From an uncultured beta proteobacterium (GTDB taxonomy: Bacteria > Pseudomonadota > Gammaproteobacteria > Burkholderiales > Casimicrobiaceae), in the NCBI GenBank assembly GCA_963733985.1, contig CAVTFF010000003.1:101619-165618 (forward strand): DNA of 64,000 nucleotides, in the 5' to 3' direction. The position numbers and the translations under genes are program-made. The notes under the pieces were generated by a model. That model was not told where the DNA came from and ran no database searches. It saw only the letters and a program-made list of their open reading frames with translations. Positions 1 through 64,000 of this stretch are shown here, in pieces. The first letter of the stretch is position 1, and every line of letters starts with the position of its first letter.

Positions 1-444
1 CTGATGGACGAAGCGGCATTCCGCGCGATGCGCAGCGCGGCGAATCCGCAGCCGTGCGTGTTCGAGAAGGCGCTTCTCGCGCGCTGCGCCGGCTGCGAGC
101 TCGCGGTACGGCGAGCGCTGGCGGAGCGCGAGGCGATCGCCTGCCCGTCGCCGATCGCACGTTCCAACTGCGATACGCTGCTCGGGATGGTCCGCGAGCG
201 TTCGGCATTCGCGTTGAAGCGGCCGCCCGGCGCGCCTTTGCCGCACGCGTTGACCATGAAGCTGCAATGCGGTGGATTGCGCGGATTGCAGCAGGCTGTC
301 GACGTCGAGGAATCCGATGTCCATCGGCTCGTCGTCGCGGCACGCGAGCGTTACGACGGTCTTGCCCATCTGCCGTGGCCGGAGATCGTCGCAGCGGTCC
401 TTGCCTGGCAGGGTCGGCGCCGGCACGCGGAGAGCGCTCCGTGA
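1..444 (+). CDS. Cys-rich hypothetical protein, possibly 5'-truncated by the window edge
   Basis: ORF 4..444 (146 aa), frame open back to position 1. Strong third-position GC bias typical of coding here. Six Cys, including CAGC. Its stop overlaps the GTG of the next ORF (GTGA at 441-444). No family recognised. Confidence 0.45.
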   Translation: MMDEAAFRAMRSAANPQPCVFEKALLARCAGCELAVRRALAEREAIACPSPIARSNCDTLLGMVRERSAFALKRPPGAPLPHALTMKLQCGGLRGLQQAVDVEESDVHRLVVAARERYDGLAHLPWPEIVAAVLAWQGRRRHAESAP

Positions 445-1490
445 TTCCGCGCTTCGATCGTCTCGTCGAAGTCGTGCAGACGAACTGCCACATCACCGAT
501 GCGCGGCACGCGCGCAACATGACGCTTTGCACCTACCTGCTCGAAATGCGCGAGCTCTATCGCTGGGAGCACGGCGTCGCGCTGACAGCCCCGCTCCCGC
601 GTGCCGCCGTCGGGACGTGGCTCACGAGCCGGGAGGCGCTGTGGGCCGCGTTCGAGGAAGCGCCCTATCGGCCACTTCCATTCGAGGGGTGCCTCGTCGA
701 TCCCTTCGACGTCGAGACGGCCAACCGCGAGCTCGTCCCGTCGGGCATTGTCTACGGGGCGGGCATCGGCCGCTTCGGCAAGCCGCAGTTCTTCCTGGGT
801 GCGCTCGAGCGCGAGGAGTGGCGCGACGGCGTACGGATCCTGGTGTCGCGCTGCGAGTACGCGCGCGACTTGTCTCCCGCGCCCGCGGCCGTTCGCGACG
901 GAACCGTCTATGTCCGACTCGAGTCGCTGCAGCGCCTGCTCTGGGAGAGGGCCGAAGCATGGGAGCGCAAGCGCGCCGACGGTGCGCTCGCCTCGGCGCT
1001 CAATGCCCATGGCTTCGCCGACGATCCCGACGCGGCGCTCCGATCGATGGCGGCCGCCGAGGTGGAAACGCTGATCCTGCACGAGCTGGGCGAGCATCGC
1101 GCCGGGCGGATGCTTGGTCCCGACTGGGAGCAAATGCTCGAAGGTTTCAGGCGCCGCCGCGCCGAGTTGTTTGCGCGCGCCGTGCGCGACCACCTGGCGG
1201 ATTGCACGACGACGCTGCCGACGCTCGTCGACCGCGACGCCGAGTCGTCGCTGCATTTCTGGTTTTCCGGATTCGACGGGGTGCGCCGCGAGCTTTTCCC
1301 GCGGCTCGCCGCTGCTTACGAAGCCTGGCGCGGCGGCGACGGCGGTCGTGCGCTGCGCGGCGCCATCAACGCCGGTGCGGACCATTGGGCCGCCGTCTGT
1401 GCGCAGATCCTTGCGTTGCACCGGAGCCACGGCGCGGGGGCAGAAGCAGCGGTCGAGGCGCTCGCGGAGGCCGACGGAACAGCGCTATAA
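441..1490 (+). CDS. conserved-looking hypothetical protein (349 aa from the internal GTG)
   Basis: In frame with ORF 54..1490. I start it at GTG 441 (VIPRFDRLVEVVQTNCHITDARH...) because that overlaps the upstream stop. The upstream 54-440 part reads as Arg/Ala-rich shadow of the other frame. No motif I can name. Confidence 0.5.
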   Translation: MIPRFDRLVEVVQTNCHITDARHARNMTLCTYLLEMRELYRWEHGVALTAPLPRAAVGTWLTSREALWAAFEEAPYRPLPFEGCLVDPFDVETANRELVPSGIVYGAGIGRFGKPQFFLGALEREEWRDGVRILVSRCEYARDLSPAPAAVRDGTVYVRLESLQRLLWERAEAWERKRADGALASALNAHGFADDPDAALRSMAAAEVETLILHELGEHRAGRMLGPDWEQMLEGFRRRRAELFARAVRDHLADCTTTLPTLVDRDAESSLHFWFSGFDGVRRELFPRLAAAYEAWRGGDGGRALRGAINAGADHWAAVCAQILALHRSHGAGAEAAVEALAEADGTAL

Positions 1491-1725
1491 CGCTGCCGCT
1501 GCGCGCCCGACCGACGTGCTGCGCGGCATCGGGCGCTGCACGCCATGCGGGAGCCATCGCCGGAGACCCCATGCGGAACCGCAGCACCAGACCGCAGGAG
1601 CACAAGCTATGAGCACAGAGACCCTTGCGACGCTGCCGGGCTCCAGGTCACGAGGCTGCGGGTTCTGGATGCTTTCTGGCGGGTGGCCGAGCGAGCCGGC
1701 GCCTGGCCGCCGTCGTGCCCGCGGG

Positions 1726-1917
1726 CTACGGCTCGCCCGCTTCGCGCGTCCTCTCCTCGATTTGCTCGTCCGCCCATTCCTCGTAGCATTTCAGACCGCA
1801 GAAATACACGACATAATCGCGTACTTCCGCGCTTTGTGCCTCGGACTTGGGGATTTCCTTCAGGCAGACCTCGCACGGCACGAGGGCGACCTCGGCCGGG
1901 TTCAGCGTTGCGACCAT
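1726..1917 (-). CDS. small Cys-containing protein, DUF3330-like (recognition from memory, unverified)
   Basis: 63 aa ORF with paired Cys motifs (PCEVCLKEIP ... YFCGLKCYEEW) and coding-like GC3. Confidence 0.55.
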   Translation of the reverse strand: MVATLNPAEVALVPCEVCLKEIPKSEAQSAEVRDYVVYFCGLKCYEEWADEQIEERTREAGEP

Positions 1918-2045
1918 TCGGCACCTCCTCTCGCGAAACGAGTGAAAACCGAATGCGGGCTACGATGCGATTCGTTTGAACGATAATCCTCCGGGCGCCG
2001 GTCCGGCTTGATCCCGGGCAATCAATTCCCGAAAACAAGAACAGA

Positions 2046-2075
2046 ATCGGCGCGCGCAGGCTTGCGCGCGCCGAT
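2046..2075 (-). terminator. rho-independent terminator downstream of the FadL-like gene
   Basis: Perfect 13-bp stem ATCGGCGCGCGCA / TGCGCGCGCCGAT with a 4-nt loop. On the minus strand it is followed by TCTGTTCTTGTTTTC. It lies 48 nt past the stop at 2123. Confidence 0.65.
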
Positions 2076-2122
2076 CGAAAGGCCTTCCGACGTCCGCCGG
2101 TTTCTACCCCGGCATCATCCGG

Positions 2123-3475
2123 TCAGAACTTGCGGTTGTAGGCGATGCCGAGGAGGTACTCCTTCATCTGGATTGAGTCGGTCGTCGACGCGAGCACCGG
2201 ATCGAACGGCGCAAAGAGGCTGGGTCCGGTCACCGAGTTGTTCGCCGCGTACATGAACGCGCCGGTGATTTCGGACACCTTGTCGATCCGCCAGGTCGCC
2301 CCCACCGAGTACTGGTTCTGGACCACGCCCGGCGCGAGGATGTTGAACGTGACGTCCTGCGGCCGGATCGGATTGTCGGTGTGGTTGTAGCCCGCGCGCA
2401 GCGTCCAGGCGTCGTTGATGTCGTACTGGACGCCGATCTTCCAGACGTCGACGTTCTGCCAGCCGAAGCCCGCGCCGGTGTCGCCGCCAAGGCAGTAGCT
2501 GCGCAGTCCAGGGCCGCCGAGCTCCGGTGGCAGGCAGGAGAAAATGTTGGCGCTCGGATTGTTCACCGACGGCGCATCGTCGTAGTAGATCCGCTGATAG
2601 TCGACGGCGAACAGCAGCTCCTTCACCGGGCGCACACCGATGCCAACCGTGAAGGTCGACGGAATGTCGAAACCGCCCTGCTGCGCGAACAGGCCCTGGT
2701 ACTTGTCGAAGTTGCCCATGCTGATCTTGCTCTGCCACGCACCGCCGATCGCGAGCCAATCGGTAAGCTGGCCCATGTAGCCGATGCGTACGCCGAATCC
2801 CCACGAGTCGTCATAACCGTTGTTGGTGACGCTGCCGGGAGAGGTCGAGAAGACCGGATTGTCGAAAAGTTGCAGGCCTTCGGCCTTGAAGCGCTGATAG
2901 GCGACGACCGGCGTGATGCCGACCGAGTGGCCCTTGACGAACTGCCACGACACGTACGGCGCGATCATCAGCTGCATCAGGTCGACGCCGAGATTGCCCT
3001 GCCGCAGAGCAGGTTGTAGGGCCGACGCGGATGGCTCTGCCGGAAGGCGCGGCACGCGCTCAGGTTCGGGATCTGTCCGCCCGGATAGTCGGTGTTCATC
3101 CCGCCGTTCCCGTACACGGTCACGCCCAGCGCGAGGTCAGGGCTGTATTTCCAGTTGATCCCGAATTCGGGGATGAAGAAGTTGTTGCTGCCGCTGTCGA
3201 CGTTGGCGTCGATGTTGCCCAAGGCCCGACCCGGTGCGCGACGCGCTGCGGTGCGGGCTGAACCAGGCGGCACCGAGCTGCCATTGGTTGTCGAGGAACG
3301 ACATCGCGCCGGGATTGATCGCGCCGCCGAACGGCTCCTGTGCGACGGCGATCGCGGCGCCGCCCATGCCGATCGCCTTCATGCCGTAGCCGTTCGCGAA
3401 ATAGCCGTCGGTCGCATGCGCGACAGCGGAGCCAACCGCCGCCGCGAGCGCGGGCAGAGGGTCGTGAGTTTTTAT
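2123..3475 (-). CDS. FadL/OmpP1/TodX-family outer-membrane transport protein (frame-disrupted in this sequence)
   Basis: Three pieces (3137..3610, 2977..3273, 2123..3055) join into one protein. It has a signal peptide ...ALAAAVGSAVAHA, then ATDGYFANGYGMKAIGMGGA, and the C-terminus ...LLGIAYNRKF ends in Phe. Frame changes fall near 3240 and 3050. [11 protein letters not shown] precedes codon 3475-3473, which is ATA rather than a canonical start. Confidence 0.75.
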
Positions 3476-3548
3476 CGTTTCTCCCTCCTGAGTGGTTTGG
3501 AGTCCGGCGATCGGAATCCTGCAGCCGCGCGGTGCGCGTGCGTACGAT

Positions 3549-4180
3549 TCAGATGAACAAGCTGACGTCGGCATCCTTCGCCATCGGCAGGAACGTGGCG
3601 GCACCGACATAGTCCTTGACCTCGGGAATGAACTCGTAGCGCTTGTAGCCGAAGAGATCGACGGTCATCTGGCAGCCGATCAGGTTCACGCCGGCTTCAA
3701 TGCACAGGCTCCGCAACTCGCCGATCTCGGCGACGCCCTTGTTCTTGATCGTCTTCTTCATCATCTTCGTGGCGAAGGCCTCGTAGCCGGTATCAGCGAC
3801 TGCACGGCGTTCGGGATGTTCCAGCGGATCGACTTGAACCACGCCGGACCCATCGGCATCTTCATCGGCATTGCCGGGTTGCCGAGCGGGCTCACTTTCA
3901 ATTTCCTGAGGTCCTTCTTGAGCAGCTCGAGGCCGTAGAAGGTGAAGAAGATCGACACGTCCCAGCCGAGCGCCGCGGCAGTCGAGGCCAGGATGAACGG
4001 CGGATACGCCCAGTCGAGCGTGCCCTTGGTGGCGATGATCGTCATCGACGGCGTCTTCGCCGCCTTCAGCTCCGCGAGCTTGGCGGCGAGCCGTTGATCG
4101 AGCAGGGCGTCGACGCGTTCGCGAATGACGCGATCGAGCGCGGCATCATCCTCGGCGATGGTCCTGGTTTGCGTTTCCAT
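3549..4180 (-). CDS. DsrE/DsrF-like (COG2210-type) sulfur-relay family protein (one frame disruption)
   Basis: Met at 4180 (GAGGAG SD upstream). Sequence reads ...MTIIATKGTLDWAYPPFILASTAAALGWDVSIFFTFYGL... and continues after about 3790 in ORF 3549..3842 (...GELRSLCIEAGVNLIGCQMTVDLFG...). Confidence 0.65.
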
Positions 4181-4224
4181 GGCGTCTCCTCTGAGGTCGT
4201 GATCGGAATCAGCGTGGGACCGGG

Positions 4225-4452
4225 CTATTTCTTCTTGAGATAGAAGATGTAGGTCTTGTTCTCTTCCGTCGAGGACAGGAGCGGATTTCCCGTTTGATTG
4301 GAGAACGCCTGCATGTCCTTGATCGAGCCCGGGTCGGTCGCGACGACCTTCAACACCTGGCCGGATGCAAGCTCGTTCAGCGACTTCTTGGTCTTGAGGA
4401 TCGGCAGCGGGCACGACAGTCCGCGCGCATCAAGTTCCTTGTCGAAATTCAT
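4225..4452 (-). CDS. tusA: TusA-family sulfurtransferase
   Basis: 75 aa with the CPxP active-site motif (DARGLSCPLPILKTKK) and typical TusA/SirA length. Intact. Confidence 0.85.
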   Translation of the reverse strand: MNFDKELDARGLSCPLPILKTKKSLNELASGQVLKVVATDPGSIKDMQAFSNQTGNPLLSSTEENKTYIFYLKKK

Positions 4453-4788
4453 CGGGATATCTCCATGGTTCGATTGCGATTGGACGGCGACTCCGCGAAC
4501 GCCTCCGGCCCTGCGCGCCAGCCCCGCCGACGCGGCCTAGCCGCCGGCCACACACAAAAAGAATTGTCCGCTCGGCGCCGCTTGGTCTTCTTGTCTGCGG
4601 TCAAGGGTTGGATCCATCCGCCCGCGTCAAATCGCCGCGGTAGCGAAATCCACGCATTAGGCGAAAATTGGCTCCGCCCGTCTATAGCCGCTCCGGGTAA
4701 TAACCCTGCTACCCATGCGGGGAGCATTGGCTGCTGCAAGCTTGATCGGGGACATATGGGGGAAAGCGCATATTGCGATCGCTGGCGA

Positions 4789-6830
4789 TTACACCAACTT
4801 TCTTGCGGCGGCGACGACGGCGTCGATGGTGAAGCCGAAGTGGGGGAAGAGGGCGGAGGCGGGGGCGGACTCGCCGAAGGTGTCGAGGCCGAGCACGGCG
4901 GCGTGCGGATCGTCGAGGGCGCCGACATAGGCGCGCCAGCCGGCGGTGGCGCCGGCTTCGATGGCCAGGCGCGGGATCGAAGGCGGCAGCACGCTGGCCC
5001 GCCAGGCGGGGTCCTGGCGCTCGAAGACGCTGGTGCAGGGTAGCGAGACGACGCGCGCGGCAAGGCCGTCCTTTTGGAGCGTGGTGCGGGCGCCCATGGC
5101 CAGCGCCACCTCGGAGCCGGTGGCGAGGAGGACCACCCGGCGGGGGAGGTTGGGCGCGAAGTCGGCGAGCACGTAGCCGCCTTTGGCGATGTCCTGGCAT
5201 TGCGCGGCATCGCGCGGCTGGAAGGGGACGTTCTGGCGGGTCAAGATCAGCGCGGTGGGGCCGTCGGCGCGGGCGATCGCGGCGACCCACGCGGCGGCGG
5301 TCTCCACGGTGTCGCAGGGGCGCCAGACATCGAGGTGCGGAATGAGGCGCAGGCTCGCGGTGTGCTCGACGGCCTGATGGGTGGGGCCGTCCTCGCCCAG
5401 GCCGATCGAGTCGTGGGTGAACACGAAGATCGAGCGCAGCTTCATCAGCGCCGCCATGCGCAGGGCGTTGCGCGCGTAGTCGGAGAAGGTGAGAAAGGTG
5501 CCCACATAGGGGATGAACCCGCCGTGCAGCGCGAGACCGTTGGCGATGGCGCTCATGCCGAACTCGCGCACCCCGAAGTGAACGTAGTTGCCGGCCGTGG
5601 TCTTGGTGACCGGGACGCTGCCGGCCCAGTTGGTGAACACCGAGCCGGTGAGATCGGCGGCGCCGCCGAGGAGCTCGGGCAGCGCCGGACCGAGCGTGTC
5701 GAGCGCCTGCTGCGAGGCCTTGCGGGTGGCCACGCTGGCCGCCTTGGCGGCTTGCGCCGCAACGAGCGCGGCGGCGGTCTCGGGCCAGCTATCCGGCAGC
5801 TCGCCCGCCGATCCGGCGGCTGAACTCCTCTGCTTCCTGCGGATACGCCGCGCGGTAGGCGGCAAAGCGCGTCGCCCACGCCGCTTCCTGTTGCGCGCCG
5901 CGGTCGCGCGCATTCCAGGCTTTTGCAGATCGACTGCCGGAATCACGAACGGCGGATGCGGCCAGCTGAGCGCCACCCGGGTGGCCGCCACTTCCTTCTC
6001 GCCCAGCGCCGCGCCGTGGGTGTCGGCGCTGCCGGCCTTGGTCGGCGCCCCCTTGCCGATCACCGTCTGGCAGCACAACAACTGCGGCCGCGCCTGCTGC
6101 GCCCCGTCGGCCTGCGCCGCCGCCAGCGCCGCCGCCACCGCCGCACGTCGTGACCGTCCACCCGCGCCTGCACGTGCCAGCCGTAGGCTTCGAAGCGCCG
6201 GGCCGTGTCGTCGGTGAACCAGTCCTTGGTCGCGCCGTCGATCGAAATCCCGTTGTCGTCGTAGAAGACGATGAGCTTGCCCAGGCCCAGCGTGCCGGCG
6301 AGCGAGCAGGCTTCGTGCGAAATCCCCTCCATCAGGCAGCCGTCGCCGGCGAAGACATAGGTGTGATGATCGACGATGCTGTGGCCCGGACGGTTGAAGG
6401 TGGCCGCCAGCAGCCGCTCGGCCAGCGCCATCCCCACCGCGTTGGCGAGCCCCTGGCCCAGCGGCCCGGTGGTGGTCTCCACCCCCGGGGTCACCCCCAC
6501 CTCCGGATGCCCCGGCGTTTGCGAGCCCAGTTGCCGAAAGCGCTTGAGCTCCTCCATCGGCAGGTCGTAGCCGGTCAGGTGCAGCAGCGCATAGAGCAGC
6601 ATCGAACCGTGACCGTTGGACAAGACGAAACGATCGCGATCGGGCCAGCGCGGATGCGCCGGATTGTAGCGCAATGGCCCCCGCCACAACGCCAGCGCGA
6701 TCTCCGCCATCCCCATCGGCATCCCCGGATGCCCGCACTTCGCCGCCTCCACCGCATCCATCGCCAACGCCCGGATCGCGTTGGCAAGTTGTGCGGTATC
6801 CGCACCGGCACTGATCGGTTGGTCTTTCAT
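4789..6830 (-). CDS. tkt: transketolase (cbbT-type, last gene of the cbb operon; frame-disrupted)
   Basis: N-terminus: [28 protein letters not shown]...[19 protein letters not shown]...[14 protein letters not shown]...[16 protein letters not shown]-terminal half: [20 protein letters not shown]. Frame changes fall near 6150, 5925 and 5815. Confidence 0.9.
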
Positions 6831-6843
6831 CGCTTCATTCCCT

Positions 6844-7727
6844 TCACATTGTCACCGCGCGCCGCTTGCGATCCATGAGCTGCAGGATCATCGGCGTGAA
6901 GATCAGCTGCATCGCGAGGCTCATCTTGCCGCCCGGCACGACGATGATGTTGGGCCGCGACATGTACGAGTCGTGCAGCATCGACAGCAGGTAGAGGAAG
7001 TCGATCCCCTGCGGCTTCGCGAAACGGATCACGACCATGCTCTCGTCGACGGTCGGGATGTCCTTCGCGATGAACGGGATTCGACGTGTCGACCATCGGC
7101 ACGCGCTGGAAATTGATGTGCGTGTGCGAGAACTGCGGGCAGATGTAATTCACGTAATCGGGCATTCGCCGCAGGATCGTATCGACAACCGCATCCTGCG
7201 AGTAGCCGCGCAGGTTCTGGTCGCGATGCAGCTTCTGGATCCACTCGAGGTTGATGATCGGGACGACGCCGATCAGCAGGTCGGCATGGACGCGCGATGT
7301 TGACCTCGCGGGTCACGGCGGCGCCGTGCAGTCCCTCGTAGAACAGCAGATCGGTGCCGGCGGGAATGTCGGTCCACGGCGTGAAAGTGCCCGGGTCCTG
7401 CTTGAACGGCGCCGCCTCGCGCGCGTCGTGCAGGTATTTGCGCACCTTGCCGGTTCCGCTCTCGCCGTAGGTCCGGAACAGCGTTTCGAGGTCCGGCAGC
7501 AGATTGGCCTCCGGCCCGAAGTGGCTGAAATGCTCGTTGCCGACTGCGCCGGCCTCCGCCATCTTGGCCTTCATCTCCTTGCGGTCGTAGCGATGGAACG
7601 AATCGCCCTCGACGATCGCGGCGGTGATGCCTTCGCGCCGGAAGATGTGCTCGAACGTCCGGGTAACGGTCGTCGTGCCGGCGCCGGACGAGCCGGTGAT
7701 GGCGACGACGGGATGCCGCTTCGACAT
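6844..7727 (-). CDS. cbbP: phosphoribulokinase (frame-disrupted)
   Basis: P-loop [25 protein letters not shown], ...[23 protein letters not shown]..., and C-terminus ...[21 protein letters not shown]. Frame changes near 7285 and 7085. Confidence 0.9.
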
Positions 7728-7745
7728 GCGTTTCCCCTCGTCGAC

Positions 7746-8831
7746 TCAGTTGGTCAGGGTGACGGCGCCGAACAGCGAGCGCTCGTTGAACAGCGGCGAG
7801 GAGAACGCGACCTCGCCGCGATCGTGCTCGGCGTGATAGCGCGCAAGGCGCTCCACTTCGCTCTTCGAGCCGAGGATCACCGGCACACGCTCGTGCAGCG
7901 ACGACGGGACGACGTCGAGAATGCGATCGCGCCCGGTCGATGCGGCGCCGCCCGCCTGCTCGATCAGCATCGCCATCGGGTTCGCCTCGTAGAGCAGGCG
8001 CAGGCGTCCCGGCTTGGCCGGATCCTTCGTGTCCTTCGGATACATGAACAGACCGCCGCGCATCAGGATCCGATGCACTTCGGCGACGAGCGACGCGATC
8101 CAGCGCATGTTGAAATCCTTGCCGCGCGCGCCCGCTCTTGCCGGCGATGCATTCCTCGACGTAGCGCTTGACCGGCGGCTCCCAGAAGCGCTCGTTCGAC
8201 GCGTTGACCGCGAATTCCTGCGTCTCTTCGGCGATTCCGAGGTTCGGATGGGTGAGGATGTACGCGCCGATCTCCGGATCGAGCGTGAAGCCGTGCACGC
8301 CGGTGCCCAGCGTGATCACGATCATCGCCGTCGGTCCGTAAAGCGCGTAGCCGGCGCAGACCTGCTGCGTGCCCGGCTGCAGGAAATCCTCGGCCTTCGG
8401 ATCGGTGACGCCCTTCGGGTGCGCGCAGCACCGAAAAGATCGTGCCGACGGTGACGTTGACGTCGAGGTTCGACGAGCCGTCGAGCGGATCGAATACGAG
8501 CAGATAGCGGCCGCGCGGATACTGCGCCGGGATCGCGTACGGTGCCTCCATTTCCTCGGAGGCCATGCCGGCGAGATAGCCGCCCCATTCGCAGCAGGAG
8601 AGCATGATGTCGTTGGCGATGACGTCGAGATGCTTCTGCTCCTCGCCCTGCACGTTGACGGCGCCGACCCGAGCCGGGCGCGGCGCTGAGCGCACCGCGG
8701 GCGACCGCGCTCGCGATGTACTTGCATGCGGTCTGGATGTCGTTGACCAGCGCGATCAGCTCCGCGCCGCCTTCGAGCTTGCGCTGTTCCTCGATGATGA
8801 ACTTCGACAGCGTCGTGCGACCATAGAACAT
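7746..8831 (-). CDS. fbp: class 1 fructose-1,6-bisphosphatase (frame-disrupted)
   Basis: [18 protein letters not shown]..., metal-binding [56 protein letters not shown]. Frame changes near 8690, 8420 and 8135. Confidence 0.9.
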
Positions 8832-8835
8832 GGCC

Positions 8836-9719
8836 TCAGCCTCCCTGGAACACGCGGCTCGCGCGGATGTCGGCGGCCGAAATGGTTTGCAGCGCGTCGC
8901 GCGTCACCGGCGTCGGTCGACGCGAAAAGCCGGTTCGCCTGGCGCAGCCGCGCGCGGTCGAGCGCGTTGCGGATCGAGCGGGCGTTGGCGAAATTGGGTT
9001 GTGCGCGGCGCATTCCGATGTACTCGTGAAGCGCGGCTTCGGCCTCGACGTCGAGCCGGTAGTCGAGCTTCGCGAGCATGAGTTCCGGCGATCTCGTAGA
9101 GCTCGCCTTCCGAGTAATCGGGAAAGTCGATGTGGTGCGCGATCCGTGAGGCCATCCCCGGATTGCTGCGGAAGAACGTATCCATCCGGTCCTTGTAGCC
9201 GGCGAGGATGACGACGAGATCGTCGCGATTGTTCTCCATCACCTGCAGCAGGATCTCGATCGCTTCCTGCCCGTAGTCGCGCTCGTTTTCAGGGCGATAC
9301 AGGTAATACGCTTCGTCGATGAACAGTACGCCGCCCATCGCACGCTTCAGCACTTCCTTGGTCTTGGGCGCCGTGTGGCCGATGTACTGGCCGACGAGAT
9401 CGTCGCGCGTCACCGAGACGAGATGCCCTTTGCGGACGTAGGAGAGCCGATGCAGGATCTCCGCCATTCGCATGGCGACCGTCGTCTTGCCGGTGCCCGG
9501 ATTGCCGGTGAAGCTCATGTGCAGCGACGGCGGCGCGCCGGTAAGCCCTAGCGTCGCGCGCGCCTTCGACACGACGAGATAGGCGGCGATCTCGCGGATC
9601 CGCTGCTTGACGGGCGCGAGCCCGACCAGTTCGCGATCGAGCGCGTCGAGCACGTCGACGACGTTCGCCTCGCGCAGCAGTGCCTGGAGGTCGATGTGAG
9701 CGGGAGCGAGGTCGTTCAT
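8836..9719 (-). CDS. cbbX: CbbX, AAA+ red-type RuBisCO activase (frame-disrupted)
   Basis: Walker [14 protein letters not shown], Walker [14 protein letters not shown], and C-terminus ...[15 protein letters not shown] with TGA at 8838-8836. Frame changes near 9085 and 8905. Confidence 0.9.
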
Positions 9720-9757
9720 GGCGATGCCGCGCGATCGTTGCGCGACGGGTCACACCA

Positions 9758-11977
<2,220 letters not shown>

Positions 11978-12943
11978 ATGCGCGGCGTCACCATCCGACA
12001 GCTGCAGATCTTCGTTGCTGCGGCAGGCCACCTGAGCTTCGCGCGTACCTCGGAACAATTGCACCTTACGCAGGCGGGCGTATCGCTCCAGATCAAACAA
12101 CTCGAAGAAATGGCAGGCTTCGCGCTGTTCGAGCGCCGCGGCCGCAGGGTCGCGCTGACGGAGGCGGGCGAGGTGCTGCAGCGGTACGCGCAGCGGATCC
12201 TCGATGCGCTCAAGGACGCCGATGCGGCCCTCTCGGCGCTGAAGGGGCTCACCGGCGGGCGCATCCGCGTGGGCGTCGTCAGCACGGCGAAGTATTTCGC
12301 GCCGGCGCTCCTCGTGCGCTTCCAGAGGCGCTACCCCGGCGTGCGGGTCTCGCTTTCGGTCAACAATCGCGAGGTCATTGTCCGCGAGCTCGAGCGCGAC
12401 GAAATCGACGTCGCGATCATGGGCCAGCCGCCGCCGCGCCTCCCGACCGAATCGGTGGCGATCGCCGACCACCCGCTCGTCGTCATCGCCGCGCCGCAGC
12501 ACCCGCTCGCGGCGAGAACGCGGATTCCGCTTGGGGCGCTCGCAGGCGAAACGTTCCTCCTGCGCGAGCAGGGCTCGGGGACCCGCTCGTCGATGGAGCG
12601 ATTCTTCGCCGAGCGCGGGTTCGAAGCGAAGATCGGCAACGAGATGAGCAGCAACGAGACGATCAAGCAGGCGGTGATGGCAGGCATGGGGCTCGCGCTC
12701 ATCTCGCGCCACACGATCGGTCTCGAGCTCGCGACGCATCGACTCGCCGTCCTCGACGTCGTCGGCCTCCCGCTGATGCGCCGCTGGTACGTGGTGCGCC
12801 GCGCCGGACGCTTCGTGAGCCCGGCCGCCGCCGCGTTCGTCGATTTCGTCGTAGCGGAAGCGCCCGGGCTACTCGCCGAATTGCATCCGACAGACGCAAA
12901 GCCGCGCCGAAAGTCTGCCGTCAGGCGAAGCGCGCGCCGATAG
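11978..12943 (+). CDS. cbbR: LysR-family transcriptional regulator CbbR
   Basis: 321 aa, intact. N-terminal wHTH IRQLQIFVAAAGHLSFARTSEQLHLTQAGVSLQIKQLEE. Divergent from cbbL. Confidence 0.9.
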   Translation: MRGVTIRQLQIFVAAAGHLSFARTSEQLHLTQAGVSLQIKQLEEMAGFALFERRGRRVALTEAGEVLQRYAQRILDALKDADAALSALKGLTGGRIRVGVVSTAKYFAPALLVRFQRRYPGVRVSLSVNNREVIVRELERDEIDVAIMGQPPPRLPTESVAIADHPLVVIAAPQHPLAARTRIPLGALAGETFLLREQGSGTRSSMERFFAERGFEAKIGNEMSSNETIKQAVMAGMGLALISRHTIGLELATHRLAVLDVVGLPLMRRWYVVRRAGRFVSPAAAAFVDFVVAEAPGLLAELHPTDAKPRRKSAVRRSARR

Positions 12944-13014
12944 CCGCGCGCTATTCGTCGGCCTCTTCAACGATTTGACAAATGTTCGATGTGGCGGACC
13001 AACCGCCGACCTCA

Positions 13015-13073
13015 ATCGCTCGGCGACGCGCCCTTCGGGCCTTGCCTCGGCCTCGCGGCCGAGGCCGCCTCTC
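13015..13073 (-). repeat. partial family B repeat plus hairpin directly after the tamB stop
   Basis: Minus strand, after TGA (13076-13074): stem GCCTCGGCC-gcga-GGCCGAGGC (13065..13044), then CAAGGCCCGAAGGGCGCGTCGCCGAGCG. The latter matches the family B core CAAGGCCCGAAGGGCGCGTCTGCGAGCG. Confidence 0.6.
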
Positions 13074-16000
13074 TCATTCGAACGTGCGCCGGTAGTAAAG
13101 ACCGAAGCCGCTGACGGTGCCGGCTTCTGCGCGCAACGTCAGCGATCCGGTGAGGTTGTATTCGAGACGCAGCGCATTGGTCGCGACCGTAAGTCCCTGC
13201 TCGTAGACGATCGCCAGGTTTTCGGACAGCCGCTTTCCCACCGCCATGACCTGGCCCTCGGCGTCGGGCTGGCCGCTTCCGCGCGCGGCCACCTGCGCGC
13301 TCTTGAACGAGATGTCGTCGAGGCCGAAGCGCTGCGCGATCGTCTGCGTGACCGGTTTCGCGTTGGGCCCGAGCAGCGCCGCGGACGCGGCCTGCAGTGC
13401 GGCGACGTCGGTGCCCCCGGTCCGATCGAGGCTGTGCCCGAGCACGAGCCACGCGAGCTTGTCGGCGTCGGGGACCGGCGGCCGCGACGTCAACTGGACG
13501 ATGGGTACCTTGACCGTCCCGGTGACCGCGACACCCGCTTCGACGGTGAGGTTCTTGCGCAGCGCGACGATATCGAGCCCGGGATTGTCGAGAGGCCCGT
13601 CGAAAATGAGACGGCCGGGGTCGATGACGAGCCGCTGGCCGTACGCGAAATACGTTCCGTTCACCGTGCGAATCGAGCCTTTGCCGGTAAGGCCCGAAGG
13701 ACCGCTCGCGACACGGATGTTTCCGGCGAGGCCGGTTTCGAGGCCGCGGCCCGAGAATCGCAGCTGGTCGCCAAAATCGAGGTCGAGATCGAGCGAGAGA
13801 GGAATGTCGGCGCCGGCCGGTGTTTCCGCCGTCTTGCGCGGCCAGCCGACAACGACGACGTCGTCGCCGAGCGTGGCTGTCGGGTCGGTGTCGTACGCGA
13901 TGCGGCCTTCGTCGGCTTTGAGCTTGCCGTTCAAAGCGAGCTTGCGGTTCTCCGACGTGACGCGGCCTTCGCCCGACACGACGAGGTGAAGGTCGGGCCG
14001 GTTGAAGACGCGAAAGCGCTCGGCGTGCCACGTGAGATGCGCCGTCGGCGTGCGCGCGCCTTGCAGGGGTGCATCGACAGTCCCGGACGCACGAAAGGTG
14101 CCCGCACCCGCGGCGAGCGAAAGCTCTTCGAGGACCAGGCTTCGCTCGCGGAACCGCGCACTCACGCGGCCGTCGACGAAGTGCAGTCCGTACTGGGGCG
14201 CGTCGACGCGGAGCGCTTCGCCGGTGAGCGTTCCGGAGAGCGGCGCGTGACCGATCGTCCCCTTGGCTGCGACGTCGACGCGCGCGCGGCCGTCGATGGC
14301 GGCGACCGTGCCGACCCAGGGCTGCAACGGCTGCAGCGTCGCGAGCTCGGCATGGATCGAGAGGTCGAGCGGAGCGTCCGCGGCGATGCGTCCCGGTGTG
14401 GCGAGCGCGACGGCGCCGATCGCGAGCTTCGCGTCCGCGGAACCGGCGCGCGTCGACCGAAACGTTGCCGTCGCGTCGATCGCGTCGTCGGCGAAACGCG
14501 CAGAGGCTTCGAGCGCGGTGATGCCCGCGGACGAAGACTGGCTGTCGGTCGTCGCATTCGGCGCAATCCATAGGTCGCCACTTTCGCGGCGGACAGCGAC
14601 CGTCCCGTTCAAGCGCGGCGTCGCGGCGAGCGACCAGTCGCCGCCGAGGGTGACGGTCGACGCGAAGGGAAGCCGCCTGCCGGACAAGCGCGCGAGGGCC
14701 GCCAGCGGAACCGCGTTGACGCTGCCCCGTGTCGAGATTCGTCCATTGTCCCAGACGAATTCGCCTATCCGCAGATTGCCGTTGGCGATCGCAACCTGCG
14801 TTTCGCCCAGCTGCAGCCGACCTGGCGCGAGCGAAAGCGAAGTGGGCGGCGAGCCGTGCCGGCCACGGGCCCCGGTTCTCGAACGCATCGAGCGTGCCCG
14901 ACCACGACGCAGCGGAAAGGTCGCCGCCGCCGATATCGCGAAGACTCCCGTGCGCCTTTGCATCGAGGTCGAGATCGTCGGCGCGCAACGTGATCTCGAT
15001 CGCATGTTGCGCGAGCGACCCGGCAACGGACCCGTGGGCGCTCGCGAATTTGCCGTAGGGCGCGACCGCGTCCTTCGCGTCGATGGCGATGGTGAGGTTG
15101 CGCGACGCAAATGTCTTGTCCGTGTCCGCGGCGCTCCCCGGTGCGAGCGTGGCGCGCACCGACAGGGCGCCGACAGCAAGCGTCGGATCGATCGTAAGCG
15201 CGTTGGCGTGAATGACGATCTCGATGCCGGCCTGCGGCCACGTCCCGCTCCCCTCGGCTTTCGCGTTCAGCGCGCCGGTGAGGCTCCGCGGGACGCGGGA
15301 CTGGAGCAGCGGCGCGAGCTCGGCGAGATGCGGTGCGTCGAGTGTCGCTGTCATCCGGTCGCCGGGCCCGCCATAACTGCCCGTCGCGACGAGACTTGCC
15401 GATCCGACGTGCAAGTCGATCGCCGCTTCGCGGATGAACGTGCGCGCGAAGGTGCCGTGGGCGCTCCCCGACATCGCGACACCGGCGAGCCGGCTGCCGG
15501 CGGCAATCGACGCGTCGCCGGCAATCCGCCATGTCGGTTGCAAAACGCCGGTGCCGGCGAGCTTGCCATCGAGCGTTCCCGCCGGAAACGCACCGAAGCG
15601 CGAGGGATCGAACCTCGTTGCTCTGGCGTCGACTGTGAATGCCCGCTCCCCGTCGAGCGCGACGTGGCCGCGCATATCGAGCTCCGCGTTGCCGGAGCTG
15701 GCGCGGAAGCGTTCGACAGCGACGACCCGGTCGGCGATCGTCGCAGCAAACGAGAGCGCGAGTCCGCGCGTCAATTGCCGATCGACGAGATCGCCGCTCA
15801 CGCTTCTACGCGTCGCGCCGAGCTCAGCCGAAATGCTGCCGGCGAGGCGCGTCGTAACGAGCGGCGCATAGATTCGCCGCAGGTCGAGGTCGCGCACGTC
15901 GAGCGCCCAGGTGCTCCCCGGGGCGTCGCCGGCGAGCGTGATTCGCGCGCGCCCAACGGCCCTTCCCCCGCCTTCGAGCTCGGCCGCAATGTCGTCAAAC

Positions 16001-17007
16001 GCAATCGCGTCCGCCTGCCAGGCGAAGCGTGCGGAGAGCGTGCGCACCGGCGTCCTCCCGGCGTCGAGGTTGCCGGGGAGCGTGTTGGTCGCGGTGAATT
16101 CGCCGGCGAGCCCGCCCGGAGCAGGCTGCGCGCGCGCAGCGACGGCGAGCCGCGTCGTCGGCAGCGATGGATCCCACGCAACGAGATCGAGGTCACGGAC
16201 GTCGATCGAGAGTTCGCGCAGTGGAACCGCCTCGAGTGGTGCAAAGGCCGCGCGCGCGCTTCCCTTCGCGATCCCCGCCGCGACCTTTGCCTCGACGGCG
16301 AGCGCTCGCAGCGTGCCGGTGACATCGACGTCGGCGCGCGCCTGCTGCCGGACATTCCCAGCATAGGCGACATGCCCTGCGACCGGAAACGGCGTGCGAG
16401 TCCCGAGCTTCGCCTCGCCGTTAAACGCGCCACCGGCCGTCGTCATCGTGAGGCCGGTGATGCGGTGCTCGATCGCGCTGCCGCGGTACCCGAAAGTAAG
16501 GCCTTTGACGGTGCCTTCCGTTGCGCCGAGACGCCAGTGGAGCTCTGCAACGCCGAGCCGCTCGATCGTGACGTCGATCGGCAATGCGAGATCGTCGGGG
16601 AGCGCGTGAGCCGAGCTGTCGGAGCGCGCGAATTCGAGCGTCAGTTGTTGCGCGCCCAATCCGTCGACGACGATCCCGCGTGACCACAACATCGACGGCC
16701 GCCACGTCAGCGCGACGTCGGTGGCCGTCACCGTTGCGACCGGGCCGCGCCAGACGATGCGCTTCGCGCGCACGGTGTCGATGAGTACGCCGCTCGCGCC
16801 GTCGATCTCGAGCGCGCCGCCGCTGCGCGCGACGAGCTCGCCGACGAGCCAGGCGACACCGGTCTCACGGGTGAGGAGCGTAAAGCTCGTGGCGAGGAGG
16901 AGGACGGCGAAGGCGACGAGGATCGTGAGCGAGAGCGCAACCCCCCGCCGCAGCGCGCGCCTCGGGCGCGCCGAACGTGGGGCCGGGGTGACGGGCTTGG
17001 CGGCCAT
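13074..17007 (-). CDS. tamB: TamB-like translocation and assembly module protein (AsmA/DUF490 family; one frame disruption)
   Basis: About 1310 aa. N-terminal anchor ...GVALSLTILVAFAVLLLATSF, a long Gly/Ala/Thr-rich beta-rich body, and a DUF490-like C-terminus ...LRLEYNLTGSLTLRAEAGTVSGFGLYYRRTFE. Frame change near 14830. The ATG at 17007 overlaps the tamA stop by 1 nt. Confidence 0.8.
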
Positions 17008-18806
17008 CAGAACGAGAGGCCGACGGAAAAATGGACGCGGACCTTGTGCACGTCCTGGCCGTAGGCGAGATCGAGGCGGAACGGGCCGAGCGGCGTGCGT
17101 ACGCGCAAGCCCGCGCCGTAGCCGAGCGCGAGATGAACGTCTTTGGGCGAATCGGTGGCATTGCCGGCATCGACAAATGCGGCGAGACCCCACGCGCTTC
17201 CGATCCAGCGGATCGCTTCGGCATTGAATACCGCGTAATAACGGCCCGGAACCGTCGCGTCACCCTGTTGCACGCCGAGACTTTCGAACGCGTAACCGCG
17301 GACCGTCGTGTCGCCACCCGTACGAAACAGGAGCGCCGAAGGGATGCCATTGCGCGTAGGCGCGAGAACGGCTCCGCCTTGCGCGCGGAGCTGCAGCTCG
17401 CTCACGCGATCGAGCGGAATCCAGGTGGCGAACCTGCCGATCACCCGGCCAAAACCGCGCGTGGAGACGCCGGGGATTCCACCGCCGCCCTGCACGTTCG
17501 CGATCCATCCCGTCGACGGCGCGACGAGATTGTCGACGCGCCGCCAGTAGCGCTCGTACTCGCCGTAGAGCGCGTGCGAGCGCTCGAACGGCGCGCCCGC
17601 CGGCTGCTGTTCGTCGAGGTAGAACGTCCCGGAAACGGCGCGCTCGTTGCCCTCCTCGATCGTATGCCAGCGTGTGCCGGCGTCGGCGGTCCGGGTGACG
17701 AGTCCCTCGATGTCGGTGCGCTTCGCTTCCGCCGAATAGGTGCCGATCCAGCCGCTGTCGTTCGGCGGCTGGGTGAAGCGCACGAGCACGGACTGCAGCT
17801 TGGTCTCGAGTCGCCCCTCTACAAGCAGTTGCAGTCCTCGGCCGTCGATGTCGACGTGGCGATAGGTCGCATCGCCGCGAAACTGGACGTCGGTCGAATA
17901 GCCGACCCCGCCCTCGATGCGCTGGCTCGGCGCCTCGATGACCGCGACTTTCACCGTCGCGTCGTCCGGGTGTTCGGAATCGGGATCGATCGCCGCCTGC
18001 GCGCTCGCGAAGTATCCGGACGCGTTCAGCCGCCGCACGTACCGCAGGAGCTCCGTCGCGTCGTAAGGCTCGCCCGGCTCGAGCGTGCTGAAGTTTTGCA
18101 CCAGCGAAGCCGGATATTTGGACAGACCGGTGATTTCCAGCTGGCCGAAACGGAACGCGGGCCCGCTCGCGAATTCGACGGAGAGTTCCGCCGAGTGGTG
18201 ATCGGGATCGATCAGCGCCTCGCTTTTTTCGATCTTGGCGGCGGCGTACGGGCTTGCGGCGAGCAGCGTCAGCGCGTTCTCCTTGGCGGCAGACCATGCC
18301 GGTTGCCGGAAGATCTGGCCCGCTGGGAGGGCCCAGTCGCGCTTGAGCTTCGCGATGGCATCGGTGCCGCGCGGAACGTCGGTGGCGGCCGGACCCGTGA
18401 CGGTAAGATGGACAGCGGTGACGCGTACCGGTTCGCCGAGCTTGACGGCGAGCGTGACCGTCGCGGGCTTCGCCGCGCGGTCGACGACGACCTCCACCGC
18501 AGGCGAAAAAAAACCTTCGGCGGCCGCTGCATTTCGCGTCTCGTCGATCGCCTCGCGCGCGAGCCGGTCGAAGAGCTCGTCGGTCATCTCGACATAATCC
18601 TGCCACCGGACGAGGCCGACATCGCGGGCGAGCGTTTCCTTGAGCGGCGACGGCGCATCGATGGTGACGCGATACGCGAACGCGGACTCCGCCGTCGCCG
18701 CGTCGGCCGCCCGCGCGTCAGCGGTGAGCAAGCTCGCCGACGCCAGCGCCAGCGCGAGAAGCCGTGATATCGAGTGATGCAGCAGAGATGCAGCAGGATG
18801 CGGCAC
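17007..18806 (-). CDS. tamA: TamA-like Omp85/BamA-family outer-membrane protein
   Basis: Intact ORF. Signal peptide SRLLALALASASLLTADA, POTRA-like N-terminus, and a beta-barrel ending ...VRVHFSVGLSF. The start is set at GTG 18806 and is uncertain; no strong SD. Confidence 0.8.
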   Translation of the reverse strand: MPHPAASLLHHSISRLLALALASASLLTADARAADAATAESAFAYRVTIDAPSPLKETLARDVGLVRWQDYVEMTDELFDRLAREAIDETRNAAAAEGFFSPAVEVVVDRAAKPATVTLAVKLGEPVRVTAVHLTVTGPAATDVPRGTDAIAKLKRDWALPAGQIFRQPAWSAAKENALTLLAASPYAAAKIEKSEALIDPDHHSAELSVEFASGPAFRFGQLEITGLSKYPASLVQNFSTLEPGEPYDATELLRYVRRLNASGYFASAQAAIDPDSEHPDDATVKVAVIEAPSQRIEGGVGYSTDVQFRGDATYRHVDIDGRGLQLLVEGRLETKLQSVLVRFTQPPNDSGWIGTYSAEAKRTDIEGLVTRTADAGTRWHTIEEGNERAVSGTFYLDEQQPAGAPFERSHALYGEYERYWRRVDNLVAPSTGWIANVQGGGGIPGVSTRGFGRVIGRFATWIPLDRVSELQLRAQGGAVLAPTRNGIPSALLFRTGGDTTVRGYAFESLGVQQGDATVPGRYYAVFNAEAIRWIGSAWGLAAFVDAGNATDSPKDVHLALGYGAGLRVRTPLGPFRLDLAYGQDVHKVRVHFSVGLSF

Positions 18807-19098
18807 AGCGGGGATTATCGTCGATCGAGCTCGCGCCCTGCGTCGCCTTGCGCGCCGGTCCAAGCTCGAGGTCGCGCGGCGCAGGTGCCGGCGGCAGTTC
18901 GCGGCGGGGAGCCGCGGGAAGGTCGGGCACCGGCTGACGCGGCCAGTCGAGATTCCAGTGGACGCCGGGCGGATCGCCAAAGCCCCACAGGCCAATGCCC
19001 ACACGCGAGACGCCGGCTTTGTCGTAGCGGATCGCGCAGCCCGAAAAAAATAGGGCAGTGGCGATGAGGGCCGCGATCGCGGAGCCAGTCGGACGCAT
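18718..19098 (-). CDS. putative small lipoprotein
   Basis: MRPTGSAIAALIATALFFSGCAIRYDK... has a lipobox (FFSGC) 12 nt after the upstream gene's stop. Its 3' end overlaps the predicted tamA start by about 90 nt, so either the end or the tamA start is wrong. Confidence 0.35.
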   Translation of the reverse strand: MRPTGSAIAALIATALFFSGCAIRYDKAGVSRVGIGLWGFGDPPGVHWNLDWPRQPVPDLPAAPRRELPPAPAPRDLELGPARKATQGASSIDDNPRCAASCCISAASLDITASRAGAGVGELAHR

Positions 19099-19109
19099 GG
19101 CAGGCGCGC

Positions 19110-20033
19110 TCAGAAGCGATAGACAAGCGTCGCGCCCAGCGCCGGTCCGATCTTGTAGTTGTCGCTGTAACGCCCGCTTCCATTCGAACTGTCGACGGTG
19201 AGCTTGCCGGCGGTTGCGAGCGCGCCGTAGAAGTCGAGTCGAACCTCCTTCGTCATCTTGCGCGTGACGCGCAGGAACAAGGGAATGAAGCTGTTCTCGC
19301 CGATGCCATCGGGCGTGGGGCCGGATTCGCTGAGGCGGAAGCGGTAGCTGCGGTAGGTGAGACCTTCGGCGATTTCCCAGCGCTCGTCCGGCGCATAGAT
19401 GACTTCGACGCCGGCGCCGCCCGTGGGGCCCGCCTGGAACGGATTCGCGACGCGCCACTTGTCGTTGATCCTCCAGTCGATCACGAGGAACGGCAGTCCC
19501 TGCGTCTTGTCGATCCGCCGGAACACACCGATGCCGATGCCGAGGAGGACATCCGGCGAGAACGCCTTTGCCGCCGACGCAATCGCGCCATACGTGAGCG
19601 CCTTGCTCGTGTCTGCCCCGTTCTCGAATCCCCACTCGATGGTCGGCGTGAGCGCAAGGAAGAGGTCGGGCGCATACGCGTAGCGGATGGGAAGTCCGAC
19701 ACTCGGTGCATTGACGTTGTTCCACGGCGCGACGCCGCCGAATGCCGCCGGCGCATTGAAATTCCACGATTGGTAGTCGTAGCGCACGAGAAGTCCGGCC
19801 GATGTCTGCGGCGTGAACTGGCGGGTCACCGTCGCAGCCGCGAGCCCACCGGCCCAGTTGAGCCGGCCGCCGGCATCCAGATTCGAGTTGAACTGCATGA
19901 AACCGGTGAGCGATGCCGTCGCGCTGACCTCCGCGCCCGGTGCGCCTTGCGCGAGGCAGGCGCGGTACGCAGCGGCAACGGCAGTGGTGACGAGGACGAT
20001 GACGGCGAGGCGAGCGCGGAGGCGGGACGACAT
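19110..20033 (-). CDS. hypothetical outer-membrane beta-barrel protein
   Basis: 307 aa, intact. Signal peptide ...VLVTTAVAAAYRACLAQGA, alternating beta-strand-like pattern, and terminal ...GATLVYRF (aromatic C-terminus). Confidence 0.55.
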   Translation of the reverse strand: MSSRLRARLAVIVLVTTAVAAAYRACLAQGAPGAEVSATASLTGFMQFNSNLDAGGRLNWAGGLAAATVTRQFTPQTSAGLLVRYDYQSWNFNAPAAFGGVAPWNNVNAPSVGLPIRYAYAPDLFLALTPTIEWGFENGADTSKALTYGAIASAAKAFSPDVLLGIGIGVFRRIDKTQGLPFLVIDWRINDKWRVANPFQAGPTGGAGVEVIYAPDERWEIAEGLTYRSYRFRLSESGPTPDGIGENSFIPLFLRVTRKMTKEVRLDFYGALATAGKLTVDSSNGSGRYSDNYKIGPALGATLVYRF

Positions 20034-20453
20034 GCGCGAGCTCCAAAAGGCTACGGGGGATTTGCCGCGAATCGTGCGACGGGCCAGCGGATTGACCGGG
20101 CGGCGCGGCGGATTCTAACTGATCTCGGTCGACCTCCGGGCCAGCCGGCTGGCCATTCCGATGGCATGAAGCCACCCGACGTGTCATTTGTAACCCATGC
20201 CGGCCGAAATTGATTCCGCGGACACGAATTCGGGAAATCGAGATGCGCCTCCCGGCGCACCGCGCCTTCCCTTTCTCCGTCTGGGCGCGCTGCCAAAACC
20301 GAGTTTCGAACGTTCGTACGATTCATGTGTTAAGACACGATCTGCTTCCTCTGAAGTCACTTTCAGTTATCGATCTAAGTATCTGTTTAATATCATGGAA
20401 CTAGTTGACTACAACAAATGCGCTAAGTCATTGTTCGCAAACTGAAAAAAGGG

Positions 20454-20482
20454 TTGACCCCGTTTCTTTTGTTCCCTATAGT
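20454..20482 (+). promoter_or_regulatory. sigma70-type promoter of the dcw cluster (Pmra-like)
   Basis: TTGACC (20454-20459), 17-nt spacer, TATAGT (20477-20482). It lies at the end of an AT-rich tract, about 115 nt upstream of mraZ. Confidence 0.7.
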
Positions 20483-20515
20483 GGCGTCGGGTGGGAAAAA
20501 GTGGGTTCAGGTGGG
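20481..20515 (+). promoter_or_regulatory. phased GTGGG direct repeats, candidate MraZ operator
   Basis: GTGGC, GTGGG, GTGGG, GTGGG start at 20481, 20491, 20501 and 20511, an exact 10-bp period beginning inside the -10 element. E. coli MraZ is reported to bind phased GTGGG-type repeats next to its own promoter. Confidence 0.7.
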
Positions 20516-20595
20516 ACTTTCGGGCTGGCTGAGACCAATTGCCGCTCCGATTGTGAATAAGCACTTACTCACACCCGGCGAGGAGGGGCGACGAG

Positions 20596-21112
20596 GTGGC
20601 GCAGGGAGCGGGAATCTCGGCGGAGGGGAAAGACGCGAGTGCCGTCTTTCGCGGCGTCACGCATCTTGCGCTCGACGCCAAGGGCCGGCTCGCAATTCCG
20701 GCGCGCCATCGCGAAGCGCTCCTGCATCGTGCCGCCGATGCCCAGTCACCGACGCCCGGCGCGCTGGTCCTCACTGCCGATCCCGCGCGCTGTCTCCTCC
20801 TCTACCCGCGCGCCGTGTGGGAGCCGATCCAGGCGCGCCTGATGGCGCTGTCATCGTTCAGCGTCGAAATCCGCGGGCTCCAGCGCCTTCTCGTCGGGCA
20901 CGCCGACGACGTCGACTTGGACGGCAGCGGTCGCATCCTGATTCCGCCCGCGCTGCGCCAGTACGCGGCGCTCGATCACCATGTCGTGCTCGTCGGCCAA
21001 GGCAACAAGTTCGAGCTTTGGGACGAGGCGCAAGTGGCAGGAGCAAACCGCCCACACGATCACCTTTCCCGCCGGCGGCCTTCCGCCCGAGCTCGACGGG
21101 TTTTCGCTTTGA
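20596..21112 (+). CDS. mraZ: transcriptional regulator MraZ (one frame disruption)
   Basis: GTG 20596 lies 7 nt after AGGAGGGG. Two SpoVT/AbrB-like halves are present ([17 protein letters not shown] and [16 protein letters not shown]). Removing one A in GCGCAAGTGG (about 21031) restores ...[33 protein letters not shown] and the stop at 21110-21112. Confidence 0.85.
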
Positions 21113-22099
21113 TGCCCAATGGCGGACATGTCCCCGTTCTGCTCGAAGAAGCCGTCGCTGCGCTGGCCATCAAACCGGAAGGAACCTATGTCGACGCGAC
21201 GTTCGGCCGCGGAGGGCACGCGCGTCGCATCCTCGCCGCGCTGGCGGCGTCGGGCCGCGTGGTCGCGCTCGACCGCGATCCCGCCGCCGAAACCTCCGCG
21301 CAGGCGATCGATGACGCGCGCTTTACCTTCCGGCGTGCTTGGTTTTCGGAGCTGCCGCCGGTGCTCGCCGGTCTCGGCGTCGGCGCGGTCGATGGCGTGC
21401 TGCTCGACCTCGGCATTTCGTCGCCGCAGATCGACGACCCGGAACGCGGCTTCTCGCTGCGCGCCGACGGGCCGCTCGACATGCGGATGGATCCCGCGCG
21501 CGGCGAGTCCGCCGCCGCGTTCCTCGCCCGGGCCGATGGCGCGCGAACTCACGGAGGTGATACGCGACTATGGTGAAGAACGGTTTGCTCAATCGATTGC
21601 AAGAGCAATTATTGCGGCTCGCACGGTCGCGCCCATCGTCCGCACGCGGCAGCTGGCCGCGATCGTGGCCCAAGCCGTCCGCACGCGCCCGCGGGGTGAT
21701 TGGAGTCAGGATCCGGCCACGCGGACGTTTCAGGCTCTCCGGATTTTCGTCAATCGGGAGCTGGAGGAGCTCGCGTTGACGCTGCCGCGCATTGTTCCCC
21801 TGCTTCGTCCCGGCGGCCGGCTCGCGGTGATCAGCTTTCACTCGCTGGAGGATCGGATCGTCAAGCGCTTTTTCGCTTCGGCTTCGCAGCCATTCGGGGG
21901 CGATCCGCGACTCGCGCGCCTGCCGATCACCGCCGCGGCGCTGCCGGGGGCGCCGCTCGCCTCGGTCGGGCGCGCGATCCGACCCTCTCCGAACGAAGTC
22001 GCCGCCAATCCGCGTGCGCGCAGCGCAACCCTGCGGGTCGCCGCGCGCACGGCGCATCCGGTTCCGGCCGATTTCGGCCGCGAGACCGACGGCGGGTGA
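21112..22099 (+). CDS. rsmH: 16S rRNA (cytosine1402-N4)-methyltransferase RsmH (one frame disruption)
   Basis: The ATG overlaps the mraZ stop (TGATG). [52 protein letters not shown]. Frame change near 21540. Confidence 0.9.
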
Positions 22100-22106
22100 A
22101 TGGACC

Positions 22107-22383
22107 ATGGTGCGGCTCAATCTGCTGCTGCTCGCGGTGCTCGTCGCCTGCGCGCTGTCGCTCGTCACCTCGCGCTACCAGGCCCGAAAGCTCTTCGTCG
22201 ATCTCGAGCGCGCGCAGGCGGAGGCGCGCGGCTACGAAACCGAATATCGGTCAGCTGCAGCTCGAGCAGTCGACGTGGGCAGCGCCGTCCGCGAATCGAG
22301 AAGATCGCGCGTGCGCAGCTTCGCATGCAGCTTCCCGCCGCGACGCGCGTTCAGGTCGTGCCGCCGGGGGGCGGAGCCGATGA
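22107..22383 (+). CDS. ftsL: cell division protein FtsL (frame-disrupted)
   Basis: MVRLNLLLLAVLVACALSLVTSRYQARKLFVDLERAQAEARGYETEY...LQLEQSTWAAPSRIEKIARAQLRM...; single TM plus coiled coil. At least 2 frame changes. The stop at 22381-22383 overlaps the ftsI ATG. Confidence 0.7.
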
Positions 22384-24134
22384 CGCGGCCGCGCACGCCC
22401 TGCGCGGAACGGCGGCGCCCGCGCCGGCGCTGACGACGCTGCCGCGATTCCGCGCGCCGCTCGTGTTCGGTGGGCTCGCGCTGCTGTTCGCCGTGCTCGC
22501 GCTGCGCGTCGCTGTATCTGCAATGGATCGACAACGCGTTTCCTCCAGGAGCAGGGAAGCTCGCGCTACAGCCGCGAGATCGAGGTCCCCGCGCACCGCG
22601 GCCGCATCGTCGACCGCGAGGGCGAGCCGCTCGCGATCTCGACGCCGGTGAAATCGCTGTGGGCATTTCCGGCGCAAGTCGAGGCGACGCCGGGCCAGCT
22701 CGCGCAACTCGCGAAGATTCTCGAGCTCCCGACGCAGGCGCTCGCGCGGAAGCTCGATCGCGCAGGAGGACTTCACGTTCGTCGCCAAGCAGGTGTCGCC
22801 GGAGACCGCAGAGCGGGTGATGGCGCTCGGGATCAAGGGCCTGCACGACCAGAACGAATACCGGCGTTACTACCCCGCCGGCGAATCGATGAGCCACATC
22901 CTGGGCTTCACCGGCGACCACGACGTAGGGCAGGAAGGGATCGAGCTCTCTCAGCAGGCATGGCTCGGCGGGATTCCCGGCAGCCGCCGCGTCATCATCA
23001 ACCGCCGCGGCGACGTGGTCGAGGACGTCGAGGCGATCCGCGCGCCACAGGCCGGCCGCGACCTGGCCCTTGCGATCGACACCCGTCTGCAGTACATCGC
23101 GTTTCGCGAGCTCAAGTCGGCGATCGAGGCAAACCGGGCGAGGGCCGGCGGGCTCGTGATCCTCGATGCGCAGACCGGGGAAATTCTTGCGCTCGCGAAC
23201 TGGCCGACCTACAACCCGAACGCGCGCAACCGTGCGGCTGCGCGAGAAGATGCGCAATCGCGCGCTGACCGACGTGTTCGAGCCGGGATCGACGTTGAAG
23301 CCGTTCACGATCGCCGCGGCACTCGAGGCGGGCACGGATTCGTCCCGACACGGTGATCCAGACGGCGCCCGGCACGCTGACGATCGGTGCCGCGACGATC
23401 CACGACGCGCACGTCAACGGCGCGCTGACCGTCGAGCAGGTGATCCAGAAGTCGTCGAACGTCGGCGCCGCGAAGATCGCACTGTCGCTGCCGCCGGAGA
23501 CGATGTGGCACATGTTTTCCGAGTGCGGGTTCGGTAGTCCGCCGAAGACCGGCTTTCCCGGCGAGGTGGCCGGAAGGCTGCGTCCGGCGAAAACCTGGCG
23601 GCCGATCGAGCAGGCGACGATGGCCTACGGGCACGGCATCTCGGTCAACCTCGTCCAGCTCGCGCGCGCCTACACAGTGTTCGCCGACAACGGTGAACTG
23701 AAGCCCGCTGACGTTGTTCAAAACTGCGGCGGCCGGTCGCGGGCCGCCCCGTCATCAAGCCCGAAACGGCCGCCGCGGTACGCAGGATGCTCGAGATGGC
23801 CGTCATGCCGGGCGGCACCGCGCCCAAGGCGCAGGTGCCCGGCTATCGCGTCGCCGGCAAGACGGGAACCGCGCACAAGCTCGAGGGTCGCGTCTACAGC
23901 AACAAGTACGTGTCGTCGTTCGTCGGATTCGCGCCGGCTTCCAACCCGCGGCTCGTGATCGCGGTGATGATCGATGAGCCTAGCGCCGGCGTCTACTACG
24001 GTGGCGAGGTCGCGGCGCCGGTTTTCTCGGCGGTGACAGGGGCCGCGCTGCGGATGCTGGGCGTCCCCGCCGAGGCGCCCGTCGACAACGTGATCCTTCC
24101 GCCGGAAGGTAGCCGGATCGACGAGGAAACCTGA
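22380..24134 (+). CDS. ftsI: peptidoglycan D,D-transpeptidase FtsI / PBP3 (heavily frame-disrupted)
   Basis: TM LVFGGLALLFAVLALR, RGRIVDREGEPLA, SxxK EPGSTLKP, SSN (KSSNVG), KTGT (AGKTGTA). About 8 frame changes between 22420 and 23760. Confidence 0.9.
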
Positions 24135-25623
24135 TGGCGAGCCTGGCGAGTCACGCGGTCGACGTGCCGGCATTGCTGGCGCGCCTCGGTGAGCGCCCGC
24201 AGCGGATCACAGGCGACAGCCGTCAGGTACGACCGGGCGACGCCTTCGCTGCTTTCCCGGGGACGAAAGCCGACGGCCGCAAGTTCATCGCCGACGCGAT
24301 CGCGCGCGGCGCGTGCGCCGCGCTGTGGGAAGCGCAAGGTTTCCGGTGGAATCCTGATTGGCATGTCGCCAACCACCCGGTCGAGAATCTCCAGGGGAAA
24401 CTCGGTGCGATCGCCGATTTCATCTACGGCAGCCCCTCGCAGGCGCTGTGGATGGTGGGCGTCACCGGCACCAACGGCAAGACTTCGTGCTCGCAGTGGA
24501 TCGCGCAATGCCTCGATCGCTACGGCCGCCGCGCGGCGGTCATCGGCACGCTGGGCAACGGCCTCGTCGGGCGCGCTCGCGACCGCGCACACATACGACG
24601 CCCGACGCCGCGCGCGTGCACGAAATGCTCGCGAGCTACAAGACGGCGGGCGCGCTCGCGGTGGCGATGGAGGTATCGTCGCACGGGCTCGATCAAGGGC
24701 GCGTCAACGGCGTCGCGTTCGACATCGCGATGTTCACGAATCTGACGCGTGACCACCTCGACTACCACGGAACGATGGCGGCCTACGGGGCGGCGAAGGC
24801 GAAGCTCTTCGCCTGGCCGGGACTCCATGCGTCGGTGATCAACGTCGATGATCCGTTCGGCCAGAGCCTCGCCGACGGCGCGAAGGCGCGCGGGCGCGAG
24901 GTGCTCACGTACGGTCTTGCCAATGCGGAGGTCACGGCGACCGCGTTGGCGACTACCACGCAAGGCATCGCGTTGTCGGTGGCGACGCCGCGGGGCCGCG
25001 GCGACGTGCAGACGAAACTCGTCGGCGCCTTCAATGCAGTCAATGTGCTCGGGTGTCTTGCGCGTGCTGCTCGCAAGCGAGGTGCCGCTCGCGGATGCTC
25101 TGGCCGCGCTTGCGCTCGTCGTCCCGCCGCCGGGTCGGATGGAGCGGCTCGGAGGCGGTGACAAAGCGCTCGTCGTCATCGACTACGCGCACTCGCCCGA
25201 TGCGCTGGAGAAGGTGCTGACCGCCCTGCGGCCGGCCGTGGCCGAGGGCGGCGAGCTCGTCTGCGTGTTCGGTTGCGGCGGCGACCGCGACGCGGGCAAA
25301 CGGCCGGAAATGGGCCGCATCGCCGCGGCGCTCTCCGAACGCGTGATCGTCACCAGCGACAATCCGCGCAACCGAGGATCCCGCCGCCATCGCGAGCGCA
25401 ATCGTCCGCGGCATTCGCGAGTCGGGAAGCCGGCACTGGACCGTCGATCTCGATCGCGCGACTGCGATCAACGCGGCGATCTCGGCGCACCGGCCCCGGC
25501 GACGTCGTGCTGATCGCCGGCAAGGGCCACGAGGATTACCAGGAAGTGAATGGCGTCCGGACCCATCTTTTCCGACGCGCGAGACGGCCGCGGCTGCGAT
25601 CAAGGGCCGGAGCGCGCGCATGA
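24134..25623 (+). CDS. murE: UDP-N-acetylmuramoyl-L-alanyl-D-glutamate--2,6-diaminopimelate ligase (frame-disrupted)
   Basis: GVTGTNGKTS, MEVSSHGL, FTNLTRDHLDYHG, VFGCGGDRD, TSDNPR, LIAGKGHEDYQ. About 4-5 frame changes. The 3' end is approximate. Confidence 0.9.
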
Positions 25624-27003
25624 TGGACACCGCAACCGCCGCCCGCGCTGTCGCTGGCAACGTGCACGGTGCGAACGTTCGCTTTCTGCGCGTGACGACC
25701 GATACGCGCGGGCTCGTTCCCGGCGATCTCTTCGTCGCGTTGAAGGGCGAGCACTTCGACGGCCACGATTTCGTCGCGGCGGCGCAGGCGCGCGGTGCGA
25801 GCGCGGCCCTGGTCGCGGCCGACCGCGCCTTCGAGTTTCAGGGCAACCTGATCGCCGCGCCGGATCCGCTTGCGGCGCTGGGCGCGCTCGCCGCGCACTG
25901 GCGCACGCAGTTCGCGATTCCCGTCATCGTCATCGCCGGCAGCAACGGCAAGACGACGGTCAAGGAGATGCTGCGCCGCCGTCCTGCGCCGTCACTACGG
26001 TGCCGATGCCGTGCTCGCGACGGCGGGCAATTTCAACAACGCGATCGGCTTGCCGCTGACGCTCCTGTCGCTCCGCGCTCCGCACCGCGTCGCCGCGATC
26101 GAGCTCGGGATGAACCATCGCGGCGAGACGGCAGCGCTCGCGGCGATCGCGCAGACCGACCGTCGCGCTCATCAACAACGCGCAGCGCGAGCACCAGGAA
26201 TTCATGGTGAGCATCGCAGACGTCGCCGCCGAGCACGCCGATCTGATCCGTGCGCTTCTTCCGGGTGGCGTGGCGGTCATCAATGCCGACGATGCGTTTG
26301 TCGACGTCTGGCGCGACGCGGCGCGCGACGGCGAGCGCGTCGGCGCAGTCGAATTCGGGCTCGACCATCCGGCGGCGGTGCGTGGACGCTACACGACGAG
26401 CGATGTCGGCGGGACGCTCGAAGTCGACCACGCCCGCGGGCGATGCAACGATCGCGCTGGCCGCGCAGGGCCGGCACAACGCAAGCAATGCACTCGCGGC
26501 GACGACCGCGGCACTCGCCATCGGCGTGCCGCTCGCCGCGGTCGTCGGCGGCCTCGAATCATTCCGGCCGATCGGCGGGCGGCTCACGGTGACGCGAGCG
26601 GCGAGCGGCGCCGCCGTGATCGACGATACGTACAACGCAAACCCGGATTCGGTGCGCGCCGCGATCGACGTCCTGGCGGGCGCGCCGTCGCCGAAATGGC
26701 TGGTGCTGGGGGACATGGGGGAAGTCGGCGCGCAAGGACCGGCGTTCCACCGCGAGGCGGGCGCCTATGCGCGCGAGCGCGGCATCGATCGACTGCTCAC
26801 GACCGGTACGCTCGCCGCGGACGCTGCCGCGGCATTCGGCGCCGGCGCGGAGCATTTTGCGACGCTCGAAGCGCTGCGCCGATCATCTGACGGCCGGCGC
26901 GCGGGCAGGAACGACCGTTCTGGTGAAGGGCTCGCGCTTCATGCGGATGGAACGCGTCGTCGCCGCGCTCGCCGGCCGTAGCGCGGTCGAGGGAGCGCAC
27001 TGA
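25620..27003 (+). CDS. murF: UDP-N-acetylmuramoyl-tripeptide--D-alanyl-D-alanine ligase (frame-disrupted)
   Basis: [84 protein letters not shown]. About 4 frame changes. The stop overlaps the mraY ATG. Confidence 0.9.
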
Positions 27004-28168
27004 TGCTCCTCTTTCTCGCCGATCTCCTCGCGAAGGACGTACGCGCGTTCAACGTCTTCGGCTACCTGACGCTGCGCGCGGTGCTGGCGTGCATGACCGC
27101 GCTTTTCATCTCGTTCATCGTCGGGCCCGCGGATGATCGCGTGGCTCTCGCGAATGAAGATCGGCCAGGCGGTGCGCGACGACGGTCCGCAGACGCATCT
27201 CGCGAAGGCGGGAACGCCGACGATGGGCGGCGCGCTGATTCTGGTGTCGATCGCGGTCACGACGCTGCTGTGGGGCGATCTCGCCAACCGCTTCGTGTGG
27301 GTCGTGCTGCTCGTAACGCTGGGCTACGGCGCGATCGGCTGGATCGACGACTACCGGAAGGTCGCACGTCGCAATCCGAAGGGGCTCTCCGCGCGCTCGA
27401 AATTCCTCTGGCAGTCGGTGATCGGTCTCGTCGCCGCCCTGTATCTCGCGTTCTCGGTGTCGGCTCCCGACAACACCCAGCTGCAGCGACTGTTCTTCGC
27501 ATGGATAGGCAGCGGCTTCAACGTCAACCTTTCGCCGAAGACCGACTTGATCGTGCCGTTCTTCAAGACCGTTTCGTATCCGCTCGGCATCTGGGGCTTC
27601 ATCGCGCTCACCTACTGCGTGATCGTCGGCACCAGCAATGCCGTCAACCTGACCGATGGGCTCGACGGGCTTGCGATCATGCCGACGGTGATGATCGGCG
27701 CGGCGCTCGGCATCTTCGCCTACGTGAGCGGCAATGCGATTTTCGCGCGCTACCTGCAGTTTCCGCTCATTCCCGGCGCCGGCGAGCTGGCCGTGATCTG
27801 CGGCGCGCTGGCCGGCGCCGGGCTGGGCTTCCTCTGGTTCAACGCGTATCCGGCCGAAGTGTTCATGGGCGACGTCGGCGCGCTGTCGCTCGGCGCGGCG
27901 CTGGGGACGATGGCCGTGATCGTGCGCCAGGAGATCGTGCTGTTCATCATGGGCGGCGTGTTCGTCGTCGAGACGCTGTCGGTGATGATCCAGGTTGCGT
28001 CGTTCAAGCTCACCGGCAAACGCGTGTTCCGGATGGCGCCGATCCACCATCACTACGAATTGAAAGGCTGGAAGGAGAACCAGGTGGTGGTGCGGTTCTG
28101 GATCATCACGATGCTGCTCGTCCTGTTCGGTCTTCGAGCGCTGCTCGACGCTGACAGCTGGCGCATGA
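27003..28168 (+). CDS. mraY: phospho-N-acetylmuramoyl-pentapeptide transferase (frame-disrupted)
   Basis: [51 protein letters not shown]. Frame change near 27130. The ORF as printed runs to 28257, but a third frame gives ...STLTAGA and a stop at 28166-28168, which fits MraY C-termini better. The 3' end is therefore uncertain. Confidence 0.85.
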
Positions 28169-28245
28169 ACGGCCCCACGCTCACTGCGTTCGCTGCCCCC
28201 GAGGGGGCGCCCAGTGCCCCTTCGGGCGGCCGGGCGGGCACTGAG
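28165..28245 (+). repeat. structured intergenic repeat, family A copy 1 (mraY stop to murD start)
   Basis: 5' module ATGAACGGCCCCACGCTC; hairpin GCCCCC-GA-GGGGGC (28195-28208); second stem CAGTGCCC (28212-28219) / GGGCACTG (28236-28243). The same modules occur at 45781-45928. Confidence 0.75.
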
Positions 28246-28257
28246 ATGGACTATTAG

Positions 28258-29646
28258 ATGGACTTTCGGGCGCAACGTCGTCGTGCTCGGGCTCGGGCTT
28301 ACCGGGTTCTCGCTCGCGCGCCATCTCGCGGCGCGCGGCGCGACGGTGCGTGTCGCCGATACGCGGGCGGCGCCGCCTTTCGCCGACCGGCTCCAGGCGA
28401 AGCTGCCCGGCGTGTCGGTGACGACGGGCTCCTTCACCGAGGCGACGTTTGCCGGCGCGGACATGATCGCCATCAGTCCCGGCGTCGCCAAGGATGGCCG
28501 GAAATCGACGCGGCGGTCGCGCGCGGCGCCGAGCTCGTCGGCGACATCGAGCTCTTCGCGCGCGTCGCTGCCGGCGACCCAGAACGTGCTCGCGATCACC
28601 GGATCGAACGGCAAGACGACGGTGACCGCGCTGACGGGGGCACTCGTCCGCGCCGCAGGGCTCGACGACGATCGTCGCCGGCAACATCGGCGACGCGGTG
28701 CTCGACGCGCTGCCACGCGGCGGCATCTGGCCGGACGTGTTCGTGCTCGAGCTGTCGAGCTTCCAGCTGGAGACGACGGCGGCGCTCGCGCCGGTCGCGG
28801 CGACGGTGTCTGAACGTCAGCGAGAACCATCTCGATCGCTACGCGCGGCATCGACGACTACGCGGCCGCGAAGGCGCGGATCTTCGGAAGGGGCGGCATC
28901 CAGGTGCTCAATCGCGACGATCCGCGCTCGCTCGCGATGCGCATTCCCGGGCGTCTCGTGCAGACATTCGGCGCGGGATCGCCGGAATCCGAAGAGTCGT
29001 GGGGTCTCGTCGATCGCGCCGGCAACGGCCGTGACGTGTGGCTCGCCCGGGGCAGCGCGCTCCTGTTGCCGGTCGCCGATCTCGAGCTCGTCGGGTCGGC
29101 ACAATGCGATTGAACGCGCTTGCGGCGCTCGCGCTCGCGTCGGCCGTGACGCCCGTCAAGCGCGACGCCCTCGCGGCGCTCGCCCGCTTCGAGGGCCTGC
29201 CGCATCGAATGCAGCGGATCGCGGAAGCGGGCGGCGTCCTCTACGTCGACGACTCGAAGGGCACGACGGTCGCCGCGACGCAGGCCGCGCTCGACGGACT
29301 CGAGCGGCCCGTGGTGCTGATCGCGGGCGGCGACGGAAAGGGACAGGACTTCTCGCCGCTCCGCACGGCGGTCGACGCCCGTTGCCGCGCGGTACTGCTG
29401 ATCGGCCGCGACGCGCCGGCAATCGAGCGCGCGCTCGCCGGATCGCGCGCCGAAGTCGAGCAGCTCGGGGACGCTCGACGCGGCGGTGGTGCGTGCGTTC
29501 GAGCTCGCGAAGCCCGGTGACGCGGTGCGTCCTGTCCCCGGCGTGCGCGAGCCTCGACCAGTTCGAGAACTATGTCGAGCGCGGTCGAACGCTTCGTCGC
29601 GAAGGTTCGCGCCCATCTCGCGCTGGAGACGACGCCGCATGCGTGA
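28258..29646 (+). CDS. murD: UDP-N-acetylmuramoylalanine--D-glutamate ligase (heavily frame-disrupted)
   Basis: MDF(R)[87 protein letters not shown]. About 9 frame changes, the first immediately after the start codon. Confidence 0.85.
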
Positions 29647-30883
29647 CGGGATCGCCGCGATCGCGACGCGAGAGCCCAGGGGCTTGCCGGCGGCGGCCGG
29701 TTCGCTCTTCGCGCTGCCGCGTCATCCGCGGACGATGCTCGCTTACGACGCCTCGCTCGCTTGGGCGACGCTGCTGCTCCTTGCCGCGGGCGTCGTGATG
29801 GTCTATTCGGCGTCCATCGCGAGCGCCGAAGCGTCGTCGCATACCGGCTTTCACGCGTGGTATTTCCTGCTGCGGCATGCGATTTTCGTGGCTGCGGGCC
29901 TCGCCGCCGCGCTGGTCGCGTTCCAGATACCGATGAAAGCCTGGCAGCACGCGGCCCCGTGGCTGTTCGGTGCAGCGTTCGTGCTGCTCGTGCTGGTGCT
30001 GGTGCCGGGTATCGGCCGGTCCGTCAACGGCAGCCGCCGCTGGCTGTCGCTCGTCGTCATCAATCTGCAGCCATCGGAACTGATGAAGCTCGCCGTTGTC
30101 CTGTACGCGGCAAGCTACGCGGTGCGCAAGGCCGCCTTCCTGCATGCGCAACAGCCGTTGAAGCAGACGCTGCTGCGCGGCTTCCTGCCGCTGTTCGCGG
30201 TGATGATGGCAACCGGCGCCTTGTTGCTCCTCGAGCCGGACTTCGGCGCGTTCGTCGTCATCGTCGCGATTGCCTTCGCGATCCTGTTCCTGGGGGGTCT
30301 CGACTGGCGACTCTTCCTCGGGCTTCTGCTGTTGCTGCCGCTCGGTCTGTCCGCGATCCTGGTTGCAGCGCCGTACCGGCTGCAGCGGCTCGTCGCATTT
30401 CTCGATCCGTGGTCCGATCCTTTCGGCAAGGGCTATCAGCTTTCGCACTCGCTGATCGCCTTCGGGCGCGGCGAATGGCTCGGGGTGGGCTTGGGCGCGA
30501 GCGTCGAAAAGCTCCTGTACCTGCCGGAGGCGCACACCGATTTCCTGCTCGCCGTGATCGCGGAGGAACTGGGCTTCGCGGGCGTACTCGCGATCCTTGG
30601 CCTTTTCGTCTGGCTCCTCTTTCGCGCGTACGCGATCGGACGGCAGGCGGCGCGGCTCGAGCGTTCGTTCGCGGCGCTGGTCGCGCTTGGCATCGGAATC
30701 TGGATCGGTGTGCAGGCGCTGATCAACATCGGCGTCAACATGGGAATGTTGCCGACGAAGGGACTCACGCTGCCGCTCCTGTCGTTCGGCGGATCGGGGA
30801 TCGTCGCCAACTGCGTCGCAATCGCGATCCTCATGCGGGTCGATTACGAGAATCGACGATTGCTGCGGGGATTTGCGGTATGA
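29639..30883 (+). CDS. ftsW: peptidoglycan glycosyltransferase FtsW (SEDS family)
   Basis: Intact, multi-[61 protein letters not shown]. The ATG overlaps the murD stop region. Confidence 0.9.
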
Positions 30884-30914
30884 GCGCCCTCCCGCTGCGA
30901 CGAGGTGCAGGCGC

Positions 30915-32000
30915 ATGACCGGCACCGTGATGATCACGACGGGCGGCACCGGGGGCCACGTGTTTCCCGGGCTCGCGGTCGCGGCGAAGCTGATCGCGCG
31001 CGACTGGCGCGTCTTCTGGGTGGGCTCGAAGGGCGGCATGGAGGCGAGGCTCGTCGTGCAGCACAAAATCGCCTTCGAGGGCATTTCGTTCGGAGGCATC
31101 CGCGGCAAGGGGCTGCGCCAACTCGTGCTCGGGCCGCTCGCGCTTCTCGCAGCGTGCGGGCAAAGCCTGAAGATCATTCGCCGCCGGGCACCCGATGTCG
31201 TACTCGGGTTCGGGGGATTCGCATCGTTTCCCGGCGCGCTGATGGGCGTGGCGGCGGCGAAGCCACTCGTGCTGCACGAAGCCAATGCGATCGCGGGCCT
31301 TGCGAATCGAGTCCTCGCTTACGGCGCCGACCGCATCCTCGTCGGCTTTCCCGACGCCTTCGCAGGTCGCCACGCGGCGAAAATCGAGTGGGTCGGCAAC
31401 CCGCTGCGCGACGCGATCTCCCGCGTGCCGCCGCCCGAAACGCGATTCGCGGGGCGCACCGGCCCGCTGCGGTTGCTGGTCGTGGGCGGAAGTCTCGGCG
31501 CCGTCGGTTTGAACGAGCGCGTGCCGGCGGCGCTTTCGCTGCTGCCGCCGACGGCGCGCCCGCGGGTCGTCCATCAGGCGGGCGAAAAGCACATCGACGC
31601 GTTGCGAGAGGCGTACGCGGCTGCCGGCGTCGACGCCGAGTGCATTCCGTTCATCGACGACATCGCCTCCCGCTACGCCGAGGCCGACGTCGCGCTCTGT
31701 CGCGGCGGCGCGATGACGATCGCGGAGCTTGCGGCGGCCGGCGTTGCCGCGATCGTCGTACCGCTGCCGGGTGCGATCGCCGACGAGCAGAGCGCCAATG
31801 CGGCGTTTCTCGTGAATGCCGGCGCCGCGGTACGGATTGCGCAGGCCGAGCTCACGCCGCAACGCCTCGCCGAGCGGCTTTCGTCGCTCACTCGCGAAAC
31901 GCTCCTCGCGATGGCGACCGCCGCCCGCCGCGTCGGCCGCCGGGACGCCGCGGATCGCGTCGCCGACGCGTGCATTGCGCTGGGGACGAAGGTGCGATGA
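30915..32000 (+). CDS. murG: undecaprenyldiphospho-muramoylpentapeptide beta-N-acetylglucosaminyltransferase
   Basis: Intact. [44 protein letters not shown]. The start is chosen at Met 30915 of ORF 30873..32000. Confidence 0.9.
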
Positions 32001-33379
32001 AGCACAAGGTCAAGCGCGTTCATTTCGTCGGCGTCGGCGGGGCCGGCATGAGCGGCATCGCCGAAGTACTTGCGACGCAGGGCTACCAGGTGTCGGGATC
32101 GGACATTGCCGCGAGCGCCGCTACTCGCCGCCTCGCGGGACTCGGCGTCGCCATTGCGATCGGTCACGATGCGGCGCACGTGGCGCGCGCGGACGCCGTC
32201 GTCGTGTCGACGGCGGTTGCTCCGGACAATCCCGAGGTCGTCGCCGCGCGCGAACGGGGCGTGCCCGTCGTGCCCCGCGCGTTGATGCTGGCGGAGCTGA
32301 TGCGATTGAAGACGGGAATCGCCGTCGCCGGGACGCACGGCAAGACGACGACAACAAGCCTCATTGCCTCGGTGCTGGCCGAAGGCGGCCTCGATCCGAC
32401 GTTCGTGATCGGCGGCCGCCTCCTTTCCGCCGACGCGAACGCGCGCCTCGGCAAAGGCGATTTTCTCGTCGCCGAAGCCGACGAGTCCGACGCGTCGTTC
32501 CTGTACCTGTCGCCGGCGCTGGCGGTGATCACCAATATCGACGCCGACCACATGGAGACCTACGGCCACGATTTTGGCAGGCTCACGCGCGCGTTCGTCG
32601 ATTTCGCGCAGAGATTGCCGTTCTACGGCGTCGCCGTGCTGTGCGTCGACGATGCGAACGTGCGCGCGATTGCGCCGTCGATCGCGCGGCCGATCGTGAG
32701 CTACGGCCTCGCTGCCGAGGCACGCCTGCGCGCGGTCGACGTCGCCAATCACGGCGGGCGGATGCGGTTCGTCGCGCGCACGACCGGCAAGCCGGACTTG
32801 GCGGTCGATCTCAATCTACCCGGCGTGCACAACGTCCAGAACGCCCTCGCTGCGATCGCGATCGGGCGCGAGCTTGGGGTCGCCGATACGGCGATCGCGA
32901 AGGCGCTGGCGGAATTCCACGGCGTCGGCCGCAGGTTCCAGCGTTACGGCGACGTGGCGCTCGCCGCCGGCGGCTCGTATACGCTGATCGACGACTACGG
33001 CCATCATCCGGTCGAAATGGCGGCGACCATCGCCGCCGCGCGCGGCAGCTTCCCCGGCCGGCGTCTCGTGCTCGCGTTCCAGCCCCACCGCTATACGCGC
33101 ACGCGCGACCTGTTCGAGGATTTCGTCACCGTTCTCTCGGCGGCCGACGTGCTGATCCTCACCGACGTCTATCCGGCCGGCGAGCAGCCGATCGTTGCGG
33201 CGGATGGGCGTGCCCTTTCGCGGGCCGTTCGCGTCGCCGGAAAAACGGAGCCGGTGTTCGTCGAGACCGTCGCGCAGGTGGCGGACGCGATCAACGCCGT
33301 CGTTCGCGCCGGCGACGTCGTCGTCACGATGGGCGCGGGATCGATCGGCCAGGTGCCCGCGCAGCTGGTGGCCGCATGA
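31997..33379 (+). CDS. murC: UDP-N-acetylmuramate--L-alanine ligase
   Basis: Intact. [49 protein letters not shown]. The ATG overlaps the murG stop (ATGA). Confidence 0.92.
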
Positions 33380-34293
33380 TGATGAACGAGCCGCGCCAGT
33401 TCGAAGCGCTCCGCGGCACGCTGACGCGCGGGGCGCCGCTCGCGCGCTACACGAGCTGGCGCTGCGGGGGCGCGGGCGATCGTGTCTACGTTCCGGCCGA
33501 CCGCGACGACCTTGCGGTGTTCGTCCGCCAGCTTCCGCCAGACGAGCCGCTGATCGTCATCGGCCTCGGCAGCAACCTGCTGATCCGCGACGGGGGCGTT
33601 CGGGGCACCGTTGTCGTCCTTCACGCGGCGTTGAACGCGCTCGACTTGCGCGACGGCCTGATCCACGCCGAGGCGGGGGTCGCGAGCCCGAAGGTCTCCC
33701 GCTTCGCAGCCCGCCACGACCGCATGGGCGCGGAGTTCCTGGCGGGCATCCCGGGCACCGTCGGCGGGGCGCTCGCGATGAACGCAGGCTGTTACGGCGG
33801 CGAGACGTGGCGTTTCGTCGCGCGGGTCGAGGTGCTCCGGCGCGACGGGACCTTCGAAGAGCGAGCGCCGACCGCGTACACGATTGGCTATCGCTCGGTC
33901 CGCCGCGCGGACGGCCGCGCGCCGGACGGCATCTTCGTCGCGGCGTGGTTCGATTTTCCGGCAGGAGACGGTCATGCGGCGCGCGAGCGCATTCGCGCCC
34001 TCCTTGCGCGTCGCATCGCGACGCAGCCGCTCGACCTGCCCAATGCCGGCAGCGTATTCCGCAATCCGGAAGGCGACCACGCGGCGCGCCTGATCGAGGC
34101 GTGCGGGCTGAAGGGCTATGCGGTCGGCGGCGCGCGCGTGTCGGAAAAGCACGCCAATTTCATCGTCAATCCGGGCGGTCGGGCGAAGGCCGCCGACATC
34201 GAGGCAATCATCGCGCACGTACGCGAAACAGTGCGCGCAAGAACCGGCGTCGAGCTCGAAGCCGAAGTGCGGGTCATCGGGGAGGGACGATGA
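33376..34293 (+). CDS. murB: UDP-N-acetylenolpyruvoylglucosamine reductase
   Basis: Intact, 305 aa. [53 protein letters not shown]. The ATG overlaps the murC stop. Confidence 0.9.
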
Positions 34294-34327
34294 GCGCGTT
34301 CGCCAACCTCGAAGACCTGGGGCTTCG

Positions 34328-35247
34328 ATGAGCGAATTCGGCAAAGTCGCGGTCCTGATGGGCGGGCCGAGCGCCGAGCGCGAGATCTCGTTCCTGTCCG
34401 GCAACGCGGTATTGAAGGCGCTGTCCGAGAAAGGCATCGACGCGCACGCGTTCGACCCGGCCAAGCGCGATCTGTGGGAACTGAAACGCGACGGCTTCGA
34501 TCGCGCGTTCATCGCGTTGCACGGACGCTTCGGCGAGGACGGCACCGTCCAGGGTGCGCTCGAGACGCTGAGGATCCGCTACACCGGCAGCGGCGTCATG
34601 GCTTCGGCGCTCGCGATGGACAAGTGGCGCACCAAGCTCGTCTGGCAGGCGGTGCGGGATCCCGACGCCGCGGTATCGCGTCGTGACCGCAGCGACCGAC
34701 TGGATGCGCGTGGTCGCCGAGCTCGGGTTGCCGTTGATCGTGAAGCCGGCGCGCGAAGGCTCGACGATCGGCATCACCAAGGTGACGAGCGTCGATCACG
34801 ACGAGCTCGCGGCTCGCATACGAGGTCGCAGCGAAGCACGACGATCTCGTGCTGGTCGAGGAGTTCGTCACCGGGACCGAGCTCACCGCGTCGATCCTCG
34901 GCGACGCGCGCTGCCGCTGATCCGCATCGAAGCGCCCGGCGGCAATTACGACTACCACAACAAGTACTTCTCCGACGAGACGAAGTACTACTGTCCCTGC
35001 GGCCTGCCGGAGGCGAAGGAGCGCGAGATCCGCGCCGCGTCGCTCGCGGCGTTCGACATCGTCGGCTGCAGCGGCTGGGGTCGGCTCGACCTAATCCTGC
35101 GCGCCGACGGCTCGTTCTCGTTCCTCGAGGTGAACACGTCACCCGGCATGACCGGCCATTCGCTGGTGCCGATGGCGGCGAAGGAGGCAGGGCATCGCGT
35201 TCGCCGACCTCTGCGTGGAAATTCTGCGGGGCGCGCATGTGGGATGA
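34328..35247 (+). CDS. ddl: D-alanine--D-alanine ligase (frame-disrupted)
   Basis: [68 protein letters not shown], and C-terminus ...[15 protein letters not shown]. About 4 frame changes. Confidence 0.88.
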
Positions 35248-35988
35248 CGCGAGACAGCTCAACGCCATCGCCGCGGGCCTTGCGCTGATGGCGACGTGCG
35301 CGCTCGCCTGGGGCGCACTCGCCTGGCTGCTGCGCCAGCCCGCATTCGAATTCCGCGAGGTCGTCGTCACTGGACGCGGATCGTCCGTGCGAGTCCGGCG
35401 CATCTCGAAGCGGTGATCCGCGGCGAGCTCGCGCGGCACTTTTTTCACGATGGACCTCGATCGCGCACGGGCCGCGCTCGCGCGCGTGCCCTGGGTGCGC
35501 CGCGTCGCACTGCGCCGGCAGTGGCCGCGCCGGCTCGAAGTGACGATCGAGGAGCACGTGCCGCTCGCCCGCTGGAACGACAACGCGCTCGTCGACGTGG
35601 ACGGCGAAGTATTCGGCGCCGACTACGACGGCGAGCTCCCGCAATTCGTCGGACCCGATGCGCACGCGCTCGATGTGGCCGCGCGGTACCGCGAATGGGG
35701 TGCGCTCCTCGCGCCGACTTCGCTCTCCGTTGATGAAGTAACGCTGTCGCCGCGCGGCGGGTGGCAGCTCGACGCGACCGGTCCGGCGGGAGCGTCTCGA
35801 AATCGAGCTCGGCCGCGACGAGCCTCGCCGAACGGCTCGCGCGCTTCGTCGATGCGTACGAGCGCACGGTCGGCGTGCTGCTGCGAACCGGCACCCGGAT
35901 CGACCACGTCGATCTGCGCTACCGCAACGGCTTCGCGGCGCGGGTGCCGGATTTCAGGGAACGCCCGGCACGGAAATCGGCCGCGTAA
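35237..35988 (+). CDS. ftsQ: cell division protein FtsQ (frame-disrupted)
   Basis: [30 protein letters not shown]-like [10 protein letters not shown]...[40 protein letters not shown], ...[14 protein letters not shown]. About 3 frame changes. Confidence 0.8.
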
Positions 35989-36019
35989 CGCGCAGAGGAC
36001 AACCGAGGATGGTGGACGG

Positions 36020-37255
36020 ATGGTGAAGGAAGCCAAGAACCTGATCGTCGGCCTCGACATCGGCACGTCGAAGATCGTCGCGATCGTCGCCGAGGTCACG
36101 CCCGAGGGCGGCCTCAACATCATCGGCCTCGGCACCCAGCCCTCGCGCGGGCTGCAAGACGGGCGTGGTCGTCAACATCGAAGCGACGATGGCGTCGATC
36201 CAGCGCGTGCTGGAAGAAGCCGAGCTGATGGCCGACTGCCGGATCACCGAGGTCTATACCGGCATCGCCGGCAGCCACATCCGCAGCCTCAACTCCAGCG
36301 GCATGGTCGCGATCAAGGAGAAGGAGGTCACGCAGGCCGACATCGACCGCGTCGTCGAGACGGCGAAGGCGATCGCGATCCCGAACGACCAGCAGATCCT
36401 GCACATCCTGCCGCAGGAATTCATCATCGACGGGCAGGAGGACGTGCGCGAGCCGCTCGGCATGAGCGGCGTGCGGCTCGAGGTGAAGGTGCACATCGTC
36501 ACCGGCGCCGTTTCGGCGGTCGAGAACATCATCAAGTGCGTGCGCCGCTGCGGCCTCGAGGTCAAGGACGTGATCCTGCAGCCGCTCGCCTCGGCGATCG
36601 CGGTGCTGAACGACGACGAGAAGGAGCTCGGCGTCTGCCTGATGGACATCGGCGGCGGCACCACCGACCTCGCCGTGTTCGCGAGCGGGGCGATCCGCCA
36701 CACCGCGGTGATCCCGATCGCCGGCGACCAGGTCACCAACGACATCGCGATGACGCTGCGCACGCCGACGAAGGAGGCCGAGGAGCTGAAGCTCCGGCAC
36801 GGCTGCGCGTTGCGCCAGCTCGCCGATCCGAAGGACATCATCGAGGTGCCGGGCGTGGGCGACCGACCTCCGCGCAAGCTTTCGCGGCAGACGCTCGCCG
36901 AAGTGATCGAGCCGCGGATCGAGGAGCTCTACACGCTGGTCCAGGCGGAGCTGCGGCGCTCGGGATTCGAGGAGCTCCTGTCGTCGGGGATCGTGCTCAC
37001 CGGCGGCTCGCGCGCTGCTCGCCGGGATGACCGAGCTCGGCGAGGAGGTCTTCCACCTGCCGGTGCGCATCGGCGTGCCGGCGTATGGCGGCGGACTCGC
37101 CGACGTCGTCCGCAGTCCGCGTTACGCGACGGCGGTCGGGCTGCTGCTGGAAGGACGGGACCAGTACCTGCGAGGCGCAGCAATCGCGCGCCCGCACCAC
37201 GGGCATCGGCGGCGTCGCCGAACGGATGAAGCAATGGTTCAAGGCGAACTTTTAG
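36020..37255 (+). CDS. ftsA: cell division protein FtsA (frame-disrupted)
   Basis: LIVGLDIGTSKIVAIV, DIGGGTTDLAVF, IPIAGDQVTNDIA, and C-terminal amphipathic ...ERMKQWFKANF with TAG at 37253-37255. Frame changes near 36155, 37010 and 37185. Confidence 0.9.
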
Positions 37256-37410
37256 CTAGACGTCACCGGGAATGCGTGCGGCGACGCCTGACCCGGAGCA
37301 AATATCGAGGACCGGAGATCGAGTGGGAATCAGGGAACAACAGTTGAAATACCAAAACGACAGCGGCATCGGAGCGAATCATGGCGAAACGGACAGGAAA
37401 GGAGCGCACC

Positions 37411-38590
37411 ATGTTTGAAATCATCGACGAGGCCCCGCAAGAGGGAGCGATCATCAAGGTCATCGGCATCGGCGGCTGCGGCGGCAACGCAGTCGAGCAC
37501 ATGATCGTCCGCGGCCTCTCCGGCGTGGAGTTCATCTGCGCCAACACGGACGCCCAGGCGCTGAAGCGCTCGACGGCGCCGGTGCAGCTGCAGCTCGGCA
37601 GCACGCTCACGCGCGGCCTTGGCGCCGGCGCGAAGCCGGAAATCGGCCGCGACGCCGCGAACGGAGGATCGCGATCGGATCATGGAGCTGATCGACGGCG
37701 CCGACATGCTGTTCATCACCGCCGGCATGGGCGGCGGAACCGGCACGGGCGCGGCGCCGGTGATCGCCGACATCGCGAAGAGCATGAGCATCCTGACGGT
37801 CGCCGTCGTCACGCGCCCGTTCGCGTTCGAGGGCAAGCGCCAACGCGTCGCGCAGACGGGGATCGAGGAGCTCGCGAAGAAAGTCGACTCGCTGATCATC
37901 ATCCCCAACGACAAGCTGATGCAGGTGCTGGGCGAGGACGTTTCGGTGCTCGACGCCTACGCGGCTGCCAACGACGTGCTGCACGGCGCGGTGTCGGGAA
38001 TCGCCGAAGTGATCAACAACGCCGGCCTCGTCAACGTCGATTTCGCCGACGTCCGCACCGTGATGGGCGAGGTCGGCATGGCGATGATGGGCTCGGCGAC
38101 GGCCAACGGCGCGGATCGCGCGCGCCTCGCCGCCGAAGCCGCCGTGAAGAGCCCGCTGCTCGAAGACGTGAACCTGCAGGGGGCGCGCGGCGTGCTGGTC
38201 AACATCACCGCGTCCGCGGGGCTCCGGATGCGGGAGTACCACGAGGTGATGAACACCATCAAGGAGTTCACCGCCGACGATGCGATGGTGATCGTCGGCA
38301 CCGTGATCGACGATGCGATGGAGGATCGGCTGCGCGTGACGATGGTCGCGACGGGCCTGGGCGGCGCGGCCGCGAAACAGCAGCGGGCACCCGCCATCTC
38401 GCTGGTCGAGCCGGCGCAGGTGCTGCAGCGTACGGGGACCGACAATGTCGGCGTGTCGGTCGAGAACATCAATTACGAGGATCTCGACCAGCCGGCGGTC
38501 GTTCGCCGCGGCAGGACGCCCCCCGCGGGCGCGGCGCCGGCTTTCGACGCAACCGAGATCCCGGCCTTTCTGCGCAAGCAGGCCGACTAA
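37411..38590 (+). CDS. ftsZ: cell division GTPase FtsZ (one frame disruption)
   Basis: [14 protein letters not shown], tubulin signature [22 protein letters not shown], and C-terminal peptide ...[10 protein letters not shown]. An extra G in AACGGAGGAT (about 37655) breaks the frame. Confidence 0.93.
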
Positions 38591-38750
38591 AGCGAGCCGG
38601 GCGAAGTCGCGTGGCTGAGCCGAGGCACGAGAACGCTCGAGCGAGCAGGGCGAAGCCAAGGCCCGAAGGGCGCGTCTGCGAGCGCGGGTGGCGGGCCGAC
38701 CCGGAAGCGCAGCGAGCATGCGCGAATCGTGCGGAGGCCGCGCATCGCCG
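38591..38750 (+). repeat. GC-rich stop-codon-abutting repeat (family B copy) after ftsZ
   Basis: Starts right after the ftsZ TAA with AGCGAGCCGGGCGAAG. Core 38641..38694 is GCGAGCAGGGCGAAGCCAAGGCCCGAAGGGCGCGTCTGCGAGCGCGGGTGGCGG. GCGGAGGCCGCG lies at 38731..38742 inside the dyad ATGCGCG...CGCGCAT. Confidence 0.75.
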
Positions 38751-38862
38751 AGGGATGAAAACGCGGCGATTTATCGCTGCGGCTCGCGATCGGTGGCGAA
38801 ATGTGATATCATTTAAAAGGTAAGTCATTGAACCGCGAGGCAATTTCAACGTGGCTGCGGCG

Positions 38863-39777
38863 ATGCTGAAGCAACGGACGCTCAAAACGACAATCAAGAC
38901 GACCGGCGTCGGCTTGCATACCGGCGCGCGCGTCGATCTCGTGATGCGCCCCGCCGGAGTCGACACCGGAATCGTGTTTCACCGGGTCGATCTTGCCCAC
39001 CCGGTCACGATGCCCGCGGACGCGCTGCACGTCGGCGACACCCGCCTGTCCTCGGCCCTCAGTGGAGATGGCGCGTCGATCTCGACGGTCGAGCATCTGA
39101 TGTCGGCGCTCGCCGGTCTCGGCATCGACAACCTGCATGTCGACGTTTCCGGGCCCGAGATCCCGATCATGGACGGGAGCGCCGGACCTTTCGTCTACCT
39201 GCTCCAGTCGGCGGGCATCGTCGAGCAGGACGCGCCGAAGCGCTTCATGCGCATTCTCGCCCCGGTCGAGGCGAGGGACGGCGACAAATGGGCGCGATTC
39301 GACCCGTTCAACGGGCTGAAGCTCGATTTCACGATCGATTTTCCGCATCCGATGTTCGGATCGGAGAACCGGCAGGTCGTCATCGATTTCGCGCTGCACT
39401 CGTATGTCAAGGAGGTTGCGCGGGCGCGGACGTTCGGATTCATGCAGGACGTCGAGGCGCTCCGTGCCGCCGGCCTGATTCAGGGCGGGAGCCTGCAGAA
39501 CGCGGTCGTCCTGGATGACTTCCGGGTCCTGAACACCGAGGGTCTGCGCTACGACAACGAGTTCGTCAAACACAAGGTGCTCGACGCGATCGGCGACCTC
39601 TACCTCCTCGGACATCCGCTGATCGGCCAGTACACCGCGTTCAAGTCCGGCCATGGACTCAATAACGCCCTGGCTCGAGCGCTTCTCGCCCGCACGGACG
39701 CCTTCGAGCTCGTGACCTTCGCCGAGGAGCGCGACGTGCCAACCGCATTCCAGGATTGGCAGCTGTCGGCGGCGTGA
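38863..39777 (+). CDS. lpxC: UDP-3-O-acyl-N-acetylglucosamine deacetylase
   Basis: Intact. [60 protein letters not shown]. An in-frame GTG at 38851 is an alternative start. Confidence 0.92.
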
Positions 39778-39885
39778 GCAAGCGGGGCGTCGTCAGCCGA
39801 TAGCGTTGCACGACGGCAGGCGGTCGCGGGCGAACCCGATACTCTCGACCGTCGGCACCCAACCGCAGCTTGCGGCTCCCGACCC

Positions 39886-40074
39886 GTGATCCTCGTTCGC
39901 TCGCTGCTCTTTCTCGCGCTCGCGGCGATCGGAGTCGCGGGACTCCTGTACCTGTATTCAAGGAACCGCCGCTACCTCCGATTCATCGGGCAGGCGATCA
40001 AGTTCACGCTTGTCCTCCTCGTCGTGGTGCTGCTGTTCTTCGCGTTCGATAGACTGGTCAGGCCGTTCCACTAG
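39886..40074 (+). CDS. small two-TM membrane protein, hypothetical
   Basis: 62 aa with a GTG start, two hydrophobic spans (SLLFLALAAIGVAGLLYLY and FTLVLLVVVLLFFAF), and high GC3. Confidence 0.45.
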   Translation: MILVRSLLFLALAAIGVAGLLYLYSRNRRYLRFIGQAIKFTLVLLVVVLLFFAFDRLVRPFH

Positions 40075-40095
40075 ACCGGGGGACGCGGCTGGTGG

Positions 40096-40530
40096 TCAGC
40101 CGGCGCGCCGGACAAACCGCGCCAGCGCCGCTTTGAGCGGGCCGTTCGGCAACGCGCGCGCAAGGCGCGCCAGCGGCTGAAAACACGACCTATCTATCTG
40201 TTTTGTATTAGTTTTCTGCGTCGGCTCCGGGAGGGCACGAACTTGCACGCGCACCCGGATTACGCTAAATTGACAGCCCTCGCGCTGTAATGCCGCAATG
40301 AGGTCGGGGCTGCGCTGCTTGACCACCGCAGCAATCGCGCCGGCTTCGGCCGCCAGCACCAGTTCGGCGCCCTGGACGTCGGTAACGTGGACGCGCTCGG
40401 CGAGCGGGCGGGGCAGGTGCCGACGGACAATGCCGGTAAGCGTTTCCTCGCGCTGGCGGCGGGCGTTCCACGGCCCCAGCAGCGGGTCAGTGGTGAGAAT
40501 GCGCTGCAGCGATTGCGGTGTACGCGGCAT
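40096..40530 (-). CDS. DUF721/DciA-like protein
   Basis: 144 aa from Met 40530: MPRTPQSLQRILTTDPLLG...VHVTDVQGAELVLAAEAGAIAAVVKQRSPDLIAALQREG.... This fits my memory of the conserved DUF721 gene placed between lpxC and secA in betaproteobacteria. The family assignment is unverified. Confidence 0.55.
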   Translation of the reverse strand: MPRTPQSLQRILTTDPLLGPWNARRQREETLTGIVRRHLPRPLAERVHVTDVQGAELVLAAEAGAIAAVVKQRSPDLIAALQREGCQFSVIRVRVQVRALPEPTQKTNTKQIDRSCFQPLARLARALPNGPLKAALARFVRRAG

Positions 40531-40596
40531 GGCGGAAAGGGCGGCCGGGCGATGCCTCCGGCGGCTCGCCGAACGAAGCGCTAGGGGAGGATCCGA

Positions 40597-41523
40597 TTGA
40601 ACATCATTCTGCTCTCCAGCGCCACAGCGCGTGCCCGAACCTTGACGCTCGACTGGCGGCACTGGACCGTGGGCGGCTTCGGCCTGCTGGCACTGTTCAT
40701 CGCCTTCACTCTGCTCTTCAACTTCGTCACGCTCAAATATGCGGCCGCCACCCAGAACCCCTGGCTGCAGGCGATCGTTCTCGCCGACCAGCGGGAAGAA
40801 GCCAAGAAAACGCAGCAAATCGTCGAGGGCCACCTGAACGCGATGGCGTTGCGCCTGGGCGATCTGCAGGCGCAAATGTTGCGGCTCGACGGTCTCGGCG
40901 AGCGTCTCGCCCGGATCGCGGGATTGAAGCCGCAAGAGCTGCCGTCGCTGCAACCCGGCGTGGTTCCGGGCCGCGGCGGTGCGGAATCGTCGCTGCCGTC
41001 GCACCAACTGTCGGTGCAGGAGTTCTCCGAGCTGTTAGCGAAGCTCGCACGGCAGGTCGACGAGCGCTCCGACCAGCTTGGCGTGCTCGAAGCGCTGCTT
41101 GTCCAAGACTCGGCAAACCGCAAGTTCCTGCCGACGCTCGCACCCGTCGTCGACGGCTGGTTCTCATCCAATTTCGGTTATCGGATCGATCCGTTCACCG
41201 GCCTGCAGTCGTTCCACGAGGGGATCGACTTTCCGACTCTCACCGGCACGGCGATCGTCGCCGCGGCGAGCGGCAAGGTCGTCTATGCGGGCTGGCACCC
41301 GCAGTATGGTAAACTCGTCGAAATCGACCATGGCAACGGGTTGGTTTCGCGCTACGCCCACGCGTCGCAGGTGTTCGTGCGCGAAGGTGACCTCGTGGTG
41401 CGCGGCCAGCGCGTCGCAGCGGTGGGATCGACCGGCCGCTCGACCGGCCCGCATCTGCATTTCGAGGTTCGGCTGAACGGCGTGCCGCAGAATCCGGCGC
41501 GCTTCCTGCAATCCTCCAATTAG
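40597..41523 (+). CDS. M23-family metallopeptidase (EnvC/NlpD-like, coiled-coil N-terminus)
   Basis: Intact, 308 aa, TTG start after GGGGAGGA. TM segment, then the LytM domain: GYRIDPFTGLQSFHEGIDF, LVEIDHGNGLVSRYAH, GSTGRSTGPHLHFEV. Confidence 0.85.
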   Translation: MNIILLSSATARARTLTLDWRHWTVGGFGLLALFIAFTLLFNFVTLKYAAATQNPWLQAIVLADQREEAKKTQQIVEGHLNAMALRLGDLQAQMLRLDGLGERLARIAGLKPQELPSLQPGVVPGRGGAESSLPSHQLSVQEFSELLAKLARQVDERSDQLGVLEALLVQDSANRKFLPTLAPVVDGWFSSNFGYRIDPFTGLQSFHEGIDFPTLTGTAIVAAASGKVVYAGWHPQYGKLVEIDHGNGLVSRYAHASQVFVREGDLVVRGQRVAAVGSTGRSTGPHLHFEVRLNGVPQNPARFLQSSN

Positions 41524-41564
41524 AGTTCCGGCGCCCCGCGCGTCGGATACCGCGGACGGAAATG

Positions 41565-41596
41565 AGGGGTGAGGCGGTCCTCACCCCTTGTTTTTT
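41565..41596 (+). terminator. rho-independent terminator after the M23 peptidase gene
   Basis: Stem AGGGGTGAGG / CCTCACCCCT with a 4-nt loop, followed by TGTTTTTT. Confidence 0.8.
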
Positions 41597-41623
41597 CCGT
41601 CGCTGGCGATAACTACACCCCAC

Positions 41624-44350
<2,727 letters not shown>

Positions 44351-44549
44351 CTCGTGGCGCCGTAAACCATCATTACGCGAAGTGAGTGCGCGGCGTCCGT
44401 CGCGCCCAATGAAGACGGCGTCCGCAAAGGCATGGGACGCAGCTTATTGCGCGCGCCGGCTCGCATTCGCCGGGTCTTGCCGCGCAGTACCGAAGGTCGC
44501 AGGCGAAACGTACGTTAGAATCGCTGCGACCTATCTCTCCTGCTATCCG

Positions 44550-45779
44550 ATGCCGGTTCGATACACGCCGCCGCGCCCCGAGGATCTGTTGCCCGTTCCC
44601 GGTGTCACGCTCGGTACCGCGGCCGCCAAAATCAAGAATTGGACGCGCGACGACGTGCTGCTTGTTGCGTTCGACGAGGGCACGGTCGCCGCGGGCGTGT
44701 TCACGCAGAACCGGTTCTGCGCGGCACCGGTGACGGTTTGCCGCCGGCATCTCGCGGACCTCGGCTCGCGTCCGCGCGTTCGTCGTGAATGCCGGCAATG
44801 CGAATGCGGGGACCGGCGAGCAAGGGCTGGCCGACGCCGAAGCAACGTGTGCGGGTGTGGCTTCGCTGCTGGGCTGCGCCGCGCACGACGTGCTGCCGTT
44901 CTCGACGGGCGTGATCATGGAGCCGCTGCCGGTTGCGAAGATCATCGTTGCGTTACCGGCGGCGAAGGCGGCGCTCGCGCAAGATCACTGGTTCGCTGCG
45001 GTCTCGTCGATCATGACGACCGATACGGTGCCGAAGGGTGCTTCGCGACGGGCGGCGGTGGGCGGCGTTCCCGTTACCGTTACCGGAATCGCGAAGGGCG
45101 CCGGCATGATCCACCCGGACATGGCGACGATGCTCGCGTTCGTTGCCACCGACGCGCCGATCGCCGCCGATTTGCTCGAGACCCTCACCCGCGAAATCGC
45201 CGACGCATCGTTCAACCGCGCCACCGTCGATGGCGACACGTCCACCAACGATAGCTTTGTCATTGCCGCGACAGGCACGGCGGCGCTCGCCCCGATCGTG
45301 CGCGCCGACGATGCGCGCCTTGGACCGATCCGTGCCGCGCTCACCGATGTCGCGACCGAGCTCGCCCAGGCGATCGTCCGCGATGGCGAAGGCGCGACCA
45401 AGTTCATCACGATCGCGGTCGAGGGGGGCGTGACGCCGTCGAATGCCGGACGATCGCGCTTCGCATCGCCCATTCGCCGCTGGTGAAGACGGCATTCTTC
45501 GCGTCGGATCCGAATCTCGGCCGGATCGTCTGCGCGATCGGCAACGCCGCGCCGGCCGATCTCGATTCGGCGCGGGTCTCATTCTGGCTCGACGACGTGC
45601 TCGTCGTCGACCATGGCGGTCGCGCGCCGTCGTATCGCGAGGAGGACGGAGCGCGCGTGATGAAAGCCGACGAGATCGCGGTACGCGTCGACCTGGGACG
45701 CGGCGCCGCTCGCGCGACTGTCTGGACGTGCGATTTTTCGCATGATTACGTGAGCATCAACGCGGACTATCGGAGCTAG
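44550..45779 (+). CDS. argJ: bifunctional glutamate N-acetyltransferase / amino-acid acetyltransferase ArgJ (frame-disrupted)
   Basis: [21 protein letters not shown], autoprocessing region [28 protein letters not shown], and C-terminus [11 protein letters not shown]. Frame changes near 44770 and 45440. Confidence 0.9.
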
Positions 45780-45780
45780 T

Positions 45781-45928
45781 ATGAAACGGCCCCCACGCTC
45801 GCTTTGTGCGGCTGCGCCGCATCCCGCTTCGCGGGACCAGCCTCCAGCTGTCCTGCGGCCTTCGGCCTTGTGCTCGCTGCCCCCGGAGGGGGCGCGTCAG
45901 TCCCTTGGGACGGCCCGGCGGGACTGAC
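45781..45928 (+). repeat. structured intergenic repeat, family A copy 2 (argJ stop to next ATG)
   Basis: 5' module ATGAAACGGCCCCCACGCTC; about 67 nt of extra internal sequence; hairpin GCCCCC-GGA-GGGGGC (45879-45893); stem GTCAGTCCC (45896-45904) / GGGACTGAC (45920-45928) abutting ATG 45929. Confidence 0.75.
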
Positions 45929-46831
45929 ATGCTTTCGGTTGCCGACCTGACCGCGCTCCTCGCGCGCCTCGAACGAATCCTCGAGCGCGTCGAAGCCGTG
46001 CTGCCGCCCGCGCCACCGGCGCCCGACTGGAATGCGCACGCGTTCCGCTGGCGCAAGCGCGCCGGGCGCGGCTATCTGCAGGCGGTTGCGCACCCGCACG
46101 CGATCCGGCTCTCCGACCTCGTTGCGATCGATGCCCAGAAACATGCAATCGACGCCAACACGCGTCAGTTCGTCGCCGGTTTGCCGGCGAACAACGTCCT
46201 CTTGACCGGCTCGCGGGGCACAGGCAAGTCCTCGCTCGTCAAGGCGATGCTCGTCAAGTACGCGGCAAAGGGGCTGCGTCTCATCGAAGTGGACAAGGCC
46301 GATATGGTCGACCTGCCGGACATCGCCGAGCAGGTTGCGCACCGACGCGAGCGCTTCATCATCTTCTGCGACGACCTCACGTTCGACTCGGGAGAGCCGG
46401 GATACAAGGCGCTCAAGGTGATGCTCGACGGCACGGTCGCCGCGGCGTCGCCGAACATGCTGATCTACGCGACGTCGAACCGCCGGCATCTGCTCCCGGA
46501 ATACATGAGCGAGAATCTCGAAACCCGGCACATCGGCGAGGAAGTGCATCCCGGCGAGTCGGTCGAGGAGAAGATCTCGCTGTCCGAGCGCTTCGGGCTC
46601 TGGATCTCGTTCTATCCGTTCAGCCAGGACGACTATCTTGCGGCGGTGGCGAGCTGGCTCGACGTGTTCGGCGTCGGTGCGGCGAAGTCCAAGGGCGACG
46701 CGACCGCACGCACTCGCGATGCGCTCCAATTCGCCTTGCAGCGCGGTTCGCGCAGCGGTCGCATCGCCTGGCAGTTCGCGAAGAGCTACGCCGGCGCGGC
46801 GGCGCTGAGACGCAGGTTGCCCGCGGCGTGA
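45929..46831 (+). CDS. DUF815-type P-loop ATPase, hypothetical
   Basis: Intact from Met 45929. Walker A LLTGSRGTGKSSLVKA, Walker B-like RFIIFCDDLTF. The family name is from memory. Confidence 0.65.
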   Translation: MLSVADLTALLARLERILERVEAVLPPAPPAPDWNAHAFRWRKRAGRGYLQAVAHPHAIRLSDLVAIDAQKHAIDANTRQFVAGLPANNVLLTGSRGTGKSSLVKAMLVKYAAKGLRLIEVDKADMVDLPDIAEQVAHRRERFIIFCDDLTFDSGEPGYKALKVMLDGTVAAASPNMLIYATSNRRHLLPEYMSENLETRHIGEEVHPGESVEEKISLSERFGLWISFYPFSQDDYLAAVASWLDVFGVGAAKSKGDATARTRDALQFALQRGSRSGRIAWQFAKSYAGAAALRRRLPAA

Positions 46832-47769
46832 CGGAGCCCATCGTTGACGTGGCGGCGGCCGTCATCACGCGACCGGACGGACAGGTGCTTCTCGCGCAAC
46901 GCCCTTCCGGCAAGGCCTACGCAGGCTACTGGGAATTCCCAGGCGGAAAGCTCGAACCCGGCGAAACGCCGCGCCACGCGCTCGACCGCGAGCTCGCCGA
47001 AGAGCTCGGGCTCACCGTGCGTCGCGCGGCGCCGTGGCTCACGCAGCGTTTCGTCTATCCGCACGCACACGTCGAGCTTCATTTCTTCCGCGTTTTCGAC
47101 TGGATCGGCGAGCCGGTCGGCCATGACGGACAGGCCTTCGTGTGGCAGACGCCGGGACGATTCACCGTCGCTCCGCTTCTTCCCGCCAACGCGCGCGTGC
47201 TGCGCGCGCTCGTACTGCCGGACGTTTGCGGCATCACGATGGCATCGGACCTGGGTGAAGCAGTGTTTCTCGAGCGCGCACGAATTGCGTTCGAACGTGG
47301 CCTAAGGCTTGTCGAGTTTCGCGAAAAGGAATGGCCCGAAGCTCGCCAGCATGCGCTGTGCGCCTCGCTGCTCGCTCTCGCCCGTCCGCATGGCGTGTCG
47401 GTATTGCTGAACGGAAGCGAGGAACGCGCGCGTGAATGGGGATGCGCGGGCGTGCATTGGGCGTCCGCCGCACTTGCCGCGGCTCATGCGCGCCCCGCGT
47501 CCCTGATGTGCGGGGCGTCGTGTCATACGCGCGAGGACATCGCGAGAGCCGGTGCGCTAATGCTCGATTTCGCGCTGCTGGGCCCCGTGCGGGCTACGCC
47601 GACCCATCCCGGCGCGGCGACGCTCGGGTGGGAAGGCTTTGCTGCGGTGGCAGCAGGCGCCGCGCTGCCGGTGTTCGCGCTGGGCGGCCTCACGAGCGCC
47701 GATCTCGACGTCGCAATTGCGCAGGGCGCGCATGGCGTCGCGCTGAGGCGCGCCGCGTGGAATGCCTGA
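46828..47769 (+). CDS. Nudix hydrolase (MutT-like) fused to a thiamine-phosphate-synthase-like (ThiE-fold) domain
   Basis: Intact, 313 aa. The GTG overlaps the upstream stop. Nudix box GYWEFPGGKLEPGETPRHALDRELAEELGL. C-terminal half: ...GASCHTREDIARAGALMLDFALLGPV...PVFALGGL.... Confidence 0.8.
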   Translation: MTEPIVDVAAAVITRPDGQVLLAQRPSGKAYAGYWEFPGGKLEPGETPRHALDRELAEELGLTVRRAAPWLTQRFVYPHAHVELHFFRVFDWIGEPVGHDGQAFVWQTPGRFTVAPLLPANARVLRALVLPDVCGITMASDLGEAVFLERARIAFERGLRLVEFREKEWPEARQHALCASLLALARPHGVSVLLNGSEERAREWGCAGVHWASAALAAAHARPASLMCGASCHTREDIARAGALMLDFALLGPVRATPTHPGAATLGWEGFAAVAAGAALPVFALGGLTSADLDVAIAQGAHGVALRRAAWNA

Positions 47770-47846
47770 TGGGAGTTGTCGGCAGGTGCCGGGCCGGAAG
47801 CTCTTGCTGCGCACACTGCCGGCAAAGGAGGCGGAGATCCGCGGAT

Positions 47847-48068
47847 TCATTTTCCGCGGGAGTTCGTCGTGTGCTCATCGTCCACTGGCGGGGCGCCGTC
47901 GTCCCCTTCAGGCAAGTTCGCGACGGGGACGCGGTACGTTCCCGATGCCCATGCGCCGAGATCGATCAGCCGGCAGCGTTCGGAACAGAACGGCCGCCAG
48001 CGCGACGCCGGCGTCCATTCGACGGGAGTCCCGCAATGCGGGCAGGCTACAATGCGCGGCGATGCCAT
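47847..48068 (-). CDS. yacG: DNA gyrase inhibitor YacG (zinc finger)
   Basis: 73 aa from Met 48068: [18 protein letters not shown]...[17 protein letters not shown] (4-Cys zinc-binding pattern). Confidence 0.8.
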
Positions 48069-48210
48069 CGCGTTGGCGATTGCCAAATAGGCGCTGGATG
48101 CGGTGCGCCGGGTGGACGAAGCGCAGCAATGGGATTCATCCGCGTCCGGCCACAGCAAGGTTAGCATGCAACGGATGCGTCATGTTTTCAATCGAGTGCA
48201 AGGAATCGCA

Positions 48211-49449
48211 ATGAAAGTGGTCTTCTCGTGGATCGCCGTGCTGCTGGCCGCATCGGCCGTCGTCGGCTGCGGCGGCGGAAGCTCGCCGTCGGCGCCGACC
48301 AGTGTAGTGGCCGTCCCGCACGACAGCAGTGCAACGATCTCCTGGAACATGGAGTCGGACGTCGAGTACTGGGTCTGGGTCGCCGCGGCGCCGACCGTCA
48401 GCTCCGACAACTGCGCGAACACCGCGGGGTGCGTGATCAAGCGAGGCGTTACGTCGCCCTATCTCCTCACGGGCCTCATCAACGGCACCGAGTATTCGGC
48501 GGTCATCAACGGCAGGATCAACGGCGGCCCCGGTGGTCCCGACAGCGCGCCCGTGACCTTCACGCCACGCGCCGCCGGCGCTCAATGGAGCGTCGGAACG
48601 CCGCTTGGAACGGGCAACCTGCTCGGCATCGCCTACACGCCCGCAACCACGACGACCGGCAGCACTTACGTCACCGTGGGTCAAGGGGGAGCCATCTTCT
48701 CGGGCGCCGATGCCATCAGCTGGACGCCGAGGACCTCGAACGTCGTCGCAAACCTCAATGCGGTCGTGTTCGCCGGTTCCCAGTTCGTCGCGGTCGGCGA
48801 CGGCGGAACGGTCGTGACCAGCGCCGACGGAATCACCTGGACTACACGCACATCGGGGACCGCCGGCAATCTCTACGGTGTGACGGTAGCGGGCGTCTTC
48901 GTCGCTGCGGTAGGCGCGGGCGGCACGATTCTCACCAGCACGGACAGCGGGTCCACGTGGACGGCGCAGACATCGGGAACGACCGGCGACCTCTACGCGG
49001 TGACCGTCAACTCGACGTCGACGTTCGTCGCGGTAGGTGCGAAAGGAACGCTCGTGTCGAGCGCGAACGGCACGACGTGGACGGTCGGCAACTCGCAGAC
49101 GACGCTCGATCTCAGGTCGATTGCCTGGGCAGCGACCGGGGCCGCGGGCACATTCGTCGCTGTCGGCGCGGCAGGCGCGCTCGTCACGAGCGGTGACGGC
49201 ACCACCTGGACAGCGCAGACGCCCATTGCGACAGTGTCGCTGGCAGGGATCGTTGCCGGATCGCAATACGTCGCAGTTGGGGCGGGCGGCGCGATCTTCA
49301 CGAGCACTGACGGCATCAACTGGCAGCCGGCGGTCTCGGGGACCACGAACGATCTCTACGCCGTGACGTTCACCGGCACTTCTGTCCTGGCACCGCAGAT
49401 CGGCTTCGTCGCCGTCGGCGCGGCCGGGGCAAACCTGACGTCGTTCTAG
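48211..49449 (+). CDS. lipoprotein with an FN3-like domain and an Asp-box (BNR) beta-propeller
   Basis: Intact. AAGGAA SD, lipobox LLAASAVVGCGGG, FN3-like SAPTSVVAVPHDSSATISWNM...YLLTGLINGTEYSAVINGR, then 6-7 repeats of about 40 aa carrying SxDxGxxW motifs (TSADGITWTT, TSTDSGSTWTA, SSANGTTWTV, TSGDGTTWTA, TSTDGINWQP). Confidence 0.75.
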   Translation: MKVVFSWIAVLLAASAVVGCGGGSSPSAPTSVVAVPHDSSATISWNMESDVEYWVWVAAAPTVSSDNCANTAGCVIKRGVTSPYLLTGLINGTEYSAVINGRINGGPGGPDSAPVTFTPRAAGAQWSVGTPLGTGNLLGIAYTPATTTTGSTYVTVGQGGAIFSGADAISWTPRTSNVVANLNAVVFAGSQFVAVGDGGTVVTSADGITWTTRTSGTAGNLYGVTVAGVFVAAVGAGGTILTSTDSGSTWTAQTSGTTGDLYAVTVNSTSTFVAVGAKGTLVSSANGTTWTVGNSQTTLDLRSIAWAATGAAGTFVAVGAAGALVTSGDGTTWTAQTPIATVSLAGIVAGSQYVAVGAGGAIFTSTDGINWQPAVSGTTNDLYAVTFTGTSVLAPQIGFVAVGAAGANLTSF

Positions 49450-49466
49450 CGCTTTCCAGAGGCAGA

Positions 49467-50225
49467 TCAGAGATTGCAGAACATCAGCTCGAATTCGACG
49501 TCGCGGTCGTAGACCGAACCACGGTCCATGCCGGTTAGGCCGATGAATCGGATGTTGAGCGCGTACTTGTTCGCGCTGATCTCCGGAACACAGGGGACGT
49601 CGCGGCCCACCGACAAGCGCAGGAGTTGCGCGACCTTCGACGTCGTCAGCATCAGTTGAAATACGCCGCGGTACGCGATCTGCCGACTCGCGCGGCCATT
49701 GTCGCGCAACAACCTCAGAATGATCGCGAGACCATCGTGGAGCGGCAGAAACGGCTCGATCCACGCCTTGAGGTCGTTCTGGCGCGCGGCCGGATCGGCG
49801 TTGAGCCAGTAATGGTAGGCGGGGAGATCGAACTCGCAGACGCCGCCCGGGATCGCGGTGCGCTGCTTGATCGTCATCAGCCACTCGTTCTCGCGCAGGT
49901 GCGCGCCTGCCCGTCCTGCATGCGCGAGCAGCGCGCTGCTCGCCTTGTCGATTTCCAAGAGCAGGGGTTCCAGCACGCGCGTCTCGATCGCAGGGTTGTT
50001 GCGCAGCGGCGAAAGCAGTTGCTTCTGCCGCTCGAGTTCCTGCAGCATATCGGTCTTCAAGTCGGCGCGCGCGGCGACGTCGGTGATCTCGAACAGCGCG
50101 AGGAGCGCTGCGTGGTGATCGGGCGCCTCGGTGCGCGCGGCGAAGAATCGCGCGCGATGGAAGAGATCCTCGAGGCGCATCAGCGTACGGATGCGTTCGT
50201 TAAGCGGATGCTCGTATCGGATCAC
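49467..50225 (-). CDS. zapD: cell division protein ZapD
   Basis: Intact, 252 aa. MIRYEHPLNERIRTLMRLEDLF...ELERQKQ...VPEISANKYALNIRF. Position next to coaE and yacG is typical. Confidence 0.85.
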   Translation of the reverse strand: MIRYEHPLNERIRTLMRLEDLFHRARFFAARTEAPDHHAALLALFEITDVAARADLKTDMLQELERQKQLLSPLRNNPAIETRVLEPLLLEIDKASSALLAHAGRAGAHLRENEWLMTIKQRTAIPGGVCEFDLPAYHYWLNADPAARQNDLKAWIEPFLPLHDGLAIILRLLRDNGRASRQIAYRGVFQLMLTTSKVAQLLRLSVGRDVPCVPEISANKYALNIRFIGLTGMDRGSVYDRDVEFELMFCNL

Positions 50226-50270
50226 GACAGGTCTTCGATCGTGCGCGTTGCGTCAAGGCCGCATTCTGCC

Positions 50271-50963
50271 CTAAGTCCGGGCGATCCGACCGGGTAGCTG
50301 CCCACGGTTCTTGGCAAATGCGCGGTAGCGTCGGTCGAGTTCGGCCACCTGACGATCGAGCCCGGCAATCGGCCCCGAATTGTCGATGACATCGTCGGCG
50401 CGAGCGAGACGATCACGGCGCGATAGCTGGGTCGCCATGATCGCCCGAATCTCGTCGGGGGCGAGCCCGCTGCGCGCCGCGACGCGCCGCACCTGCTCAC
50501 CTTCCGGGCAGTCGACGACGAGGATGCGCTCGACGATTCCTGCAAGCCCGCCGCGCTCGAACAGCAACGGGACCACGAGAATGCCGTAAGGACTCTTCCA
50601 TCCGGCGATTTCCTGTTTCGACGCGCGGCCGATCAGCGGGTGCAGGATCGCCTCGAGCTTCGTGCGCGCGGAGGCGTCGGTGAAGACGAGGTTGCGCAGA
50701 CGGGCGCGGTCGAGCGTGCCGTCCTGGCGCCGCATCGTCGTGCCGAACGCTTTCAGGATCGCTTCGAAGCCGGGCTCACCGGGTGCCGTCAGCGCGTGCG
50801 CTAGGCGATCGGTGTCGGTGACGGCGATCCCGAGCGCGGCAAACGCGTCGGCGACCGCCGACTTGCCACTGCCGATGCCGCCGGTCAGTCCGACGATATA
50901 GGGCCCGTTGACGCTATCGCCGCGAACCCGCTGGAGCAACTTGGAAGAAGCGTCCTCGCTCAC
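50271..50963 (-). CDS. coaE: dephospho-CoA kinase
   Basis: Intact. P-loop VGLTGGIGSGKSAV, VVPLLFE. The GTG start overlaps the pilD stop (GTGA); a later start is possible. Confidence 0.88.
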   Translation of the reverse strand: MSEDASSKLLQRVRGDSVNGPYIVGLTGGIGSGKSAVADAFAALGIAVTDTDRLAHALTAPGEPGFEAILKAFGTTMRRQDGTLDRARLRNLVFTDASARTKLEAILHPLIGRASKQEIAGWKSPYGILVVPLLFERGGLAGIVERILVVDCPEGEQVRRVAARSGLAPDEIRAIMATQLSRRDRLARADDVIDNSGPIAGLDRQVAELDRRYRAFAKNRGQLPGRIART

Positions 50964-51796
50964 GGCAAGTACCAGCGCACGAGGACCGGCCCCCAGAACA
51001 GCGCGATCGCGCCGGCGACGGCGAGATACGGGCCGAACGGGATTGGGATGTTGTGGTCACGCCCCTTGAACACGATCAATACGACACCGACGAGCGCGCC
51101 GACGACCGAGGACAACAGCACGATCAACGGCAGCATCTGCCAGCCGAGCCATGCCCCCAGCGCCGCGAGCAGCTTGAAATCGCCGTAGCCCATCCCTTCG
51201 CGGCCGCGGACAAGCTTGAACAGCCAATAGATGCTCCAGAGCGAGAGATAGCCGGCGACCGCACCGATCACCGCGCTCCCGATCGGGACAAACGTTCCCC
51301 ACAGGTTGGCGACGAGGCCGGCCCACAGCAGGGGGAGGGTCAGATCATCGGGAAGTAGCTGGGTGTCGGTGTCGATGACCGTCAGCGCGAGCAGCGTCCA
51401 GAGCAACACGCAGGCGGCGACTCCCTTCGAAGTCGGACCGAAACGGTAGATCGCGTACGCCGCGAGCAGGCCGCCCAGGAGCTCGACGATCGGATAGCGG
51501 ACCGAGATCGCGGTCTTGCACGCGCTGCAGCGTCCGCGGAGCGCGAGCCACGAAATGAGCGGGATGTTCTCCAGCGCGCTGATCCGGTGCCCGCAGGATG
51601 GGCACGCCGACCGTGGCACCATGAGGTTGTAGGCGGGCGCTTCGGGCACCGCCTCGCCGCGGAGTTCCGCGCACTGCGCGCGCCAGCCGCGCTCGAGCAT
51701 TCTGGGCAGCCGGTGGATCACGACGTTGAGAAAGCTGCCTGCACACAGCCCCACGACAAGCGCGCCGACGGTGTAGAGAGGAAGCAAGTCGGTCAT
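50960..51796 (-). CDS. pilD: prepilin peptidase / N-methyltransferase
   Basis: Intact from Met 51796. Cys motifs CPSCGH...CSACK, catalytic regions TVIDTDTQLLPD and GMGYGDFKLLAALGAW. Multi-TM. Confidence 0.9.
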   Translation of the reverse strand: MTDLLPLYTVGALVVGLCAGSFLNVVIHRLPRMLERGWRAQCAELRGEAVPEAPAYNLMVPRSACPSCGHRISALENIPLISWLALRGRCSACKTAISVRYPIVELLGGLLAAYAIYRFGPTSKGVAACVLLWTLLALTVIDTDTQLLPDDLTLPLLWAGLVANLWGTFVPIGSAVIGAVAGYLSLWSIYWLFKLVRGREGMGYGDFKLLAALGAWLGWQMLPLIVLLSSVVGALVGVVLIVFKGRDHNIPIPFGPYLAVAGAIALFWGPVLVRWYLP

Positions 51797-51962
51797 GCGA
51801 AGGGTTCGGGACCCGTGCTCGTTCCGAACGAGCGCGGCATCGTCCGCTGCAAGCGGCCCAAAGCGGGGCAGCCGGCAGACGCCCCGGGCCGCGATCGTCG
51901 GTCGCGCCTGTGGTAGCCGATGCGTCGTGGGAGGCGCGTGATCCGCGTGCAGCTTGCCTCGG

Positions 51963-53193
51963 TCAAACGACGGCGCCGAGCTTGAAGATCGGCAGGTACA
52001 TCGCAATGACGAGGCCGCCGATCACCGTCCCCAGGAACACGATGATGATCGGCTCGAGCAGGCTGGAGAGCGCGGCCACGGCATCGTCGACCTCGCGCTC
52101 GTAGAAGTCCGCGATCTTCCCGAGCATGTTGTCGAGCGATCCCGATTCCTCGCCGATCTGCGTCATTTGCAGCACCATCGACGGGAACAGGTTCGTGTTG
52201 GTCATCGCGTTGGTGAGGCTCGACCCGGTGCTGACCTCGGTCTGGATCCGCTTGGTTCCGGCCGCGTAGACCGAATTGCCGGAGGCACCTCCTACCGCGT
52301 CGAGCGATTCGACCAGTGGCACGCCGGCGGCGAACATCGTCTGCAGCGTGCGCGTCCAGCGGGCGATCGTCGCCTTTTCGAGGATGGCGCCGATGACGGG
52401 GAGCCGGAGGGAGATGCGGTCGACCAGGTAGCGGAAGGCTGCGGAGCGTTTCAACAGCATGAAGAAGGCGATCAGCGCACCGACGATGAACAGGAAAATG
52501 AGCCACCACCACGCCACGACGAAGTCGGAGATCGCCATCACCACCAGCGTCGGGCGTCGGCAGGTCGGCGCCGAAGCTCGAGAATACCTGCTTGAACGCC
52601 GGAATCACGAAGATCATGATCACCCAGACGACGACGATGGCGACGACGATCACCGAGATCGGGTAGAACATCGCCGACTTGATCTTGGCCTTGATCGCGA
52701 GGATCTTTTCCTTGTACGTCGCGAGCCGGTCGAGGATGGCGTCCAGCATCCCGGAAGTCTCGCCGGCGCTGACCAGGTTGCAGTAGAGGGTGTCGAAATG
52801 GGCGGGGTGCTCGCGGAACGCCTGCGACAGGCTCGAGCCCGCTTCGACGCGGCTCTTGAGGTCCAGGACCAGGCGCGAGAAGCGCGCGTTGCTGTGGCCG
52901 CGCGCGACGATTTCGAACGACTGCAGCAGCGGCACGCCCGCGCGCAGCATCGTCGCGAGCTGCCGGGTGAAGAACGTCATGTCCTTGTCGGTGATCCTCT
53001 TGCCGCCACGGAACGACTGACGCTTGATCTTGGTGACGCGGATGCCCTGCCGGCGCAGGTTGGTCGTAACGACGGTTTCCGAGGCGCCCCGCGCCTCGCC
53101 GCGCGTCTGGCGATTGGTGCGGTCGACGCCCTCCCAAAGGAACGTGTATTCCCTGACCCTGACATCTCTGCGCGCGGTGGTGGCGGTGGCCAT
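51963..53193 (-). CDS. pilC: type IV pilus platform protein PilC (GspF family; one frame disruption)
   Basis: Two GspF-like halves: [20 protein letters not shown]... and ...[17 protein letters not shown]...[19 protein letters not shown]. Frame change near 52550. Confidence 0.88.
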
Positions 53194-53224
53194 GGCTTGA
53201 ACCTCGTGATCGGGGAGCGTGCCG

Positions 53225-54951
53225 TCACTCGTTGGTGATGGCTTCGATTTCCTCGAGCGACGTGACGCCGAGCTTGACTTTGATGAGGCCTGATTGGCGA
53301 AGGTCGCGCACGCCTTCCTTTCGCGCCTGGTCGGCGATGTCGAGCGCGGTGCCGTTCCGCATGATGAGCTGGCGCATCTCGTCGGAGATCGGCATGACCT
53401 GGTAGACGCCGACGCGGCCCTTGTAGCCGGTGCCCTTGCAGTGATCGCAGCCTACCGGCCCGTAAGGCTGCCAGGTGCCGTCGATGTCCTCTTCGGAGAA
53501 TCCGGCGCGGATCAGCGCTTCCGGCGGGATGTCCTTCGGCTTCTTGCAGTTCACGCACAGGCGGCGGCCGAGGCGTTGCGCAGTGATCAGGATCACCGAC
53601 GAGGCGACGTTGAACGGCGCGACGCCCATGTTGAGAAGCCGGGTCAGGGTGGTCGGTGCGTCGTTGGTGTGCAGCGTCGACGAGCACGAGGTGGCCGGTC
53701 TGCGCCGCCTTGATCGCGATATCGGCGGTTTCGAGGTCGCGGATTTCGCCGACCATGATGACGTCCGGGTCCTGCCGCAGGAACGCACGCAGCGCCGTCG
53801 CGAATGTGAGACCCGCCTTTTCGTTGATGTTGACCTGGTTGACGCCCGCGAGCTGGATTTCCGCCGGGATCTTCGGCGGTCGAGATGTTGATGCCCGGCT
53901 GGTTCAGGATGTTGAGGCACGTGTAGAGCGACACCGTCTTGCCGCTGCCCGTCGGCCCGGTGACGAGGATCATCCCGTACGGCCGGCCGATCGCAAACAT
54001 CAATTGTTCCTGCTGGTCCGGGCTCGTAGCCCAGCGCCTCGATGCCGAGCTTGACGCCCGAGGAGTCGAGGATACGCATCACGATCTTCTCGCCGAACAG
54101 CGTCGGCAGGGTGCTCACACGGAAGTCGATCGCCTTCGACTTCGAAAGTACGAGCTTCATCCGGCCGTCCTGCGGCACGCGCTTCTCTGAGATGTCGAGC
54201 TTCGAGATTACCTTGATTCGGGATGCGACCTTGTCCTTGATCACGAGAGGCGGTTGCGCGACTTCGGACAGGATCCCGTCCAGGCGGTAGCGGATCCGAT
54301 AGTACTTTTCGTACGGCTCGAAATGGATGTCGGAAACGCCGGCGTTGATCGCGTCGATCAGGATCTTCTGGATGTACTTGACGACCGGCGCGTCCTCGAC
54401 CTCCGAGCTCTCCTCGTCGCTGAGCGGCACCGGGCCGCCTTGCTGGAGATCGACCTCCAGGTCCTCCATTGCGGCGACTTCGCTTGAGCGTTGCGCCCGT
54501 CGCCTCGATCAGCTTGGCGATCGCCTGGCCGAGCTTGTCGTCCTCGACGACGACCGGCTCGACGACGAGGTTGGTCTTGAAGCGGACTTCCTCGAGCGCC
54601 TGGAGGTTGGCCGGGTCGGACGTCGCGACGTACAGCCTGTTGCCGCGCTTGTGCAGCGGCAGAACGCGCCGCGCCGCGGCCATCTTGGTATCGACCAGGT
54701 CCTTCTGGATCTGATCGAGATCGAACGCCCGCGAGATCCAGCAGCGGAACGCCGAACGCCCGCGACCCGAACACCGCGAGCTGCGCCGCCGTCATCCGCT
54801 TGCCGGGAGGACCTGCTCGACGAACGTGACGCTCGCCTGCTGCGCCTGCGTTTTGCAGCGTTTCCGCTTCGTATTCCGTCATCAACCCGTGCTGCGCGAG
54901 AGCGCGCGCGAGTCCGCTGATGTTGCGTGTCGAGGCGGCGTGGGTGGCCAT
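53225..54951 (-). CDS. pilB: type IV pilus assembly ATPase PilB (frame-disrupted)
   Basis: N-terminal GSPII domain ([31 protein letters not shown]), Walker [33 protein letters not shown], tetra-Cys CVNCK...[12 protein letters not shown]. About 6 frame changes. Confidence 0.9.
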
Positions 54952-54999
54952 CGGCTGGTTGATAGAGAAGGTGGCAGAACGGGGCAAGAGGCCGCTATG

Positions 55000-56392
55000 T
55001 CAGCCTCGCAAGCAATTTATGTGCCTTTTTTGGTGGCTGCCACCCCTCCCGCGCGATATTCCAATCGCATAAAACTTAGCCAGTCGATGATGCCTGTCCG
55101 CTGGGCTTTGTAAAGCTGCGGCGGGATCGCGGCCCACCGGGGCCAGCAGCCGCACGACCTTGACGGCCCGGTCCTGCGTTTGCAGGATCTCGAGCGCCTG
55201 CCCGGCGACCGCGACCTTCGTCCCGGCGTCGGGGATCTCGCCCAGTTGCTCGACGATCAGCCCGTTGAGCGTCTTCGGGCCGTCGAGCGGGAACTGGGTG
55301 CCGAGCTTGCGGTTGAGCGTCCGCAGCGGCGCCATCCCATCGACGACGACGCTGCCGTCGGCGTCGCGGCGGCACGATTGCGCCGCCGCCGGCGCCTGCG
55401 TCGTGAAATCGCCGATGATCTCCTCGATGATGTCCTCGATGGTCACGAGTCCCTGCAGCTCGCCGTATTCGTCGACGACGAGCCCGAGGCGCTGCGCGGT
55501 CGGTCTGGAACTGCTGCAGTTGCGTCAGCAGCGGCGTCCCGGCCGGCACGAAATAGGGCGGACGCAGGATCGTCCGCAGCGCGCTCGGCGTCGATCTCGC
55601 CGCCATGCTGCAGGCGCACGACCTGCTTCAGATGGATGATGCCGACGATGTTGTCGAGCGCATCCTCGTAGGCGGGGAGCCGCGTGTGATACGACGTCGC
55701 GAGCTGCTCGGCGAGCAGCGCCGGCTTGGCGGTGAGGTCGAGCGCGTGGATCTGGTTGCGCGGCGTCATCACGTCGTCGACGCTGACCGCCTCGAGATCG
55801 AGCAGGTTGGCGAGCATCGTCCGGTGCTTGCCGCGGAAATATTGTCCTTCCAGCACCAGCGAGCGCAGTTCCTCCTGCGTCAGCGCGGGAGCGGTTTCGG
55901 TGGTCGTCGGGATCCTGAGGAGCTTCAGGAGTCCCTGCACGAAAAGGTTGACGAACCACACGACGGGCGTCGCTGCCTTCAGCATCGGTGAGAGCACGAA
56001 GCTCACGACGGAGCGATGCGGTCGGCATGCGCGGCGCCGACGACCTTGGGCGTGATCTCGGAGAACACGAGGATCGCGAACGTGATCGCGACGGTGCCGA
56101 GCGCCAGCGCGAGCTCGCCCTCGCCGAAAAGGCGTTTGGTGATGACGGCGGTCAGCGTCGCGGCCGCGGCGGCGACAAGCGTGTTGCCGAGCAGGATGAC
56201 GCCGAGCAGCTTGTCGATCTGAGCGAGCAGCGCGAGCGCCTGCCGTGCTCCGCGCTCGCCGCGATGCGCGCGATGGCGAAGGCGGTGGCGGTTCGCCGCC
56301 ATCATCGCCGTCTCGGCAATGGAAAAGAAACCCGAGGCGATCAGCAGCAGCGCGAGTGCGATCGCGAGCGTGCTTAGCGGAATGTCGTCCAT
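55000..56392 (-). CDS. HlyC/CorC-family (CNNM: DUF21-CBS-CorC) transporter-associated protein (frame-disrupted)
   Basis: DUF21 N-terminus LLLIASGFFSIAETAMMA...LLGNTL...VFSEITPK; CBS region VDDVMTPRNQI...GIIHLKQV; CorC_HlyC region VVDEYGELQGLVTIEDIIEEIIGDF...DGSVVVDG. About 3 frame changes. The 3' end is taken from ORF 55000..55446 and is uncertain. Confidence 0.8.
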
Positions 56393-56472
56393 CAGGTGTC
56401 AGAGTTCAGGCAACAGGCAACGGACGCAGACTCGTGCAATCTCCGCTACCTGTTCCCCCTTGCCTGTTCTCC

Positions 56473-57307
56473 TCACCTGCCAAGCAGGACCTCGAGCACG
56501 AACTTGCTGCCGAGGTAGGCGAGGAGCAGCGAATACCGTGCCGGCAATGATCCAGCGCAGCGCGATGCGTCCGCGCCAGCCGTAGCGCCAGCGGCCCCAA
56601 GAGGAGCGCGCCGAACGTGAGCCAGCCCAGCACCGAGAACACGCTCTTGTGCGTAAAGGGGACGGGCGGCCGAACACCTGCTCGGAAAACAGCATGCCGC
56701 TGACGAGCGTCAGCGTGAGCAGCGCGAACCCCGCCGTCACGAGCCGGAACAGGAAGCGCTCGAGCGTCAGCAGCGGCGGGACGCTGTCGCGGCCGCGGAT
56801 CGGGAAGCCGCTGTGCAGCCGCTTTTCGAGGCCCATCAGGACCAGCGCCTGCACCGCGGCGACGAGGAACAGCGCATAGGCGACGAGTGCGACCGCGACG
56901 TGCGCGGCCGCCGAGCGGCTCGTCGGCGAACGGAATCGGTGCGGATGCGCGAACACCGCGGGCAGAAGCGCGGCAACGGCCGCGACGGGCAGCACGATCG
57001 TCCCGATCGCCGGCAGCGTGCGCAACAGACCCGACACCCAGCGCAACCGCCGCGACGAGCCCGCCGACGACCGAAAGCGCGTTGGCGAGGGACAGGTCGA
57101 GGCCGTCGGCGGTGACGACGTCGTTCCACGCGAGCCACGCGTGCAGCAATAACGTGGCCGCCAGCAGCGGCGTCGCCGAGACCGCCGGCAGGCGAGCCGG
57201 CGACGGCGTGGCGGCTTCGCAGCCGCGCGCTCCGCTGCGCCCTGCGGCCACAGTGCCCACGCGGCAAACGCGTACAGGGCGGCGGCGACAACATGGAGTA
57301 AAATCAT
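56473..57307 (-). CDS. YpjD/CcsA-like cytochrome c assembly family membrane protein (frame-disrupted)
   Basis: Divergent from ffh, as ypjD is in E. coli. Multi-TM fragments: MILLHVVAAALYAFAAWALW, ...AHVAVALVAYALFLVAAVQALVLMGLEKRLH..., ...PLLTLERFLFRLVTAGFALLTLTLVSG..., and C-terminus ...LLLAYLGSKFVLEVLLGR with the stop at 56475-56473. About 4 frame changes. Confidence 0.65.
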
Positions 57308-57405
57308 CGACTTTCGATCGCAGGCGGCGGCGTTTCCACCGGTCGCCAGTGTACATCAGCGGTTGAGCTGCCCTTCTTGCGCGGCGCCGCTCACGTGGGT
57401 TCCCG

Positions 57406-58749
57406 ATGCTCGACAATCTGACCCAACGGCTCGCCGCGTCGTCAAGCACTGCGCGGCGAAGCGCGCCTCACCGATGCCAACATCAGGACGCGCTGCGCGA
57501 AGTGCGCCTCGCGCTGCTCGAGGCCGACGTCGCGCTGCCGGTCGTCAAGGAGTTCGTCGCCGCGGTGAGCGACAAGGCGCTCGGCGAGGAAGTCGTCGGC
57601 TCGCTGACGCCGGGGCAGGCGCTGATCGGCGTCGTCCATCGCGAGCTCGCCGCGCTGATGGGCGGCGCCGCGACGCCGCTCGATCTCGCGACGCAGCCGC
57701 CGGCGGTCATCCTGCTCGCGGGACTGCAGGGCGCCGGCAAGACGACGACGGCGGCCAAGCTCGCGCGGCTCTTGCGCGCGCAGAAGAAGAAGGTGCTGCT
57801 CGTTTCCGCCGACGTCTATCGGCCGGCGGCGATCGAGCAGCTGAAGGCGCTGGCGCAGCAGGTCGGCGTCGACTTCTTTCCGTCGCGCGCCGGCGAGCAG
57901 CCGGTCGCGATCGCCGAGGCGGCGCTCGACTGGGCGCGACGGCACTATCACGACGTGCTGATCGTCGACACCGCCGGCCGGCTCGCGATCGACGAGGCGA
58001 TGATGCGCGAGATCGCCGACCTGCACGCCGCGGTCAAGCCGATCGAGACGCTGTTCGTCGTCGACGCGATGCAGGGCCAGGACGCCGTCAACACGGCGCG
58101 CGCGTTCCGCGACGCGCTGCCGCTCACCGGCGTCGTCCTGACCAAGCTCGACGGCGACGCGCGCGGCGGCGCGGCGCTGTCGGTGCGCCATGTCACGGGC
58201 GCGCCGATCAAGTTCGTCGGGCGTCGCCGAGAAGATCGACGGCCTCGAGGTGTTCCATCCGGAGCGCATGGCGTCGCGCATCCTCGGCATGGGCGACGTG
58301 CTGTCGCTGATCGAGGACGCGCACAAGACGGTCGACGTCGAGGAGGCGGAGAAGCTCGCGAAGAAGGTGAAGTCCGGCAAGGGCTTCGACCTCGAGGACT
58401 TCAAGGCGCAGATCGCGCAGATGCGCAAGATGGGCGGGCTCGCCGGGATGCTCGACAAGCTGCCCGCGGAGCTCGCGCGCGCCGCGCAGGGCGCAACGAT
58501 CGACGAACGCAAGATGGCGCGCATCGAGGGCATCATCAACTCGATGACGCCGCCGAGCGCGCGAAGCCCGAGCTCCTCAAGGCGTCGCGCAAGCGCCGGA
58601 TCGCCGCCGGCGCGGGCGTATCGGTGCAGGAAGTCAACCAGCTGCTCAACCAGTTCGAGCAGACGCAGAAGATGATGAAGATGGTCGCCAAGGGCGGCAT
58701 GCAGAAGATGCTGCGCGGAATGAAAGGGCTCCTTCCTGGCATGCGCTGA
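57406..58749 (+). CDS. ffh: signal recognition particle protein Ffh (frame-disrupted)
   Basis: MLDNLTQRL..., [39 protein letters not shown], and the Met-rich M domain (...[16 protein letters not shown]...MMKMV...). 4 frame changes (about 57435, 57480, 58220, 58555). Confidence 0.92.
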
Positions 58750-58880
58750 TCAAGGCCAAACCGGCCCGGTTGAGCGAGAGGGTCCAGGTTTCGAATTCGG
58801 CATCCCAAACAATGGGTTGGCGAATCGTCGCCGGCGGCCGCACCGGGCGGCATCGGCAGCGACGGGGAGGTGAGGCCTCC

Positions 58881-58910
58881 TTGTCCGCTCGCCGAATTCC
58901 ATCGTATAAT
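58881..58910 (+). promoter_or_regulatory. sigma70-type promoter of the rpsP-rimM-trmD-rplS operon
   Basis: TTGTCC (58881-58886), 18-nt spacer, consensus TATAAT (58905-58910), 34 nt upstream of the rpsP ATG. Confidence 0.65.
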
Positions 58911-58943
58911 CAAAGACTTTCCTCCGTTTACGAAAGAAGCATC

Positions 58944-59215
58944 ATGGTCGTCATCCGACTCGCCCGCGGCGGCGCGAAGAAGCGCCCGTTCTTCAACGTC
59001 GTCGTCGCCGATTCGCGCAATCGCCGCGACGGTCGCTTCATCGAGCGCGTCGGCTTCTACAATCCGATCGCCGGCGAAGGCGAAGAAGAGCTGCGCATCG
59101 CGCACGACCGGATCAGCTTACTGGCAGGAGCGCGGCGCGAAGCTGTCGGACACCGTCGCGGGCCTCGTCAAGGATCGGCAAAGCCAGGCGCAGCCCGCGA
59201 CCGCGGCAGCCGTAG
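58944..59215 (+). CDS. rpsP: 30S ribosomal protein S16 (frame-disrupted; 3' end uncertain)
   Basis: [43 protein letters not shown]...[21 protein letters not shown]. Frame change near 59115. No in-frame stop in the working frame; the nearest candidate stop, TAG 59213-59215, needs one more shift. Confidence 0.85.
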
Positions 59216-59240
59216 CCGCTCCGGAGTTGCGCCGGCCAAG

Positions 59241-59777
59241 ATGCCGTTGGCGGTTCGCCGCCCCCGGCGGCATCGTCGTGATGGGACGCGTGATTGCGCC
59301 CTACGGCGTTCGCGGCTGGGTCAAGGTCCGGCCGCTCTCGGCAGCGCCCGATGCATTGTTGGGCTTCGCGAGTGGTGGGTGCGGCCGGGCGCGATTCGAC
59401 CTGGCGGGAAGTACGACGGGTTGCGGGGCGCATGCATGCGGATGCGCTGGTTGCGGAGCTGGCTGGCATCGAGACGCGGGAGGCGGCGCTGGCGCTCAAG
59501 GCTCCGAGGTCGGCGTGCCGCGTGCCGCGCTGCCTGCGGCCGGGCCGGCGAGATCTACTGGGCCGATCTGGTCGGCATGACCGTGGTCAACCGCGAGGGC
59601 GTGACGCTCGGCGAGGTATCCGGCATCACCGAACATGGCGCGCATCCGCTGCTGCGCGTGGCGCGCCCCGGGGCTGCCCCGGGTCCCGAGCGATTGATCC
59701 CGTACGTGGCGGCGATCGTGGATCGCGTGGATCAGGTCGGGCACGGATCGACGTCGATTGGGGTCGAAGACTACTGA
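59241..59777 (+). CDS. rimM: 16S rRNA processing protein RimM (heavily frame-disrupted)
   Basis: ...[20 protein letters not shown]..., ...[23 protein letters not shown]..., ...[36 protein letters not shown]..., ...IDVDWGEDY. About 5 frame changes. The start at ATG 59241 is tentative. Confidence 0.8.
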
Positions 59778-60535
59778 TGCGCATCGACGTCGTCACGCTG
59801 TTCCCGGAAATGGTCGAGCATGCCGCGCGCTTCGGCGTGACCGGGCGGGCGCTGGAGCGGGGCTTTGGCGCCTGGGGACTGGAATCCGCGCGATTACGCA
59901 ACGGACAATTACCGGACGGTCGACGACCGGCCGTACGGCGGCGGGCCGGGGATGGTGATGCTGGCCGAGCCGCTCGCCAAGGCGCATGGCGGCGGCGCGC
60001 GGCGCGCAGCGAGCGGAAGGACTGGCGACGACCCGGACGATGCACCTGTCGCCGGCCGGCGCGCCGCTTACGCATCGCCGCGTCGCCGAGCTGGCGGCGG
60101 CGGCCGAGGGACCGGTTATGTGCTGCTGGCAGGGCGCTACGAAGGCATCGACGAGCGCTTTGTCGAGCAGAGGTCGACGAGGAGATCTCGATCGGGGATT
60201 TCGTCGTGTCGGGCGGCGAGTTGCCGGCGCTGATGCTGATCGACGCGATCGTGCGGCAGCGGCCCGGCGTGCTGAATGACGCGGAGTCGGCGGCGCAGGA
60301 TTCGTTCGTGGAAGGACTGCTCGATTGCCCGCATTACACGCGGCCGGAGCGCTACGAGGGCGAGCGCGTGCCGGACGTGCTGTTGTCGGGCCATCACGCG
60401 GCGATTCGCCGCTGGCGATTGAAGCAGGCGCTGGGTCGCACGTGCGAGCGGCGGCCGGACTGCTGCGCGAGCGGGCGCTGAGCGAGAAGAAGCAGCGCTG
60501 CTGCGGAGTATCGACGGGAAAGGGAAAGGCAGTAG
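59777..60535 (+). CDS. trmD: tRNA (guanine37-N1)-methyltransferase TrmD (heavily frame-disrupted)
   Basis: [99 protein letters not shown]...[17 protein letters not shown]. About 5 frame changes. Inferred stop is TAG 60533-60535. Confidence 0.85.
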
Positions 60536-60688
60536 AAGACACGAAGGTAGCAGCGAGGGTGCGGTGTGCCCTTTGCCACAACAACCCGCGCGCATCAGGG
60601 GGCGCCCTGCGCTGCGCGCGGTCCAACGCGTAGCATCACGCAACCGCGCGGAACGGGACACGAAGCCATCGACATTGGAGAACGCAGC

Positions 60689-61195
60689 ATGAACATCATC
60701 GAAACGCTCGAGAAGGAAGAAATCGCGCGGCTGGGCAAGACGATCCCCGAGTTCGCGCCCGGGGATACCGTCATCGTCAACGTCAACGTCGTCGAAGGCG
60801 AGCGCAAGCGCGTCCAGGCCTACGAAGGCGTCGTGATCGCCAAGCGCAATCGCGGCCTCAACTCCTCGTTCATCGTGCGCAAGATCTCGAGCGGCGAAGG
60901 CGTCGAGCGCACGTTCCAGACCTATTCGCCGCTGATCGCGTCGATCGAGGTCAAGCGCAAGGGCGACGTGCGGCGCGCGAAGCTCTATTACCTGCGCGAC
61001 CGCTCCGGCAAGTCGGCGCGGATCCGCGAAAAGCTCGCCCATACGCACGCGAAAAGCAGGGCGAGTAAGCGAGCCGGCCGAAGGCCAGGCGCGAAGCGCG
61101 CGTCGGCGAGCGACCGAGCGCGGCCGACGAAACGGCATAACGCGCAACGCCAAATGTGCGGAGGCCGCGGTGTGAGCACTTCGGGCGAGCGCTAG
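60689..61195 (+). CDS. rplS: 50S ribosomal protein L19 (ORF as printed carries about 40 extra C-terminal residues read from a repeat)
   Basis: [116 protein letters not shown]. After this the frame runs on to 61195. An out-of-frame TAA at 61066-61068 is the more plausible true end if there is one more indel. Confidence 0.88.
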
Positions 61196-61300
61196 CGAGC
61201 CCAGGCCCGCAGCGCGTCGGCGAGCGACCGAGCGCGGCCGGCAAGACGGCATAACGCGCAACGCCAAAACTGCGGAGGAAGCGAGCGGTGGCGAACCGTG
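61066..61300 (+). repeat. tandem family B-related repeat downstream of rplS
   Basis: Two units start TAAGCGAGCC (61066) and TAGCGAGCC (61193). A 67-nt core, GCGCGTCGGCGAGCGACCGAGCGCGGCCG...ACGGCATAACGCGCAACGCCAAA..TGCGGAGG, occurs at 61098-61164 and again at 61212-61278 (offset 114 nt, 5 mismatches by my count). Confidence 0.8.
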
Positions 61301-61480
61301 CATGGCTCCACAACACGGCAGGGGCGGCCGCGCGGTCGCCCTTGTTCATTTCCGATCGGCAAAATGCCTTCGCCTGAGGCTCGCCGGGTTCGGCCCGGTT
61401 TTTGCTTATGTGCTACTTGCTTCGGGATTGGTTTTCGCCGAACATTTCCGCGCTAAACTTCGTTTTTCAAACCGGGTCCG

Positions 61481-63300
61481 ATGAGAGCCACGCTCTACGA
61501 AGCGCTGGGCATCCCGCCGGCCGCCTCGGACGAGGAGGTCCGGGCCGCGCTGCGCCGGCTGATCCGCAAATATTACGCCAAGACCCGCGACGGCCAAGGC
61601 AACGTCGAAGAGGCGCTGCGCTTCATCAATCATGCCAGCCGCATACTGAGCGACCATGATCGCCGCGTGCGCTACGATCAGGAGCTTGCCGTCTCCGACG
61701 GCACTACCGAGCAGCGCATCGCCCATGTCGTGAGCAACGCGATGGCGGAAGCCGGCGAGCAGACCGACGTGCGGCCACCCGAGCCCGAGGCGGAGCCGGA
61801 CGAGATTCTCGAAACCGGCCTCGACGAACCGCCGGCCGAGCGAAACTTCCATCATCCCGGGCTGACCGAGCAGGTTGCGTCGTTCGGCCGCTCGCCGTTC
61901 GTGACGGCGGCGCTATGTGCGTTGTTCGCCGCGTTCATCGCCGCCGCGATCGTGTTCGTCACGCCCGCCGATACGGTGCTCGTCGCGAAGCAGGTGCTGG
62001 TGTGGCTCACGCTGTACCCTGCTCGCGCTGACGCTCGTCTACGGCGTCGTCCACGGGATCGCGTATGCGCGCCGGCGGCGGACCGTGCCCGGCCGGCGCT
62101 CGTGCCGCAGACCGACCTCGCGATCCTCAACTGGCGGCGCGAGAAGAGCGTCTTCCTCGGCACCAACCAGCCGCAGGAGGACGCGAGCTGGATCTTCCAG
62201 CTGCGCATGGCCGAGCTCGAGCGCGCGAAGGCGGGCCGCACGAGCGAACCGCGGCCCTGGCACCGGCTGGCGGCGCGGATGTTCGATTACGCGATCTGGG
62301 GGCTCGTGCTGGCGCTGCTGCTGTCCGAGCTGCGCGGCGTCGGCGTCGATGCCCGAGTCGCTCGCCGTATTGGCTCGGGCATCCGCTGGTCGCGCCCATG
62401 CTGATCACCGGCACCTGGGTCCCGATCGAGGCGCTGCTGATTGCCGCCGCTCGGCACGACGCCCGGCAAGTGGCTGTTCGGCTGCTACCTGCAGTTCTCG
62501 ATCTCCGACGCGTACGCGCGGCGCGACACGCGCGCGCAGCTCGAGCGCGGCGTTCGAGCGCGCGTTCCGCGTGTGGTGGGAAGGGCGTGGGCTGCGGCTT
62601 TCCGCTGCTCGCGCCGATCCTGATCGCGGTCGCCTACGAGAGGGTCGCGCAGAACCAGGAAACCGACTGGGATTTCGCGCAGGACTGCCTCGTCACGCAC
62701 GGCCCGCCCGGCGTGCTCAATACGGTGACGGGCGTGTGCGGGCTCGCGGCGATGCTGTGGCTCTACGGCGTCGCCTGGCATCAGCCGATGGCCGAGGCGA
62801 TCGCGCTGGGCGCGCGCGACGATCGCCGAGGCGCTCGCCCACCGCGCAATCGCTGTTCCCCGACGGATTGCACGGCGACGTCGGCGCAGTCACCGGCATC
62901 CGTCGGCGGGATCACGCAGCCGGCCCCGGCGGCGTCGCCGATCGCGCAGCCGCCGTGGTTCCTGCCGCGCGCCGCAGCGCCATCGGCGCGCCCATCGACG
63001 CGGAGATCGCCGCGATGTTCGCCGAGCGGCACGCGCGCGATCGAGGTGCTGAAGGTCGAAGGGCCGCGAATGCTGCGCGCCGGCAACTGGCGGCGCGCCG
63101 CCGAGCTGTGTCGCGCCTGGACCGATCTCGAGCTCGGCAATGCCGACGCATGGCGCTGTCTCGGCCAGGCGCAGCAGGCGCAGGGCTATCACCAGGATGC
63201 GATCAACGCGTTCCGCAAGGCGAAGCAGCACGATCCGACGGACCGCTCGCTCGACGCGGCGATCGACCGCAGCCAGAAGGGCATCGTCGCAGATTCCTGA
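61481..63300 (+). CDS. multidomain membrane protein: degenerate J-like domain, RDD-like TM region, C-terminal TPR (frame-disrupted)
   Basis: N-terminus LYEALGIPPAASDEEVRAALRRLIRKYYAKTRDGQGNVEEALRFINHASRILSDHDRRVRYD has a J-domain layout but no HPD. Middle: PWHRLAARMFDYAIWGLVLALLL...GTTPGKWLFG... (RDD-like). C-terminus: GNWRRAAELCRAWTDLELGNADAWRCLGQAQQAQGYHQDAINAFRKAKQHDP (TPR). About 5 frame changes. Confidence 0.6.
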
Positions 63301-63331
63301 ACCGCTATCGTCGCTGAGCGACGCCGCGAGA

Positions 63332-64000
63332 TCAGCCGCGATCGCACGCGAGCCACAGCGGCAGCGTGACGCCGCGAGCAGCGTTCCGCTCGAGATCAGC
63401 AGCGCCACCGGCGCGCCGTCGCCATTCATCTGCATCGCGAGGATGTAGGCCGACGGCGCCGTCGGCACGGCGGCCATCACGCACGGCGATCTGCACGCTC
63501 GAGCGAGCGAGAGCCGCGAGCGACGCGTCGCGAGCGCCAGCGCGATCGCCGGCAGCGCGACGAGCTTCACGCCGTTCCACCAGACGAAGCGCCGGCAGCG
63601 GCAGCGTGCCGCGCGCGAGCGCGAGGCCGCGCCGACGGCGAGCAGCCCGAGCGGCAGCGCCGCGGCCGCGAGCAGCTCGAGGATGTGCGCGATCGCGCCG
63701 GCAGCGGCACGCCCGCGAGCTTCCACGCGATGCCGGCCGCGCACGCGAGCACCAGCGGATTGCGCGCGAGCTCGCGCGCGATACGCCGCGTGCCGCGCTC
63801 GCGCGCGAGCATCGCCGACGGCGGCGACGTTGACGATCGGGCACGAGCACGCCGACGAGCAGGCTGATCGCGGCGACGCCCGGCGCGCCCGCGACGCGGC
63901 TCGCCGACCGCGAGCGCGATGTAGGTGTTGAAGCGGAAGCCGCACTGGAAGCATGCGGCGAACGTCGGCTGCGGCAGCCGCAACAGCGGCCGCGCGAGCC
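63332..64000 (-). CDS. AEC-family (auxin efflux carrier-like) transporter, 5'-partial at the window end (frame-disrupted)
   Basis: Fragments ...LPQPTFAACFQCGFRFNTYIALAV..., ...ARELARNPLVLACAAGIAWKLAGVPLP..., ...AHILELLAAAALPLGLLAVGA..., ...MAAVPTAPSAYILAMQMNGDGAPVALLISSGTLLAAVTLPLWLA. Stop at 63332. About 4 frame changes. Confidence 0.65.
   Translation of the reverse strand, partial: GSRGRCCGCRSRRSPHASSAASASTPTSRSRSASRVAGAPGVAAISLLVGVLVPDRQRRRRRRCSRASAARGVSRASSRAIRWCSRARPASRGSSRACRCRRDRAHPRAARGRGAAARAARRRRGLALARGTLPLPALRLVERREARRAAGDRAGARDASLAALARSSVQIAVRDGRRADGAVGLHPRDADEWRRRAGGAADLERNAARGVTLPLWLACDRG

Follow-up and report, generated by a model that had tools for sequence, protein, structure and literature searches.

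According to the account of Supply et al. (1997) given in PMC12548453, MIRUs of mycobacteria are 40–100 bp in size, occur singly or in direct tandem, and lie between the cistrons of operons, mostly in the sense orientation. Their internal ORF overlaps or abuts the flanking stop and start codons, often with a spacing of –4, and they are thought to be mobile and to limit harm by keeping translational coupling (PMC12548453). The element described here resembles MIRUs, as that account presents them, in its units of 75–91 nt, which occur singly or in direct tandem arrays, in its location between co-directional genes, mostly but not absolutely in the sense orientation, and in an ORF at the flanking stop and start codons, with spacings of –4, –1 and +1 being dominant. 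The second of the two copies studied here fits this scheme, whereas the first, in the present assembly, continues in frame to the ATG of murD. The likeness is one of functional class and not of homology; the phylum is different, and no sequence relationship is expected. Marked dyad symmetry is not known as a feature of MIRUs. In contrast, the present element is dominated by three covarying hairpins, and it is also found antisense and within genes.

Like REP, BIME and REPIN sequences, the element has short GC-rich imperfect palindromes just past stop codons, its stems are preserved by compensatory changes, and its copies are dispersed and vary among relatives. Unlike them, it is ∼80 nt long with three different hairpins and a conserved unpaired box, forms direct tandem arrays instead of inverted doublets, bears start and stop codons, and has no RAYT nearby (8-kb stretches). 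Its core is near-identical across several families, with a low copy number in Burkholderia.

Two further groups are relevant. Rickettsia palindromic elements (RPE) are palindromic and can reportedly lie in frame within protein-coding genes. The present element does so at one locus (L047), where ∼28 element-encoded residues interrupt a FemAB_like domain between profile positions 168 and 169; most of its copies, however, are intergenic at stop/start junctions, and both lineage and sequence are unrelated to RPE. Guide-target pairing is a feature of the IS200/IS605 family. With the PATEs derived from that family the element shares the absence of terminal inverted repeats, hairpins near its ends and insertion beside a short specific sequence, and possible pairing of a 'guide' in the element with its target may be added as a resemblance only. 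The junction-like sequence on both of its sides distinguishes it from PATEs, and no TnpA partner was found for it.

Two copies of the repeat in the window

The whole 64-kb stretch of DNA analysed is referred to as the window. The first-pass annotation had described the mraY–murD and argJ–DUF815 spacers as two copies of a structured repeat, and both spacers were found where it had placed them, together with the strings quoted from them. It was found that the window contained exactly these two copies (Table 1). Their shared core, GCTGCCCC..GGGGCG, occurred exactly twice in 64 kb, versus 0.03 occurrences expected. When a covariance model trained on 96 family members was run against the window, the best match outside the two copies scored 14.8 bits. 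A gapless repeat finder run on the window did not detect the pair because of indels. As had been noted, both copies begin at or overlapping the upstream stop codon and end 1–2 nt ahead of an ATG.

The flanking proteins were 92–95% identical in relatives that had neither spacer. At the mraY–murD site, the spacer was absent and the junction read TGAcgATG in one relative (L003) and TGATG in another (L004). At the argJ–DUF815 site, L001, L127 and L128 carried AGCTGACATG without the spacer, and L126, L129 and L130 had spacers of 9–11 nt. Because close relatives lack the spacer at either site, both window copies were taken to be insertions, and it is almost certain that they are inserted members of a dispersed family of structured repeats.

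From 5′ to 3′, the element consists of a stop codon and/or ATG(A), an unpaired box (box A), three hairpins (P1, P2 and P3) and TGA(N)ATG.

Table 1. Positions of the two repeat copies and their parts in the window
Feature	Position	Strand	Remark
Copy 1 of the repeat, between mraY and murD	28165..28245	+	Model match 28170-28244, 59.0 bits
5′ ATG of copy 1, starts the element ORF, overlaps TGA 28166-28168	28165..28167	+	
Box A of copy 1, GGCCCCACGCTC	28171..28182	+	Alignment A1 and model alignment
P1 of copy 1, short form AC-TGC-GT	28183..28189	+	
P2 hairpin of copy 1, GCtGCCCCC-GA-GGGGGCGC	28192..28210	+	Family form: C6, CGA loop
P3 hairpin of copy 1: lower stem CAGTGCCC/GGGCACTG, one extra C, upper TTCGG-GCGG-CCGGG, bulged C	28212..28243	+	
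TGA-G-ATG junction: element 3′ stop, then murD start ATGGACTAT	28242..28249	+	
TAG stop of argJ, left edge of copy 2	45777..45779	+	
Copy 2 of the repeat, between argJ and the DUF815 ATPase gene	45781..45928	+	Model match 45857-45928, 59.8 bits
Relay ORF of copy 2, 48 codons, MKRPPRSL...SLPPEGARQSLGTARRD	45781..45927	+	
Box A of copy 2, GGCCCCCACGCTC	45788..45800	+	
Expanded P1 region of copy 2: GC...GC around several small GC hairpins	45801..45873	+	
P2 of copy 2, GCtGCCCCC-GGA-GGGGGCGC, one substitution vs consensus	45876..45895	+	
P3 of copy 2, GTCAGTCCC-TTGGG-ACGG-CCCGG-C-GGGACTGAC	45896..45928	+	3′ arm holds stop TGA 45925-45927

Comparison of the window with a relative's contig revealed about one indel per 150 nt, mostly 1-nt insertions, and the fine details of copy 1 are therefore unreliable. 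The mraY gene as assembled has no in-frame stop ahead of the copy 1 ATG, and the copy 1 ORF does not end at its own TGA before it enters murD. Its box A has one C fewer than that of its nearest counterpart in the family (L025), the model alignment being gapless there. The TGAGATG junction of copy 1 also precedes a RefSeq-annotated permease start in Variovorax (L125). Two odd 10-nt duplications border this copy.

For copy 2, the stop codon of argJ is TGA in the element-free relatives and TAA in L129 and L130. The left end TAG(G/T)ATGAAACGA recurs in L019, L034, L101 and L052; in L017 it reads TAGATGAAACGA, with the spacer base absent. The relay ORF starts 1 nt past the argJ stop, and its TGA lies 1 nt ahead of the DUF815 ATG at 45929. 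Its frame and peptide are shared with the 26-codon units of L019 and with Azoarcus L131; the P1 region of copy 2 exceeds that of the L019 units by 66 nt (22 codons), so the frame is kept.

Conserved fold of the family

Box A, (G)CCCCCACGCTC, is unpaired, and its columns are ≥90% conserved in alignment A1. P1 is a variable hairpin whose closing pair covaries between A-T, G-C and C-G (for pair 16-37, AU in 32, GC in 21 and CG in 16). P2, GCuGCCCCC-CGA-GGGGGCGC, is near-invariant, also in 17 copies outside the search-pattern selection; the GCCCCC/GGGGGC hairpin recognised earlier in the two spacers is real and is this P2. P3 is a hairpin of 13–14 bp with a conserved apex and a lower stem that varies by subfamily yet stays paired. 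The 'distal' helix of the first-pass annotation (CAGTGCCC/GGGCACTG in copy 1, CAGTCCC/GGGACTG in copy 2) turned out to be the lower stem of P3.

Of the cells in the full model, 87.9% were paired, compared with 74.8% in shuffles and 42–50% with slid partners, and compensatory cells numbered 366 versus 132. On the model-fitted alignment the values were 91.5% versus 72.8%. An upper P3 pair changes between G:C and C:G (TTGGG/CCCGG versus TTCGG/CCGGG), which is compensatory across the family. Covariation in both P3 and P1 was well above the shuffled and slid controls, and that of P3, for which a check on a larger alignment had been proposed, is strong. Selection for base pairing had been argued from paired changes, indels among them, in the two window copies. 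The family covariation of this structured repeat upholds the claim, but the argument itself is unsafe: besides the indel-rich assembly, copy 1 has homopolymers of C4 and C5 where the family consensus has C5 and C6, and since the two copies come from different subfamilies, their differences are not single compensatory events.

A proximal pairing of the same 5′ arm, proposed earlier as mutually exclusive with the distal helix, did not hold up. Only 56.8% of its cells were paired across the family, versus 57.2% in shuffles and up to 74.7% in slid controls, the proximal helix shows no covariation, and the exclusive pair of helices is without family support. In copy 2 this pairing would close a 2-nt loop; the bases concerned sit in the conserved upper P3, TTSGG-GCGG-CCSGG. 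A pseudoknot between box A and the P3 apex was also rejected on reading alignment A1, in which box A showed no changes to match the TTCGG variants of P3. In upper P3, two conserved T·G positions appeared as G·T in 143 cases versus A·C in 13, favouring the top strand, and this asymmetry is weak evidence for structure at the RNA level. Single-sequence folding energies were similar for both strands.

Distribution of the family

By pattern scan the element was found at at least 119 loci, nearly all of them in Betaproteobacteria. Among the matches listed, the hosts included Variovorax, Polaromonas, Acidovorax, Hydrogenophaga, Ramlibacter, Burkholderia, Trinickia, Verticiella and Rhodocyclaceae, and 14 further plasmid or chromid records, Azoarcus included, had copies. 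These many further copies mean that the copy-number test set beforehand, a search for copies elsewhere, does not refute the element. Burkholderia replicons carried 1–3 copies each. Arrays of 2–4 units with a period of 78–91 nt were present at nine loci (L019, L114, L016, L011, L083, L120, L099, L112 and L066). Between co-directional genes, 54 copies were sense and 13 antisense among the matches listed, and both window copies were sense. About 16% of the copies with clear coding flanks were apparently intragenic, some of them in frame inside genes.

In agreement with the earlier view that the element is not a described family, Rfam gave no match at the gathering threshold for the window or for 16 copy-bearing loci, and at E ≤ 5 returned chance-level matches only. 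A search of the open-access literature, which is not proof of novelty, turned up no paper that quotes the sequence motifs of the element and no account of such a repeat in Burkholderiales. No match was found in a phage collection. Apparently, the repeat is a widespread betaproteobacterial family, undescribed so far.

Relay ORF and proposed translational coupling

An ORF of 24–31 codons usually links the upstream stop to the downstream start, above chance. The 5′ ATG lay within 14 nt 5′ of box A in 40 of 44 sense copies. A spanning ORF that stopped –3 to +10 nt from the P3 end was present in 25 of these 44 copies versus 13.7 expected, a number reached in none of 200 000 simulations, and in none of seven antisense copies. 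The spacing from the ORF stop to the downstream start was –4 in 9 copies, –1 in 4 and +1 in 6, and that from the upstream stop to the ORF ATG was –4 in 9 and 0 to +4 in 10. There were 24 different combinations of segment lengths among the 25 copies with a spanning ORF. The conserved core was read in all three frames (22, 10 and 4 copies), and therefore no peptide is conserved. RefSeq annotation provided three examples: in Variovorax PBL-E5 the ORF runs from ATG 2501 to TGA 2587, with the next annotated start at 2589; in Azoarcus KH32C there is an ATGA overlap at each end of the element; and at L019, four units make up one ORF of 104 codons ending in TGAcATG.

A neatly spanning ORF was absent in 19 of the 44 sense copies, and about one fifth of the copies between co-directional genes were antisense; given the share of intragenic copies, the ORF is not obligatory. 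Stop codons are naturally scarce in GC-rich sequence, which counts against the relay-ORF reading.

We regard the element as probably a non-autonomous selfish structured repeat whose relay ORF preserves translational coupling, by analogy with MIRUs, and the coupling mechanism itself seems somewhat more likely than not. Ribosomes ending the upstream gene would reinitiate at the element ATG or continue straight through, melt the hairpins while translating, and stop at the start codon of the next gene or 1 nt short of it. By such a relay, the translational coupling of the operon would outlive the insertion. The element peptide itself would be without importance, and the hairpins and conserved boxes would presumably be recognised by mobilising or host machinery. 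In compact operons, a selfish insertion of this kind could do almost no harm, which has also been proposed for the MIRUs of mycobacteria.

Among 33 sense copies with a nearby start, 14 had a GGAG-like motif 4–16 nt upstream of it, in or just after the P3 3′ arm. With this motif, the earlier suggestion of a distal arm occluding the ribosome-binding region downstream is plausible; but the family usually has a read-through ORF, and the expected net effect of the element is that coupling is preserved and not blocked.

Insertion site

Four filled/empty comparisons were made in finished Burkholderia and Paraburkholderia replicons. The insertion was at the TGA of a CTGA-N-ATG junction in three of them, and the fourth had unclear boundaries. 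Insertion at this position leaves a stop-plus-start junction on either side, and junction-like sequence (stop and ATG) was indeed observed on both sides, being identical (9 nt) in only one of the four pairs. Part of the ATG/TGA architecture could be a by-product of target-junction duplication and not a selected trait. The presence of copies differed between close relatives. The ends, ATGAAAC...CCCCCACGC and ...GGGACTGACAT, are not inverted repeats, and an IS-derived MITE was rejected on this ground and because the flanking junction was so rarely identical.

CTGAC in the target junction has its complement in the 5′ arm of P3 (GTCAG...). It is possible, if only tentatively so, that the element is a site-specific mobile cassette which homes to TGA-N-ATG through putative pairing of this arm with CTGAC, and which has been shaped into a portable coupling module that brings its own stop, start and relay ORF, together with a sequestered Shine-Dalgarno sequence in some subfamilies. 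The near-invariant box A, P2 and P3 apex would then be candidate sites for a mobilising enzyme or a host factor conserved across Betaproteobacteria. Such near-invariance across an order, at low copy number in Burkholderia, is unusual for a merely selfish repeat, and hints at an uncaptured function.

Alternative explanations

A REP/REPIN-type element, whose hairpins would be sites for a RAYT or IS200/IS605-like single-strand transposase, with mRNA stabilisation or processing as a secondary effect and the ORF incidental, is unlikely, though many features agree with it. The hairpins are GC-rich, imperfect and bulged, and the 5′ single-stranded box that they accompany is conserved, although the unit is a composite of three hairpins and no GTAG- or CGTC-type tag was identified; covariation of the stems is as in REPINs; terminal inverted repeats are absent; the copies are extragenic, dispersed and variably present among close relatives; and the complementarity between P3 and CTGAC may resemble IS200/IS605 guide-target pairing. 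However, copies are single or in direct tandem and not in the inverted doublets of REPINs and BIMEs. Three inverted pairs occurred among 121 model matches, 0.3–1.6 kb apart, and adjacent copies were direct repeats; no transposase was found between the members of the two pairs examined, which enclose an amidase and a DctM permease instead. The REP model does not predict that spanning ORFs should be in excess in the sense copies alone, and REP sequences are normally lineage-specific, whereas the core of this element is common to several families.

A cis-regulatory RNA switch, in which mutually exclusive helices gate the ribosome-binding sites of murD and the DUF815 gene, is improbable. The C-runs and G-runs permit alternative folds, which single-sequence minimum-energy folding often picks, and the 3′ arm of P3 adjoins the start codon. 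In particular, GCUGCCCC in the 5′ strand of P2 is pairable with GGGGCGGC in the P3 apex in 86–96 of the 96 copies. This pairing uses invariant bases only, and covariation therefore cannot back it; in the extended form of this fold the inner helix pairs poorly. The proximal helix, as described above, is unsupported across the family, and close relatives do without the element at both window sites. Copies at unrelated junctions, in both orientations and even within genes fit poorly with a ligand- or signal-specific regulator, and a gene-specific riboregulator was rejected for the same reason.

That the element is a gene for a small protein whose product is the functional entity is very improbable. 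ATG-to-stop ORFs of 24–48 codons do run across many copies, but copies differ in the frame in which the core is read, all three frames being used, and variation tracks base pairing and not codons. Moreover, eight element peptides had no match in Pfam or NCBIfam, and a collection of 5.8 billion proteins contained none with three 5-residue words in common with the product of the copy 2 ORF. That the repeat is an artefact of assembly or sequencing in a noisy long-read contig, to which the indels of the window and the duplications at the copy 1 flanks might point, or an intrinsic terminator, has practically no probability. For the element itself this reading is refuted, and doubt extends only to base-level details of copy 1. 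The element is also found in assemblies from Illumina reads, in genomes of isolates and in finished RefSeq replicons; P3 leads into TGA(N)ATG without a T-run; and a scan for terminators around both copies returned no terminator-like site.

Implications

If the preferred reading, a selfish repeat with a coupling relay ORF, is true, this would be a second independent case, in another phylum and with another architecture, of mobile DNA bringing its own relay ORF into overlapping stop/start junctions. The many natural insertions would be usable to study termination-reinitiation and the passage of ribosomes through very stable hairpins, and the strong conservation at low copy number points to a recognition partner. 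The tandem arrays could serve as variable-number typing markers in Burkholderiales, like MIRUs in mycobacteria. At present, the elements are unannotated or merged into neighbouring genes as false N-terminal extensions, as for sdhE in Paraburkholderia largidicola, and in-frame intragenic copies lengthen proteins by ∼28 residues.

Family membership and extent

The sequences quoted in the first-pass annotation were found at the mraY/murD junction (copy 1) and the argJ/DUF815 junction (copy 2); the 3' modules described there as shared were joined in local alignment, and the 5' modules matched likewise. The shared core GCTGCCCC(N0-5)GGGGCG occurred twice in the window, compared with 0.03 occurrences expected. 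With a covariance model built from 96 relatives of the element, the two copies scored 59.8 and 59.0 bits and the next best hit in the 64 kb only 14.8 bits, which indicated that the window contains exactly two copies. Both were in sense orientation relative to the flanking genes.

Coordinates of the features, in the window unless another sequence is named
Feature	Position	Parts
Copy 1, mraY/murD	28165-28245	ORF as assembled: ATG 28165, missed TGA 28242, murD ATG 28247, TAG 28255
Copy 2, argJ/DUF815	45781-45928	ATG 45781, TGA 45925-45927, DUF815 ATG 45929
Tandem duplications beside copy 1	28134-28143, 28258-28267	
ftsW/murG insertion	30880-30918	35-nt insertion at 30885
Direct repeat	61098-61169, 61212-61283	
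Probable decayed argJ/DUF815 copy, L002	2904-3000	
Intragenic copy, L047	7216-7297	gene 6668-7924
sdhE CDS, L134 (AP028202)	1794-2150	
Element ORF, Variovorax sp. PBL-E5 plasmid 3		ATG 2501, TGA 2587, RefSeq start 2589

An exact-pattern scan of species-representative genomes for TCGCTGCCCCC-N1-2-AGGGGGCGC gave at least 119 loci. Among the matches listed, nearly all were from Betaproteobacteria, with carriers in, for example, Comamonadaceae genera, Casimicrobiaceae, Burkholderia guangdongensis, Trinickia, Verticiella and Rhodocyclaceae, and they spanned isolates and Illumina assemblies. BLAST of plasmid and chromid records added Burkholderia, Paraburkholderia, Variovorax, Acidovorax, Rhodoferax and Azoarcus, with 1-3 copies per replicon that were almost never given a feature annotation of their own; phage matches were not obtained. 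The element sequence was conserved order-wide, at low copy number in Burkholderia. When the model was run on 100 fetched loci, 121 copies were obtained, ∼20 of them beyond the seeds. The core observation of the first-pass annotation was upheld: the repeat is real, and it belongs to a family that is apparently undescribed so far.

In the family alignment (A1), the consensus started with ATG(A) 0-12 nt upstream of box A, (G)CCCCCACGCTC, which was followed by hairpin P1, P2 (TCGCTGCCCCCCGAGGGGGCGC), a variable arm, C(C)TTGGGGCGGCCCGGCGG, the complementary arm and often TGA(N)ATG. The true P2 core of the family was C6-GA-G5. At loci L032, L048, L080, L086, L123; L041, L078, L118, box A, P1 and P2 were retained but the 3' hairpin module was of another kind, TGCGCCTGCGG...CCGCGGC or GCGGACCGGCG..GCCGGATCCGC, so the family appears to be modular. 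Copy 2 differed from the consensus core by one substitution, and copy 1 matched a TTCGG subfamily (loci L025 and L125).

Structure and covariation

P3 was a hairpin of 13-14 bp. All four Watson-Crick pair types were found at most positions of its lower 7-9 pairs; the upper part was conserved, yet G:C to C:G and G:C to A:U exchanges were seen. In A1, 87.9% of the cells were paired, compared with 74.8% after shuffling (0 of 500 shuffles reached the observed value) and 42-50% with slid partners, and there were 366 compensatory cells against 132 in the shuffled set. In the model-fitted alignment the paired fractions were 91.5% observed and 72.8% shuffled. The variable hairpin P1 (2-6 bp) covaried at its closing pair (A-U 32, G-C 21, C-G 16). 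These results demonstrated that P1 and P3 are under selection. P2 was invariant, which in pattern-selected copies is in part built in by the search pattern; the invariance held too in 17 copies outside pattern selection.

It had been proposed that one arm takes part in two mutually exclusive helices. The distal helix was real and corresponded to the lower stem of P3. Pairing of the proximal helix did not exceed that in shuffled or slid controls, and copy 2 would need a 2-nt loop to form it; this switch model was therefore not upheld. Another alternative, pairing of P2 (GCUGCCCC) with the P3 apex (GGGGCGGC), was possible in 86-96 of 96 copies and was often picked by single-sequence minimum-energy folds; because both partners are invariant, the alignment neither supports nor excludes it. 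At two conserved T·G positions of upper P3, 143 G·T and 13 A·C were counted, mildly favouring folding of the sense strand.

Insertion site

Both window copies are insertions. No spacer was present at the mraY/murD junction of relatives, which read TGAcgATG (L003) or overlapping TGATG (L004). At argJ/DUF815, relatives L001, L127 and L128 had AGC TGA C ATG, and L126, L129 and L130 had spacers of 9-11 nt. The 94-nt spacer of relative L002 started with TAGTGT and ended with GGGACCTGACATG, the same edges as in the window, and its 3' part was degenerate and P3-like; this spacer is probably the decayed remains of the same insertion. The family is dispersed, and its presence differs between relatives.

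Filled and empty sites compared on finished replicons
Comparison	Empty	Filled
B. cenocepacia (filled), B. arboris (empty)	GGAGC GCTGACATG ATC	GGAGC GCTGACATG [74 nt] GCTGACATG ATC
P. caribensis MBA4 (filled), MWAP64 (empty)	CGC TGA C ATG	CGC TGA [AATGAAAC...GGAC TGA] C ATG
P. largidicola sdhB/sdhE	GTC TGA G ATG	GTC TGA [ATGATTAA...GTAC TGA] C ATG
B. stagnalis (filled), B. cenocepacia and Ralstonia (empty)	GGAGCAAGAC ATGATG	boundaries unclear

In three of these four comparisons, and at the site of copy 2 (AGC/TGACATG), the element had inserted at the TGA within a CTGA-N-ATG junction. After insertion, a stop-plus-ATG junction was found on each side of the element, which may be due to a short target duplication or to recombination between ends carried by the element and a target resembling them. 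The left end TAG(G/T)ATGAAACGA recurred in copy 2 and at loci L019, L034, L101 and L052, with TAGATGAAACGA at L017; these recurrent TAG ends suggest that the element itself includes the 5' stop and ATG. Terminal inverted repeats were absent from the element, and the stretches searched showed no transposase. Box A, P2 and the P3 apex are putative recognition sites of a mobilising or host factor.

Proposed relay ORF

Third-position GC periodicity was used to assign strand and frame to the coding flanks. Between co-directional genes, 54 copies were sense and 13 antisense; the remaining copies lay in convergent or divergent gene pairs or had weakly periodic flanks. An ATG was found ≤14 nt upstream of box A in 40 of 44 fully parsed sense copies, and in 25 of the 44 an ORF from that ATG spanned the element, with its stop within -3 to +10 nt of the P3 end. 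Under a random ATG frame 13.7 such ORFs were expected, and 0 of 200,000 simulations reached 25, demonstrating a significant excess of junction-to-junction ORFs; among antisense copies the number was 0 of 7. The element preferentially occupied stop/start junctions and the sense orientation. The distance from the ORF stop to the downstream in-frame start was -4 (ATGA) in 9 copies, -1 (TGATG) in 4 and +1 in 6, and that from the upstream stop to the element ATG was -4 (ATGA) in 9, -1 (TGATG) in 0 and 0 to +4 in 10.

The 25 spanning ORFs (75-96 nt) represented 24 distinct segment-length combinations, implying that the in-frame property was not simply inherited from one master copy. All three reading frames of the conserved core were used (22, 10 and 4 copies), and the element peptides matched no protein family or database protein; the recurrent trait is the presence of an ORF and not the peptide. 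A GGAG-like motif was located 4-16 nt upstream of a nearby start in 14 of the 33 sense copies having such a start, and the GGAGG of several aligned copies was part of the P3 3' arm, paired with CCTCC of the 5' arm.

Independent annotation agreed with this layout. In Variovorax sp. PBL-E5 the element ORF separated the gene of an ABC substrate-binding protein from that of its permease, and in Azoarcus sp. KH32C there were ATGA overlaps with annotated genes at both element ends. At locus L019, four 78-nt units formed a single 104-codon ORF ending in TGAcATG. Copy 2 is a textbook case, in which the argJ TAG and one base are followed by 48 codons, the stop, one base and the DUF815 ATG. Its peptide frame was the same as in L019 and Azoarcus, and its P1 was enlarged by 66 nt, or 22 codons.

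Such an ORF would carry ribosomes through the hairpins, and coupling to the downstream gene would survive the insertion. The same ribosome-relay logic has been proposed for MIRUs (PMC12548453). The element brings together REP-like hairpins, a MIRU-like relay ORF and an occasional RPE-like in-frame residence within genes.

Copies within genes

Family members resided in frame within protein-coding genes at loci L047, L030, L046 and L057. In L047, ∼28 element-encoded residues (VAPTLDTGVSSLPPEGARFALGLPGGET) interrupted the FemAB_like domain (PF04339) between profile positions 168 and 169, and in L030 (Acidovorax) that gene had a copy at the identical position. Of ∼83 copies with clear coding flanks, 5 in sense and 8 in antisense were suggested by a GC3-periodicity screen to lie in frame within genes. 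In Paraburkholderia largidicola, the element ORF was in frame into sdhE (SDH assembly factor 2), and the annotated gene start was the element ATG, which adds 29 element-encoded codons as an N-terminal extension; in element-free relatives sdhE started at the ATG after TGA-G.

Copy 1 and the surrounding DNA

The window is betaproteobacterial DNA of 67% GC and contains the dcw cluster, then secA, argJ and the DUF815 gene. Its best protein matches, at 94-95% identity, came from long-read metagenome contigs and one JGI contig. Frame breaks hit many essential genes, with indels breaking mraY, murD, murE, argJ and secA. Against the JGI relative L003, there was ∼1 indel per 150 nt over 24003-31002, mostly 1-nt insertions in the window; split genes were also present in the closest long-read contigs, L001 and L004. 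At this indel rate, arguments from homopolymer length or single indels are unsafe here.

As assembled, mraY had no in-frame stop ahead of copy 1, and the copy 1 ORF ran past its TGA, in frame through the murD ATG. P2 of copy 1 had C5, compared with C6 in the family core, and box A had C4, compared with C5 in L025, the most similar copy. If box A were one C longer, as in L025, the TGA would be in frame and a 26-codon ORF would end 1 nt before the murD ATG. The as-assembled reading, an ORF into murD, is also conceivable, with a parallel in P. largidicola sdhE. No promoter-like or terminator-like signal was found at copy 1 or copy 2.

Imperfect tandem duplications of ∼10 nt, TCGAGCGCTG and ATGGACTTTC, flanked copy 1 within the last mraY and first murD codons and were missing in relatives. 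Besides these, the element and the ftsW/murG insertion, 7 kb compared with L003 contained no other insertion of the 10-nt type, and none was evident adjoining copy 2 on reading the sequence. An insertion footprint, or an artefact of assembly close to a strong hairpin, may account for these duplications.

Elsewhere in the window, a 72-nt direct repeat with 90% identity, 114 nt apart, lay in non-coding-looking DNA and was unrelated to the element family. The ftsW/murG insertion made a 12-codon ORF (ATG AGC GCC ... GCA TGA), its ATG overlapping the ftsW stop and its TGA the murG ATG; in L003, which lacks it, the genes overlap by ATGA. It is a second relay insertion at an ATGA junction, unrelated-looking to the element.
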